From assembly GCA_963514005.1 (NCBI GenBank), contig OY740791.1, positions 51,026,001-51,090,000 on the forward strand: a stretch of DNA of 64,000 nt, read 5' to 3'. Source of the stretch: Raja brachyura. Its lineage: Eukaryota. Below are positions 1-64,000 of this stretch, in pieces (position 1 is the first letter of the stretch; every line of letters starts with the position of its first letter). Below the pieces are notes generated by a model. That model was not told where the DNA came from. It saw only the letters and a program-made list of their open reading frames with translations, and made no database searches. A program made the translations under genes and the position numbers.

Positions 1-877
1 AGATCTTACAAGTGTAAATCTCTTCTCTTAACCTTTTGTCAATCTCTCTTTGCCTAACAGTATAATGCCCTGATGCATCCTGAATGCATTTCTCCCTTTT
101 ATTTTAAACTAAGCACGCAGCAAAAATATCACAGGAGGAAGAGAGATAAAAAAGAGTGTGTATGGAGGAACTGCAGATGCTGGTTTAAACCAAAGATAGA
201 CACAAAATTCTGGAGTAACTCAGCGGGACAGGCAGCATCTCTGGAGAGAAGGAATGGGTGATGTTTCGGGTCGAAACCCTTCTAAAGACAGTAAAACTAG
301 TTGAGTTGCTGCCTCACAGCTCTGGCAACCCGTATTCAATACTGATTGATCTTTTGTGTAGTCTGTGTGGAGTTTGCAGATTTCCCCGTAACCATGTGGG
401 TTTCCTCCAAGTGCTTCGTACAGATTCATACAGCATGGAAACAGGCACTTTGGCCCAACTTGCCCTTGCCAACCACAATGCCCCAACCTTACTAGTTCCA
501 CCTTCCTGCATTTGGTCCATATCACAAACCTTTCCTATCCATGCTGAAGTCCATATAGACAACGCCTATAGCTTTCACCTCATCAAACTTTTAAGTTACT
601 TCTTCAAAAAACACAATCAGATTCATGAGACACAATCTCCAGTAGCTTGTCCACCACAAATGTTAGGCTCACTGTGTTTTTTGCTCACATCACAATAATG
701 TGCGGGTTGACAATTTGACACAAATAATTGTTCCTAGTGCATAGGTGGGTGGTACAATCTGGGAGGTGTTGATGGGAATATGGGGAAGACAAAGTGGGTT
801 AAGATGAGATTCACGTCAATGCTTTGGCATGGACATTGTGGGACAAAAGGCCTATTTTCATGCTGTACTTTAAACTC

Positions 878-1110
878 TAGAGATACAGACCCTTTAGCCC
901 ACCAAGTCCGCGCCGGCCAGCAATCACCCCATACACCAGCACTATCCTACACACTAGGGACAATTTACAAATTTACCAAAGCTAATTAAACTACAAACCT
1001 GTACATCTTTGGAATGTGGGAGGAAATCCGGAGCACCCGGAGAAAACCCATGCGGTCACAGGGAGAATGTACAAACTCCGTACAGATAGCGCCTCTAGTC
1101 AGAATCAAAA
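878..1110 (-). mobile_element. tRNA-derived HE1/V-SINE-like SINE (partial)
   Basis: Reverse complement of the window's recurrent SINE body (ggttttctccgggtgctccgg...gtacaggtttgtag...gtatctctaga). Confidence 0.8.
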
Positions 1111-2384
1111 TTGACCGCATAACTCCATTACTAGTTCTCTCTATCACTCCATGAAAATCCTACGTGAACAAAATGTAGTTTGCCTACCATGACATAATGA
1201 ATCAGTCTGAAGAAATATCCTGACCCAAAACAATTTGTATCCATTACCTTAACAGTTGCTGCCTGACCCGTTGAGTTCTTACCTGACCTATTGATTTCCT
1301 TGAAACCTTTTGTTTTTTGCTGAAGGTTCCAGCATCTGCAGTTTTTTTCTGCCTCCATGTAATGGATATAATTGGATAGGACATTTGGTGCTAAAGTTAG
1401 ATGATGTATCAGTTCTTAACCACATGCCCTTCAACATAAAACCCCTAACCCTTTTAAAGTCAACCTTTAAAAAATGTAACCTGCAAGTAATGTGCGTGTA
1501 TTCGGTATGAAATGCTGCATAGCTGATTAGTGTTTGATGCTGATATTGGGAGCATGAAATGGAAAGTATTCCATGATTATTCTTCACCTTGAAAAGCTCA
1601 AAATTCAGCTTAAAAGCTACAAATCTGTCAAATTAATGGAACTCACAGGCAATGGGCCCCTCAAACTATTTTCAGTCATTGGCAACGTTTTCAGCAATGT
1701 GACTAAGGAAGATGGTTTCTACTGCAAAACAAAATGTGATTAGAAATAAACAATGCATAATCACTCTCTATAATAGATCAATGCGATCAACAATCAGCAC
1801 GATGATAAATAAAAAAAACACCAATAATGCATTTCCAGAAAAACAGACACAGAGCGCAGGAGCCATCAGCAGGTCAGAAAGTATCTCTGGAGAACAGGGA
1901 CAGGTGACATTTTGTGTTGGGACCCTTCAGACTGAAAGATAGAGCCACTAAAAGATAGAGATATAGAGACTCCATCCTCCAGGTGGGTGGGGTGGGGGTG
2001 GGGTGGGGCGGGGGGGATGGACAGGGAGAACAAAAGAGAAGACATGTGAAAGAAGAGTTTAAGTGATAGGAGGTAGATACAAAATGCTGGAGTAACTCAG
2101 CGGGACAGGAAGCATCTCTGGAGAGAAGGAATGAATGTGTGATGTTTCGGGTTGAGACCCTTCTTCAGACTTAAGTGATAGGAGTAGTGATTGTGATTAA
2201 GGGGTGTAAAATATATGGCTGGATGAGATGGGATATGAGGAGATGAATAGCAGAAGATGAGAAAGATAAAAGCTGAATGCTGGAAATATGAGATGCAATA
2301 CTGGATTGACTCATAATCGGAAATTGTTGAATTAATTGTTGATCCTGAAAGCTCTAATGTACTAATTTAGCCTACAGGCTGTTT

Positions 2385-2655
2385 AGGTTAGCGATACAGT
2401 GTGGAAACAGGCCCTTTTGCTCATCGAGTCCACGCCGACCATCGATCAACCGCACACTAGTTCTCTGTCCGACACACTAGGGGCAATTTACAGAGGCTAA
2501 TTAACCTACAAACCTGCATGTTCGGAATGTGGGAGGAAACCAAACTACTCGGGGAAAACCAATCGGGTGAACATGCAAACTCCACACAGACAGCATCAAA
2601 CCCTATAGTCTCTGGCGCTGTGAGGCAACGACTCTACCACTGTGTCACTGTGATA
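2385..2655 (-). mobile_element. HE1/V-SINE-like SINE
   Basis: Same SINE consensus; tRNA-like head (gtggtagagtcgttgcctcacagcgccag) on the minus strand. Confidence 0.8.
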
Positions 2656-2754
2656 CTCTGTTCCTTCAGATAACGATGAGTTTTGTTGAAACAGTGTCAG
2701 AGGCCAAAGCTAGAGAAGTCAGAGTGGGAGTGAGATGGAGGCCTATCTTGAAAC

Positions 2755-3425
2755 ATATAAGAGTCATACAGCAGAGCAACTGGCTCTTTGGCCCAACTTG
2801 TCCATGCTGGCCAAGATGCCCCATCAAGGCTAGTCCCATTTGCCCATATTTGGCCTAAATTCCTCTAAAGCTTTCCTATCCAGGTACCTATCTGAGTATC
2901 TTTTAAATGCTGCTATAGCACATAATTCAACTAGCTCCACTAGTCTGAAGAAGGGTCTCGACCCGAAACGTCGTCAATTCCTTCTCTCCATAGATGCTGC
3001 TTCACCCGCTGAGTCCCTGCAGCATTTTTTGTCTAGCTCCACTAGCAGCTTGTTCTAGAGGCCAACCACCTTTTGAGTGAAAATTCTGCCTCTCAGGCTC
3101 CATTTAAATCTTTCCCCTCTTGTCTTAAACTTATGTTCTCTTGTTCTTGATTCCCCAACTCTAGGTAAAAGACATAAAATGCAGGAGTAACTCAGCGGGA
3201 CAGGCAGCATTGCTAGATATCTTTGTATCTATCTTCAGTGTAAACTATCCTCTATATTCCTACATATTTTGTCTGGGGAAAAGACTCTGTCCAGTCATAC
3301 TATTTATTCCTCACATGATTTATACACCTCTTTAAGACCACCCCTCATCCTCCTGCTCTCCAAAGAATAAAGTCCAAGCCTGCCCAATCTCCCCCTATAG
3401 CTCACTCAAGCCCTGGAGTCCTGAA
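2755..3425 (-). mobile_element. CR1 LINE 3' fragment interrupted by Penelope terminal fragments
   Basis: Degenerate CR1 3' end similar to 18210-19040; ctgaagaagggtctcgacccgaaacgtc insert at about 2945. Confidence 0.7.
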
Positions 3426-3563
3426 CGTAGCAACGAGGTTGAAAACTCCTGTAATACTGCTACCTGGCTGAATAGTATTTTTGTCAAATGGGTAATTGCT
3501 CAGGTTATGACTATGCAACCTTGTCTAAAGTATTAATGGCACCTTATGTTGAGTGCTTGGATC

Positions 3564-4415
3564 AAAGGTACATATGTACAAAGGTACAAAGGTATTTATT
3601 GGTCACGTACACCAATAGGTGAAGTGAAATGTTTCTTGCCAATGCAGCACATAAAAAAGAATACAGACAACAATAATAGAGAGATTTCTAAACACAAAAA
3701 ACTTCCCCCCACAATGGTTCCCATTATGAGGGAAGGCACAACGCCCAGTCCCCATCCCATGTCCTCCCATAGTCAGGCCTATTGAGGCCTCCGCAGTCGC
3801 CTTCACGGAGGCCCGATGTTCCAGGCCGTTCCCGCCGGGTGGTGGTGCCCCAGCGTCGGGAGAATCCTCTCAGCGGCTTGGCACACCTGGAACGGCCGCT
3901 TCCTTACCGGAGTCCGCGGCTTCCAAAGCCAACAAGGCCGCGCTGAATGGAGCTCCCCTCCAATGGCTCCCGATGTTGAATTCAGCGCCGCCGCCCGCAG
4001 CTGGCCGCTCCACAGACCCGCGGCTCCGCGATGTTTTTTTTTTGTCGGTGGTTTCAGCTCACCGGAGTTCCAACGCGGTGACCCAGGCAAGGGATCGTCC
4101 GCTCCGCCCCGCGATGGGCTCCAGCGCTGCGCCGCTGCCGAAGCCGAGGTTCAGGGCAGTCTCCTCAAGAAACGCCACTTCAGGCCCGCTGGTAGGCCAC
4201 GAGGACGGGTCAAAGATGCAGCCCGGAGAAAAGCTGCCTCTCCGACCAGGTAGGGACCAGGAAAAGTAGTTTCCCTCTTCCCACCCCCCACCCCCCACAT
4301 AAAAAAAGAATAAACTCCAAACAAAATACTTGAACTCACTAAAAAATTGTTTAAAAGAGTGAAACACAGACAGCTGCAGGCTGGGCAGCCATACCATACA
4401 GGACAGCGCCCCCTA
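3564..4415 (-). mobile_element. GC-rich non-autonomous non-LTR retroelement (bipartite type)
   Basis: Minus strand: 5' ggggcgctg head, T-rich and G-rich tracts, GC-rich core, 3' hairpin (cacc-tatt-ggtg), AATAAA and short-repeat tail. Confidence 0.65.
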
Positions 4416-4442
4416 TCGACGATGGTAATTACCAACGGGGAA

Positions 4443-4485
4443 TAGAACAACAAAGGATAGAACAACAAAGGATAGAACAACAAAG
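4443..4485 (+). repeat. 15-bp tandem repeat, about 3 copies
   Basis: tagaacaacaaagga repeated. Confidence 0.9.
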
Positions 4486-4740
4486 CTGGATTTGAACATT
4501 CAAATGAGAAACTCACTACAGAACTAAGCCTCATCCATAAACATGGGAGATCTGCATACGGCCAACTTGGTCCATAATTATATTTTCCAAAGACGTTGAT
4601 TCACATCGCTGAACACAGAAGTGCAGAGATGCAAAGCTTGTCCCTTTTTGTAATACATGAGTGATCTCATTTTTACTGCTAGTTGAGATGTTCGCATACT
4701 GTGTGCCTGTCACTCTCACTAACTTAATTGCTCATTTTAG

Positions 4741-4900
4741 ATTTGGATACTGCATTTTCCATCTAACTGCAAGAACCTCAGCTTTGAGCAGCATGAAGGC
4801 ACAAGCTAATAAATGCTTCCCTGATCAAAAGAGTGCTTTCAATCCACCTTCAGTGTGGTTTCTTACCGAAAAATCAGAACACTCTTACTGGGTAATCAAG
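4741..4900 (+). CDS. Candidate internal coding exon, product unknown
   Basis: ctcattttag acceptor, aag|gtgaga donor, one open frame (FGYCIFHLTARTS...SYWVIK) in non-repetitive DNA; no homology recognised. Confidence 0.25.
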
Positions 4901-6645
4901 GTGAGATGTTAAAACCAGTCTGCAATCATTGTTTGGTTGGAGTTCACGGTTGCGGCCATGTGCAGCAATCATTTTCTACAGTTTCAAACATATATTTCGC
5001 TTCTGTGGTCATACTGTGATAATTTCTTCTGGCAGTTAGTGATTTTCCTTTTTTCCCCGTTGGTAATTACCATCAATCAGGGCTTCACAAAATACTTGTA
5101 ATCATTACAATCAGTTCTTCTGAATGCAGAAAATGAGAGTTAAATGATACAACTGTAATGTACATTTATCGTTACTTTGTAGGAGAAGGTGCACGCTAAA
5201 GATTGAGAAGAAATTGTAACTCGGTTTTAGAATCATGGATGCAAGGGATACAAGTAGATAAAAGGAACTGCAAATGCTTGTTTATAAGTCTGGTGAAGGG
5301 TTTCAACTTGAGATATTACTCCACATTCTCCAGAGATCCTGCCAAACCTGCTGAGTTACTCCAGCACTCTCTGTCTGTTTTTACAAGAAGTGGGGTGAAT
5401 TCATTGTGACAGACGGCTGTGGAGACCAAGTCAATGGATATTTTAAGGTGGGGATTAACAGATTCTTGATTAGGTGTCAGGGGTTATGAAGAGAAGGCAG
5501 AAGAATGGGGTTGGGAGGGAAAGACAGATTAGCCACAAATTGCTTGATGGGTCAAATTGCCCAATTCTGCTCCTCAAACATTTGAATTTATGAAGAGATT
5601 TCAACTTGCTCTCAAAGCATTCTTTGGTGATAACAAAGATATCCAAGGATGTGAACAGTGGAACTACCAGGACGACTAGAGAACAGGGAATGCAGGGAGT
5701 ACTTGAGATTAGAGAAATCAACACCTGTACTGCTGGGTTGTAAACTGTCCAAACAAAATATAGGGTGCAGAATATTAGGTGCAGGAATTGCACCATGGAT
5801 TTATCAGAATGATCACTAGAATTAAAGGTGAATATTATGAAAGATTGCAAAAAAACAACACTGCACTCCCTAGAGTTTAAAAAGCTAAGGAACGTCATGT
5901 TTTATCATACTAGTGGGAGGTGTAAGATCAGATGGAAAATAACTATTCATTTGAACTGGGGAGTCTAAGAATAAATGTCAGGACCTAAAATTTACACCTG
6001 AGATTTCAAGAGCAAAGTAAGGAAATACTTGATACACATAGGATGGGAGAAAAGCTCTTCCATTATTTTTTTTGGGGGCCTACCAATTATTAATAACAAT
6101 CAGGAAATTATATATTTTTTATACATAGAAAAATGCAGCACAGAAATGGGTCCTTGTGGCCCACCTTTTATATGCCGATTGATGCTTATACTGTATATTC
6201 TAATCCAATTTCCCATGTTAGGCCCATATCCTTATATTCTTTTTTTATCCTGGTACCTATCCAAATGCATTTTAAACATAGCAGTAGTATCTGCCCTCCA
6301 TCTACCCATGTGAAGTTCTTACTCATCACACACTTTTTAAATTTCTTCTCTCCTACCTGAACCTTGTTCCTTCTAATTCATCACTCTCACCTTAAACCTG
6401 TGCCTTGGGAAAACTATTATATCTATGCCCTCCATAATTTTGTAAACCTCTATAAAGTCACAAATTAGCATTTTATCTTCTAGTGAGAATAAGTCCATCC
6501 AATGTAATCTCTCCTTATGACTATAACCCTTCTTTTGAGGCAACATTCCAGTGAATCTCTTCTGCACTCTTTGTATTACAATCGCATCCTTAATGTTCGG
6601 ACGGTGAGAGGTATTAATGGACGTGGAGTCAGGTTCTATAACAGC

Positions 6646-9558
6646 CAAGGCCAGCCTTAAGCCGATTGGACCGATTGCTCCCAATTGGGCCCCGCGAGTC
6701 AGGGGGGCCCACGCCAAAGTAATTTACTCTTGGCTCGGGTAGATCTACCCTGGGTGGAGGGGGGAGAGAGGGGCGGAGAGAGAGTAGAGGGATGGAGGGG
6801 GAAGAAAGGGGTAGACTGGGAGGGGGGTGTGAGGGGGAATGGAGAAGGGGAGTGGGGGAGGTGGGTCGTTCGCTCACGGCAGCGCTCCCGCCCCTCCAGT
6901 CACCTTGCTTCATGCACACAGCCCGGCTCCACCCAGTCTCTCCCCAGGGAGACGTGGAGAACAATACACGGGCCGGGCCGGGGGTTGGAGTAACGTTTAC
7001 AAACATCGGCCTCAGCTCACACCCGTCCGCCCGGACCCCGGCATCCGCTCCTGCCGCCGGCCCTCTCCCTCCCTTCTCTCCTTCCCTTCTTCCATCCCTC
7101 CCTTCTCTCCTTCCCTCCCTCCTCTCTTTTTGTTCTTCTCTCATTCACTCCATCCCTTCTTTCACTCCTTCCCTCCGTCATTTCTCTACTTCCCTCCCTC
7201 CCTTCTGTCCTTTCTCCCTTACACACATAACACACAGACAACTAACACACACAACCCAAAGGGTAGGATCAGGGGGCTGAAGCACAAAATGTAATGCCTG
7301 GACTGATTTTTCAGCAATGGTTTAAGAAGGAACTGCAGATGCTGGAAAATCGAAGGTAGACAAAAGTGCTGGAGAAACTCAGCGGGTGCAGCAGCATCTA
7401 TGGAGCGAAGGAAATAGGCAACGTTTTGGGCCGAAACCCTTCTTCAGACCCTTCCTTCGCTCCATAGACGCTGCTGCACCCACTGAGTGTCTCCAGCACT
7501 TAATTAAATTACTTTTTTTTTCATTTCAGTCACTAAAACAGTATTGTAACTATGTACTTTTCAGAGGTGATCTACCCATTTTGTTTGTTACTTGTAGCAG
7601 GGCTGCCAACTCTCACGCATTCAGCGTGGGACTAACGCATTTTGAGGAATTCTCACACTCTCACGTTGATGACAGAAGTTCTCACGTTTAAAAAAATAAT
7701 TAAATAAATAAAGTCAGACTTCACCACACTCACCAATGAGAATAGTTTTTTGTCGGCGGGTTCCCCGTAAAGAATGTCCAAATTGGCTTAAGCCCATCGC
7801 ACACTATTTAAAATGGCAATGTAGACAAAAATGCTGGAGAAACTCAGCAGGTGCGTATCACTTCGAAGAAAGATTTGATAACTGGGATTGTATTCTCTGC
7901 AGCAATGGAGGTGAAGAAAATACTTAGTTGAGGTGAATAATATTATGAGAATAGGACCTGTTTTGCTTAACAAAGACTGTAAGAAGGAACTGTAGATGGT
8001 GGTTTAAACTGAAGATAGACACTAAAAGCTGGAATAACTCAGCAGGACAGGCAGCATCTCTGGACAGAAAGAATAGGTCATGTTTCGGGTTGAGACATTC
8101 AGACTGAAGAGGTTGAAAACCAGCCAAAAAGTATAATGACTGGAGATGTGTGTTATCCAACTAAGGGCAGAAATCAGATTCATGTGTTCAACTTTATTGA
8201 CATGACGCCATAATAAATATAGTACAGAAAAATAATTTAATGGGTGGCACGGTGGCGCAGTGGTGGAGTTGCTGCCGTGCAGCACCACAGACCCCGATTG
8301 GATTCTGACTACGGGTGCTGTCAGTACAGTATTTGTACATGCATCATTTTTCCAGCATCTGCAGTTCCTTTAACACTTTGTCTACTCCACTGCGAAATCT
8401 CCTCAAGGTATGCCTATGAAGAAGTTCTCCTCCTCCCTCCAGAGACAGTTTCACAACCTCCTCTCTAATTGCCCCCCCTATTTGATTCCCCCTTCCCTCC
8501 AACTCTTCTCCCCTTCCTACCTCTCCCTCAGCCCTTGGGCTCTTCCTCCTCCTTTTTCCTTTCTTCCACCCGCCTCCCCCCACCCCCCATCAGTCTGAAG
8601 AAGGGTTTCGGCCCAAAAAGTTGCCTATCTCCTTCACTTCATAGGTGCTGCTGCTCCCGCTGAGTTTCTCTCAGCATTTTGTGTACCCAGTATATGTTCA
8701 TTCTCCTTATGACCATATGGTTTTCTCTGGATATTCCGGTTTCTCCCACATCCAAAGGAAGTGCAGGTTTGTAGATGAATTGGCTTCTGTAAATTGTGCC
8801 TGGCATGTAGGATACAACTGGTATATGGTAGATTGCTGGTCGGTGTGGCTTTATGGGTCGAAAGGCCCGTTTCCATATATATTTTACATATATCTTAATT
8901 TCATTGAACTATATATGGTTGAATATGTGGCATTATTTCCGTCTTGTTTCTATAGTCAAAGGGTAAGGTTGATTGATTTATTTGTGCAGAACAGTGATGG
9001 AAGTCTAACTCCGCTTGCCTTGTTTCTATGTTTTTGTTTCTCTCTATATATGCGTAACAGCATGAATTATAATCTGATTTCCGTACATGAATATACTAAG
9101 GTATATGTGCTGCACCTGTTGATAAGAGCCTGGCTCTACTGTGGAATGTAATTAGGAATGAAGTTTAGCCTAACCTTATTCATGCCTAATCCAATTTGAA
9201 GCATAAATGTTGCATTCAAGTGTAAGTTAAAAGACTCGCTACAGTATGTACCAGATTGCACAATTTCAAGCTGAAAACTGCCAAAGCTCCTTACCGTGGT
9301 GGGGGGACACCCCCCTCCCACACCTGCCCCCCCTCAGTCGCTCCACTCCCTCACAAGTTCTCACTCTCAACCCTCACCCAATGTTGGCATCCCTGCTTGT
9401 AGGCTTACATGTATGCAATTTAATATTTAAATGTAGCTTAGATCTGTTTGCTCCATTAAGTCAAATGCATTTCTATGAATCTACAGACCTTGGCTGGGAA
9501 CCTGGGTCTCACCAAGATTGTTCCCAATTGGGCCCCGCACATCCTAAGGCCGGCCCTG
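6646..9558. mobile_element. Putative hAT (Tip100-like) non-autonomous DNA transposon with nested insertions
   Basis: Ends caaggccagccttaag and cctaaggccggccctg are inverted; gattgYtcccaattgggccccgc occurs near both ends; 8-bp flanks match only 5/8. Confidence 0.55.
7598..9395. mobile_element. hAT-like non-autonomous DNA transposon (CAGGGCTGCCAAC TIR)
   Basis: TIRs cagggctgccaac / gttggcatccctg; cttgtag directly flanks both ends; ctcac-rich subterminal repeats. Confidence 0.8.
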
Positions 9559-9809
9559 GTAAAAACAAAAGCCTCATTTAATGGTTCAATAGGCTTCACG
9601 GGGAAACATTGATCTCTTCTTTAACTAGTTCAGGTTTTGAAGAAGGGTCGAAGATTTCATGTTCACCTGGTGGAGTGGGAAAGAAGTAATGCAGTGGTAT
9701 GTATTCATAAATTATGGGGTCAAAATGTCTTGAACTCATAGAATATATCCTGTTATATTTAACTTTATAACAGATTGAGTTTGGCAATACAACTCTTGAT
9801 TACCTGAAT

Positions 9810-10370
9810 ATAGGTTCTATATAAAACATGATTATACCCAGTTCTGGTCTACCCATTACTGGAAGGGTATGAAGGCTTTGGAGAAGGTGCAGAAGAGGTT
9901 TACCAGAATGTTGCCTGGATTAGGGGAATAATATCTTGCACAGGTTTGACAAATTAGATTGTTTTCTCTGAAGCACCGGAGGTTGAGGGGAGACTTGTTA
10001 GAAGTATCGAAAAATATGAGAGATATAGATAGGGTAGAGAGTCAGAACCTTTATCCCAGGGTGGAAATATCAAAGACTAGAAGGTGAGAGGAAAGATTAA
10101 AGGATATGTGTGGAACACGTTTTTTTTCACAGAGGGTAATGGGTGCCTGGAATACAACAGGGGTGTGGGTGGAGGTAGATACAATGGTGACATTTAACAG
10201 GCATTTAAATAGGCACATGGATATATACAGTGTGCATGGAATGGAGGAGCTGGGTCATGTGCATGCAGATGAGATTAGTTTACAGTGTCATCATGTTTGG
10301 CATAGGCAATGTGGGCCAAAGGAACTGGTACTCTGCTGTGCTGTTCTATATCCTATCTATGTTCTCTGAT
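9810..10370 (+). mobile_element. CR1 LINE 3' fragment (degenerate)
   Basis: Degenerate match to the CR1 RT C-terminus (FWSP, VQKRFTRMLPG) and 3' UTR. Confidence 0.75.
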
Positions 10371-10407
10371 GTTACCTGACCTGCCGCGTTACTCCAGCCT
10401 TTTGTGT

Positions 10408-10890
10408 CATAGAAACATAGAGTGTGGAAACAGGACCTTCGGCCCAACCTGCCCATGCCGACCGATATGCCTCGTCCACACTAGTCCCCGCCTGCCTGCT
10501 TTAGGCCAATATGCCTCTAAACTTGCCTATCCATGTATCTGTCTAAATGCTTCCAAAACATTGTGATAGTACCTGCCTCAACTACCTCCTCTGGAAGCTT
10601 GTTCCATACACCCACCATACCTTGTGTAAAAAAGTTACCCCTCAGGTTCCCATTAAATATTTCCACCACCCCTCACCATAAACTTATGTTCTCTAGTTAT
10701 CGATTCCTCAACTCTGGGCAAAATGATTTTGTGGGTTTACCTGATCTATTACTCTCATAATTTTGGACACCTCTATAAGAAATCTTTCTGCACCCCAAGA
10801 AACAAAGTGCCAGCCTGCTCAGCCTCTTCCTTTAGCTCAGTCCCTCAAGTCCTGGTATCATCCTAGTAAATCTCTGAACCCTTTCAATCT
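10408..10890 (-). mobile_element. CR1 LINE 3' fragment
   Basis: catagaaacatag tail followed by reverse CR1 3' sequence. Confidence 0.75.
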
Positions 10891-12480
10891 TTCCTATAAC
10901 ATGTCTTCATGTGTCTTCTTGTGTGTTCTATGTTCTATATTCTTTCAGCTGAATATGGTACTCTAAATATGTGATGAGTGCTATTAATAAACGGCACTTA
11001 AAAATTAGATAAACTATTCACCCTTATCCATTCTTTCTTGTCCCTAGTAAGTGACATGTTTCCAAAACCCAGTTGTGTCATTCCGCATCACTCCATACTT
11101 TATCTTTGTCTCCATCGCCTACACTTTTCAAGTTGACTGCACGACTAAACCTGGCTCTTTACCTGTGTTCCTGCATAAAATATAAAGAAAAAATGTTGAA
11201 AGCTCAAACGATATTCTGTTCCTTATCTTCCTTTCTATTGAACAATGCCCTGCTGTTTGCCTCTTTGATGAACAGAAAGAACGTGAAACCAGCGTATGGG
11301 AGGTATTGTCATGTGTTTCATCTACATTAGATCTATTCATTCGGAAATTTCTTTGGATTCTTCAGATTTTGTTACGTTATTATGTTAAAGAGCCAAATAT
11401 TAAATGCAATTCTGGAGAAGCAATGGATTATTAAAATTAAGCAATACCGACTGTCAGAACAAACATGCAATTAGTGGGGATATAATAGGTGTTGATGTAT
11501 TTATTGTTTATCATTAAAAATTCAGGCCATTAAATAGAGGAGGGGGCGGGAAAACATCTCAGCAGCACACAGTTACAAAACTGGGTCATGTTTTCAAACT
11601 CCAAATGGTATTAGATGAAAAACAAGCAGGATTTAATGCCCCAAATAATGTAGATTTGCTTTTTCCATTTTTAGAATCTCTTCCACAAAATTCCAGAACT
11701 CTATGACAGTAAATGAAAATTTTGATTCAAACAGTAAAACTGGAATGATTCTTTTGAACAGAAGCAATATGTTGAGAATGCTGGACATCTGAAATAACAA
11801 CACAAGTTTCTGTAAGTGCAAAGTAGATCAGGTGGATGAAAAAAGGGAATTAGTATTTCATCAGAAGTGAAGACAAATGCAAAGATGTAATGGCTTTGAA
11901 GCAACTATAGATGCAGGGAAAGGGAAGTTTAAAGTGAAAAAATAAAAGGCAAGGCCTTGCAAAGTGTGTTTGACATTTGGATGTTGCTGACAATATATTT
12001 TTAAGATGCTTTACAGCAAAATCTAGTAAATTATGCAATATTTCCTTCAGAAATAAGTTCAAAGTTTAGATTAAGTGCAATTGCAACCTAGATAGAATAT
12101 TTTCTCTTTCCTTTGAATTATTTGTGATCTTGCAAGTGTGCAACCACAGCAAAGAATGTTAGCGTTGTGAAGTACACTAAAGTGAAAGAAAATAAAATAT
12201 GTCTTTTGAAATCAAACAAAGAAAACCATATCATATATCAGAGACTGTTATGATTAAAATATATATCTGTGGAGAATCTGAATTCCTAAATGATTCTCTA
12301 AGATTAAAATATATATAACTTAGAAGTGAATTAATAATCAATTTTGGTAATCAATTTTGGAAAGAGAGCATGTCAAGATAGGGTTTGCCAAATTCCAAGA
12401 TTTACACAGCTTCTTCAAGAGGGGCGAGTTAAATAAACCAAATTTAAAGAAATTGGTCATGTTCTCTTAATACCTTTTTT

Positions 12481-12790
12481 GGCGTGGCACCGTTGCACAG
12501 CGATAGAGTTGCTGCCTTACAATGCCAGAGTCCTGAGTTTCATTCTGACTACTCTTTCTGTCTGTATGAAGTTTGAATGTTCTCCCTGGTAATGTGTGGA
12601 GTTTTTCTGGATGCTCTAGTTCCCTCCCACACTCCAAAGACGTACATGTTTGTAGGTTAATTGGCCTTGGTACAAAATTGTAAATTGTCCCCAGTGTGTA
12701 GGCTGGTGCTAATATACAGGAGATCCCTGGTCGGTGCGGACTTGTTGGGCCAAAGTGCCTGTTTCATCATTGTATCTTTAGTCTAAATTC
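12481..12790 (+). mobile_element. Full-length HE1/V-SINE-like SINE
   Basis: tRNA-like head ggcgtggcaccgttgcacagcgatagagttgctgcc, conserved body, CR1-like tail. Confidence 0.85.
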
Positions 12791-13239
12791 TAAAAGTCTT
12801 TCAGCTATTCAACATTTTCAAACTGGAATTCAATCCTGGGTCACTGGCGCCATGAGGCAGCAACTCTACCACTGTGCCACTGTGCCACACTATTCTGAAA
12901 ACACAAGAGCACTCTTTGCCTTTTGATCACTATATTAAAATAAAAGCAGAGTTGCAAAGAAGACTTCTAGAATTACACAAACATATGAGCAAGAACACAT
13001 CAAGGTTTCATCTCCACCTCAGACTCTGATGGGTACCAAACACGTTCATGACTTGTTGGAGTGGAGTGTAAGCAGGACAAGTGCCCACCAATTGTGTCTG
13101 ATAGGGATTGTAACATTAGACATGCATTCATGCAGCTAGTGGAATTCAAGCCTCTGATTATTGGGATGCAGAGCCCTCAAAGAAGCAGTCATGAATTCAG
13201 GCAGAGAAAGATAATTTTTGGTAAATGTCCCCGTCCACC

Positions 13240-14035
13240 CACACCAACTTCTACAGATTTGCTGTGGAAAGCATTGTATTTGGGTGCATCACAGTCTGGT
13301 TCAGAAACAGCTCCATCCGAGACAAGAAATAGCAGAGTTGTGGACATGGCCCAGACCATCACGCAAACCAACGTCCCTTCCATTGACCCCATCTACACAG
13401 CATGCTGCTTCGGCAAGGCCACCAGCATAATCAAGCACCAATCTCACCACGATCACTCCCTCTTCTCTGCTCTTCCATCAGACAAGAGGTACTGTAGCTT
13501 AAAAACACATACCTCCAGATTTAGGTAGACAAAAATGCTGGAGAAACTCAGTGGATAAGGCAGCATCTATGGAGCACAGGAATAGATGATGTTTCAGGTC
13601 GAGACCCTTCTTCAGATTGAAGAAGGGTCTCGACCTGAAACGTCACCTATCCCTGTGCTCCATAGATGCTGCCTCAGCCGCTGAGATTCTCCAGCATTTT
13701 TCTCTACCTCCGATTTTTCCAGCATATGCAGTTCTTTCTTAAATACCTCCAGGTTCAGGGACAGTTTTTTTCCCAGCTGTTATCAGGCAGCTAAACTGTC
13801 CTCTTGGCAACTAGAGATAGTTCCAACCTACTATCTATCTAACTGAAAACCTATGAACTATCTTTAATCAGACATTCTTGGACTGTATGTTTCTGTAAAT
13901 AATATAAGTTTTATCCTGTATCTGTACACAGTGGACGTAATCATGTATAGTCTTCTCATTGATCAGATAGCATGCAACTAACAATCTTTTCACTGTACCT
14001 CAGTAAACGTAACAATAATAAACTAAACTAAAGCT
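13240..14035 (+). mobile_element. Rex1/Babar-type LINE 3' fragment interrupted by a Penelope palindrome
   Basis: Peptide RVVDMAQTITQTNVPSIDPIY...HSLFSALPSDKRYCSLKTHTSRFR is typical of the Rex/Babar RT C-terminus; (taaac)n tail. Confidence 0.75.
13520..13743. mobile_element. Inverted (palindromic) Penelope terminal-repeat pair
   Basis: Two arms inverted about 13616; flanked by duplicated atacctccag. Confidence 0.8.
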
Positions 14036-14904
14036 AAGCTTTGGCTTTTTTTTTTTACATCACTCTGGATGGAGTGAAGGTTGCCAAAGTGGGGAAAAAA
14101 CAATTACGCCTACATTAGTGATTTAAACATATTAAAATAATTTCCTGAAGACACAGGAGATTGGAGATGCTGGAGTTTTATGCAAAACAAAAGTGCTGGA
14201 TGAACTCAGCAGGCCAGGCAACATCTAAGGAGGGAATGTTTCGGGATTGTGACTCGGGATGCTTCACCAGACTCTTTTAAAATATTTCCCCATTTTATTT
14301 GGAATGGGGGACAAATGCTCGTTTGAGAGATTAAATACCATATTCTGATCTTAATTGTCATATTTTATTTGAGAGAATTGTGAAAATATTAAGTTGAAAT
14401 ATATGTCCATTCCTGTACCTATTCACCCAATATCAAATTACGCTTAGAGTACTTATGTCTTTAAATTATCCTCTTATACTGAACAATGGTAAATGGATGT
14501 AAATCAGCATAAACAACCAGGGCTCAAAGCCAAGTGCTGTATCACAAAATACATCTCCATTCTTTTAACTTTCCAGCTCATTCCATCAATGTGCATATAC
14601 ATTAGGAACTGCATATTTAGGAGCTGTGATATGGGAGGCTTTCAATTTTTAACGTGACTTATGTTCATGCCAGAAAATGCATTAAAAGGAACAGAAAATA
14701 CAGTGCAAAGTTAATTAGAGAACAATGCTGCAAAAATTATAATAAATCACAGGAATAATACCTTTGTTTCAAGCTGTGCCCAAAAGTCTAGAATGGAGGA
14801 AAGAAATGCAGATGCTGGTTAAAATCGAAGGTAGACAGAAAATGCTATAGTAACTCAACAGGACAGGTTGCATCTCCAGAGATGCTGCCTGTCCCGCTGA
14901 GTTA

Positions 14905-15723
14905 AGGGCCTGTCCCACTTGGCCATCATTTACGCGACAGGCTGGTAGACAAACGAGCGTCATCACCCGTCATCATGCGCCTTCAAATATTTTATCTGCT
15001 CTGCAAGTAAAATTAGTCTGCGTATTGATATCATTTGTTAAGTGAAACATTGATAAAATTATTGTTTGCTGGAAAAATTAATTTACTTTTAAACTTTCTG
15101 AAATACTCCCACCAAACACAAAATTGTATTCCATTATAGCAATTTGAACCCATCTTAAGAATTAGTTTGCAATTTTTTAAAAAATTGGTGTTAGTGAAAT
15201 TGTTGGTGGTTATTAAAATAAACTAATTTGGTTACTAGTGTTCTTTTAAAATAAAATATCTGCAATCCTTACCTGGATGTTAACTTTTGACTAAGAATGT
15301 TTCAAAAATACTTATTAAGGTGTTACTCTGAAGGCATTACTCTGAAAGCATTGATGCTTACAGCGTAATTATTTTCTCATTATGGCCGACTGCGTATGGG
15401 CGACGCGCGGCGGCGCACGGTTACCCATGGTGATGTAATCATGTGACACCACGCACCACACGTATGAGGTCAGGACGTCAGCGTGCGACCGCAGAACATC
15501 CGCGTGCGTAAGCGATATGCTACGCTGGTGGCGCGCAAAGATTTTGTGCAGCATGAAATCCTGGAGTGCGGCGCGATACTGCGCGCAACTCCATACTCCT
15601 CCACGCCTCTCCATGCGCCCATCCCATGCCACCCACACGCTACCCGTGCGTCACAACGCGATGACCAAATTTTTGGAGGTCGCGTAAATGGCGCACAAAA
15701 TACGGCCAAGTGGGACAGGCCCT
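14905..15723. mobile_element. PIF/Harbinger-like MITE
   Basis: TIRs agggcctgtcccacttggcc / ggccaagtgggacaggccct; TTA on both sides; excision restores ctgagttactcc of the host repeat. Confidence 0.85.
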
Positions 15724-15844
15724 TTACTCCCGAAAGTCTGGTTGCAGTTTGAACAGAAGTTTTGGATGAGTGCAGTTACTGGAAAGACCCACCCAAGGGT
15801 TTCTAGTTACAGGGAAGGTAAGGGCTAGCTTTACTAGCAGGAAA

Positions 15845-16243
15845 TTTAGGAATTTAGGATGAGAGGGGATCTTATTGAGACATACAAGATTATTAATGGT
15901 TTGGACACTCTAGAGGCAGGAAACATGTTCCCGATGTTGAGGGAGTCCAGAACCAGGGGCCACAGTTTAATAATAAGGGGTAAGGCATTTAGAACAGAGA
16001 TAAGGAAACACTTTTTCACATCGAGAGTTGTGAGTATGTGGAATTCTCTGCCTCGGCGGTGAACGCCGGTCACTGGATACTTTCAAGAGAGAGCTAGATA
16101 GGGCTCTTGAAGATAGCGGAGTCAGGGGATATGGGTAGAAGGCAGGAACAGGCTACTGATTGTGGATGATCAACCATGATCACATGGGCCTAGCTTGAAG
16201 GGCTGAATGGCCTACTCCTGCACCTATTGTCTATTGTATATTG
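15845..16243 (+). mobile_element. CR1 LINE 3' fragment
   Basis: ORF MRGDLIETYKIINGLD...WNSLP and (ctattgt)n tail. Confidence 0.9.
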
Positions 16244-16387
16244 AAAAGCTTGGATAGAGGAATTGGTAAATACATGTAAATATAAATGATTGTAGTAAAT
16301 AAAAATAAAAGTGACTGGAAATACTCAACATCTCAAGCAGCACCTGTGGAGAGAGAAACTCAATGTTTTGAGAAGGTGCATTTCATC

Positions 16388-17575
16388 AATTGAATTGAAT
16401 TGAATACCTTTATTGTCATTCAGACCTTTCGGTCTGAACGAAATTTCGTGCCTGCAGTCATACATATATAAAAATAACAATACAATACCATACAATAAAC
16501 ACAAAATTAACATCCACCACAGTGAGTTCACCAAACACCTCCTCACTGTGGTGGAAGGCAAAAGTCTTAGGGTCTCTGTCTTTTCTCCCCTCTGCGCTGA
16601 GGGGATCCAGGCCGCCGCCACCGCTGACGCCGGAACGCCGCCACAGGGCCCGCCGCCGGAACGTCGCTGGAGCAGCGCAGCTCCCGAAAGCCAGGCCGCC
16701 GCTGAAGCACCGCAGCTCCCGGAACCCAGGCCGCTGCTGGAGCACCGCAGCTCCCGAAACCCAGGCCGCCGCTGGAGCACCGCAGCTCAGAGAGAGCCAG
16801 GCCGCCGCTGGAGCACCGCAGCTCCCGAAACCCAGGCCGCCGCTGGAGCACCGCAGCTCAGAGGGAGCCAGAACCGCCGCTGGAGCACCGCAGCTCCCGA
16901 CACCCAAGCCGCCGCTGGAGCACCGCAGCTCCCGACGCCCAAGCCGCCGCTGGAGCACCGCAGCTCCCGACACCCAGGCCGCCGCTGGAGCACCGCAGCT
17001 CCCGACACCCAAGCCGCCGCTGGAGCACCGCAGCTCCCGACACCCAAGTCGCCGCTGGAGCACCGCAGCTCCCGACACCCAAGCCGCCACTGGAGCAACG
17101 CAGCTCCCGACACCCAAGCCGCCGCTGGAGCACCGCAGCTCCCGACACCCAGACCGCCGCTGGAGCACCGCAGCTCAGAGGGAGCCAGGACGCCGCTGGA
17201 GCACCGCAGCTCCCGACACCCAGACCGCCGCTGGAGCACCGCAGCTCCCGAAGCCCAGGCCGCCGCCGGAAGCCAGGTCGCCACTGGAGCTCTGAAGGCC
17301 GTGCTGCCGCCGCTGGAAGCTGGAAGGCCGTCACCAGGGCCTCAGCACAGACGGAGACGTTGTCGGGGGACACGACAGGAAAAGTCGCATCCCCCCGAAG
17401 GGAGAGACTAAAACCCCGTTTCTCCCACCCTCCCCCCCCCCCCCCCCCACACACATACACAGCCCGACAAACCAAAAATAAACACCAAAAACAGGGACGA
17501 GGACAAAAATAAAATAAAAGACAGACGGACTGCAGGTGAGCCGCAGCTGACAAGCAGCGCCGCCACTCCGAACTG
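16388..17575 (-). mobile_element. GC-rich non-autonomous retroelement with internal 35-bp minisatellite
   Basis: Head gtggcggcgctgc...gctgcggctcacctg shared with 59117; 3' hairpin ttcagacc-gaaa-ggtctgaa, AATAAA, (attca)n tail. Confidence 0.8.
16663..17320. repeat. 35-bp GC-rich minisatellite (about 18 units)
   Basis: Unit gccgccgctggagcaccgcagctcccgacacccaa. Confidence 0.95.
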
Positions 17576-17732
17576 GGAATAATTGGAAAACATTCATGCT
17601 TATGAATTGGCATTTGACGGCATTGGGCCGGTACTCACTGGAGCTTAGAAGGATGAGGGGGAACCTTATTGAAACTTACCGAATAAGTACCAGCTAACCA
17701 GGCTTTGCAGTTTATGTAAGACAAATTCCAAG

Positions 17733-18200
17733 GTGAACACTTCCGCTCAGTCCGTTTGGATCTACCTGATCTCCCAGTTGCCAAACACTATTTCTCCTTC
17801 CCATTCCCACACTGACCTTTCTGTCCTAGGCCTCCTTCATTGTCAGAGTGAGGCTAAACACATTGGAAGAACAACATCTCATATTTTGCTTGGGCAACTT
17901 ACCAACCAGTGGTATGAAAATTGATTTCTCTAACTTCAAGTAACCCCGGCATTCCATCTCTCTCCATCCCACCCCCACCCAGGTCAAACCAGCTACTCGT
18001 TTTCACACAATAGAAAACTAACATTGGCCTCTTTCCTTTATCATTGTTACTTTTTTGCATATCTTTCATTCATTTGTTCTATATATCTCTACATAAACGT
18101 CTATATCTCTCATTTCCCTTCCTCGTAACTTTCAATTTGAGGAAGGTTCTCGACCCGAAACGTCACCCATTCCTTCTCTCCAGAGATGCTGCCTGGCCTG
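17733..18200 (+). mobile_element. Penelope-like element 3' fragment
   Basis: Matches the 3' part of 49230-50250 (HFxSPSHSHTDLSVLGLLHCQSE) followed by the terminal repeat. Confidence 0.75.
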
Positions 18201-18208
18201 CTGAGTTA

Positions 18209-19040
18209 AACATAGAAACATAGAAATTAGGTGCAGGAGTAGGCCATTCGGCCCTTCGAGCCTGCACCGCCATTCAATATGATCATGGCTGATCATCCAA
18301 CTCAGTATCCCGTACCCGCCTTCTCTCCATACCCTCTGATCCCCTTAGCCACAAGGGCCACATCTAACTCCCTCTTAAATATAGCCAATGAACTGGCCTC
18401 AACTACCCTTTGTGGCAGAGAGTTCCAGAGACCCACCACTCTCTGTGTGAAAAAATTCCTTCTCATCTCGGTCCTAAAGGACTTCCCCCTTATCCTTAAG
18501 CTGTGACCCCTTGTCCTGGATCTCCCCAACATTGGGAACAATCTTCCTGCATCTAGCCTGTCCAACCCCTTAAGAATTTTGTACGTTTCTATAAGATCCC
18601 CTCTCAATCTCCTAAATTCTAGAGAGTATAAACCGAGTCTATGCAGTCTTTGTTCATAAGACTGTGCTGACATCCCAGGAATCAGTCTGGTGAACCTTCT
18701 CTGCACTCCCTCTATGGCAACAATGTCCTTCCTCAGATTTGGAGACCAGAACTGCACGCAATACTCCAGGTGTGGCCTCACCAAGACCCTATACAACTGA
18801 AGCAGCACCTCCCTGTTCCTATACTCAAATCCTTTTGCTATGAAAGCTAACATACCATTCGCTTTCTTCACTGCCTGCTGTACCTGCATGCCTACTTTCA
18901 ATGACTGGTGTACCATGACACCCAGGTCGCGCTGCATCTCCCCTTTTCCTAATCGGCCTCCATTTAGATAATAGTCTGTTTTCCTATTTTTGCCACCAAA
19001 GTGGATAACCTCACATTTATCCACATTATACTGCATTATA
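18209..19040 (-). mobile_element. Young 5'-truncated CR1 LINE (RT C-terminus, 244-aa open frame)
   Basis: ORF 18302-19036 (LYRVLVRPHLEYCVQFWSP...LRGDLIETYKIL); tttctatg tail; ctgagtta duplicated at both ends. Confidence 0.95.
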
Positions 19041-19097
19041 CTGAGTTACTCCAGCTATTTGTGTCTATATTCAATTTAAACCAGCATCTGCAGTTCC

Positions 19098-19130
19098 AGT
19101 CTGAAGAAGGGTCTCGACCCGAAACGTCGC
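19098..19130 (+). ncRNA. Minimal hammerhead-ribozyme motif in a Penelope terminal repeat (representative copy)
   Basis: CTGAAGA-a-GGGTC-tc-GACCC-GAAAC-GTC matches the CUGANGA / stem II / GAAA / NUH core. Confidence 0.65.
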
Positions 19131-20544
19131 CTATCTCCTTCGCTCCTTAGATGCTGCTGCACCCGCTGAGTTTCTCCAGCTTTTTGTGTAACCCTCGATT
19201 CTCCAGCATCCGCAGTTCCTTCTTGAACAATCTGCAATTCCTTCCTACACAGGTCCCAAGGTAAAGTCTTCAATATATAATTTTAATTCTGTTTTATTCA
19301 CAAATTCTGTCTGACCTGCTCAACATTTCTAATATTCAGTTTCAATTCAGATATCAAAGGACTACTCCACAAGGGTATATTTGTTTTTCCTCAGTTTTCA
19401 TTCATCTTCCTTTATTTGGTCTACATTCAGTGGCAGTTTCTTCCCAGCTGAACCATCTTGAGACTGAACCATCAAACCATCAATTAAAGAGCCGTCCTGA
19501 GCTACTATCTACCTCATTGGAAAGTATCGGACTATCTTTGATTGGACTTTACAAGATTTGATCTTACACTAAACATTATTCACTTTATTCCCTTTTTAAT
19601 GTATTTGTATACTGTGAATGGCTCGATTGTAATCATGTATTGACTTTCTGCTGACTGGTTAGCACGCAACAAAAGCTTTTCACTGAACCTCAGTACCCGT
19701 GACAATAAACTAAACTAAACTAATTTTTATCTCCTCCAGAAAATAAATAGCTGCCCGTCTCCAGCCGTCTCCGGCCCTGCAACCAGCACCATAATCATCT
19801 GTGGCATTCAACAACTCTTAGTCTTCATCTTCACATTGACCATTCCAATGTTCTCTTTGTAACTTTTCTAATAATAGATCATCCACCTGATATCAGTTTC
19901 TCTTTGCGGAGGCTGTTTGGCTTGTTGAGTATTCCCAGGGTTTTTCTATTTTACTTTATATTCCAGCAACTAAAGGTTTTTCCTTAACAGAGAGTCAAAA
20001 TGGATCATGAATCCCATTTACAATTAGATTCCACTGATTCTTAGCTTGGGATGATTAAAATTTTAACAATTCCTAAAGTTAGAAAAGATTTCTTATTTCC
20101 TCCAAAGATCTCTGTCTATTCACTTGAAATCTATGATCTTTTGAGTTATTAACTCGTCCATTCGCTTTTCTCTCCACTTAATATCTCACATTATCTGCAA
20201 AGTGTTTTGTGAATCACCTAAGGAAGGTTCAGCATCAGACTGACAAATACTCAGTATTTGTATTACCTTGCTTTCATCCTGAAGTGTTATGGTTGATTTG
20301 AAGGCTCAATACTGCTTGTTCATATTCAAAGAAATATCCTAGGTTTGGGTATGGGAATCGCAAGTGGCCTTGTTAAGATTTCCCATCCATTGAGCTGTGA
20401 CTATGCTACATAATTTATTGATGTTGACGACAAAGATAGACACAAAAAGCTGGAATAACTCAGTGGGACAGGCAGCTTCTCTGGAGAGAAGGAATGGGTG
20501 ACGATTTTAGGTGCAAAGCTCTCCATTTGTCTCTTTTAATTTTT

Positions 20545-20835
20545 TTTTAGAGATACAGCGCGAAAGCAGCCCTTCGGCCCACCGAGCCCACACTGACCAG
20601 CGATCCCCGTACGCTAGCACTATCCTACACACTAGGGTCAATTTTACAATTCTTACCAAAGCCAATTAACCTACAAACCTGTACATCTTTGGAATGTGGG
20701 AGAATATTGGAGAAAATTCACACGGTCATGGGGAGAACAGACAAACTCCTTACAGACAGCACCCACAGTCAGGATCGAACCCGGGTCTCTGGCGCTCTGA
20801 GGCAGCAGCTTTACCACTGCACCACTGTACTGGCC
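20545..20835 (-). mobile_element. HE1/V-SINE-like SINE
   Basis: Full-length reverse copy; further copies at about 21220-21510, 45160-45450, 52190-52470, 52810-53035, 53395-53672, 53860-54155. Confidence 0.85.
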
Positions 20836-21833
20836 CTGGTTTAGTTTAGAGATACAACGTGGAAACAGGCCATTTGGTCCACCAAGTCTACACCGACCAG
20901 CGATCCCCGCACATTAACACTATCCTACAAACTAGTTTGTATAATTTGATTAACCAAATCCGTTATAGCTATCCGTAAAAGAATGAGAGGGCTGATCCTG
21001 TTAGAAATCAGTGAATGCTTTTTTATCAATTAACCCAAGGGCAACATTCCAACCATCAACTTTACAACTAATGGATCAAATGACCTGTTATAATGCACAA
21101 TGCAGCTGTAAAGTATTTACAAAGGAAAAAAATCATTCCCGTCAGGCAAACAACACAGAACCATCCAATGTTAGGAAGCAGAGTCATCCAAATATCTCCA
21201 AGTATCTGTTATGAATGTTTAGTTTAGAGATACAACATGGAAACAATCCCTTTGACCCACTGAGTTAATGCTGACCATCGATCATCTGTGCACTAGTTCC
21301 ATGTTATCCCAATTTTGCATCCTACACACTAGGGACACTTTACAGAAGCCAATTAACCTACAAACCAGCATGATTTTGGAATATGGCAGAATCCGAAGCA
21401 CCCGGAGAAAACTCAGGCGGTCACAGGGAGAGCGTACAAACTCCGCACAGGAAGCACCCACAGTCAGGATTGAACCCAGGTCTGTGGCTTTGTGAGGCAG
21501 CAGCTCACAATGTATACAGTAGTTCACAATTTCTGCTGAATAGTTTGCAATGACATTTCATTGGTTTAGAAAGCCATTCTAAAGACCAGTGGGGACTAGA
21601 GCAGAACTAATTTAATCACGGAAAAATATTCATTTTAATTACCTCAGAATGTCCCTAGAGTTGGGTAAGGAAAGAGGCCACCTCTGCAATATCAATTTAA
21701 TATTAATAAGAGATGTGTTAATATGCAAACAGATCATCTTTGTTCATATGAGGTCTAAATTGAATAGCTAAATAATGCATGTCATAGTTAACGCATGAAA
21801 TGCTAATATTTCCATTTTTATAGAATTTAATGG

Positions 21834-22033
21834 NNNNNNNNNNNNNNNNNNNNNNNNNNNNNNNNNNNNNNNNNNNNNNNNNNNNNNNNNNNNNNNNNNN
21901 NNNNNNNNNNNNNNNNNNNNNNNNNNNNNNNNNNNNNNNNNNNNNNNNNNNNNNNNNNNNNNNNNNNNNNNNNNNNNNNNNNNNNNNNNNNNNNNNNNNN
22001 NNNNNNNNNNNNNNNNNNNNNNNNNNNNNNNNN
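21834..22033. other. Assembly gap (200 N)
   Basis: Run of n next to a poly-G tract. Confidence 1.
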
Positions 22034-22899
22034 AGGGGGGGAAGAGGGGGGGGGAAGAGGGGGGGGGGAAAGGGGGAGAGGGGGAAACAAAAGTTGAAAA
22101 ATAAATTTCTAAGGTAAATCCAGAGTGAAATATGGAAAGAGACCATTACTGAAAATAATCAATGTAATATTTCTAAGAGGTGTGTTAATACGCATACGTC
22201 ATCAGTGGTCATATGAGGGCTCATGGTTCATGTAAGTTAGTAAAGTTTCAGTGCCAGAGAGGTTGTTCTGCATTCATTGTGACTGATTGTTTATATATGA
22301 ACACAACTTTGCTGTGGTGTTCAGTCTGGAACTGGTTAGTGAGTAACATGGCCTCATGCTCCTACATTGATTTCAATTCTATATCTGTTGTGTCTGTTAG
22401 CCTACGGAACACTAGAGTAGCTCAGTCTGCAAGCCCTGGCTTTCCAATTTCAATGCAAGTGAGCACATTACATGATAATACTGCGCACTGTTATTGTGAT
22501 CAAAATAACCAGACTAATATTTAGTTCCAAATATTGGCTTGGACCAAAAATCACAACATTTTAAAGTACAGAAGAAGTGATCAGTACAGCAGAGTGTCGG
22601 AGGTAGTCGAGCTCCTATCTCATCACTCCAGTAGTCAGGTGGAGTTTGCAGATTCTTCCTGTGACTGTGTGAGTTTTCATTGGGTGCTCTGGCCTCCTTC
22701 CACATCCCAAAGGTGTGTGGGTTGGTAGGTTAATTGACTTCTATAAATTGACTGCATTGTGTCATTGAGAGGCAGAATGTGGAGGCAATTGATGCCAATG
22801 TTGATAGTTGACCTCAGGAAGGGAAGACAAGAGACTATGCACCTGCCTTCAATGGTAGGACAGCGGTGGAGAGAGAAAATGGCTTCTGAATGTCCACAT

Positions 22900-23430
22900 C
22901 TCTGATTACCTATTCTGGGCCCAGTACATTGGTGCAATGACAAAGAAAGCATAATCAAAACCTCTATTTGTTGAGAGGTTTGGGGAGATTTGGTGCTTTT
23001 CCAAATACTCTATTGAACGTTTACAAATAAAGAGTGGAGCGCTTATTGACTGGTTGCATCATGGCCTGGTAAGTTAAGTGCTCTAGAACAAAGGAGTTGG
23101 CAGAAAGTGGAGGAATTGCCCAGTCCATCACAGGTATTGACCTCCCCACCACCGAAATGATCTAGAAGAAGCACTGCCTCAAGAAGGCATCTCGTTGCGT
23201 CAAAGATACATACTCTCATCTTGCTGCTACTTTCAGGAAGAAGGTACAGGATCCGGAGAACTTAAAGCTTCAGCTTCAAGAACAGCTTGTCTCATCGGTG
23301 TCACACTCTTGACTGCCCTGCTCAACCCTAACCACAACCCCACCTCAGCAACAAACTACAAAGGACTTTGTATAAGGCTGCAACAAATACTTCAGCATGT
23401 ATTGTCATGGGTCCGGTTACTTAGCATAAT
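22900..23430 (+). mobile_element. Degenerate Rex/Babar LINE 3' fragment
   Basis: Similar to 13240-14035 (gcccagtccatcacagg...ctgcctcaagaaggc...caggaagaaggtacagg). Confidence 0.6.
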
Positions 23431-23439
23431 TGATAATTG

Positions 23440-24095
23440 TAATCATCATAATTATCACAATCATACTTTATTAGTCAAGTATGTTTTACAACATACAAGA
23501 ATTTCATTTGCCATACAATCATACCAATAAAAAGCAACAGAACACACAAAATACATTTTAACATAAACATCCACCACAGTGACTCCTCCACGTTCCTCAC
23601 TGTCATGTAAGGCAAAAAAAAGTTAAATCTCTTCCCTTCTTTGTTCTCCCGCAGTCAGGGGCCTCAAGCCTTCCATTAACGAAGCGATCTTGGCTCCCAT
23701 AGCCAGCGGCGTTTGGGCCTTCATGTCGGGACGATCAAGCTCCTGCATCGGAGAGGAATCTCAGCTCCCCGCACCAGGAGTTCTGACCCTGTGTAGGGGC
23801 TGGTTGAAATCTTCTGCATCGTTTGGAGCTTCCCTTCATCAGTCTCTACCGGGGATTGCGAGCTTCTTGATGATGAAATCCGCAGGCCGTGGTTGGAGCG
23901 TCCATCCCAGGCAAAGGATCAGCTCCGATGGTAAGTCCATGTCCCTGCATTGGGGTTCAAAGTCAGTCCCGCGTACGGCCGCCAGCTCCATCATGTTAAG
24001 TCTCAGAGCGACCAGAGATATGATCCAGAAAACAATTGCATCACCGTAAGGCAAGAGATTGAAAAAGGTTTCCCCACTCCACACATATAACAAAC
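23440..24095 (-). mobile_element. GC-rich non-autonomous retroelement (5'-truncated), same family as 57855-58670
   Basis: Colinear similarity to 57855-58670 including the gtatgtt...aacatac hairpin and (attatg)n tail. Confidence 0.75.
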
Positions 24096-25122
24096 CAGAT
24101 AGTATGCAACAAAAAAGCTTTTCACTGTACTTCTGTGCTAATGACAATAAACCAAATTAAACTAAAATTAAACAAAACTAAATTTAGTTTATTACTAGAC
24201 TAAGTGGGACCCATTGGGGCCCTGTCACATGGGAGGCCTGGTCCCCCAACGGAACCTGTTCCCCAATACAATATTCCACCACTCACCCATTCCCCCAATG
24301 CAATCAGTCCCCCAACACAATATTGCACCACTCACACATAGCCCTCAACTGCGCAGGCGCGGCACATTTCCCCTCATCCCCCAGCACTCTCTCCTTCTCC
24401 TTTTCCGTACCCTCAGTCATGCCCTCCCTCCCTCCATCTCCTCTCCCCTCCCTAACCCCCTCCTATCCCTCTATCCTCACACCTCACCCCCCTATCCCCC
24501 CACTATCCCTCCTGACCTGCCCCACTGCCCTCATCTCCCTCTATTCCCCACTCTGTACCAGCCCCACCCCCTCATCTCCCTCTATTCATTCTCTTCCCCC
24601 ACTCTCCTCACCTCCCCCACTTTTCCCCTCTCCCTCCCTACCCATTTCTCTCCCTCCTCACCTCTCCAGGATCTCTCCCCTTTCCTCCTCTCCTCCCCCA
24701 ATCCCTCCCTTACCTCTACCTCCCTCTCCTTTCCCCCACCATCAGTCACTCCCTCCCTCCCTCCATCCATAAAAAACAACATCAGCAGTTCCTTCCTCCA
24801 CAGGTCATTCATTGTTAGCTGTGGTTTAGATCCCGTTGACTTGACTATTGGACCAGTTTGCATTGTGTGTGTGTGTGTGTCTGTGTGTGTGCATGTCTGT
24901 GAGTTCCTCAAACATTGTGCAAACTGATCACCATCTTGCAACCCGACCCTCGCTCACGCCCTCTGCCCACTCCGTCCTGTCCGACCGCCCGATGCTGCCA
25001 CTCGGCCCATCCCTGACCTGCCCGCCCGCCTGCTGCTGCCGCTCGGCTCAGCTCAACCCGCCCTTCCCACCCACCTACCTGCCTGCCTGCTCGCCGCCGG
25101 GTAGTGGGAGGGGTGGGGAAGG

Positions 25123-25180
25123 ATGGAGTCGGTGTTGGTCATGGTGGGCACCATGAACTTCGATGACCTGGTGTGGAAGA
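25123..25180 (+). pseudogene. ALG13: ALG13-like first-exon fragment (MESVLVMVGTMNFDDLVWK)
   Basis: Resembles the ALG13 N-terminus as recalled (MKCVFVTVGTTSFDDL); both T>M changes fit ACG>ATG CpG decay; cut at an hAT-like TIR. Confidence 0.6.
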
Positions 25181-26565
25181 CAGGGCTGCCAACATTGGGT
25201 GAGAGTTGGGAGTGAGAAATTGCAAGAGATCAAGCCCGAGGAAGCCTAGCCGAGGTGGTGGGGGGTGGGGGGTGGGGGGGGGGGGGGGGGAATTTCTGTT
25301 CCAATGCTCCCCATTCTCAATTACTTTTACATTGAAGTGATTGAAATCCAAGTGAAGTTTAAATGGCGTCAGAAAAATAAAACCTCCGGAATGGATGATA
25401 TTCATTACGTGGTTGGTTGGACTCAATATCATCACAATTACTCAATTAAACTTTGAATCTTCAGATTTCCTGGTTCAAGCTAAAACTAAAGACAAATAAT
25501 AACCTCCTCACACATTCCCTGCAAGTATCTCTGTCACTGCTTTAAAATATTCCCCTTCTTTGAACAAGCTCTTAAACATCGCATCCGAACCAGTTTCCAT
25601 CTGATTACATTCCTTGAGGATGTTCAACTACGTGTCCAATTAATAAAACAACGAGATTGGGGACATTTCTATTCAACCTGTCAAAGGAATTTGGGGGGGG
25701 GGGGGGGGGGGAGATAAGAAATAGTCAGTAAGGTAAACAGACATAATAGTTGAGTGGCAAATGACAATAGTGCTACCTTCCCAATATTTAATTACGGAAA
25801 TAATGGGTTATTGGGGCTGTATGTTGTAACAGACAGCCTGACACCTTGCATGTCATTTTAATATTACACTTACCCAAACCTCCTGGACATTCTGGATTAA
25901 TAAATTAAGGTTTTGTCAACTAATTAAAATTAGGATAATTACAAATCAATATCATTAGCCAACTCTGAAATACAAAACACTGAGCATTGGGATCCAGACA
26001 TCACGGACAACTGGCCGCAGTTCCCCACTCACACCTGGCAGTGCTCTCTGTCTGAACCAGGGACCATGGAGCGTTTTTGAAAGTGGGGAGGCTGAGCGAT
26101 CACTGACCACTGGCCTTGGGGGTACCTGACCAGGGAGTGGAGCAACTGAGTGGGGGGAGGGTGTGGAAGGGGGGTGGGACTTTTTGAAATGTGATGTGTT
26201 AGAGCATTGTAGAAGTATGATTTCAATGCTTTTTGTTTGAAGTATCATTAAGAGGTAACATTTTAAGGGGTAACATTTTCCACACAAAGGGTGGTGGGTG
26301 TATGGAATAAGCTGCCAGAGGAGGTAATTGAGGCAGGGACTATCCAAACAGTTAAGAAACAGTTAGACTGATACATGGATTAGACAGGTTTGGAGGGATA
26401 TGGACCAAAAGCAGGTAGCATAGCTGGGACATGTTGGCGGGTGTGGGCAGGTTGCGCCAAAGGGCCTGTTTTCACCCTGTATCACTCGATGACTACATTA
26501 TACTTCCATCATGCATGAATGCTTCAAAATCAAGTGGTCGCGTTTTATTGCCACATACTCAAGCA

Positions 26566-26905
26566 TAGAAACATAGAAAATAAGTGCAGGAATAGGCCAT
26601 TTGGCCCTTCGGGCCAGCACTGCCATTCAATATGATCATGGCTGTTCATCTAAAATCAGTACGTTTTTTTCCTGTTTTTTCCCCGTATTCCTTGATTTTG
26701 CTAGCCCTAAGAGCTAAATGTAACTCTCTCTTGAAAACATCCAGTGAATTGGCCTCCACTGCCTTCTGTGGCAGAGAATTCAACAGATTCACAACTCGGC
26801 GTGAAGAAAGTTTGTCCTCATCTCAGTCCTAACTGGCCCACCCTTTATTCTTAAACTGTGACCCCTGATTCTGAACTCCCCCAACATCGGGGACATTTTT
26901 CGTGC
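26566..26905 (-). mobile_element. CR1 LINE 3' fragment
   Basis: catagaaacatag tail; PMLGEFRIRGHSLRIKG; another CR1 piece lies at 26260-26490 (+). Confidence 0.85.
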
Positions 26906-27011
26906 AGTTACAGTATGTGAAAATCTAGCAGGCAAGCAGGATGCTTTCTCCAACCACCCCGAGTTGAAGACCACTTTCTTCCACCATTTCTACCTGGTAC
27001 TTGGTACTTAC

Positions 27012-27158
27012 TTCCTGCAGCCACTTGTTGTCCCCCAGGATGCACCAAGCCGCAGCCTGATCCATGCCGGTCACCTGGGCGAATTCAGCACAGAGACTCT
27101 CACAGCAGAGACGCAACGCTTCCGATCGCCCGGGACTCTTGCACTGAGGCTGCTCCAT
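27012..27158 (-). pseudogene. TDP2: TDP2-like first coding exon (UBA-like N-terminus) with splice donor
   Basis: gccATGg start, 49 codons (...SLCAEFAQVTGMDQAAAWCILGDNKWLQE), then GTAAGT; resembles TDP2 LCVEFASVASCDAAVAQCFLAENDWEME as recalled. Confidence 0.6.
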
Positions 27159-27911
27159 GGCCGGAGCTGCAGTGAGCGACTCGCCAGCCCGGCAAACACT
27201 CGCCAGCCCTGCAAACACACGCCAACCCCGGCTCCCCGTTCGCATCTGCCGCCGCATGCTGCTTCTGCTTCCATCCCTCCCTCAGCCCCGGCTGACCAAC
27301 ACCCACAGCCCATGCAATTGATATGAGTTTTGAAATTTTGGTTGATCACAGAATTTCTCACGACAGAGCGTGAGAAATTTGTGATCAGTGTGAGAATTTG
27401 TCGAAATGCGTGAGTGTCACGCTCGATGAGGAGGGATGGGTAGACTGGGCTGCCATTGTTGCAGAGGGTGGACGTGGGAAAGGGGTGAGTGATGAGGGAA
27501 AGAGTGACGGGACCAGGGCCTCCACTGCGTATCTCCTGAACCCCCCCGCAGCCGCTGCCGGTGGTGGGGAGACTATAGACAAGTTACTGTGAGGAGGGGA
27601 GAGAGGAGTTTGTGAGTGAAGCGGGAAATGCACCACTGACGGGGCAGGAAGGGGCGTCGCCAACCCAGCCATGGCATTGACTGACAGGAGAAGAGACCAA
27701 TCTGCATGGCGCGGACTGCAGGAATCTGTGCATGCGCGTTCTTAAAGATTTTAAAACCTCGATAACTTTTACAATACACCACCGATCAGAACAAAACTTG
27801 TTGCACCCGCAGTACAGGAAAACGGCGAGTAATCTGGTGAAAGATTGTAGTGCTATCGCGTACGGTTTATACGCAATAGAAAAATCTCGCAAGCCGGAAG
27901 AGAACAAAATC

Positions 27912-27914
<3 letters not shown>

Positions 27915-28000
<86 letters not shown>
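27915..28000 (+). repeat. (GACA)n microsatellite at the Helitron 5' end
   Basis: About 21 perfect units. Confidence 0.98.
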
Positions 28001-28009
28001 TAGATGTAA

Positions 28010-28318
28010 AGGGCCTGTCCCACTTTTCCGAGGTACTCACAAATTCACCCAAGTTTTCCCCTTGATTCAAACCCGGAGATGCCAGCCGGTGGTACTCTGG
28101 GGCTATTTTTTTAATTTGTGGACATTTTTCAACATGCTGAAAAAACGTCCCGACCTACCTGATGCCCCGAGTACCTACGCCTGGTATTACGAGCCGCTAC
28201 AAAATATCTGCGGACTCCTACGGCCTCCTACGGACTCGCTACGGACATTCCCCGAGTTTGAATCAAGGGGAAAACTTGGGAGAATTCTTGAGTAATTCAA
28301 GAAAGTGGGACAGGGGAT
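28010..28318. mobile_element. PIF/Harbinger-like MITE
   Basis: TIRs agggcctgtcccactt / aagtgggacaggggat, TAA on both sides, long subterminal inverted repeat (cccaagttttccccttgattcaaac). Confidence 0.8.
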
Positions 28319-30404
28319 TAAGTTTGTTTGTTGTGAGGTTGTATTTATGTGTCAGTAAAGCTGCAATTAGAATTGCATAACTCCGATCCTGGTTCATGTG
28401 ACAATTAAGAATTCTTGACTCTTAAATGTGAGGAGAAAAGAAGACAAAACATAGCATAGTACAGCACAGGAGCAGGCCCTTCACCAGCCTGGCAAACACG
28501 CGCCAGCCCGGACAACACACACCAGCCCCAGCTCCCTGTCCGCATCTGTCTGGGCCGAACATAATGCCAAGACCAACTCTTATCTGCCTGCGTTTAATCT
28601 AATCTTCCCAATGCCTGCAGATCCATATGCCTATCCAAAAATGTCTTAAGTGCCACTATCATATGTGCCTCAACCACCACACCCAGCAGCGCGATCCAGG
28701 TACTCACCACCCTCTGCCTAAAACAAAATCTGCCCCCAAGCTTCCTTTAAACTTTGCCCCTCTCACCTAAAAGCTATGAACTCTACTATTTGATTTTATT
28801 CCATCCTGGAAAAAAGATTCTAACTGTCTCTCCTATCTATACTTCTATCAGGTGGGGGCGGGGGGTGGGGGGGGGGGGGGGGATTGGGTTTGGGGGAGGG
28901 ATAGGGGGGAGCAACAGAACTGCATTGTGAGCCGACATAGATTTGATGGTCTAAAATGTCTTCCTTCTCTGACATAGTTAACTATGGAAATTCAATCACT
29001 CACTTCCAGACGCAAACATGAATTTTGTTTACAACATTCCCTCTAATTATGTACTCAATCTTCTGATTATTCACTGCACAAAGAGATGTATCCAACCTGC
29101 ATTCTTTGGTAAAGATCTCATATCGACACCCATTAATCTTCAAGTGGAAATAGTGTGTCTTCTGCTATTGTTTTAAACTGGCTATAATTACTTTGAAATG
29201 ATAAAGGATTGAAGGCTGCTCTAACTGGGGTGCTAAAAATGATAAAATAATCCTCAAGGGAACAAAGAGGGGTGTGGTGGGGGTGCTGAGAACAAAGAGG
29301 GAACCGGCAGAGGGGGGTGGTGGGGGAGGGGGGGGTGTGGGGGGCAGTGGTGGCATTGAGATCAAAGAGGGACAAATGGAGGGGGTTGTCAAGAAAGAGG
29401 AGAAGGTGGCAGGCGGAGGGGCAGCCAAGAGCAAGGAGGGATCCAGTGGAATAAGGGGGGGGGGGGGAGGAGGGGTGTGGGGGGAGCACCTAGGACAAGG
29501 TTAGACCTGGATCATCAGGATTCTAATGATTACTTTTGTAACTTTGTCGACGACAGAGACATGGCGACTCTTTGCATTCGTTATGCATTGTAGGCATTAC
29601 TAAAGAATTTCAATGTACCAAGGTAAATGCAACAATAATGTATCATTGAATCATTGAAGGGAAGATTGGTGGTGGAGGCAGATACGACAGGGATATGGAT
29701 CACATGCAGGCAGCTAAGATCAGTTTAACTTGACATCAAGTTCGGCACAAACATTGTGGGCCGAAGGGCCTATGCCTGTGCTGGACTGTTCTCTGTGCAA
29801 TGTTCTAAGATAAAGAAGATGGGGGGGGGGGGGAATGAGATAGTATGAAACTAGAGTTTGACCTTTGAGAGCAAAGTAGGGAAAAACGTCCTCACATAGG
29901 AATAGAAAATGTCTATCAATCGTCCCTTCAAAATAGATTTGGGTCTATTCAAAATCCTGGGTCAATTGGGCATCTCAAGATAAAGATCGGTCAATGTGTC
30001 GGCAAGATGGGATCTGGGTCAAAGGTTGGAAATGAAGTTAAAGTAGCGATTAACTGAGATACAACTGACAGACAGAATAGACTTCAATGTCTCAATAACT
30101 CACACATATTTCTGTGTTCTTTGCAACACCAACAATAACATCAACTTCACATATGACAGCCATAATGCAAGAAACTGTTCAAATGTCACTTCAGGGTAAC
30201 ATTTTCAAACAATGAAGTTGACACTGAGTGACATGGAGGGGGATCAGAAAAGACAGTTGATAGCCAGGTCAAAATGATATGATTCAAGGAGCATTTTTAG
30301 AAAGGAAGGTAGTATTATGAACAGATCAAGACATGGCTTTTCCAGCCTTGGGCTTTGGCAGCTGAAAGTGCAGCCGCTGAAAGTGCAGCCACCGCTAGAA
30401 CCTT

Positions 30405-31300
30405 GAGGTGGCATGATGGCTCAGCTGTAGAGTTGCTGCCTTACAAGATCAGAGACCCAGGTTCAATCCTTAAGGGCCTGTCCCACCAGCATGTAACTCT
30501 ATGCGATGAACACGATCAAACTAGAAGCGGGGGCCGCGCGGAGGTCGGGTGATCCCCTGTACAGGGCCGTTCCCACCAGCATGCGCCTGCATGCGGCAAG
30601 CGCAACCAAACCGGCAGCAGGGGCCGCGCGGAGGTCGGGTGAGTGGCGCAACGCGGCGCAAATTGAGGCGAACTTGGAGTGAAGTCCAAGGAAAGTTCGC
30701 CAGGATAGAGAGGGGCACACAGAGAGGGGCACCGAGGCACGCACACACACAGGGCCACAAAGCCACACACATAGAGGGTCACGGAGGCACTTACAAATAG
30801 GTTCACGGAGGCACGATGTCGGGGCGGTGTTTAAATGTCGAGGCGACTGCGAGCCGACAAGCCGTTGCCGCACGGAATTTTTGGACATAGTCGGTTTTTC
30901 GGAGCCCCGCGCGGTGTGGGGACGAACTCGGGACGAACTCCGCACAATTCCGCACGTCTCCGGCGATGGAAGTGGGACCGGCCCCGCGACGCCGGACGGC
31001 TCAAGCGACCACGTTAGGTCGCGCTAATCGCATAGAGTTGCATGCTGGTGGGACAGGCCCTTAACTTCAGGTACTGTGTGTATAGTAATTTGTACGTTCT
31101 CCTCATGACGGCTTGGGTTTTCCCTGGGTGCTCTGGTTTCCTCCCACACTCCAAAGACATACAGGTTTGTTGGTTAGTTGGCTAATTATAAATTGCCCCT
31201 AGTGTGTAACATAGTGTTAGTGGGTAGGGATTGCTGGCCGGCACGGACTAGGTGGAGCGAAGGTCCTGTTTCTGGACTGTATCTCTAAATTAAACTAAAT
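30405..31300 (+). mobile_element. HE1/V-SINE-like SINE split by a Harbinger-like MITE
   Basis: Head ends at 30472 and body resumes at 31062. Confidence 0.85.
30473..31061. mobile_element. PIF/Harbinger-like MITE (CpG-rich)
   Basis: TIRs agggcctgtcccaccagcatg / catgctggtgggacaggccct; TTA and TAA flanks. Confidence 0.85.
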
Positions 31301-32955
31301 TAGTGGTGAAGCCATTAAATTCGCAGTTTCTCATATGACCAGGATCGGAAAAGCTCATTGAGCTTGAAGGTTAAAGAAAAAAACAGAGATATGAAGGGGT
31401 TTGATAATTAAGATAAGGCTTTAAATTTATTTTACTTGAACTCCAGAAACAGATGCATATTCAAAGTAGGATGTAGAAACAAGGAACTGCTGGTTTACAA
31501 AATAATACACAAAGTGTTGAAGTTACTCAATGGGTGGAGAACATGGATAGGAGACGTTTTGGGTTGAGACATTGTGGTGGGATGGGGGGGGTTGGGGGGG
31601 GGGGGGAAGCTGGAAGAGTGGAGGGGCAGGACAAAGCCTGGCAAGGAACACGTTGAGATGTGGGCATATGGGTACAAAGGTAAGGTCTTTGCTGAGGACT
31701 GATCATTCAGCATCGGAAAGAGGGAGGTGGGGGGGTTGGTGAAAACCTGACAGGGGTTGGGGCTGAGGTCAGACCCAGGCTTAGAGGGGGGCAGAGGGGT
31801 GGAGGGAGATTCTGGGAGGTAATGTGGGGGGATGATGTGAGGGGAGGGCGCATGAGAGGGAATACAGGGGTGAGAGGGAGGATAAGTAGGGTGGGTGGTA
31901 CAGGGGCATAGGCAGCAGGATGCAGTGCTGGTAGTATTCAAAGGATATTTATCATGAAACATCCCAGACAGTAGAGCAATACAAAGAGACTCTAGAAAAG
32001 GAACGTTGGAGGGAAAATACGAAAGATTGACAGTCAGAAAAATATTTTTCCTTGTAACACACCTAGGGTATTGGATTACTTCAGAAGAGGCACTCTTGAT
32101 AAACTGTGAGTAGAAATGCACCACGTTTGCAGTTTTGAGGAATTGTTACAACACACTCGGAGGAAGAATATTTAACCTGCTCTGTCTATGTTGGCTCTGA
32201 CAAAAGTAATCATGTTAATCCTATTTCCTCCGCACTTGCCTCACAGCCGTGCAAATTATTTTCTCTCACCTGTCTATCCGAGGCTTGGAAGACAGATTCT
32301 CTCTGTTCCCATCACCCTCACGGACCATGAAATCCACAACAAATTTACTATGCACATGATCGTGATGGGAATAGAGTTAGGGCAAATGCATAATGTCTTT
32401 TACTCATGGTGGAAGAATCAAGAACCAAAATTTAAGGTGAGAGGGGAAGGAATTAATAGGAACTTTTTCTCTGAGAAGATGGTGGGTATACATTGTACAA
32501 TGAGCTGCCAGAAAGCCCAAATGACACAGAATAATAATTTTACTTCGGAGTCACGTGATTGACTTCGTGAAGACCCCGCCAGCACGCACGCGCGACATAT
32601 CGTCGCTCGCATTTGCTGTCAACAAACTGGGGGTGGGAGTGCACTTCCCCAACAGCTCCTTCAAAAGGTAAGTAATACTAACCTTGAGCTGGTTTTTGTA
32701 GGTAGTTTGTCTCTATCGACAGATTCGTGATGGAAGGAAAAGGGAAAGCCAAACTTTCCAAGGGCCGCGGGACTTTAGGAAGCCAGCGGCCAACATCCTC
32801 GGAGCTGCCCGCAAAACCAGCAGCACCCGTATCACGGCCGGGGAAAAAGGTACGGAGTTGTAGGGCCCGACTCTCCTCCACAACAGCTTGGACGAACCTC
32901 TGCACAGGAGCAGGGTATAGCAGACCCTGACTTCATACTACCATCGCCCAAAGTC

Positions 32956-34546
32956 ATGGCTGGTAGTAAGCAGGTACGACCTAACGTGCCTCGCACACCA
33001 GTGAGGGCTACTTCCCCTCTTTTACAGGTCCCCAGAGGGCAGACCCGGGGAAGAGCTGCGCCGAAGTCGAGCCCCGCAGCAGCGGCAGGCATCGAGAAGC
33101 CGCCGGAGAAACCTGCCAGATTGCAGGCCGGCGGCAGAACTGCTGGAGAGTCGAGGAGCCCTGCAGGAGCAGGAGGTACCTGCATAACACCGGAACAGGC
33201 TGCCGGAGCGCAGACCGGTGGCAGCAGATTTCGGTCGGGCAGCCCCGCTGAGGTGGGTAGCGACGACCATGCACCGTCACACACCCGTGTGGTCAGAAGT
33301 GGCGGTAAACCCGCGCGGACATCGGGGAGCCCAGCTACGGGAGCCGGCACCGACTCATCCCCGCTGCCTTCCCATCAGGCAGGGGGACCGCTACAGTCCG
33401 AACGACGGCGGACTAGCGGCATGTCCGCGCGGGAGTCGTACGGCCCTGCAGGAGCGGCAGCCGACGACTACCTGCCAGCGGACCCTTGTCATCACCTCGA
33501 CGAGGTGCGGTTCACTGGTAGAAGCCCCAATGTTTCAGGAGAACCTGGGGAAGTCGACTTGTCCTCAGCATTTAGCGGCGGCGGTCGCATGGCCAGGATG
33601 GAGCTTATGGTGGAGCAACTACTCCAGCGAAACCTGGATCGACAAGAGCGTGGGTCCCAGCGGTCTAGGAGCCAGATCATGCGGCCGCCTAGCATCTCCT
33701 TCATCCGCCGGCAGTGCTAGAAGCCAGCAGATGGCTGACTTTGATGAAGAGGCCGTGATAGAAGAGCTCACTGCTCCGGAACCAGAAGATGATCTGCTGG
33801 ATGTAGTTTCAAAGTTTGCTAAGCCTGTACGTTCAGGGAAACCGCTGCACCCTAAACTGGCGGCGAGCATCAATTTTCTGGCCACACACCAGCTCCAAGA
33901 CCAGGTACTCACAGACCCTATAGAGAAGTACAAGGCTCCGGAGAATTGTGTTACCCTGAACGTCCCAACTGTCAATGGACCTATCTGGGGGAACATCAGT
34001 CCCAGTATTAGGGCACAGGAGCTCAAAATTCAGAAAATCCTGAAACTGTTGACGTCGGGCATCACGGCATTCGCCAGGACTCTCGATGGGGCTAATGTAA
34101 CCGAAGAGCAGCAGGATGCTCTTGCCCTACTGTGCAACATGCAGATTGAAATCAACTGCTTTCGGAAAAGCTCCATCCGGCCCACCCTCAACCCAAAATT
34201 CGCTGGGTTGTGTCCTACCTCCACCACACCACCACCAAGACAGCTGTTTGGGGAGGACCTGCCCAAGCAGGTCAAAGAACTAGATGAGGAAGCCAAAACC
34301 GTGGGGCTGATGAAACCACCATCATCATCTAGGGTACAGGCATACCGAAGACCACAGCATTATCCTACCTCCAAACTTCGGGGTCAGCCGGATAGGGCAC
34401 CAAGAACTTATCCGCCGACCACTCCCCAACAGCATAAGCCTTTTTTAGGGCAGGGCCAGCAGAAGCCCGCATGGAAAATGCGGCAACAGCCCTACCCAGC
34501 AACACAACGGCCTCCGAAACCACAACACACCAGGCCCCGCCTTTAA
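32956..34546 (+). CDS. DIRS ORF1 (gag-like), probably one ORF broken by a frameshift near 33700
   Basis: Overlapping ORFs 32956-33720 and 33218-34546; PENC..LNVPTVNGPIW and LFGEDL motifs typical of DIRS ORF1; position upstream of RT. Confidence 0.7.
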
Positions 34547-34548
34547 CC

Positions 34549-36452
34549 ATGGAGGTAAGGGGGTCTGGTTCTTTCAAGAAAGTAGCAATTGCAACTTCAC
34601 AAGTAGGAGGACGGTTGCGGGCATTTTGGGGTGCATGGGGTGCTATAAGTTCAGATCCCTTTATTCTACAAAGTATTCAGGGTTATGTAATAGAGTTTAT
34701 TAATGGGAAACTTCCCCCTATGCAGCATGTACCTCATCGCAAGTTTGCGCTCTCTCAAAAAGAGATAGACATGTAGAAATTTTAAGGCTGGCAGCCAAAG
34801 GGGTGATAGAAAAAACGACACATGAACCTCTTGAGTTTGTGTCCAACATTTTTACAAAAACTAATAAAAATGGTGGATGTCGGATTATCATAGACCTAAC
34901 CCATCTGAATACTTTTGTACAATATACCCATTTCAAAATGGAAAGTTCGAAACGGATAAACAGCTGATTACTCAAGGGTACTTTATGGCCTGCATCAATT
35001 TAAAAGATGCATACTATACAGTCCCTATTATAGAGCATCACAGGAAATTCTTAAAATTTGTCTGGAGGGGTCAATTATGGCAATATAAAGCCTTGCCCAA
35101 TGGAATTACAACAGCCCCTAGGCTATTTACAAAAATTATCAAATCTATTTTGATGTCCCTTAGACAACAAAATTATATTGTCATGGCATACTTGGACGAT
35201 ATATTAATAATGGGGAAAACACTTGAATTGGCTGAGCTGGCAGTTACAGCAACCAAATTATTATTCGAGACATTAGGGTTTGTCATCCATCCAGACCAAT
35301 CCAAGTTCACCCCATCTCAAGTTATGGTCTACCTGGGATTCACTATTAACACCAACCAAATGATTGTCACTATATGGCAAAGCATTAGCCATAAAAGAGG
35401 CATGCAACAGCCTTGCTTGCGCCAGGGTGCCGACCATCAGACATGCTGCTAAGGTGATTGGGAAACTCGTAGCTACATTTCCAGCTGTGCAATTCGGGCC
35501 ATTAATTTATCAAAATTTACAAAGAGCAAAAATGTCAGCATTAAAATCAAATGCTGGACATTTTGACAGATCGACATATGCAGCTGCCGATCAAGGCTAA
35601 AATTGAGCTATGATGGTGGGCTAACAATATTAGTGAGTGTTACAAGCCCATCATTATCTGCAACCCATGAGTCGTGTTACAAACCTACGCTAGCGCCCAA
35701 GGCTGGGGAGCAACTGACACCACGTCCAGTTGTGGTGGCAGATGGGATTCTCACAAGTCCACTCTTCTTCAGTCACAAGGAATAAACAATTTGGAGATGC
35801 TAGGAGCTTTTCATGGGCTGCGGGCATACTGCACAAACTTACATCATACGCATGTCCATCTTCAAATAGATAATACCACGGTGGTGGCTTACATAAATCA
35901 TATGGGTGGTATCAGGTCAGTATCTTGTGAAGAATTGGTAAACACAATTTGGCTCTGGTGTATTGAAAGAAATATTTGGATATCAGCAACCTACCTTCCA
36001 GGGAAGTTCAATACAGTGGCGGACACCAGGTCACGAGTATTCAATAACATTCAATAATATTTGCTGACATTATAGCTAAATTTGGTACACCAGATATCGA
36101 CCTTTTTGCGTCTAGGTTGAACCATCAGATACCAACATATGTGTCTTGGGAACCAGACCCTGGGGCAGTAGCAATGGATGCATTTTCTCTCCATTGGGGG
36201 AAATGGTTCTGCTATGCATTTCCCCCATTCTGCCTCATCAGTCGGGTATTGCAGAAAATTGAACTGGATTCTGCTTCAGGCATTCTGATCATACCTGACT
36301 GGCCTACACAACCATGGTACCCGGTGGTCCTCCATATGCTAAAAATTCCGTGGGTACAAATTGCTAAAACCCCCAATTTGATCACAAACCCCATTACTAG
36401 GGAAATTCACCCGTGCCATGGTCACTTAAACCTGTTGGCTTGCAGGTTCTAA
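34549..36452 (+). pseudogene. DIRS RT / RNase H / methyltransferase-like ORF, disrupted
   Basis: VGGRLRAFWGAW, INLKDAY (D>N), YLDD, LQTYAS (D>Y), INNLE, IDNTT, NTVAD, IDLFASRLN, YAFPPF; several stops and frameshifts. Confidence 0.93.
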
Positions 36453-37399
36453 GGAGGCCACTATTGGAGACTGGCATATCACCCAGGGCCATGGACCTCA
36501 TCACAGCATCGTGCAGGGCATCTACCAGAAAGCAGTACCTCACCAAGATCAGGAAGTGGGAGGCCTACTGCACACGAACAAATACAACCTACAACTCTGC
36601 CATGATACCTGATGTCCCGGAATTCCTCGTGGGCTTTCATTATGACGAGGGTCTCAGTTATAATGTCATCAATAGCGCCAGGAGTGCGTTAACCTCATAC
36701 TTCAACATTGGTGTGGGCTCACACCAATTGGTGTCCAAATTTATGAGGGGTGTATTTAATACCAACCCTCCACGACCCAGATACAACATCACCTGGGATA
36801 TAGGAGTAGTGTTGAACCTACTGAGAAGCTGGTCCCCCATGACAGGGTTACCGCTCGATAAACTCACCCTCAAAGTGGTGATGTTGATGGCACTGACCAC
36901 AGCACAGCGGGTACAGACCTTGCAAAAACTACAACTCGACAGAATGGTCTTGACCCCTGAGAAGGTAACCTTCTTCATAGAAGAGAAGCATAGACCGGGA
37001 TCTACAGGGCTGCAGCTGGAATTCCGGGCATACCCCACTGATGCCACCCTCTGCATAGCCACCCATCTCTGGTATTACATCAAGGCCACATGCACCATCC
37101 GGAAGATGGAGCAGGGACTCCTTATCAGCCACAATAAACCACATCACCAGGTGACTGTGCAGACTATCGCCAGGTGGCTCAGGGTGGTGTTGGGTGCAGC
37201 AGGAATAGACACTAACATTTTAAAATCTCATTCTACCAGGGCTGCATCCACATCAGCGGCGAGGACCATGGAGGTGCCCATGGATCATGTCCTCGCTACC
37301 GCGGGCTGGGCCAGTAAGACCACTTTCCAACGCTTCTACAATAAGCTGGTGGCCACCCCCACAACGTTTGTGGAAGCAGTGCTGAGAGCCGTTCCATAA
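36413..37399 (+). CDS. DIRS tyrosine recombinase (open 328-codon frame)
   Basis: Catalytic R (AQRVQ), HSTR, W (AGW), Y (RFY); overlaps the end of the RT/MT frame. Confidence 0.93.
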   Translation: MPWSLKPVGLQVLRRPLLETGISPRAMDLITASCRASTRKQYLTKIRKWEAYCTRTNTTYNSAMIPDVPEFLVGFHYDEGLSYNVINSARSALTSYFNIGVGSHQLVSKFMRGVFNTNPPRPRYNITWDIGVVLNLLRSWSPMTGLPLDKLTLKVVMLMALTTAQRVQTLQKLQLDRMVLTPEKVTFFIEEKHRPGSTGLQLEFRAYPTDATLCIATHLWYYIKATCTIRKMEQGLLISHNKPHHQVTVQTIARWLRVVLGAAGIDTNILKSHSTRAASTSAARTMEVPMDHVLATAGWASKTTFQRFYNKLVATPTTFVEAVLRAVP

Positions 37400-37569
37400 T
37401 ATAATTTATCCCCGAGTTTGGGGTTTTTGTTATTATTTGTATTAATAAATACTCATTACTTTTTCAGCCTGTTCAAGTCTGGAATGCATTAACAAACTTC
37501 CTCCATCAGTATTGCGGCAGTGTGACAGCATGGACGTCGTCCAGGGCATGAAATCACAGAGCTTTGAAA

Positions 37570-37682
37570 TCTTCACAAAGTCACTCACGTGACTCCGAAG
37601 TAAAATAGTAAGATTAAACAAGAGCTTACCAGTTTGAAGATTGATCTTTATTTTATGAGGAGTTGCGACGAGGGATTTTGTG
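37570..37682. repeat. DIRS internal complementary region (ICR)
   Basis: 37570-37606 is the reverse complement of 32537-32573; 37607-37682 is the reverse complement of 37823-37897. Confidence 0.92.
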
Positions 37683-38322
37683 CCCTCCGCTCCCAACCCT
37701 CTATCATAAGCTCAACTGGTATATTCGAGTTCTTTAATCTTACTATCTTCAGTCATTGTTGTTATCTGTGATTCCACACCGCTGCTTTGAAGAATGTCGC
37801 GCATGCGTGCTGGCGGGGTCTTCACAAATCCCTCATTGCAACTCCTCTTAAAATAAAGATCAAACTTCGAACTGGTAAGTTCTTGTTTAATCTTACTAAT
37901 TTACATCACCTTTAGAGGACAATCTTCTGCAGTGATAGCAATAAGGACCTTATCGAGTTTCTGGCAAACCTAGACATAAATGCTTTTCGGGGTCATCAGC
38001 TGATTCATACTAACCTCTCGTCTTGATGTTTCTTGTGAGGAGATGAAATGAATTTCTTCAGTCTGAAGAAGGGTCCTGACCCGAAACGTCATCTATCCAT
38101 TTTCTCCAGAGATGCTGCCCGACCCCGTTGAGTTACTCCAGATCTTGCATCTTGCATCTGTCTGCAGCACTCATTCAGTGGGGATGCTCGTGAGTTTTGG
38201 CTAATCAATAGCCAGGGTTGGGCTTGGTGTAGGTGTTGTCCATGCAGCACTTGGTGCATGAAACAGAAGCAGAAAATGCTGAAAAAACTCAGCAACACAA
38301 GCAGCAGCTGCGGAAAGAGAAA

Positions 38323-38380
38323 CGATACGATACGATACGATGCGGTGCGTTACGATCCAATGCGATGTGATACAATATGA
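38323..38380 (+). repeat. (GATAC)n degenerate pentanucleotide repeat
   Basis: cgatacgatacgatacgatgcg...; precedes a tttatttat signal, probably a retroelement tail. Confidence 0.8.
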
Positions 38381-39392
38381 TAGAACTTTATTTATCCCAA
38401 GTGGGAAATTGACCTACCAACAATGATCATAGAGTCATAAAGTGTGGAAACAGGCCCTTTGGCCCAACATGCCAACACCAACCAACATGTCCCATCTACA
38501 GTAGTCCCACTTGTCTGCATTTGGCCAATACCCCAAGATCCAAGAACCCCTCAAAACCTGACCTATCCATGAACCTGTATAATTGCTTCTTAAACTTTGT
38601 GATAGTCCCTGCCTCAACTACCTCCTAAGGCAGCTTGTTCCATACACCCAGCAATTATGTTAACAACTGGTATATCTTCATGTTCTCCCTTTCATAATTC
38701 ACAGGAGCAGAATTAGGCCAATCAGCCCACTGAGTCTACTCCACCATTCAAACATAGCTGATCTATCTTTCCCTCTGAACCCCATTCTCCTGCCCTCCCC
38801 ATCACCCTGGCACCTTTTATTAGCCTCTTCCCATCTCTCATTGTATTTTGCCTATTTTTTTACTTGAATGACTCATCAGACATTTAACAAAAAAGTCTTG
38901 TTTTGTTTCATGATATTCACTGTCTCCCTGGTCATCCTGTGAGCTTTGGTTATTTGACTCATTCCTTTTGTGGAAATACCTAGTCCAACCCTAAAAAAAC
39001 TTTTATTTAAAAAGATATTGCATTGTTCTATTGGAATACCCTTTTCCATCTTTACTTTTATTTTATCCATCCGACCCTTTCATGTTAACAATTTCCATTT
39101 TAAAGGCACTGCTTCAAACTGTATCTTGCTCTTCTCTATTGCAAAGCTAAATCTTGTGATGCTGTGATCACCATTAACCAACATCAGTCACTGACACATG
39201 GCCCATACCAGGAATGAGTAGGTTAACCTATTATGAATGTTTGTCGGCACTGGGCATGTACTTGCTGGTGTTTAGAAGGATGATGGGGGATCTCATTGAA
39301 ACATACAGAGTAGTGAAAAGGCTTGGATAGAGCAGATGTGGAGAGGATGTTACCACTAGTGGGAGAGTCTAGGACTAGAGGTCATATCCTCA

Positions 39393-39706
39393 TCTCTTCA
39401 CCAGATAAAAACTGTCCAGAGTCTGACCTCTCCAGGGGAGCATGGGTGAAGCTCAAAGGACTTCGTACTGGAGTTGGGCATTTCAATAACCAACATGTGG
39501 AGATGGGGACTCCGTCAGAGCCCAGCCTGTGAATGTGGAGCAGAACAACAAAGAGGCAACCATGTCATCTCTGGGTGCCCGCTCTACCACCCACTAAATG
39601 GAACTCAGGGCCTGGCAAACATTGACGCAGAGACAACAACCTGGCTGCTCAACACCCGGCTTGAGATCTAACTATTCCTTTGGTTTATGTTTCGTTCACA
39701 AAAAGA
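39393..39706 (+). mobile_element. RTE-clade LINE 3' fragment inserted in a CR1 remnant
   Basis: LRTGVG...RWG..SPACECG...HVISGCP zinc knuckle; 14-bp TSD aggtcatatcctca (39379-39392 / 39707-39720). Confidence 0.8.
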
Positions 39707-40720
39707 AGGTCATATCCTCAGAATTAAAGGACATTCTTTTAGGAAGAAGATGAGGAGACATTTTGAATTAAAAGTTCTAATAGAAACTGACTATGGGTGT
39801 TCTTTGTAAGGAGTTTATATGTTCTCCCTATGAACGTGTGGGTTTTCTCCGGGTGCTCCGGTTTCCACACACATTCTAAAGAGACGAGGACAAAGCTTGG
39901 TGAATGATAGGTGGATACTAATGAGGGGAGGGGGGGATTTGATAGGCAGATGATTGTAGGTAGACAAGAGATGAAATGACAAAAGGTGTGGGATAAGGAC
40001 AGAAGGGTATGAATTGTGGAGCCAGAGTTAAGCACATAGGTGGAAAGGAAGGCAAAAGTGTAATGTTTTTTGTAAACCAGCATCTGCAGTTCCTCGTGTC
40101 CACTCACTTATTATTTATATTGCTGTACCATAACCACCCTGGACTTATATTAAATGTTCTCATTAATGAAGGAAAGTATCTCAAATGCCTACTTTGCATT
40201 GCTACATTCAGAGATCTATAGACATACATCAAGGTCCCTCTGTCCCGCAGTATTCCCTGGAATCCTACAATTTATTGTGCATATGCTGTCCTTATTAGTT
40301 CTCCAAAATGTTATTACCACACACTTATCATGTTAAATTACATGTGCAATGATTCTGCCTTTTTTATCAACTGATCAAGATCATTACTGATTCTCACAAT
40401 CAGTAATAATATCAATTTTTGTGTAATCTGCAGACTTACTAATCATACCTCCCACACTTACATCAAAATCATGAATGTATATAACCGACATCAAGTACCC
40501 CAGCACTAATCCATGTGGTACACTTCTGATCACAGACTTCCAATTGTAAAATAGGATCTTCTACCATAATCTTCCTGCCTCCTATCATCAAGCCAATTTT
40601 GTCAAGTTGCCTTGATTCCATGGACTTTAAACTTTTGGATCAATTTTCCATGTTGCATCTTGTCAAAGGCCTTACTGAGCTCTCTGTAGAAAACATCAAA
40701 CTACACTACCATTATTACAT

Positions 40721-40845
40721 GTTTAAGAAAGAACTGCAGATGCTGGAAAAATCGAAGGTAGACAAAAATGCTGGAGAAACTCAGCTGGTGAGGCAGCATC
40801 TATGCCTCACCCGCTGAGTGTCTCCAGCATTTTTGTCTACCTCCA
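40721..40845. mobile_element. Palindromic Penelope terminal fragment
   Basis: Inverted arms; 10-bp TSD attattacat. Confidence 0.75.
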
Positions 40846-41266
40846 ATTATTACATAGTCACTTAGTTATCCCCTTGGAAAATCCAATCATAATAATTGAA
40901 CTGGACCTCCCTTTAACAGAACTATACTGATCTGTCCTAGCCTCTCCAACCGCAGACTAAACCTGCCACACGGAACGTTTTCCACTAATCAGTACGAGTA
41001 TGGAAAGTGTATATACACATTCTACGCTAATGTCAGACTCTAATTACCTGTAAAGAAATTGGTGATTTAATCTTGCATTTCAATGAATTATGCTTTGCCA
41101 CCTGCTTAGTCTATTAGTTTTGGCTCATTTGGGAAGCAGCACATTAGCCTGTTTATCCCTGTTGTTCTTCGTGAATATAAGTACCACAAACACTCTCCCC
41201 CAGTCAACTGGCATCTCTTTTGAGGGAAGAGCGGCACAGTGGCGCAGTGGTAGAGTTGCTGCCTTA

Positions 41267-41790
41267 AGGGCCTGTCCCACTTGGGCGACCTAATCCGTGA
41301 GTTCTGGCGAGTTTGCCCTTGACTCATACCCGCAGCATGGTCGACACGAGGTCATAGGAGATCTTTGTAACTCTCCTTCATGCTCAAGAGTGGTCTCTGC
41401 GTACACTTGGCCTCAGCTAGGTCGCGACGTTTTATTCAATATGTTAAAAAATGCCCGCGAGTAAAATAAGGTCGCCATGGAAAAAATCTATACTTTTATT
41501 TTACTCGTAGGTTTAGTCGTGATAGGTTGCAGTAGGTCATAGTAGATCGTAGTAGGTCGGCATGTTACTCGTAGGTAATCGAGGGTAGTCGAAGGTAGTC
41601 GAGGGTAGTCGTAGACAGTCTTCATCATAGTCGAAGGGAGGTCGAAGGGACATCGAAGGAGATCGAAGGAGGTCGTCTTCACTCTCTATTTGGTGTCCAA
41701 TTTTCCCGAAGTTAGTCATAGCTAGTTGAAGCTAGTCTTCAACATAGTCGAAGGAGGTCTTCAACGTCATTTTTTCAAACTCTTCTACCT
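41267..41790. mobile_element. Truncated Harbinger-like element with internal (gtagtcga)n-type repeats
   Basis: tta|agggcctgtcccactt inserted in a SINE head; no right TIR found. Confidence 0.7.
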
Positions 41791-44700
41791 GGTTTTGCTG
41801 TTTGTCTTTCTGACTCTCAACTGAATCAAAACATTTTATTAGATGGCACTGCTTAATTCATACAAATAAAATATCAAATCACCATTTAGATGCCCCTTTC
41901 GTTCATAAGCTCAGAAGCTACAGGAGCAGAATTAGGCCATTCGGCCCATCAAATCTACTCTGCCATTCAATCATGGCTGATCTATCCTTCCCTCTCAACC
42001 CCATTCTCCTGCTACAGGTCTTCTCCACATAACTCATGACACCTGTACTAATCAAGAATTTGTCAATTTCGACCTTAAAAATATCCATCGACTTGGCCTC
42101 CACCGCCACCCGTAACAATGAATTCCATAGATTCACCACCTTCTGAACAAAGAAATTCTGCCTCATCTCATTTCTAAAGGTACATCCTTTTATTCTGAGG
42201 AGATATTTCCATTGAGTAGACCCCCCACCCCCTTCAAAAGCAATTTACCATGAAAATGAAACTTCAAGTGAAGACCTGATCACTGGTCAACAACCAGAGG
42301 TTGTCTGATACCTCTGCTCTCAGTGGCTTTCCAAATTAGAGTGTGGTTTCTGCCCAACAGAACCAGAATTGACTTGATCTTCGGTGCATGTCACTACCAA
42401 GAAATATGCAGAGAGCACTACGAACCAATGAATATAGTCTTTCTCAACCCCCTCCAAATCCTTTGACTCAGTCAGAATGGAGTGTGAAACACCATTGTGG
42501 TATGCAAGCTGTGATATTAATCAATAGGTCTACACCAAAAGCATTCTAATGAAAAGCAGTGTCAAGCTAGCCTCTATCATTAGTAGAAACAACAACCTGC
42601 AGATGCTGTTTGAGACCAAAGGTAGACACAAAGTGCCGGAGTAATTCAACGGGTCAAGCAAAATCTCTGGAGAAAATGAATGGGTGGCGTTTCAGGTCAG
42701 GACCCTTCTTCAGGCTTATCTATCATTCTATCATTGCCACTAACAGCTGTGGTGGCCAAGTCATTGGGTATTTTTTTAAAGTGGAGATTGATAGGTTCAT
42801 GATTTTATAAAGGTTTCAAAGGTTACGGGGAGAAGGCAGGAGAATGGGGATGAGAGGAAAATTAGATCAGCCAAGAACAAATGGAGGAGCAGACTTGATG
42901 GACCAAATGGCCTAATTCTGTTCCTATGACCTATGAAGCTATGAACATATCATCGCTCCAAAGCATTTCTCAATTGCTTCTTTGCAATGAAACATCTCAT
43001 CCCTTACAATGATCCCACAGGAATGGAGAAAATCTTCAGAAATAATGGGGACCTGTTCACCCAAGACAAAGTAAATTCCAGAAATCAAACTTACCCATAC
43101 CTCCATGACAGTGCTGAAGTGTGCAGGCGATGTAAATGAGGAATTGGAAAGATGCAACCAACACTCTCCACCGAATACGCCAAAATCGCTGGGAGAATAA
43201 GTGAACCGACTTTGCAGTATTCTCTCTCAGGCCACCATCTTTAAGACTCTAGTCATCCTCAACCTTTTACATTGGGCAGGCTGTAGAATTTGTATGTACA
43301 ACACTAGACTCCTCAAACCAATAGGCGTTTCCATGCTCTGTCATGGGAAGAGAATACTAGGTCGGCAATGAAAATGAATTAAGTATGAGGTCAATATTTA
43401 CTTGGAGAACTACGGCATGACCACTGACTCCTGGGAACCTCTGACCCATGGAAGCCAGTCAGAGGAAAGAAGGAGGTATTGAGTTGCTCAAAGCCAAGTA
43501 TTGAGAGCACACAGAGGTCTTGCACAAGAGGTTGAAGAGTCTGCAGTTTCTATGTTCGCCTCATTAGCCATTTCAGAACCTGGAATCGAAACAAGTCATC
43601 ATCAGCCCTGAGGGACTGTCTAAGTACACGTGGCAAGTCTTAGGTCAAACCTCTTCGACAGCAGAAGCACCACATCGGAGAGAGATATGAGGCAGCAAAT
43701 CTCATTAGTGGAGACACAAGAAGTGGTTAGACTTGCTTCTCTCGCACTGAGATTTCCACAATGTTTCTTATAAATCATTTCATCCAAATGTTCTCACATT
43801 CTGCACGCAAATACAGTGTATTTATGTTCGTAAATTGAAGAAGACATGAAATATAAATAAGGCATCAACCTTGGAGATTCCAGAGTTTATTTTTGAGAAT
43901 AGATAAAGTGTTTAACTGAAAGGTAAATGAAAAATTTGCATTAATGGAAGGTAGTCTTTGTGTTTGAAATGTAAGCAGAGATTCATAATAAAATGTGTCT
44001 TTCTGAAACTCTATCTCACTCTGTCCCTTCTTGTTTCCTTCTCCATCACAATCCAATTACAATGACAAGTTATCCTTCTCCTTAATTGTGCCTTCCCACG
44101 CCTAATCCCAAGATACACTCATTGTTCCCCAGCTTGATCCATTTAAACAACTTTATTCGCCATCGCATAGCCGCCCACCCAGAATCATACAACAAGCAAT
44201 TTCCTCCCCAAAAATGCAAATCGCAGGGATCTTGAAGTGAAAGGTGGATTTGGTAGGAGGACAGGTACCTGGCACTTAGTACCTCCATTTCCATTTATCT
44301 TTACAACGAGATGGTTAACAGTTTTGCTAACCTGCACAAATGATAGCACAAGCCATTGATGCAGATGCGCCTCCTCAGTGTATGAAGTCATCTCTTGTCA
44401 CCTAATGATGAGTTTCATAAGCAAGATTCAATTAAAAAGGAAAGAAGGAAAAAAAACATGTTCCGCTGAGTATTATTCAAAGGCAGGAGAGTCAATCAAT
44501 CTCTCAGCTAGTTTGCGTGAACTTTATTTGTCTGCGCTTGAAAAATTATATTTTTTTCACTCTCTCCATTGCTGTGAAGTTATTATCACTTTTGAATCAA
44601 GAATCATGCTGTATTATTCCTATGTGAAGCTTTAGCATTTAAATGCTGAATTTTATAGCAACAGAATGAAAAAAGCAGGGGGGTTTTTCTGTGTCATATC

Positions 44701-47700
44701 CATCTTCCTGCTTTTTTGTGCTGAAGAAGAAAATGGAGACAGGCTTTTGGCTGTAAATAATGAGAGGGGGAATGTAAGAGGAAAATAATCAATGTCAAGA
44801 CCCTGAATCACATTGATGTACATTGAACAACATTACCCTCTCCATGTCACCTGCCACCAACACGTTGGGAGTGTTGTCGAAAGAAGGGTCTGAAGAAAGT
44901 CTGACCCAACCCAAAATGTCACCCATCCATGTTCTCCAGGGATGCTGCTTGACCAGTTGAGTTACACCAGCACTTTGTGTTCTTTTCTGGGAGTCCCCAC
45001 TGACCAGAAACACAACTGAATGGACACAGGAAGAGAAATGAAAAACTTGTATGTTTCTGTTCATAGAGGCGTACTGCATAGTAACAGGCACTTCAGTCTA
45101 CCATGGCCATGCCAGCTATCAAATAGCCATCTATGCTCATTCCACTTAGCAGCTGTTCAGTTCAGTTTAGAGATACGGCACGGAAACAGGCCCTTTGGCC
45201 CATTGAGTCCGCACCGACCTGCAATCCTCGTACACGAGCACTATCCGACACACTAGGGATAATTTATAACCTTTTACTAAAGTCAATTAACCTACAAACC
45301 TGTTAGTCATTGGAATGTGGGAGAAAACCAGTGCAACTAGGGAAAACCCACTCGATCACGGGGAGAAAGTACAAACTTCATACAGACAGCACCCAAAGTC
45401 AGGATTGAATCCGGGTCACTGGTGCTGCAAAGCAGCAACTCTACTACTCTGGCAGTAGGTGTAAAGCCTTCTATAATTAGTTCAGAGTTCTGATGGCTTC
45501 TGGCATCACCATCCATCCAGGCACTATTCCAGATTCTTACTATTTTCTGAGCAAATCATCTTTCTTTAGATCTTTCTTATCCCAAAGCATGACCTCATTC
45601 TGCCATGTAGCACAGTTAACTATTGTCTATCCAATCCATACCCCTCCTCTTTAAGATCACCCATCAGCCTCTTCTGCTCTATAGAAAACAAACCCAGCCT
45701 TACCAGTGTCTCCTCACAATGGAAACGCTCTGCCCCAGGCAACATCCTGGTGAGGACACAAGAGGTGGCACATGGGGGAAACTGGTGGAAAAATAACAAA
45801 CTGCAAGAGGAACTCATTGGTTTGAGCAGCATGTGCGGAGGAAAATGGACAGATGACATTTTAGACTTTGCAGTGCTCTGCTATCTCTACTCAACACTTT
45901 GCACCCTTTGTCTCCAACTCTATCCTCCCCTCGCTCTAGTTAACTAAGGGGAGACAAGACAACCTTTCCTCACAGAGACAGATCCGAGATTAGCTCGATC
46001 CTGATATAATAAACCCCTGTTCCCATCAATAAGGGGAATGCCTAGCTTTTAAACCCAGGGAGGTCATGGGGAGAAGGTACAGACTCCATTCAGACAGCTC
46101 CCGTAGTCAGGATTGAACCCGGTTATCTAGTGCTGTAAGGCAGCAACTCTTCCGCTGCGCCACTGTGCTGCCCAGTGGCCAACACCTGATAAACCCAGGC
46201 ATTCCAGCCAGAGGGGAGACATTGAGAGAAAAAGCAGGACAGAATAGAGGAAGGAAATCAGAAGATATAGAGGAAGAGAGATAAAGTGGTAGCTCCCCTG
46301 CTTGCTGGATTCCCTTGGTTCAGTTTGGAGGAAGACGCTAGAACAAGCCAAAGACCACCAGCACCATATGTGACTAGGACTGAGCTGCTGGAAAAGCCCT
46401 AGACAGTCAGTGCCTCCATGGAGGCCAAGATTGAGTGGCTAGGGCGTGCCTGAGATGCCAGTGCCTCTTTCTAGCTCACAGACAATGGAGGACTGCGCCC
46501 AAAGACAGAGGCAAAGACTGAGCCATCACGATAAGCCTGAGACCTTCAGTGCCACTGCTTTAAGCCCAAAGCTGAGCCACCAGGATAAGCCCGGGACTGC
46601 CAGAGCCTTCTCTCGAAGCAAGGGTGATATGTAGGGAAAAGCCTGTGGTCACCACACCATTGAGGTGCTGGGACAAGCCCGAGATCACCATCGCCTCCAT
46701 GCATATGCCCTGACGACGAGGGCCATTCCCCCCATGCGTACCTGTACTTTCTTGTCACTGTAAATAAATCATTTCGCCTGAATTCACACTACTGCAAGCG
46801 TCAGTGTGGTAATTGCCAAACCCGGCATTATCCCCAACATCGCACTATACTTGAATAAACGTAGTGTCTGTGTAATGTTCTTTCTCCAATCATTGATTCA
46901 AATCCTCGAGAACCCATTTGTCTCATTACGCTTCCATACCTCCATGCTTGAGGTCTAATCACTCTCGCGATCTCCCACCCAGTCCAAGGACAGAGTGGGA
47001 AGTGAGAGTTTCACAGTGGTCATGTGATCCAGTTAGGAGCAGGACTATGTGGATTATATCTGGTGATTCTGGTTAGACAGATCCAACATTGGTGTTTGTA
47101 AGACCTTGATATGTGCAAATTAGTGGCCCATGTTATCAACATTGGAACAATGTTCTTTTAGGAATACATTCTTTTAAGAAGGAGATTAGGAGAAATTTGT
47201 TTAGACAGAGGGTGGTAAATCTGTGGAATTCGTTGAGGCTAAGTCAGTGGAGGCCAAGTCAGTGGATATATTTAAGATAGAGATAGATAGATTCCTGATT
47301 AGTACAGGTGTCAGAGGTTATGGGGAAAAGGCTGGAGAATGGGGTTAGGGTGAGATAGATCAGCCATGGTTGAATGGCAGAGTAGACTTGATGGGCCGAT
47401 TGGCCTAATTCTACTCCTAACACCTGTGACGTAACAACAAGTATTCTCAAGTAGTCACTCCTAATTGACTGCAAAATACTTTGGAATGGCTTGAAGATGT
47501 GAAGGACTACTTACAATATTTTGTTGCGCTCTTAGGACGTGCATTGATTAAAATCAATAAACACCTAACAAAATCAAGTCCCTTGGACATTGCAACTGAA
47601 CATTCTGGTGTTCGAAAGCAATATTATAACATTAATGAACTCCAGGAAAATATTGAACGTGTCTTAAGGTGCAAGTAAATTATCTGACCGTTACTGGAAT

Positions 47701-47984
47701 AAAAAACAAGCGAGCTGAAATGGGCCAGGGCCCAGTTATAGATTTGATGAGCATTTCAAATGGAACAAAGTTGATCAAGAAATACTTATATTTTGAGCCC
47801 GGTGGAATTATTTTGTTATTTTAAGCAGACTTTGAGTTTGAAATGAATACTAATTTGTACAGTTTTAAAAAAGAATTTCACCAAACATTAAGGTTTGGCA
47901 GAAACAAGGAACTGCAGGTGTGTGATTACCAAAAAACAGACACATAGAGCTGGAGTAACACTACGGGTCAGACAGCATCTCAGG

Positions 47985-49105
47985 ATAACATGGTATTGGG
48001 GGTAGAGTGCTGACATGGATAGAAAACTGATTGGCAGACAGGAAACAAAGAGTAGGGATTAACGGGTCGCTTTCAGAATGGCAGGCAGTGACTAGTGGGG
48101 TACTGCAAGGCTCGGTGCTGGGACTGCAGCTATTTACAATATACGTCAATGATTTAGATGAAGGGATTCAAAGTAACATTAGCAAATTTGCAGATGACTC
48201 ACGCTGGGTGGCAGTGTGAACTATGAGGAGGATGTTATGAGAATGTCGGGTGACTTGCACAGGTTGGGTAAGTGGGCAGATGCATGGCAGATGCAGTATA
48301 ATGTGGATAAATGTGAGGATATCCATTTTGGTAGCAAACATAGGAAGGCAGACTATTATCTAAATGGTGTCAAGTTGGGAAAAGGGTAAGTACAATGGAA
48401 TCTGGGGGTCCTTGTTCATCAGTCAATGAAAGTAAGCATGCAGGTACAGCAGGCAGTGAAGAAAGCGAATGGCATGTTGGTCTTTATAACAAGATGAGTT
48501 GAGTATAGGACCAAAGAGGCCCTTCTGCAGTTGTACAGAGCCCTAGTGAGACCACATCTGGAGTATTGTGTGCAGTTTTGGTCCCATAATTTGAGGAAGG
48601 GAGTGCAGCGTAGGTTTACAAGGTTAATTCCCAGAATGGCGGTACTGTCATATGCTGAGAGAATGGAGCGGCTGGGCTTGTATACTCTGGAGTTTAGAAG
48701 GATGAGAGGGGATCTTATTGAAACATATAAGGGTTTATTAAGGGTTTGTCAAGATTATTAAGGGTTTGGACATGTTAGAGGCAGGAAACATGTTCCTGAT
48801 GTTGGGGGAGTCCAGAACCAGGGGGTAAGCCATTTACAATGGAGATGAGGAAACACTTTTTCACACAGAGAGTTGTGAGTCTATGGAATTCTCTGCCTCA
48901 GAGGGTGGTGGAGGCCGGTTCTCTGGATACTTTCAAGCGAGAGCTAGATAGGGCTCTTAAAGATAGCGGAGTCAGGGGATATGGGGCGAAAACAGGAACA
49001 GGGTACTGATTGGGGAAGAACAGGCATGATCACATTGAATGGCGGTGCTGGCTCGAAGGGCCGAATAGCCTACTCCTGCACCTATTGTCTATTGTCTATT
49101 GTCTC
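47985..49105 (+). mobile_element. CR1 LINE RT 3' portion (disrupted)
   Basis: VTSGVLQGSVLG, SKFADD, LVRPHLEYCVQFWS, RGDLIETYK; (ctattgt)n tail. Confidence 0.95.
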
Positions 49106-49229
49106 ATATGTGTAGATTTCGTTTTAGGTCTGAACCCTTCTTGAGAATCAATTAAATTTGGCATATTTTTCAAGAAGTAGGCTGTAGTTTCCTATTGGGC
49201 CTGGATCATATTGCAATTTGGGTTCCCCT

Positions 49230-50250
49230 CTCCCATCATAGATGAGGACCTCGCATGCGTCTCCTCGGTATCCCGCAGCTCCGCTGTTGCTCCCTCTCCA
49301 CCAAGTCATAACAGGGACAGAGTCCCTCTATTCTTCACCTTCCATCCCATCAGCCTCCGCACACTACGCGTAATCATCTGACATTTTTTGCCACCTCCAA
49401 CGGGATCTCACCACTAGCCACATCTTTCCATATGCACCCTTTTCCGATTTCTGCATAGACTGGTCCCTTCGCAACTCCCTGGTTAATTAATCCATTCCCA
49501 CCCAAATCACCCCCTGCCCAGATACTTCCCCATGGAACTGCAGGAGATGTAACACCTATCCCTAAACCTCTTCCCTCAACTCCATACAAGGACCCTGACA
49601 GTCTTTTCAGGCAAGGCAGAGGTTCACTTGCACTTCCTCCAAGCTTATCTGCTGTATCAGCTGTTCCAGGTGTGGACTGCAATATATCAGTGAGACCAAG
49701 CGCAGACTCGGAGATTGTTTCACTGAATACCTTTGCTCAATCCGCCTAGGCCTACACTATCTGCCATTTGCTAAACACTTTATTCCCCCTCCCATTTCCA
49801 CACTGACCTTTCTATCTTGGGCCTCCTCCACTGTCAGAGTGTGGGCAAATGCAAATTGGAGGAACAGCACCTCATATTTCGGCATCATACCCAGTGGTAT
49901 GAATACTGATTTCCCTAACTTCAAGTAACCCCTGCTTTTCCTCTCTTTCCAGCCCTCCCCCACCATAGATCTCCAACTAGTTTCACTGTCCTCCTGATTA
50001 ATTTAACTGTTTGTATGCCTAGTTGTCACCCTCCTCTCAGCCAACAATGAACCATTTTACATTTCTTTGAGCGTTATCTGCAGGAGATGACGTTATCTGA
50101 CGTTTTCACAACTTACCCTTCTAAATCTCCAATATCCCTCTCCCCTGACTCGGTCTAAAGTAGGGTCTCGACCCAAAACATAGATGCTACCTGCCCCACT
50201 GAGTTACTCCAACAATCTGTGTCTATCATCAGTGTAAACCAACACCTGCA
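49230..50250 (+). mobile_element. Penelope-like element fragment with degenerate GIY-YIG endonuclease
   Basis: RVPLFFTFHP; RFTCTSSKLICCISCSRCGLQYISETKRRLGDCFTEYL; terminal repeat follows; inverted piece at 50330-50630. Confidence 0.8.
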
Positions 50251-53200
50251 ATTCCCTCCTTGAGAGGAATATGGGACAAACATAGACCTGTAGGACTAGT
50301 GTAGATGGAACATAAACACAAAATACTGGAATAACTCAGCGAGACAGGCAGCATCTCTGGAGAGATGGAATGGGTGACATTTCGGGTCGAGACCCTTCTT
50401 CTGACTGATGCCAGGGGAGTGGGCGGGACAGAGATAGAATGTAATCGGAGACAGTAAGACTGGTGGGAGAACTAGGAAGGGGGAGGGGATGGAGACAGAG
50501 AGAAAACAAGGGCTATTTGAAGTTAGAGAAGTCAATGTCCATACCGCTGGGGTGTAAGCTACCCAAGCAAAATATAAGATGCTATTCCTCCAATTTGTGC
50601 TGGGCCTCACTCTGACAATAGAGGAGGCTCTGGGCCTAGATGGAACATGTTGACCAGTGAGGGTAAGTTGGGCTGAAGGGCCTGTTTCCACACTGTGTGG
50701 CCCTATGACTCTATGACTTTATGACACATTGTGTCTATCTTTGTATAAAATAGCATCTGTAATTCTTTGTTTCTACAGAAGGAAGGTTGATCAGGATGTA
50801 TGGCAAACAGCAAATACCAGGCTATTGGAACCAAAAACTATTGAAACCATAAAGTGCACATCTAAATGAGTGCCATGAATTAAGATTTTAGTTCACTCTG
50901 TATTCCTATAACATGAGATAGTGTTTTTCCCTTCTCCTGATTAATGAAATAATTGAACATTATAGTACAGAACGAGGCCATTTGTCCAACATGTTCATAC
51001 ATGCTAATAAAAAGCTGTAGTCAAGAACTTTTAACTCTTTTCTGATCTGTCGATCTGTTTCCATACATCTCTACTCCCTAGTTACTGAGCCCGTTGCCAA
51101 ATAAAGCAAATATTATCCAGGTGCCTCACAATTTTAGACACCTCAATCAAACATCTTGCCTTCCAGTTCTAGGGAGAATCAGTTCAGCACAAGCAATTTT
51201 TCTTCATAACTGGAGCTGTCCTTCCCCACAAATATCATTGTAAATCTCCTCTGCAACCTCTTTTATGGTTTCACTTCCTTCCTGTAATTTGCTGATTGGA
51301 AACGTACACAGTATTCCAGCTGTGGTCCAACTCATATTTTATACATGCCCTGCATAACTTCCTCTCGTGTTTTCTTATGTAACCCCTTGTGAATTTCCAT
51401 TACTTTCTGTTTTTTTTTCATTTCCGATTTTCCACACATCTCTTCCTATTTCTGATATATATTGAATTTGTTTTTCCAAATCTACAATTTGGGTTTCCTC
51501 ATTAATCTGTATTTTTCAATAGACTACCAGAGGTCTTTGCACAAGTCAATGCTGGTATTCATGAGGGATATGGGAGAGGGTATCAGAAGGATCAGATGCT
51601 ATGTTGTAATACTCTGGAGGTTGCTTTGAAGGCCATTATTTCGTGCTTATACTGTACATTTTAATTTTCACGATGGACCTGTCATTGCCAGTCAGCAGAC
51701 CTTCCTGTTACATCCTGCAGAATTCTCCTGAGTCTGATCATTAGCAAAATGTTTCTGCCATCTTCATGACAGCAAGAAGCAGGTTTAATTGCACAAAGTG
51801 TGAAGCTCTCTTAATTTCCCAGTGATTTAATTTTGGAAACTTTAATTGTGTCAAGTTTCTTTGTGTCCTTAATTTTCACATTCTTCTGGCTCTCACTTGT
51901 TTAAGCCTTAACAAGAAAAGCATCTGATGTGGAAACTTCCTGAATGCATGGAAAAAGGCTATGTTCCAACCAGCAATCACCCCGTATACTAGCACTATCC
52001 TACACACTCTCCTAGGAGCCTAGGAGAAAGTTTGTGAAATGAAAATTAATGTCTAATTGTGAACATCTGTAGGTATAAGTATACACCAAGAGGTCTTTTA
52101 AACTTGGCGTTATTAGGTAAAGAAAATAACTAGCACATCAACTTCTTCACTTCTCAAGAAAACATATAGCAATTAATGATTAAAAGGACTTTAGACTTTA
52201 GCAATACAGCGAAACAGGCCCTTCGGCCCACCGAGTCCACGCCAACCAGCGATCCCCGTACACTAACATTATCCTACATACTGGGGTCAGTTTACAATGT
52301 TACCAAAGCCAATTAACCTATAAACCTGTAGATCTTTGGAGTGTGGGAGGAAACCAGAATTCCCAGGGAGAGCGTACAAACTCCATACAGACAGCAACAA
52401 CAGTCAGGATCAAACCCGAGTCGTTGCCACTGTCAGGCAGCAGCTCTGCCTCTGCGCTACTGTGCCACCTTTGAAAAAAGAACATGCTTTTCTGTCTGAA
52501 GAACGGTCCAAGCCCGAAACATCACCCATCCATATTCTCCAGAGATGCTGCCTCACAACCTTTTTCCTTTCTAGGTAATAAATAAAAAATAATACAGTTA
52601 TCCCTGAAGATGGAAACAACATCAGTTGTGTAATTCAATATAAATCAGTGCATTTTGTAAACTCACAAATCCCTAAATGTTAAAATTAGGGGTGTCTTTT
52701 CCTGGTCACTTATCGTTAACAATAAAGAACACAAATAAAACTCACGTTTTTAGCCATTGATGCATTCTCCTGTTGGGGGCAGTTTTAGAAATCTTGCAAT
52801 GTTTAATTTAATTTAATTTAGCTTAACTTAGAGATTCAGCATGGAAACAGGCCCTTCGGCCCACTACTTTACAGTCCAATTAACCTACAAAGCTACATGT
52901 TTTTGGATGTGGGAAAAAACCAGATCACCTGGAGAACATGAAAACTACACACAGACATCACCCATTATTCAGGGTCAAACGTGGGTCACTGGCGCTGTGA
53001 GGCATCAGCTCTATCGGCTTCGACACTGCCGCCCGAAGAGTTTCAGTGTATTCTGGGAAAAGGGCAATTTAATTAACTGGGACATTTCCTAGTTGTCCTG
53101 TTGAAAGTAACAGCCTGTTAACAAAGCCAATTTGTACTTGTCAACTGAAACTGAGCCTTCCGTGAACGAGCAGATCTTGAGTGAGGCCGAGGTTGATGTT

Positions 53201-56200
53201 TGACTTTTGCCCTTTGATTTTTGCCTTAGCTAATGAGATGAACACAGTGATAATACCAAGTTACATATCATTTGTGCAATGGAGCTCTGGTGACTGAAAG
53301 AGTTTGTGCAGACACCTGGATAATGGCCCTAATGGATGAGGTTTTACTTGTGCTTTCTCAGTATGTGGACATCATTGACATTATTGGCATTTATATTTTA
53401 GAGATACAGCATGGAAACAGGCTATGCGTCAACCAACGATCATCCCGAATACTAGCACTATCCTACACAATTTACAATGTTACCAAAGCCAATTAACCTC
53501 CAAACCTGTACGTCTTTGCAGTGTGGGTGGGAACCGGTGCACCCAGAGAAAAAAACATGCTGTCACAGGGAGAACGTACAAAGTACATACAGACACCACC
53601 CATAGTCATGATTGAACCCAGGTCTCTGGACCTATAAGGCAGCAACTGTAGTGCCAAGCCACTGTGCCACCATTATCACCTATACTTAATCATATAATGC
53701 CGAGATGGGAGCCAAGTGCACCAAACACAAAGGTAATTACTCAAAGGTAATTAAAAGTAAATAATTATGTTCTATCAAGACTATTCTGTAATTTTGATCA
53801 GCAAGCAAATAGTGATCCAATAGTGTACCACAGATATTTTTTGTTAATAGTTTGATTGAATGACGCAGCATGGAAACAGCCCTTCAGCCCACTGAGTCCA
53901 TGATGGCCATCGATCACATGTTTGCACTAGTTCCATTCTATCCCACTTTCACATCCACTCTCTACACAATAGGACCAATTAACCTACAAACCTGCATGCC
54001 TTAAGGATGTGGTGAGAAACTGGTGCCTGCCCGGAGGGAATCCACACAGTCACAGGGAGAACGTGAAAAATCCACACAGACAGCATCCAAGATCATATTC
54101 AAACCCAGGTTGTTGGTGCTGTGAGGAAGCAGCCCACTGGCTATGCCACTGTGCTGGCATACAATTTAGCAAAAATGTATTTGTTTTCCTTAACAAAACT
54201 TTAGTTGAACATGGTGCAGTAATTAGCACTCCTGCATCACAGCACTAATGATTGACAGGTCCTCTGGTTTCCACCCTCATCCCAAAGGCACGTTGGTTTG
54301 TAGGTGAATTGGCCTCTGTAAGTTACTCCTCAGTGGAGGTACATGTAAAAGAATTACACGGAATTGGTGAGTATGTGAGAGAACAAGTTGGAAAGCCACA
54401 CGCAAAACATGAAGAGAGGAATAGGAACTGCAGAGATTTCTCAGCTAAGAGCTGGCATGGACTAAATGCACTGAATGTCCTCCCCTTGGGTAATAGTGAA
54501 TGAATAATTATCATGTTATGAGCACCTTTATTAACTTTGAATCTATAATACTGGCAATCGATTCATGCATTAATGAAAGGATGGCTTCTCTAAAGCCTGC
54601 AGACTGGATTTTTACACCTGCGATTCCTGAAAAATGTACATTGTCAATATTCATTCTATTAAATGAACCTTAGTGGATGCTACCTAATAGGGGTAAGTCA
54701 TAAACTCATTCACATTGATCCTACGCTTCCTACTAATAGCATGTGAGATTAGAAATGCCCAATAGAAATGATTAGGAATCAGAACTGCAATGAACTCTGA
54801 GACCAAGGTGTATGGAATGAATGAGGTTTGTCTGGGAATTGCTTCATGCACAATGTTTTACATCCTTTCCCATCTCGACTGCAATAAAAATACTTGATCT
54901 ATTCATCAATAAAATTTACAGGAATCTGAAAATTGAATTCGGCATAGTTTGTGACTGCTTTGACCTATTTAGGAAGTGTTGAGTTTAGGAATCTCTCAAC
55001 GGTTCCAGGGTTTATAAATCTGTCCATGGTTATCCAAAGTACAGACATTGATGTCTACAGAATTTGGTCTAATTGACGCCACATTTGTCAATACTAATCC
55101 AATGAAAAACATACACTAGTGCAATTCAATATCTGCTTTCCTCTAAAAGCCTGCAGAAAATAGTTTATCTCCTTTTCCCAGTAAACCATTAATGTATTAT
55201 CCCAATAGTTTATTGCCAGACATGGTAATTTAGTTTAGAATGCCTGTTTATTGAAAGGTCCAATGTACAATGTATTTTAAAGTTTTTTCGGTACCAACGT
55301 AAATATAGCTAATTCTAATTAAGCAATAACATCCTGCAATACAAAATATATATTTGCATTTACATTTAGCAGCATTATCTCCATGAATTACTTAATCATG
55401 CAGAAACTACAGCGATAACATGCCTTGAACAATATACTTTTGATAAATCTAATCAAAACGCTGCTATTTCAGTCAGAAAGATAGACATGTTTTATTCTAT
55501 CATTGTATTAACATAATTTATTCCAGGTACATGCGTACTCCTGGGCAAGACTAGTATGTGAAATGTACAGGCAACTAATGTTGTAGTTAATGGATGAGCA
55601 TCAATAGGTGTGGACTAATGATCTTAAAATTTGAGCTCAGATCACTTTTAATATACTGTATATTCAGGAAGAAATCCTGTATCAACCATGGCAATCATAA
55701 ATCAAATGTGTAAGTGCCAAAACTATCAGGTTCACTAATAGGATCACTTAAAGGGAAGGAAGTCTAAAATCCTCGCAGAAACATGGAACTGCAGATGCTG
55801 GTTATGACACAAAAGGACACAAAGTGCTTGAGTAAGTCAGCATGTCAGGCAACATCTCTGGAGAACAATGCCCTGGTGTAGCCGTGGAGCCTTATAGAGA
55901 TACAGCATGGAAACAGGACCTTTAGACCACCGAATCTGCACCAACCACTAGCTGCCCATTTAGGGTCTACAACAAAAGGACATAGGGTTAAAGTGAGAGG
56001 GGAAGAATGTAAAGGAGATTTATGGGGCACATTTTTCATATAACGGCAGGAGGTAGAGACATATTCAATGGCAATGTTTAAAAAAAAAACATTTGGATGG
56101 ATACATAGGAAAGGTTTTGAGAAATACAAGCCTAACATACATTTAGTTTAGAGATACAGCGCGGAAACAGGCCCTTCGGCCCTCCAAGACCATGCCTAGC

Positions 56201-56245
56201 AATATCCTACACTGGTGGATTTACAATTTTTACTGAAGCCAATTA

Positions 56246-56895
56246 ACATAGAAACATAGAAAATAGGTGCAGGAGTAGGCCATTCGGCCCTTCGAGCCTG
56301 CACCGCCATTCAATGTGATCATGGCTGATCATCCAACTCAGTATCCCGTACCTGCCTTCTCTCCATACCCCCTGATCCCTTTAGCCACAAGTGCCACATC
56401 TAACGCCCTCTTAAATATAGCCAATGAACTGGCCTCAACTACCTTCTGTGGCAGAGAATTCCAGAGACTCACCACTCTCTGTGTAAAGAATGTCTTCCTC
56501 ATTTCGGTCCTAAAGGAATTCCCCCTTATCCTTAGACTGTGACCCCTTGTTCTGGACTCCCCCAACATCGGGAACAATCTTCCAGCATCTAGCTTGTCCA
56601 ACCCCTTAAGAATTTTGTAGGTTTCTATAAGATCCCCCCTCAATCTTCTAAATTCCATCGAGTACAAACCGAGTCTATCCAATCTTTCCTCATATGAAAG
56701 TCCTGACATCCCAGGAATCAGTCTGGTGAATCTTCTCTGTACCCCCTCTATGGCAAGGATGTCTTTCCTCAGATTTGGAGACCAAAACTGTACGCAGTAC
56801 TCCAGGTGTGGCCTCACCAAAACCCTGTACAACTGCAGTAGAACCTCCCTGCTCCTATACTCAAATCCTTTCGCTATGAATGCTAACATACCATC
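56246..56895 (-). mobile_element. Young 5'-truncated CR1 LINE, same subfamily as 18209-19040
   Basis: Open frame nearly identical to 18302-19036; tttctatg tail. Confidence 0.95.
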
Positions 56896-57854
56896 GTTGG
56901 TTAATCGGTGAGCCAAAGGGGCTGTTTCTGCACTGTATCTTAAACTAAACTAAACTAAAAAGTGCAATGACATTACCATCACCAACCGATCTCATGGAGG
57001 ATAACATTGACCAAGAAAAGTGGCAATTCCATTCTTTTGGCAAATGGATGAGAAAAGGAAAGTGAATCTCCTGTCGGCAATTGGTCAAACCTATCAGTGA
57101 CTTTACACACACACACACAGGCAACTCTTAAGTGGAATATGAGAAGTCCTAGCCGATCAAAGATAACATTAAAAGTCACTGTCCTTGACTGCTAAGCCCA
57201 CATTATGTGAATGAATTTAAACAAAAAATTAAAATTCTTCCCCTGTGGTGCAGAAATCCTATTATAACAAGTAGCCTCATTTCAGAAAGAAAGTTCTTAG
57301 TCATTGATTCTGCCAGCAATCTTGTTCATGCACCATCTACGTTGATGTGCATGTGGACCACATTTCTGAAGGATAACACATGAAGAGGCTGCCTCCCTTA
57401 GAAGTGTCTGTTCGATGAAACCTTCTTCATCCCCGACTGAGTTTGATAATGTGGATGCACAAAACTTCAGCTCCCGCTTCTGATAAAATTACCTGTCTCT
57501 TTCAGCTTTGTACTGAAAGGCTTGTGCTAACCTCAAAGGATTAATTGGTTTAGATGGAACTCTGACTGAGCTTATTGCATTATTAAAAATGACTTGCTGA
57601 CTCGAAGAGAAAGAGCCTGCAGGTTGCACAAAGGAGTGTGTAACAAAATATCTCACCAAGGCAAAGGCTGGTGGAGTGCCCGTTCTTATTTCTCGCCAAG
57701 GGGACCTGATGAATAATCCATGTGGAGCAACGGACAAAACAAAACAAAATGTATTGACGTTCCCATACGTGATCTGGCTTTCTAGGAGCTGATGTGCTTT
57801 ACACCTCCTGGTCCGTTCTTTGAGAGAGCTGTTAATCCGAGAAAGATGTTTTTT

Positions 57855-58670
57855 CATAACCATAATCATAATCATACTTTATTAACCAAGTATGTTTTGC
57901 AACATACGAGGAACTTGATTTGCCACACAAAATATTCATAACAATAAAAAGCAATAAAGCACACAAGATACATTTTAACATAACCATTCGCCACAGCGAC
58001 TCCTGCACATTCCTCACTGTGATGGAAGGCTAAAACAAATTTAAATCTCTTCCCTTCTTTGTCCTCCCGCGGTCGGGGGCCTCGAGCCTTCCGTTGATGG
58101 GGCGATCTTGCATCCCGCAGCCGGTGGTTGGGCCCTCCTCGTCGAGGCGATCAAGCTCCCACATCGGGGGGAATTTTAGCTCCCCGCACCGGGTAATCGG
58201 ACCCCGGGTCAGGGCTGGTCGAACTTCATGCGACTTTGCAGCTTCCCAACATCAGTCTATACCCGAGACTGCAAGCTCTTCGATGTTGAAATCGACAGGT
58301 CGTGTTGGAGCATCGATCTCAGGCAAGGGATCGCAGGCTCCGATGGTAAGTCCATAGCCCCGCGGTGGGGCACAAAATGAGTCTCGAGCAAGGCTGCCAG
58401 CTCCATAGCGTTAGGCCGCAGAGCGACCAGAAATACAATCCGGAAAACAATCGCATCTCCGGCAAGGTAAGGGCCTGAAAAACGTTTTCCCCAACCCCCC
58501 CGACACCCCCGCCCTCCCCAACCCCCCACCTCCACCCCCCCCACCTCCCACATGTAACAAACCAGAGAACATTAACACATACTTTTTTAAATGCACTCAA
58601 AATAACAAAAAAGACGAAAAGACAGACAGACCATTGGCGAGGCTGCCATCGCCGATGGCCCCACCCGGTC
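57855..58670 (-). mobile_element. GC-rich non-autonomous retroelement
   Basis: Head atcggcgatggcagcctcgcc, T/G tracts, GC core, 3' hairpin, AATAAA, (tatgat)n tail. Confidence 0.75.
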
Positions 58671-59116
58671 TTTATTCACAGCATATCACATTAACTCCAA
58701 TGGAGAATGCTCCATAAAAAAGAGTGTGCATTATGTTAAGGCAATTATTAGAGCTTCTTAGGAGATCTTGCTACTGATTTGTAGTTCATTTTGTGAGCCA
58801 TGCTTTAGCCCATTAACTCAGAGATCCCTCGAAGGCAGATGATAACTAGTGTTGGAATGATCTGACCCCCATAGGCAAAAGATCCATGACATCTGCAGTT
58901 AAATAACACATCTGGTTGCTTCTCTGCTTCCAATCCTTGTTAATTGGGAATGGAGAACAAAAATGATTGGGCTCCTCTGTGGTAAGTCTTCTCTGCACAG
59001 AGCAAGTGCCATTTTATCAGCAGTTTAGTTTTGTTTAGAGATACAGCACAGAAACAGGCCCTTTGGCCCAGCTACACATTTGTAACAAATTACAACCAAA
59101 GCCAATTAACTTACAA

Positions 59117-60093
59117 GTAGTGGCGGCGCTGCCTGGCAGCTGCGGCTCGCCTGGAGTCCATCTGTTTTTTTCTTTTCTTTTTTTTTTCTTGTGTCTGTTT
59201 TAGTTAAATTTTAGTTTATTCGGTAGTGTATGTGTGGGGGCGGGGGGGGGAGGGTGGGAGGAACAAAGTTTTAGTCTCTCCGTTCGGGGGGATGTGACTT
59301 TTCTTGTCGCGTCCCTGCCACCGTCTCCGTCTGTGCTGAGGCCTAATGGTGGAGCTGACGGCCTCGGAGCTGTGGCGGCATTCCAGCAGCGGAGGCAGAC
59401 CTGTCTTCAGAGCTGTGGTGTTCCAGGGTTTCCAGCGGCGTTCCCGCTGTGGTGTTCCAGCGGCGACTCTGCTTCAGAGCTGTGGCGGCATTCCAGCGTT
59501 CCAGCGGCGGTGGCGGCGGACGCGGCTTCAGAGCTGTGGGTGTGGCGTTCCAGCAGCAGGCCTGGCTTCACAGCTGTGGAGGTGTTCCAGCGTTCCGGCA
59601 GCAGACCCGGCTTCACAGCTGTGGAGGTGTTCCAGCGTTCCGGCAGCAGAACCGGCTTCAGAGCTGTGGTGTTCCAGCGTTCCGGCAGCAGACCCGGCTT
59701 CAGAGCTGTGGTGTTCCAGCGTTCCGGCAGCAGACCCGGCTTCAGAGCTGTGGTGTTCCAGCGTTCCAGCGGCGGAACCGGCTTCAGAGCTGTGGCACGG
59801 TTCCAGCGTTCCGGCGACGGCGGTGGCGGCAGCCCGGCTTCGGAGGCTCGGCCGCTGGCCTAGTGGATGACAACATCGGAGGCCTGGATCGCCTCAGTGT
59901 AGAGGAAGAACAAGGAGGGAAGAAGACAAAGACTTTAAGATTTTTGCCTTCCATCACTGTGAGGAGGTACCTGGTGAATATGTGTTTATTGTGTGTTTTG
60001 TTTTTTATTATATGTATGACTGCAAGGCAACAAAATTTCATTCAGACCTTTTGGTCGGAATGACAATAAAGGATACTTTGACTTTGACTTTTT
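59117..60093 (+). mobile_element. GC-rich non-autonomous retroelement with 42/45-bp minisatellite, inserted in a SINE
   Basis: Head and tail homologous to 16388-17575; (tttgac)n tail; host SINE resumes at 60094. Confidence 0.8.
59365..59845. repeat. 42/45-bp minisatellite
   Basis: Unit cagacccggcttcagagctgtggtgttccagcgttccggcag. Confidence 0.9.
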
Positions 60094-60358
60094 GACAAAC
60101 CTGTACATCGTTGGAATGTGCGGGGTAACCGGAGCACGTGGGAAAACCCATGCGGTAACGGGGAGAGTGTACAAGCACCCATAGTTAGGACCAAACCTGA
60201 GTCTCTGGCGCTATAAGGCAGCAGCTCAACTGCTGCGCCACCATGCCACACCGTGCCCTCAGTTGATTTTTCTTTGTAAATGAATCGTGAGAGAAAAATT
60301 ATTCAAACAATTAAAAGTGGCCAATTGGCCCAGCAAACCTGTTAGCTACACAAACTAA

Positions 60359-60679
60359 AACCCCTGTCCCACGGTACGAGTTCATTCCAAGAGTTCTCCT
60401 GAGTTTGCCCTGATTCGAACTCGGAGATTTACGGTAATGGCCACTCGTCGGTACTCGGGGCTCTCGTGGACATTTTTCATCATGTTGAAAAATCTTCACG
60501 AGTCTTCCCGAGCTTATCTGCCCTTAGCGAGTCTTCCCGAGTACCTGCCGTTAGCGCTGAGAGACGTCCCCGAGCTCTGACGTGCCAGCTACGTTCATTC
60601 TCCGTGCTTACCACAACTTTGATTTTTTTTTAAACTAGGGAGAGCTCTTGGAATGAACTCGCACCGTGGGACAGGGCTA
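60359..60679. mobile_element. PIF/Harbinger-like MITE
   Basis: ccctgtcccacggtacgagttcattccaagag inverted at the other end; TAA on both sides; interior related to 28010-28318. Confidence 0.85.
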
Positions 60680-61394
60680 TAAGGAAGTCTTGTATTCACA
60701 ACAATTGTGTTTTTTGAAACCTGAGGATGTTCCAATGCTCTTTACAACTGAAGTGTGTCACCAGACATAGAGCAAAAATACAAGTTAAAATGACAGCGAC
60801 TAAAAATTGACTAAGATTGGGATAGCACAGTGGTGCAGCAATAAAGTTCTGTGTTTCAGTGCCAGAGCAAAAATGATTGAGCTGCGCTGTGGTGAGTCTT
60901 TCCACACAATGCAAGTGTCATTTTATCAGCAGATTTGTTTAGTTTAGAGTTACAGAACATAAACAGATTCAATCCTGACTACTGGTGCTCTCTGTAAGGC
61001 GTTTGGATCAATAAGATGATTAATAAGGCTTAAAGAATGCTTTTCTATGTTAGATAAGGCAGGAAATAGGAATGTTTACAATGGAATCTGAATAAGGGTC
61101 CCGATCCAAAACATCACCTATCCATGTTCTCCAGAGATGCCATTAGAATGGTTGAGTTATCCCAGTTGAGTGCAGACAAGAGCACTTTGTATCTTTATCT
61201 GGACTGTGTTAACCTGAAGAAGATATTTTCAAACTCACAGAACTATCCCCAAATGTTTTGAAGTATAAAGGCAAAGAACCGCAGATGTTTGCTTATAGCA
61301 AAGATAGACATAAAGTGCTGGAGTAACACAGCAGGTCAGGCAGCATCTCTGGGGAAAATGGATCGGTGACGATTCGGGCTGGGACCCTTCCCCA

Positions 61395-61790
61395 CTGTCG
61401 AAGGGATCTACAGCAGGCACTGCCTAAAAATGTAGCCAGCATCACCAAAGACCCACACCACTCTGGCCACGCTCTCATTTCAATCATACCATCTATAAGA
61501 AGGTAAAGAAGCCTGAAAACCATGACCACCAGATTCACGAGTAGCTTCTACACAACAACCATCAGACACTTGAACACGACTAAAGATTAACTAAACTACG
61601 AACATTTGGTTGCAATATGGACTTTGGACTCTTTTGCACTAGTTTATTGAGTTTTGTTTTGTTTCTTGTGTGGTATCCATGAGTATTGTGTTTCCAGCCC
61701 TGTTTTACTGCTACGAGTAAGAATTTCATTGGATTTCGTTGTCAGTACATTTAACAATTGTCAAACCTTCTTGACTTCTTGACTCTTTAA
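61395..61790 (+). mobile_element. Rex/Babar LINE 3' fragment
   Basis: ASITKDPHHSGHALISIIPS..R.RSLKTMTTRF; (cttga)n tail; an upstream RT piece occurs at 62400-62640 (VNPRKATDPGGVPG). Confidence 0.7.
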
Positions 61791-63275
61791 CTTCAGAGGC
61801 AAAAGTGAGGCCACAAAGTAAGATTCATATATAATTTAAGCAAAACAATACATTTTATTTTAAACACAAGGTCGATAATACAAACTGCTTTGTTGCATCA
61901 CTATCAGATGTAAATCAATCACAATCATTGAGGCTTGAAACAAAATGTTAATGTGAAGAGGAGGGAAAGAAAGGAAATAAAATTAAAGTATAATCTGATT
62001 AATTATTGATGTATTCAGAGGCTATTTCTGGAATTATGGTGAAATAATATGTGGAGCCCAGAGCAATTTGCGGTGTGTGTGCCATTAAAACAAGTTAAAT
62101 AGAACAGAGTAACTAATTTCATATCACGAGCTTGGTGCCTTAAGGGTAGTAACTATAACTGGTACTTTCTATGGCGTTCCTTCTCACTCACTGGAATAGC
62201 ATTAGAATGGTGAATAGGAGGAATTTCTGCAGCCAGAGTGTGGTGAATTTGCGGAATTTGTTGCCACAGGTGGAGTTGAAGGGCAAGTCATCAGGTATTT
62301 TTGAAACGGAGATTGATAGATCCCAGTATAATCACTCGGGCACATGGAGAATGTGGCAAGGTCTGAATAAGATAACTGGCTGCTAAGCAAGGTCAGGCAA
62401 CATAATTGGTGTTAGTGCGACCCTACCCGATGAACTCTATGCTTTGAGCAGAAGGCCAACAGGGTGGTGACACCTGGCCCTTCAAACTCCAATGTGCCTC
62501 TTCCCAGCGTGACTGCAGCAGAGGTTAGATTGGCCTTCCTTTGGGTAAACCCACGAAAAGCAACTGATCCAGGTGGAGTTCCTGGCCCTGTCCTTAGTAG
62601 CTACGTGAAACAACTGCCGGGAGTATTCACGGATATCCCTCCCTACTTGTCACTCTGTACCAGATCACAACATAAACCTGTCCTCCACATTTAATTTCCC
62701 TGCATCCTATTCTCCCCACAATCCACCATCTGCCTCGAAATTCTTCAAACTTACCTGTGCACCAGAAGTAATTTACAATGGCCAATTAACCGACCAAGCT
62801 GCAAGTCTTTGACAATGTGGATAAAACAAGAACTCCTGGAGGAATCAAGGAGAATCAGTATATTCCAGAGGCAGGGCAGCACAGCGGTGCAGCAGCGGTG
62901 CCAGGGACCCGGCTTCCAGGATTTTTGTCATTGCATCTTTGGTCTTTGTCCAACGATCTGCTAAGCATAACCTGCATCCACCTATGACTTCCAGTCTTTA
63001 TCATGCCCCCAACGTCTCTTCAAGTTTTCTTCCTGCTTTCTCCCACCTCCCCCCCCCCCACCACAATCAGTCCGAAGATGGGTCCCAACCCAAAGCGTCA
63101 CCTATTCATGTTCTCCATGGAGTGACTCCAGCACTTTGTGTCTTTTCTTGTAAACAAACACCTGCAATTCCTTGTGTCTCCATTGAATGAACCTGTATAG
63201 TTCCCCCACTTCCAACACAACCACAACTGATTCCAGCCCAACATGTGCCTCATTCAATTGAATTTCATTTTCATT

Positions 63276-64000
63276 GTGGCACTGTTGCTAGCTGCCTCCG
63301 CCTTTAGTCTGGTATCTTTTTGTTTTTTTGTTATGTTTGAAGAGCGTTTTTTGTGTTTTTTTTAATGTCTTTATGTGGGGGGAAGAGGGTACGGTAAGGG
63401 GGATACCATCCTTCAGTCACTTCCTGGAGAGGATGCGACTATTGAGTCATGTCCTCGACCCCCCCCCCCCCCCCACCCCGCGGCCTACCTACTGGATTGG
63501 CGCGGCCTTTCCTGCCGGGACCGACCAGAGCTCCAGCAGCAGCAGCGCAGCGTTGGAAACATTGCGCGGCGGGTGATGCCTTACCGGGGATCGCCGTTTG
63601 GAGCTCCGGAGTGCTGGGCTTGCTGCACTGACATCGCGGAGCTGTGGTTCGCGGAGCTCTCAATGGAGCTTGCGACTCCGCCCGGCTCGGCCTGTGGACT
63701 TCGGGAGCCGCGGACTCCGTTGGGAGATGGCTGATCTGGAGGTCCAGGCCGCTGAGGATGTTCTCCATCGGGGTTCCATTGTTCCCGGCGAGAGGCCCTG
63801 AGCATCGGGCCGTCCGCGGCGGTGACTGCGGGTGCCTGGGAGCCCCTGACCACGGATGAACATCTGGGATGATTGGCAGGGAGGCTGGCTGGACTATGGT
63901 ATCTTCCTTAACGTTGGTGCCGCTGTGGGGTTGTGTTGTGTGTGGACTTCTGTGTTTGTGCTTTTTTTAAAAAATATGTTTATTTATTTATCATTTATTT
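63276..64000 (+). mobile_element. GC-rich non-autonomous retroelement running off the window end
   Basis: Same head / T-tract / G-tract / GC-core layout as the other copies. Confidence 0.6.

What the first reader, a model, noticed from the sequence alone, without database searches (positions are those of the whole stretch)
27006..27310. Orphan TDP2-like exon 1 with Kozak ATG and intact GTAAGT donor inside nested transposons
Seen: gccATGg, 49 open codons, phase-0 donor. Recalled homology: the UBA-like N-terminus of TDP2 (5'-tyrosyl-DNA phosphodiesterase). Odd residues (CC for RR, M for T, W for R) are each one CpG>TpG change from the expected codon, which suggests a methylated dead copy. The retained donor implies DNA-level capture, not retrocopying. 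It lies within the hAT-like ends, so either element may have carried it. No second exon was recognised downstream.
Basis: partly seen in the sequence, partly recalled or inferred. Interest (0 to 1): 0.7.

Follow-up and report, generated by a model that had tools for sequence, protein, structure and literature searches.

The report
TDP2 exon riding two nested transposons
The first exon of the DNA-repair gene TDP2 sits inside one transposon that sits inside a second one, and it occurs in more than 1,200 scattered copies in this fish genome; the two transposons likely spread it in relay and the copies are likely dead passengers, but that copy number is unusual for cut-and-paste transposons of animals.

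Summary
The exon is real and comes from TDP2, but it is not a lone orphan. The intact seven-exon parent lies on another contig (C2). The window holds one of at least 1,289 copies (about 1,700 estimated) of a ~1.1-kb TDP2 piece (upstream region, exon 1, start of intron 1). The piece sits in an inner TIR element that also occurs free-standing (5-bp target duplications in 10 of 14). One inner copy landed in another repeat (empty site found 532 times). That stretch is carried by an outer TIR element (6-8-bp duplications in 32 of 52), which accounts for about 85% of sampled copies. The flanking third repeat is only a landing site. Copies decay neutrally (dN/dS-like 0.92, p=0.45; CpG decay 18-22%). 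The GTAAGT donor is derived: the parent has GTAGGT. The exon lacks the end of the UBA domain. No transposase partner was found, and splicing was not tested. Verdict: a multicopy Pack-TIR, a new variant by scale (at most 5 copies in the vertebrate cases I read) and by its two-carrier relay; probably functionless.

The parts
27012..27158 (-). TDP2 exon-1 coding core, 49 codons; encodes only the first part of the UBA domain
   Evidence: parent G000:C2:140267905-140268084
27006..27011 (-). 5' splice donor GTAAGT; parent and older subfamilies have GTAGGT
   Evidence: GTAAGT in 45 of 58 W copies; GTAGGT in 20 of 28 inner, 9 of 14 O, 6 of 7 X copies
27159..27310 (-). TDP2 5' part of exon 1, with upstream ATG at 27274 that is in frame in the parent and out of frame here
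26266..27005 (-). TDP2 intron-1 piece, including repeat fragments already present in the parent intron (LINE/SINE labels recalled)
   Evidence: blastn to parent 76% over 26580-27209 and 86% over 26266-26487
26058..27314 (-). Inner TIR element (family ends CATGGGCCGCGGAAC ... TCCGCGGCCCCTG), shortened here; free copies are about 1.9 kb with 5-bp target duplication
25181..27428 (-). Outer TIR element (13-bp TIR CAGGGCTGCCAAC; intact TIR at 25181-25193, the other lost); about 1.08 kb internal deletion against full 3.3-kb copies
24194..28005 (.). Host repeat (3,288 candidates; Helitron/Helentron-like by recalled end features) interrupted by the cassette; about 55-60 bp of it deleted at the 27428 junction; not a carrier

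Best explanation
The window holds one of at least 1,289 copies of a TDP2 piece (upstream region, exon 1, start of intron 1) nested inside two non-coding TIR elements, which likely spread it in relay by cut-and-paste transposition, and the copy is likely a dead passenger. Step 1 (structure shown, repair mechanism inferred): an inner element took up parent -401 to +722 around the exon end, likely by gap repair or template switching, and moved by itself, leaving 5-bp duplications. Step 2 (shown by empty sites): one inner copy inserted at a GTTCA site in a third, palindromic repeat. Step 3 (order inferred): an outer element took up that stretch and multiplied it far more, leaving 6-8-bp duplications. 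Step 4 (shown): deletion subfamilies arose, and the largest (W, which includes the window copy) changed GTAGGT to GTAAGT and L to Q. Step 5 (shown): this copy landed in a host repeat, lost one TIR in a junction deletion, and decays neutrally with CpG loss. The transposases were supplied in trans (inferred; not found).
For: Parent with 7 exons and no outer TIR in 37 kb. Copy number 1,290; 30 of 40 copies picked without using the exon match that pattern, which gives about 1,700. Free inner elements: 0 of 30 have outer sequence, 22 of 30 have the exon, 10 of 14 with both ends have an exact 5-bp duplication. Four long inner loci examined keep GTAGGT or a one-base variant in three cases and reach +672 to +722 into the intron; 7 of 28 inner copies keep a 24-bp exon stretch of the parent that the outer subfamilies lack. 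The empty site predicted beforehand occurs 532 times, control 0, and L085 keeps the 5-bp duplication on both sides. Outer element: of 52 with both ends, 15 have 6-bp, 15 have 7-bp, 2 have 8-bp and 1 has a 5-bp exact duplication, 19 none. Neutral decay: ratio 0.92, p=0.45, in 31 of 33 copies picked without the exon; net frameshift in 10 of 31 exons against 12 of 31 intron windows of equal length. Star-like tree with a W clade at 96/97.
Against: No transposase shares either set of ends among 70 of 150 scored hAT-domain loci, so the superfamily and the helper are unknown. The order of steps 2 and 3 rests on 0 of 12 empty-site loci having an outer TIR within 1.5 kb. The parent groups with full-exon inner copies at only 81/75, and the bootstrap had not settled. 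The all-copy ratio is slightly under 1 (0.88, p=0.065; 0.90, p=0.13), and 50 of 94 copies still have an open core with GT, so weak constraint on a minority is not excluded. Samples are top hits and lean to young copies. 19 of 52 outer and 4 of 14 inner elements have no exact duplication.
Confidence: 0.85

Rival explanations
1. The cassette is a mobile promoter-plus-first-exon module. Some copies would start transcripts and splice from the strengthened GTAAGT donor into downstream host exons, or would make small RNAs against TDP2. The window copy may or may not be among them.
For: It carries a CpG-island-type 5' region (parent CpG o/e 0.92, GC 70%; window copy 0.78). The largest subfamily changed to the consensus donor. 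50 of 94 copies keep an open core with GT. Pack-TIRs are often transcribed and chimeric (PMC8277862, abstract and Discussion).
Against: Neutral substitution and frameshift pattern; CpG decay 18-22%. W copies lost the upstream parent stretch (-401 to -345), and the upstream ATG is out of frame in 21 of 29. A search for longer proteins returned no chimera: 2 hits among 2 candidates, a weak test. The exon lacks the Phe62 equivalent and helix 4 needed for ubiquitin binding (PMC5137425 passages). One founder mutation explains the donor.
Confidence: 0.1
2. A single carrier (the outer element, or the flanking Helitron-like repeat) captured the exon, and the apparent inner element is a by-product.
For: About 34 of 40 exon-picked copies are of outer type; 29 or 30 of 30 exact inner 3' ends are nested.
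Against: Free inner copies have unrelated flanks, their own 5-bp duplications, a 480-bp segment missing from outer copies, and more parent sequence. 0 of 11 host-repeat copies hold the exon.
Confidence: 0.04
3. It is the true TDP2 exon 1, a retrocopy, or an exon of another UBA gene.
For: The Pfam hit alone is generic: UBA_4, E=0.022, below cut-off.
Against: The parent with exons 2-7 is on C2; intron sequence is retained; nucleotide identity to the parent spans the upstream part, exon and intron.
Confidence: 0.01

Closest known systems
Multicopy Pack-TIRs of animals (Tan et al. 2021, PMC8277862; e.g. CAPSL 5' UTR in hAT-N8_XT, Ssk-FB4)
   Same: Host gene piece with intron between TIRs, unlinked parent, distinct target duplications, GC-rich 5' cargo.
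   Different: That survey found 4 multicopy cases among 370 in 100 genomes; the examples I read have 3-5 copies. Here there are at least 1,289 copies, two nested carriers with different duplication lengths, several subfamilies, and older copies (76-88% to parent, below their 90% cut-off).
HelibatN3 carrying NUBPL in Myotis (PMC4224331, passages)
   Same: Same cargo type (promoter, 5' UTR, first exon, partial first intron) at about a thousand copies in a vertebrate.
   Different: That carrier is a rolling-circle Helitron. Here the carriers have TIRs and target duplications, and the Helitron-like repeat is only the landing site.
Pack-MULE / Pack-TYPE elements of plants (as cited in PMC8277862; PMC8903248 seen as search listing only)
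   Same: Non-autonomous TIR elements that carry and multiply gene fragments.
   Different: Animal host; short 13-15-bp TIRs; 5-bp and 6-8-bp duplications.
hAT5 / hAT6 / hAT7 groups (PMC12730594, passages)
   Same: 5-bp (inner) and 6-7-bp (outer) duplications; short TIRs beginning with CA.
   Different: No linked transposase found. The outer family mixes 6 and 7 bp equally, with some 8 bp, whereas those groups are named for one length each.

Membership tests
Pack-TIR (multicopy) | TIRs on both sides of the captured sequence | tested here: met
   Inner: both ends in 14 of 30 loci. Outer: both ends in 52 loci. The window copy itself has lost one outer TIR.
Pack-TIR (multicopy) | Internal host sequence with an identifiable parent not flanked by the element | tested here: met
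   TDP2 at G000:C2:140.27-140.29 Mb; no outer TIR match in 37 kb; inner-element ends absent at both breakpoints.
Pack-TIR (multicopy) | Intron retained (not a retrocopy) | tested here: met
Pack-TIR (multicopy) | Distinct target-site duplications at different loci | tested here: met
   10 of 14 inner and 32 of 52 outer (6-8 bp), each at a different locus
hAT superfamily | Fixed duplication of 8 bp (5, 6 or 7 bp in hAT5, hAT6, hAT7) | tested here: inconclusive
   Inner fits hAT5 (all 10 exact duplications are 5 bp). Outer is mixed: 15x6, 15x7, 2x8, 1x5.
hAT superfamily | Autonomous partner with a hAT transposase and the same ends | tested here: inconclusive
   0 of 70 examined hAT-domain loci share the ends; 150 of 1,667 candidates were scored. 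No transposase domain in 87 element ORFs. Other superfamilies (P, MULE) were not searched.
hAT superfamily | Short TIRs with subterminal repeated motifs | tested here: inconclusive
   13-bp outer TIR; in L035, 7 of 10 TCTCAC/GTGAGA motifs lie within 200 bp of an end; one element, no control.
TDP2 (functional gene) | Complete UBA domain with the Phe62 equivalent and helix 4, plus the catalytic domain | tested here: not met
   The exon ends before LNSYF; nothing else of TDP2 is in the window.
Helitron capture | Cargo travels with the Helitron ends, without TIRs or target duplications | tested here: not met
   0 of 11 host-repeat copies hold the exon; the cargo travels with TIRs and duplications.
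Functional Pack-TIR chimera | Transcription and splicing from the copy | not tested
   One search did not cover the exon; no read data on the exon were obtained.

The most novel reading that the evidence does not exclude
A two-transposon relay turned TDP2's CpG-island first exon into a mobile promoter-and-donor cassette. The subfamily with the strengthened GTAAGT donor then seeded new first exons or alternative promoters at some of 1,300-2,600 sites in skates: the first thousand-copy coding Pack-TIR of a vertebrate, moved by an outer transposase with variable 6-8-bp cuts.
Probability: 0.15. Interest if true: 0.78.

Novelty: new variant of a known kind. Interest (0 to 1): 0.5.

Why it matters
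The one animal-wide survey I read found TIR-mediated gene capture almost always single-copy and independent of transposition, and thousand-copy capture of a first exon in vertebrates was reported for bat Helitrons. This family shows cut-and-paste-type elements doing the same, and it preserves each step: parent, free inner element, empty site, outer element, deletion subfamilies. That makes models of capture (gap repair against template switching plus transposition) testable. The mixed 6/7/8-bp duplication points to a transposase worth finding. In practice, well over a thousand false TDP2 exon-1 hits can confuse annotation, primers and read mapping in skates.

Tried and rejected
Transposase partner: 30 plus 40 hAT-domain loci share no ends; their hits were poly-C or common repeats. 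L035 looked like the parent at first, but it has both outer TIRs and a 6-bp duplication. I expected the empty site to lie in cargo-free outer elements; it lies in a different, palindromic repeat (0 of 12 with an outer TIR), so I changed the order of events. Pfam on 87 of 133 listed ORFs of the sister subfamily, outer cargo and inner element found only the UBA exon as a meaningful match (two unrelated weak hits below cut-off), so no second captured coding exon is shown. Public runs: 20 of 23 rows hold 0.06-0.38 of the words, under 9 organism labels plus a metagenome; this may come from TDP2 itself or common repeats, so it is not counted as evidence. One search was laid on L034:300-3900 and missed the exon (end at 4174). 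It shows only that contigs of organisms B and I cover element-internal sequence and that one contig of organism I spans the inner/outer junction at 3206. The runs' RNA status is a guess, so nothing follows on expression. Earlier scan findings: none. A literature search on the TIR string found nothing relevant. No folding was run: the exon is an incomplete domain.

Full report
Observation. The - strand reads gccATGg at 27158, 49 open codons and GTAAGT at 27011. The only solved-structure match is the TDP2 UBA chain (E=0.0012); Pfam gives only UBA_4 below cut-off. A sister copy retrieves little-skate TDP2 (78%). The catalytic exons of this genome's TDP2 match that protein at 83-98%, so the host is a skate-like fish (inference). 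Against the W-subfamily consensus the window copy has one 9-bp deletion and 8 single-base changes in the exon; 4 are CpG transitions (2 silent, R>C, R>W) and 4 are not. M and the first C are parental.

Parent. Searching with the full protein finds exons 2-7 only at G000:C2:140.27-140.29 Mb and over 100 exon-1-only hits elsewhere (113 of 1,905 candidates scored). All 7 exons have normal splice sites and a stop. The parent donor is GTAGGT and exon 2 starts in phase 0. An in-frame ATG lies 78 nt upstream, matching the longer Amblyraja model; in the window it is out of frame. The window matches the parent upstream, through the exon and about 630 bp into intron 1, including repeat fragments that are already in the parent intron. 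Capture was therefore at DNA level.

Copy number. The 451-bp region has 2,637 candidates; the 39 non-self hits among 40 scored are 84-89% identical over nearly the whole length. A 34-mer across the exon end matches 1,290 places with at most 2 mismatches, control 0. Of 40 exon-bearing copies picked without using the exon, 30 match that pattern. That gives about 1,700 copies, probably an underestimate.

Outer element. Copies end sharply at CAGGGCTGCCAAC TIRs with unrelated flanks. Of 52 elements with both ends, exact duplications are 6 bp in 15, 7 bp in 15, 8 bp in 2, 5 bp in 1 and absent in 19. The 5' 33-mer matches 1,124 places at one mismatch or fewer. Only 6 of 40 loci picked by that end carry the exon; most are a 2.2-kb sister subfamily with other cargo. 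The family's own sequence is about 90 bp at one end and 360 bp at the other, so the rest is cargo.

Inner element. Among 40 exon-picked loci, 24 are W type (like the window), 2 O type (longer 5' part), 3 have a split exon, 5 are other outer copies and 6 have no outer sequence. The last group is a 1.9-kb element with ends CATGGGCCGCGGAAC and TCCGCGGCCCCTG. A segment unique to it has 521 candidates. Of 30 such loci, 0 have outer sequence, 22 have the exon, and 10 of 14 with both ends have an exact 5-bp duplication. It holds parent -401 to +722 around the exon end, mostly GTAGGT (20 of 28), and in 7 of 28 the parent's longer exon. In outer copies the inner element is followed by GTTCA. I predicted the empty site and found it 532 times, control 0; L085 keeps the duplication on both sides. 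Against my expectation, 0 of 12 empty-site loci had an outer TIR within 1.5 kb; they belong to a third, palindromic repeat. The likely order is capture by the inner element, insertion into that repeat, then uptake and larger amplification by the outer element. The order of the last two steps is inferred.

This copy. Outer element 25181-27428, inner 26058-27314, and a 1.08-kb internal deletion against L034. The flanking repeat (24194-28005; 3,288 candidates) has the two flanks about 50-65 bp apart in the copies that show both, and none of 11 holds the exon. A junction deletion thus removed about 55-60 bp of the host repeat and about 21 bp of the element, which explains the missing TIR and duplication.

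Evolution. Copies differ from their subfamily consensus by 18-22% at CpG sites (79-87% TpG/CpA) and 4.8-6.8% elsewhere; the window copy differs at 11 of 59 and 29 of 603 sites. Consensus against parent: exon 6-9 of 156, intron 40-47 of 390. In copies picked without the exon (31 of 33 kept after coverage and identity filters) the N/S ratio is 0.92 of neutral expectation (p=0.45), with net frameshifts in 10 exons against 12 equal intron windows. All copies: 0.90, p=0.13 (94 of 100 kept) and 0.88, p=0.065 unfiltered. A tree of 44 rows (the parent and 43 of the 100 classified W/O/I copies) is star-like, with W plus L035 as a clade (96/97) and the parent only weakly with full-exon inner copies (81/75; bootstrap not settled). 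The exon stops before the aromatic residue and fourth helix that PMC5137425 (passages) reports as needed for ubiquitin binding. The TDP2 identity of the cargo is therefore probably incidental.

Class. 5-bp and 6-7-bp duplications occur in hAT5, hAT6 and hAT7 (PMC12730594, passages). No hAT-domain locus among 70 examined shares either end, and 87 element ORFs show no transposase domain. The elements look like hAT derivatives; membership is not shown.

Literature. PMC8277862 (passages and Discussion): 370 Pack-TIRs in 100 animal genomes, 4 multicopy, examples of 3-5 copies; no occurrence of 'TDP2' or 'shark' in the main text. PMC4224331 (passages): a bat Helitron amplified NUBPL promoter, first exon and partial intron to a thousand copies. 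Searches (listings only, apart from the four papers named) showed no report of a TDP2-carrying element. Repbase, Dfam, subscription journals and the papers' supplements were not seen and may hold this family or larger multicopy cases.

Verdict. A real, well-resolved multicopy Pack-TIR relay; new in scale and nesting, probably without function. Expression and splicing remain untested. Interest 0.5.

Noticed in passing
window 7598-9395: A sister member of the outer TIR family without TDP2 cargo, with both TIRs and a 7-bp duplication CTTGTAG. This 2.2-kb subfamily is the majority of TIR-picked loci; its GC-rich cargo has no meaningful Pfam hit and its source is unknown.
   Followed up: partly
L098, L101, L107, L122, L187, L189, L192: A subfamily in which the TDP2 exon is split by another insertion (about 2 kb with a short CAGGC duplication in L107) that was then amplified with it.
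   Followed up: partly
L168, L171, L172, L179, L184, L205: A subfamily with a duplicated 5' part: a second internal copy of the outer TIR and a partial extra exon.
   Followed up: partly
L248-L259: A palindromic repeat family with long inverted arms that holds the empty GTTCA site; at least 532 matches.
   Followed up: partly
G000:C2:140267905 and P0004/P0005: The W subfamily has FAQVT like Leucoraja and Amblyraja TDP2, whereas the own parent and older subfamilies have FALVT: reversal, old allele or gene conversion; unresolved.
   Followed up: partly
window 33188-37399: DIRS-like retroelement: long ORF, reverse transcriptase (PF00078) and tyrosine recombinase (PF00589) frames on the + strand; the DIRS label is recalled.
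   Followed up: no
window 18302-19045 and 56338-56949: Related LINE-like 3' fragments (label recalled); the same repeat family as the piece in TDP2 intron 1.
   Followed up: no
window 16627-17282 and 59539-59793: GC-rich tandem arrays of 35-bp and 42-bp units, open in several frames.
   Followed up: no
window 28481-28550: A 70-bp stretch 80-90% like the 5' part of the TDP2 cassette, outside the element.
   Followed up: no
L144, L150, L153, L154, L163: Several hAT transposase frames of 683-793 aa are still open in this genome; their ends are unrelated to this family.
   Followed up: partly
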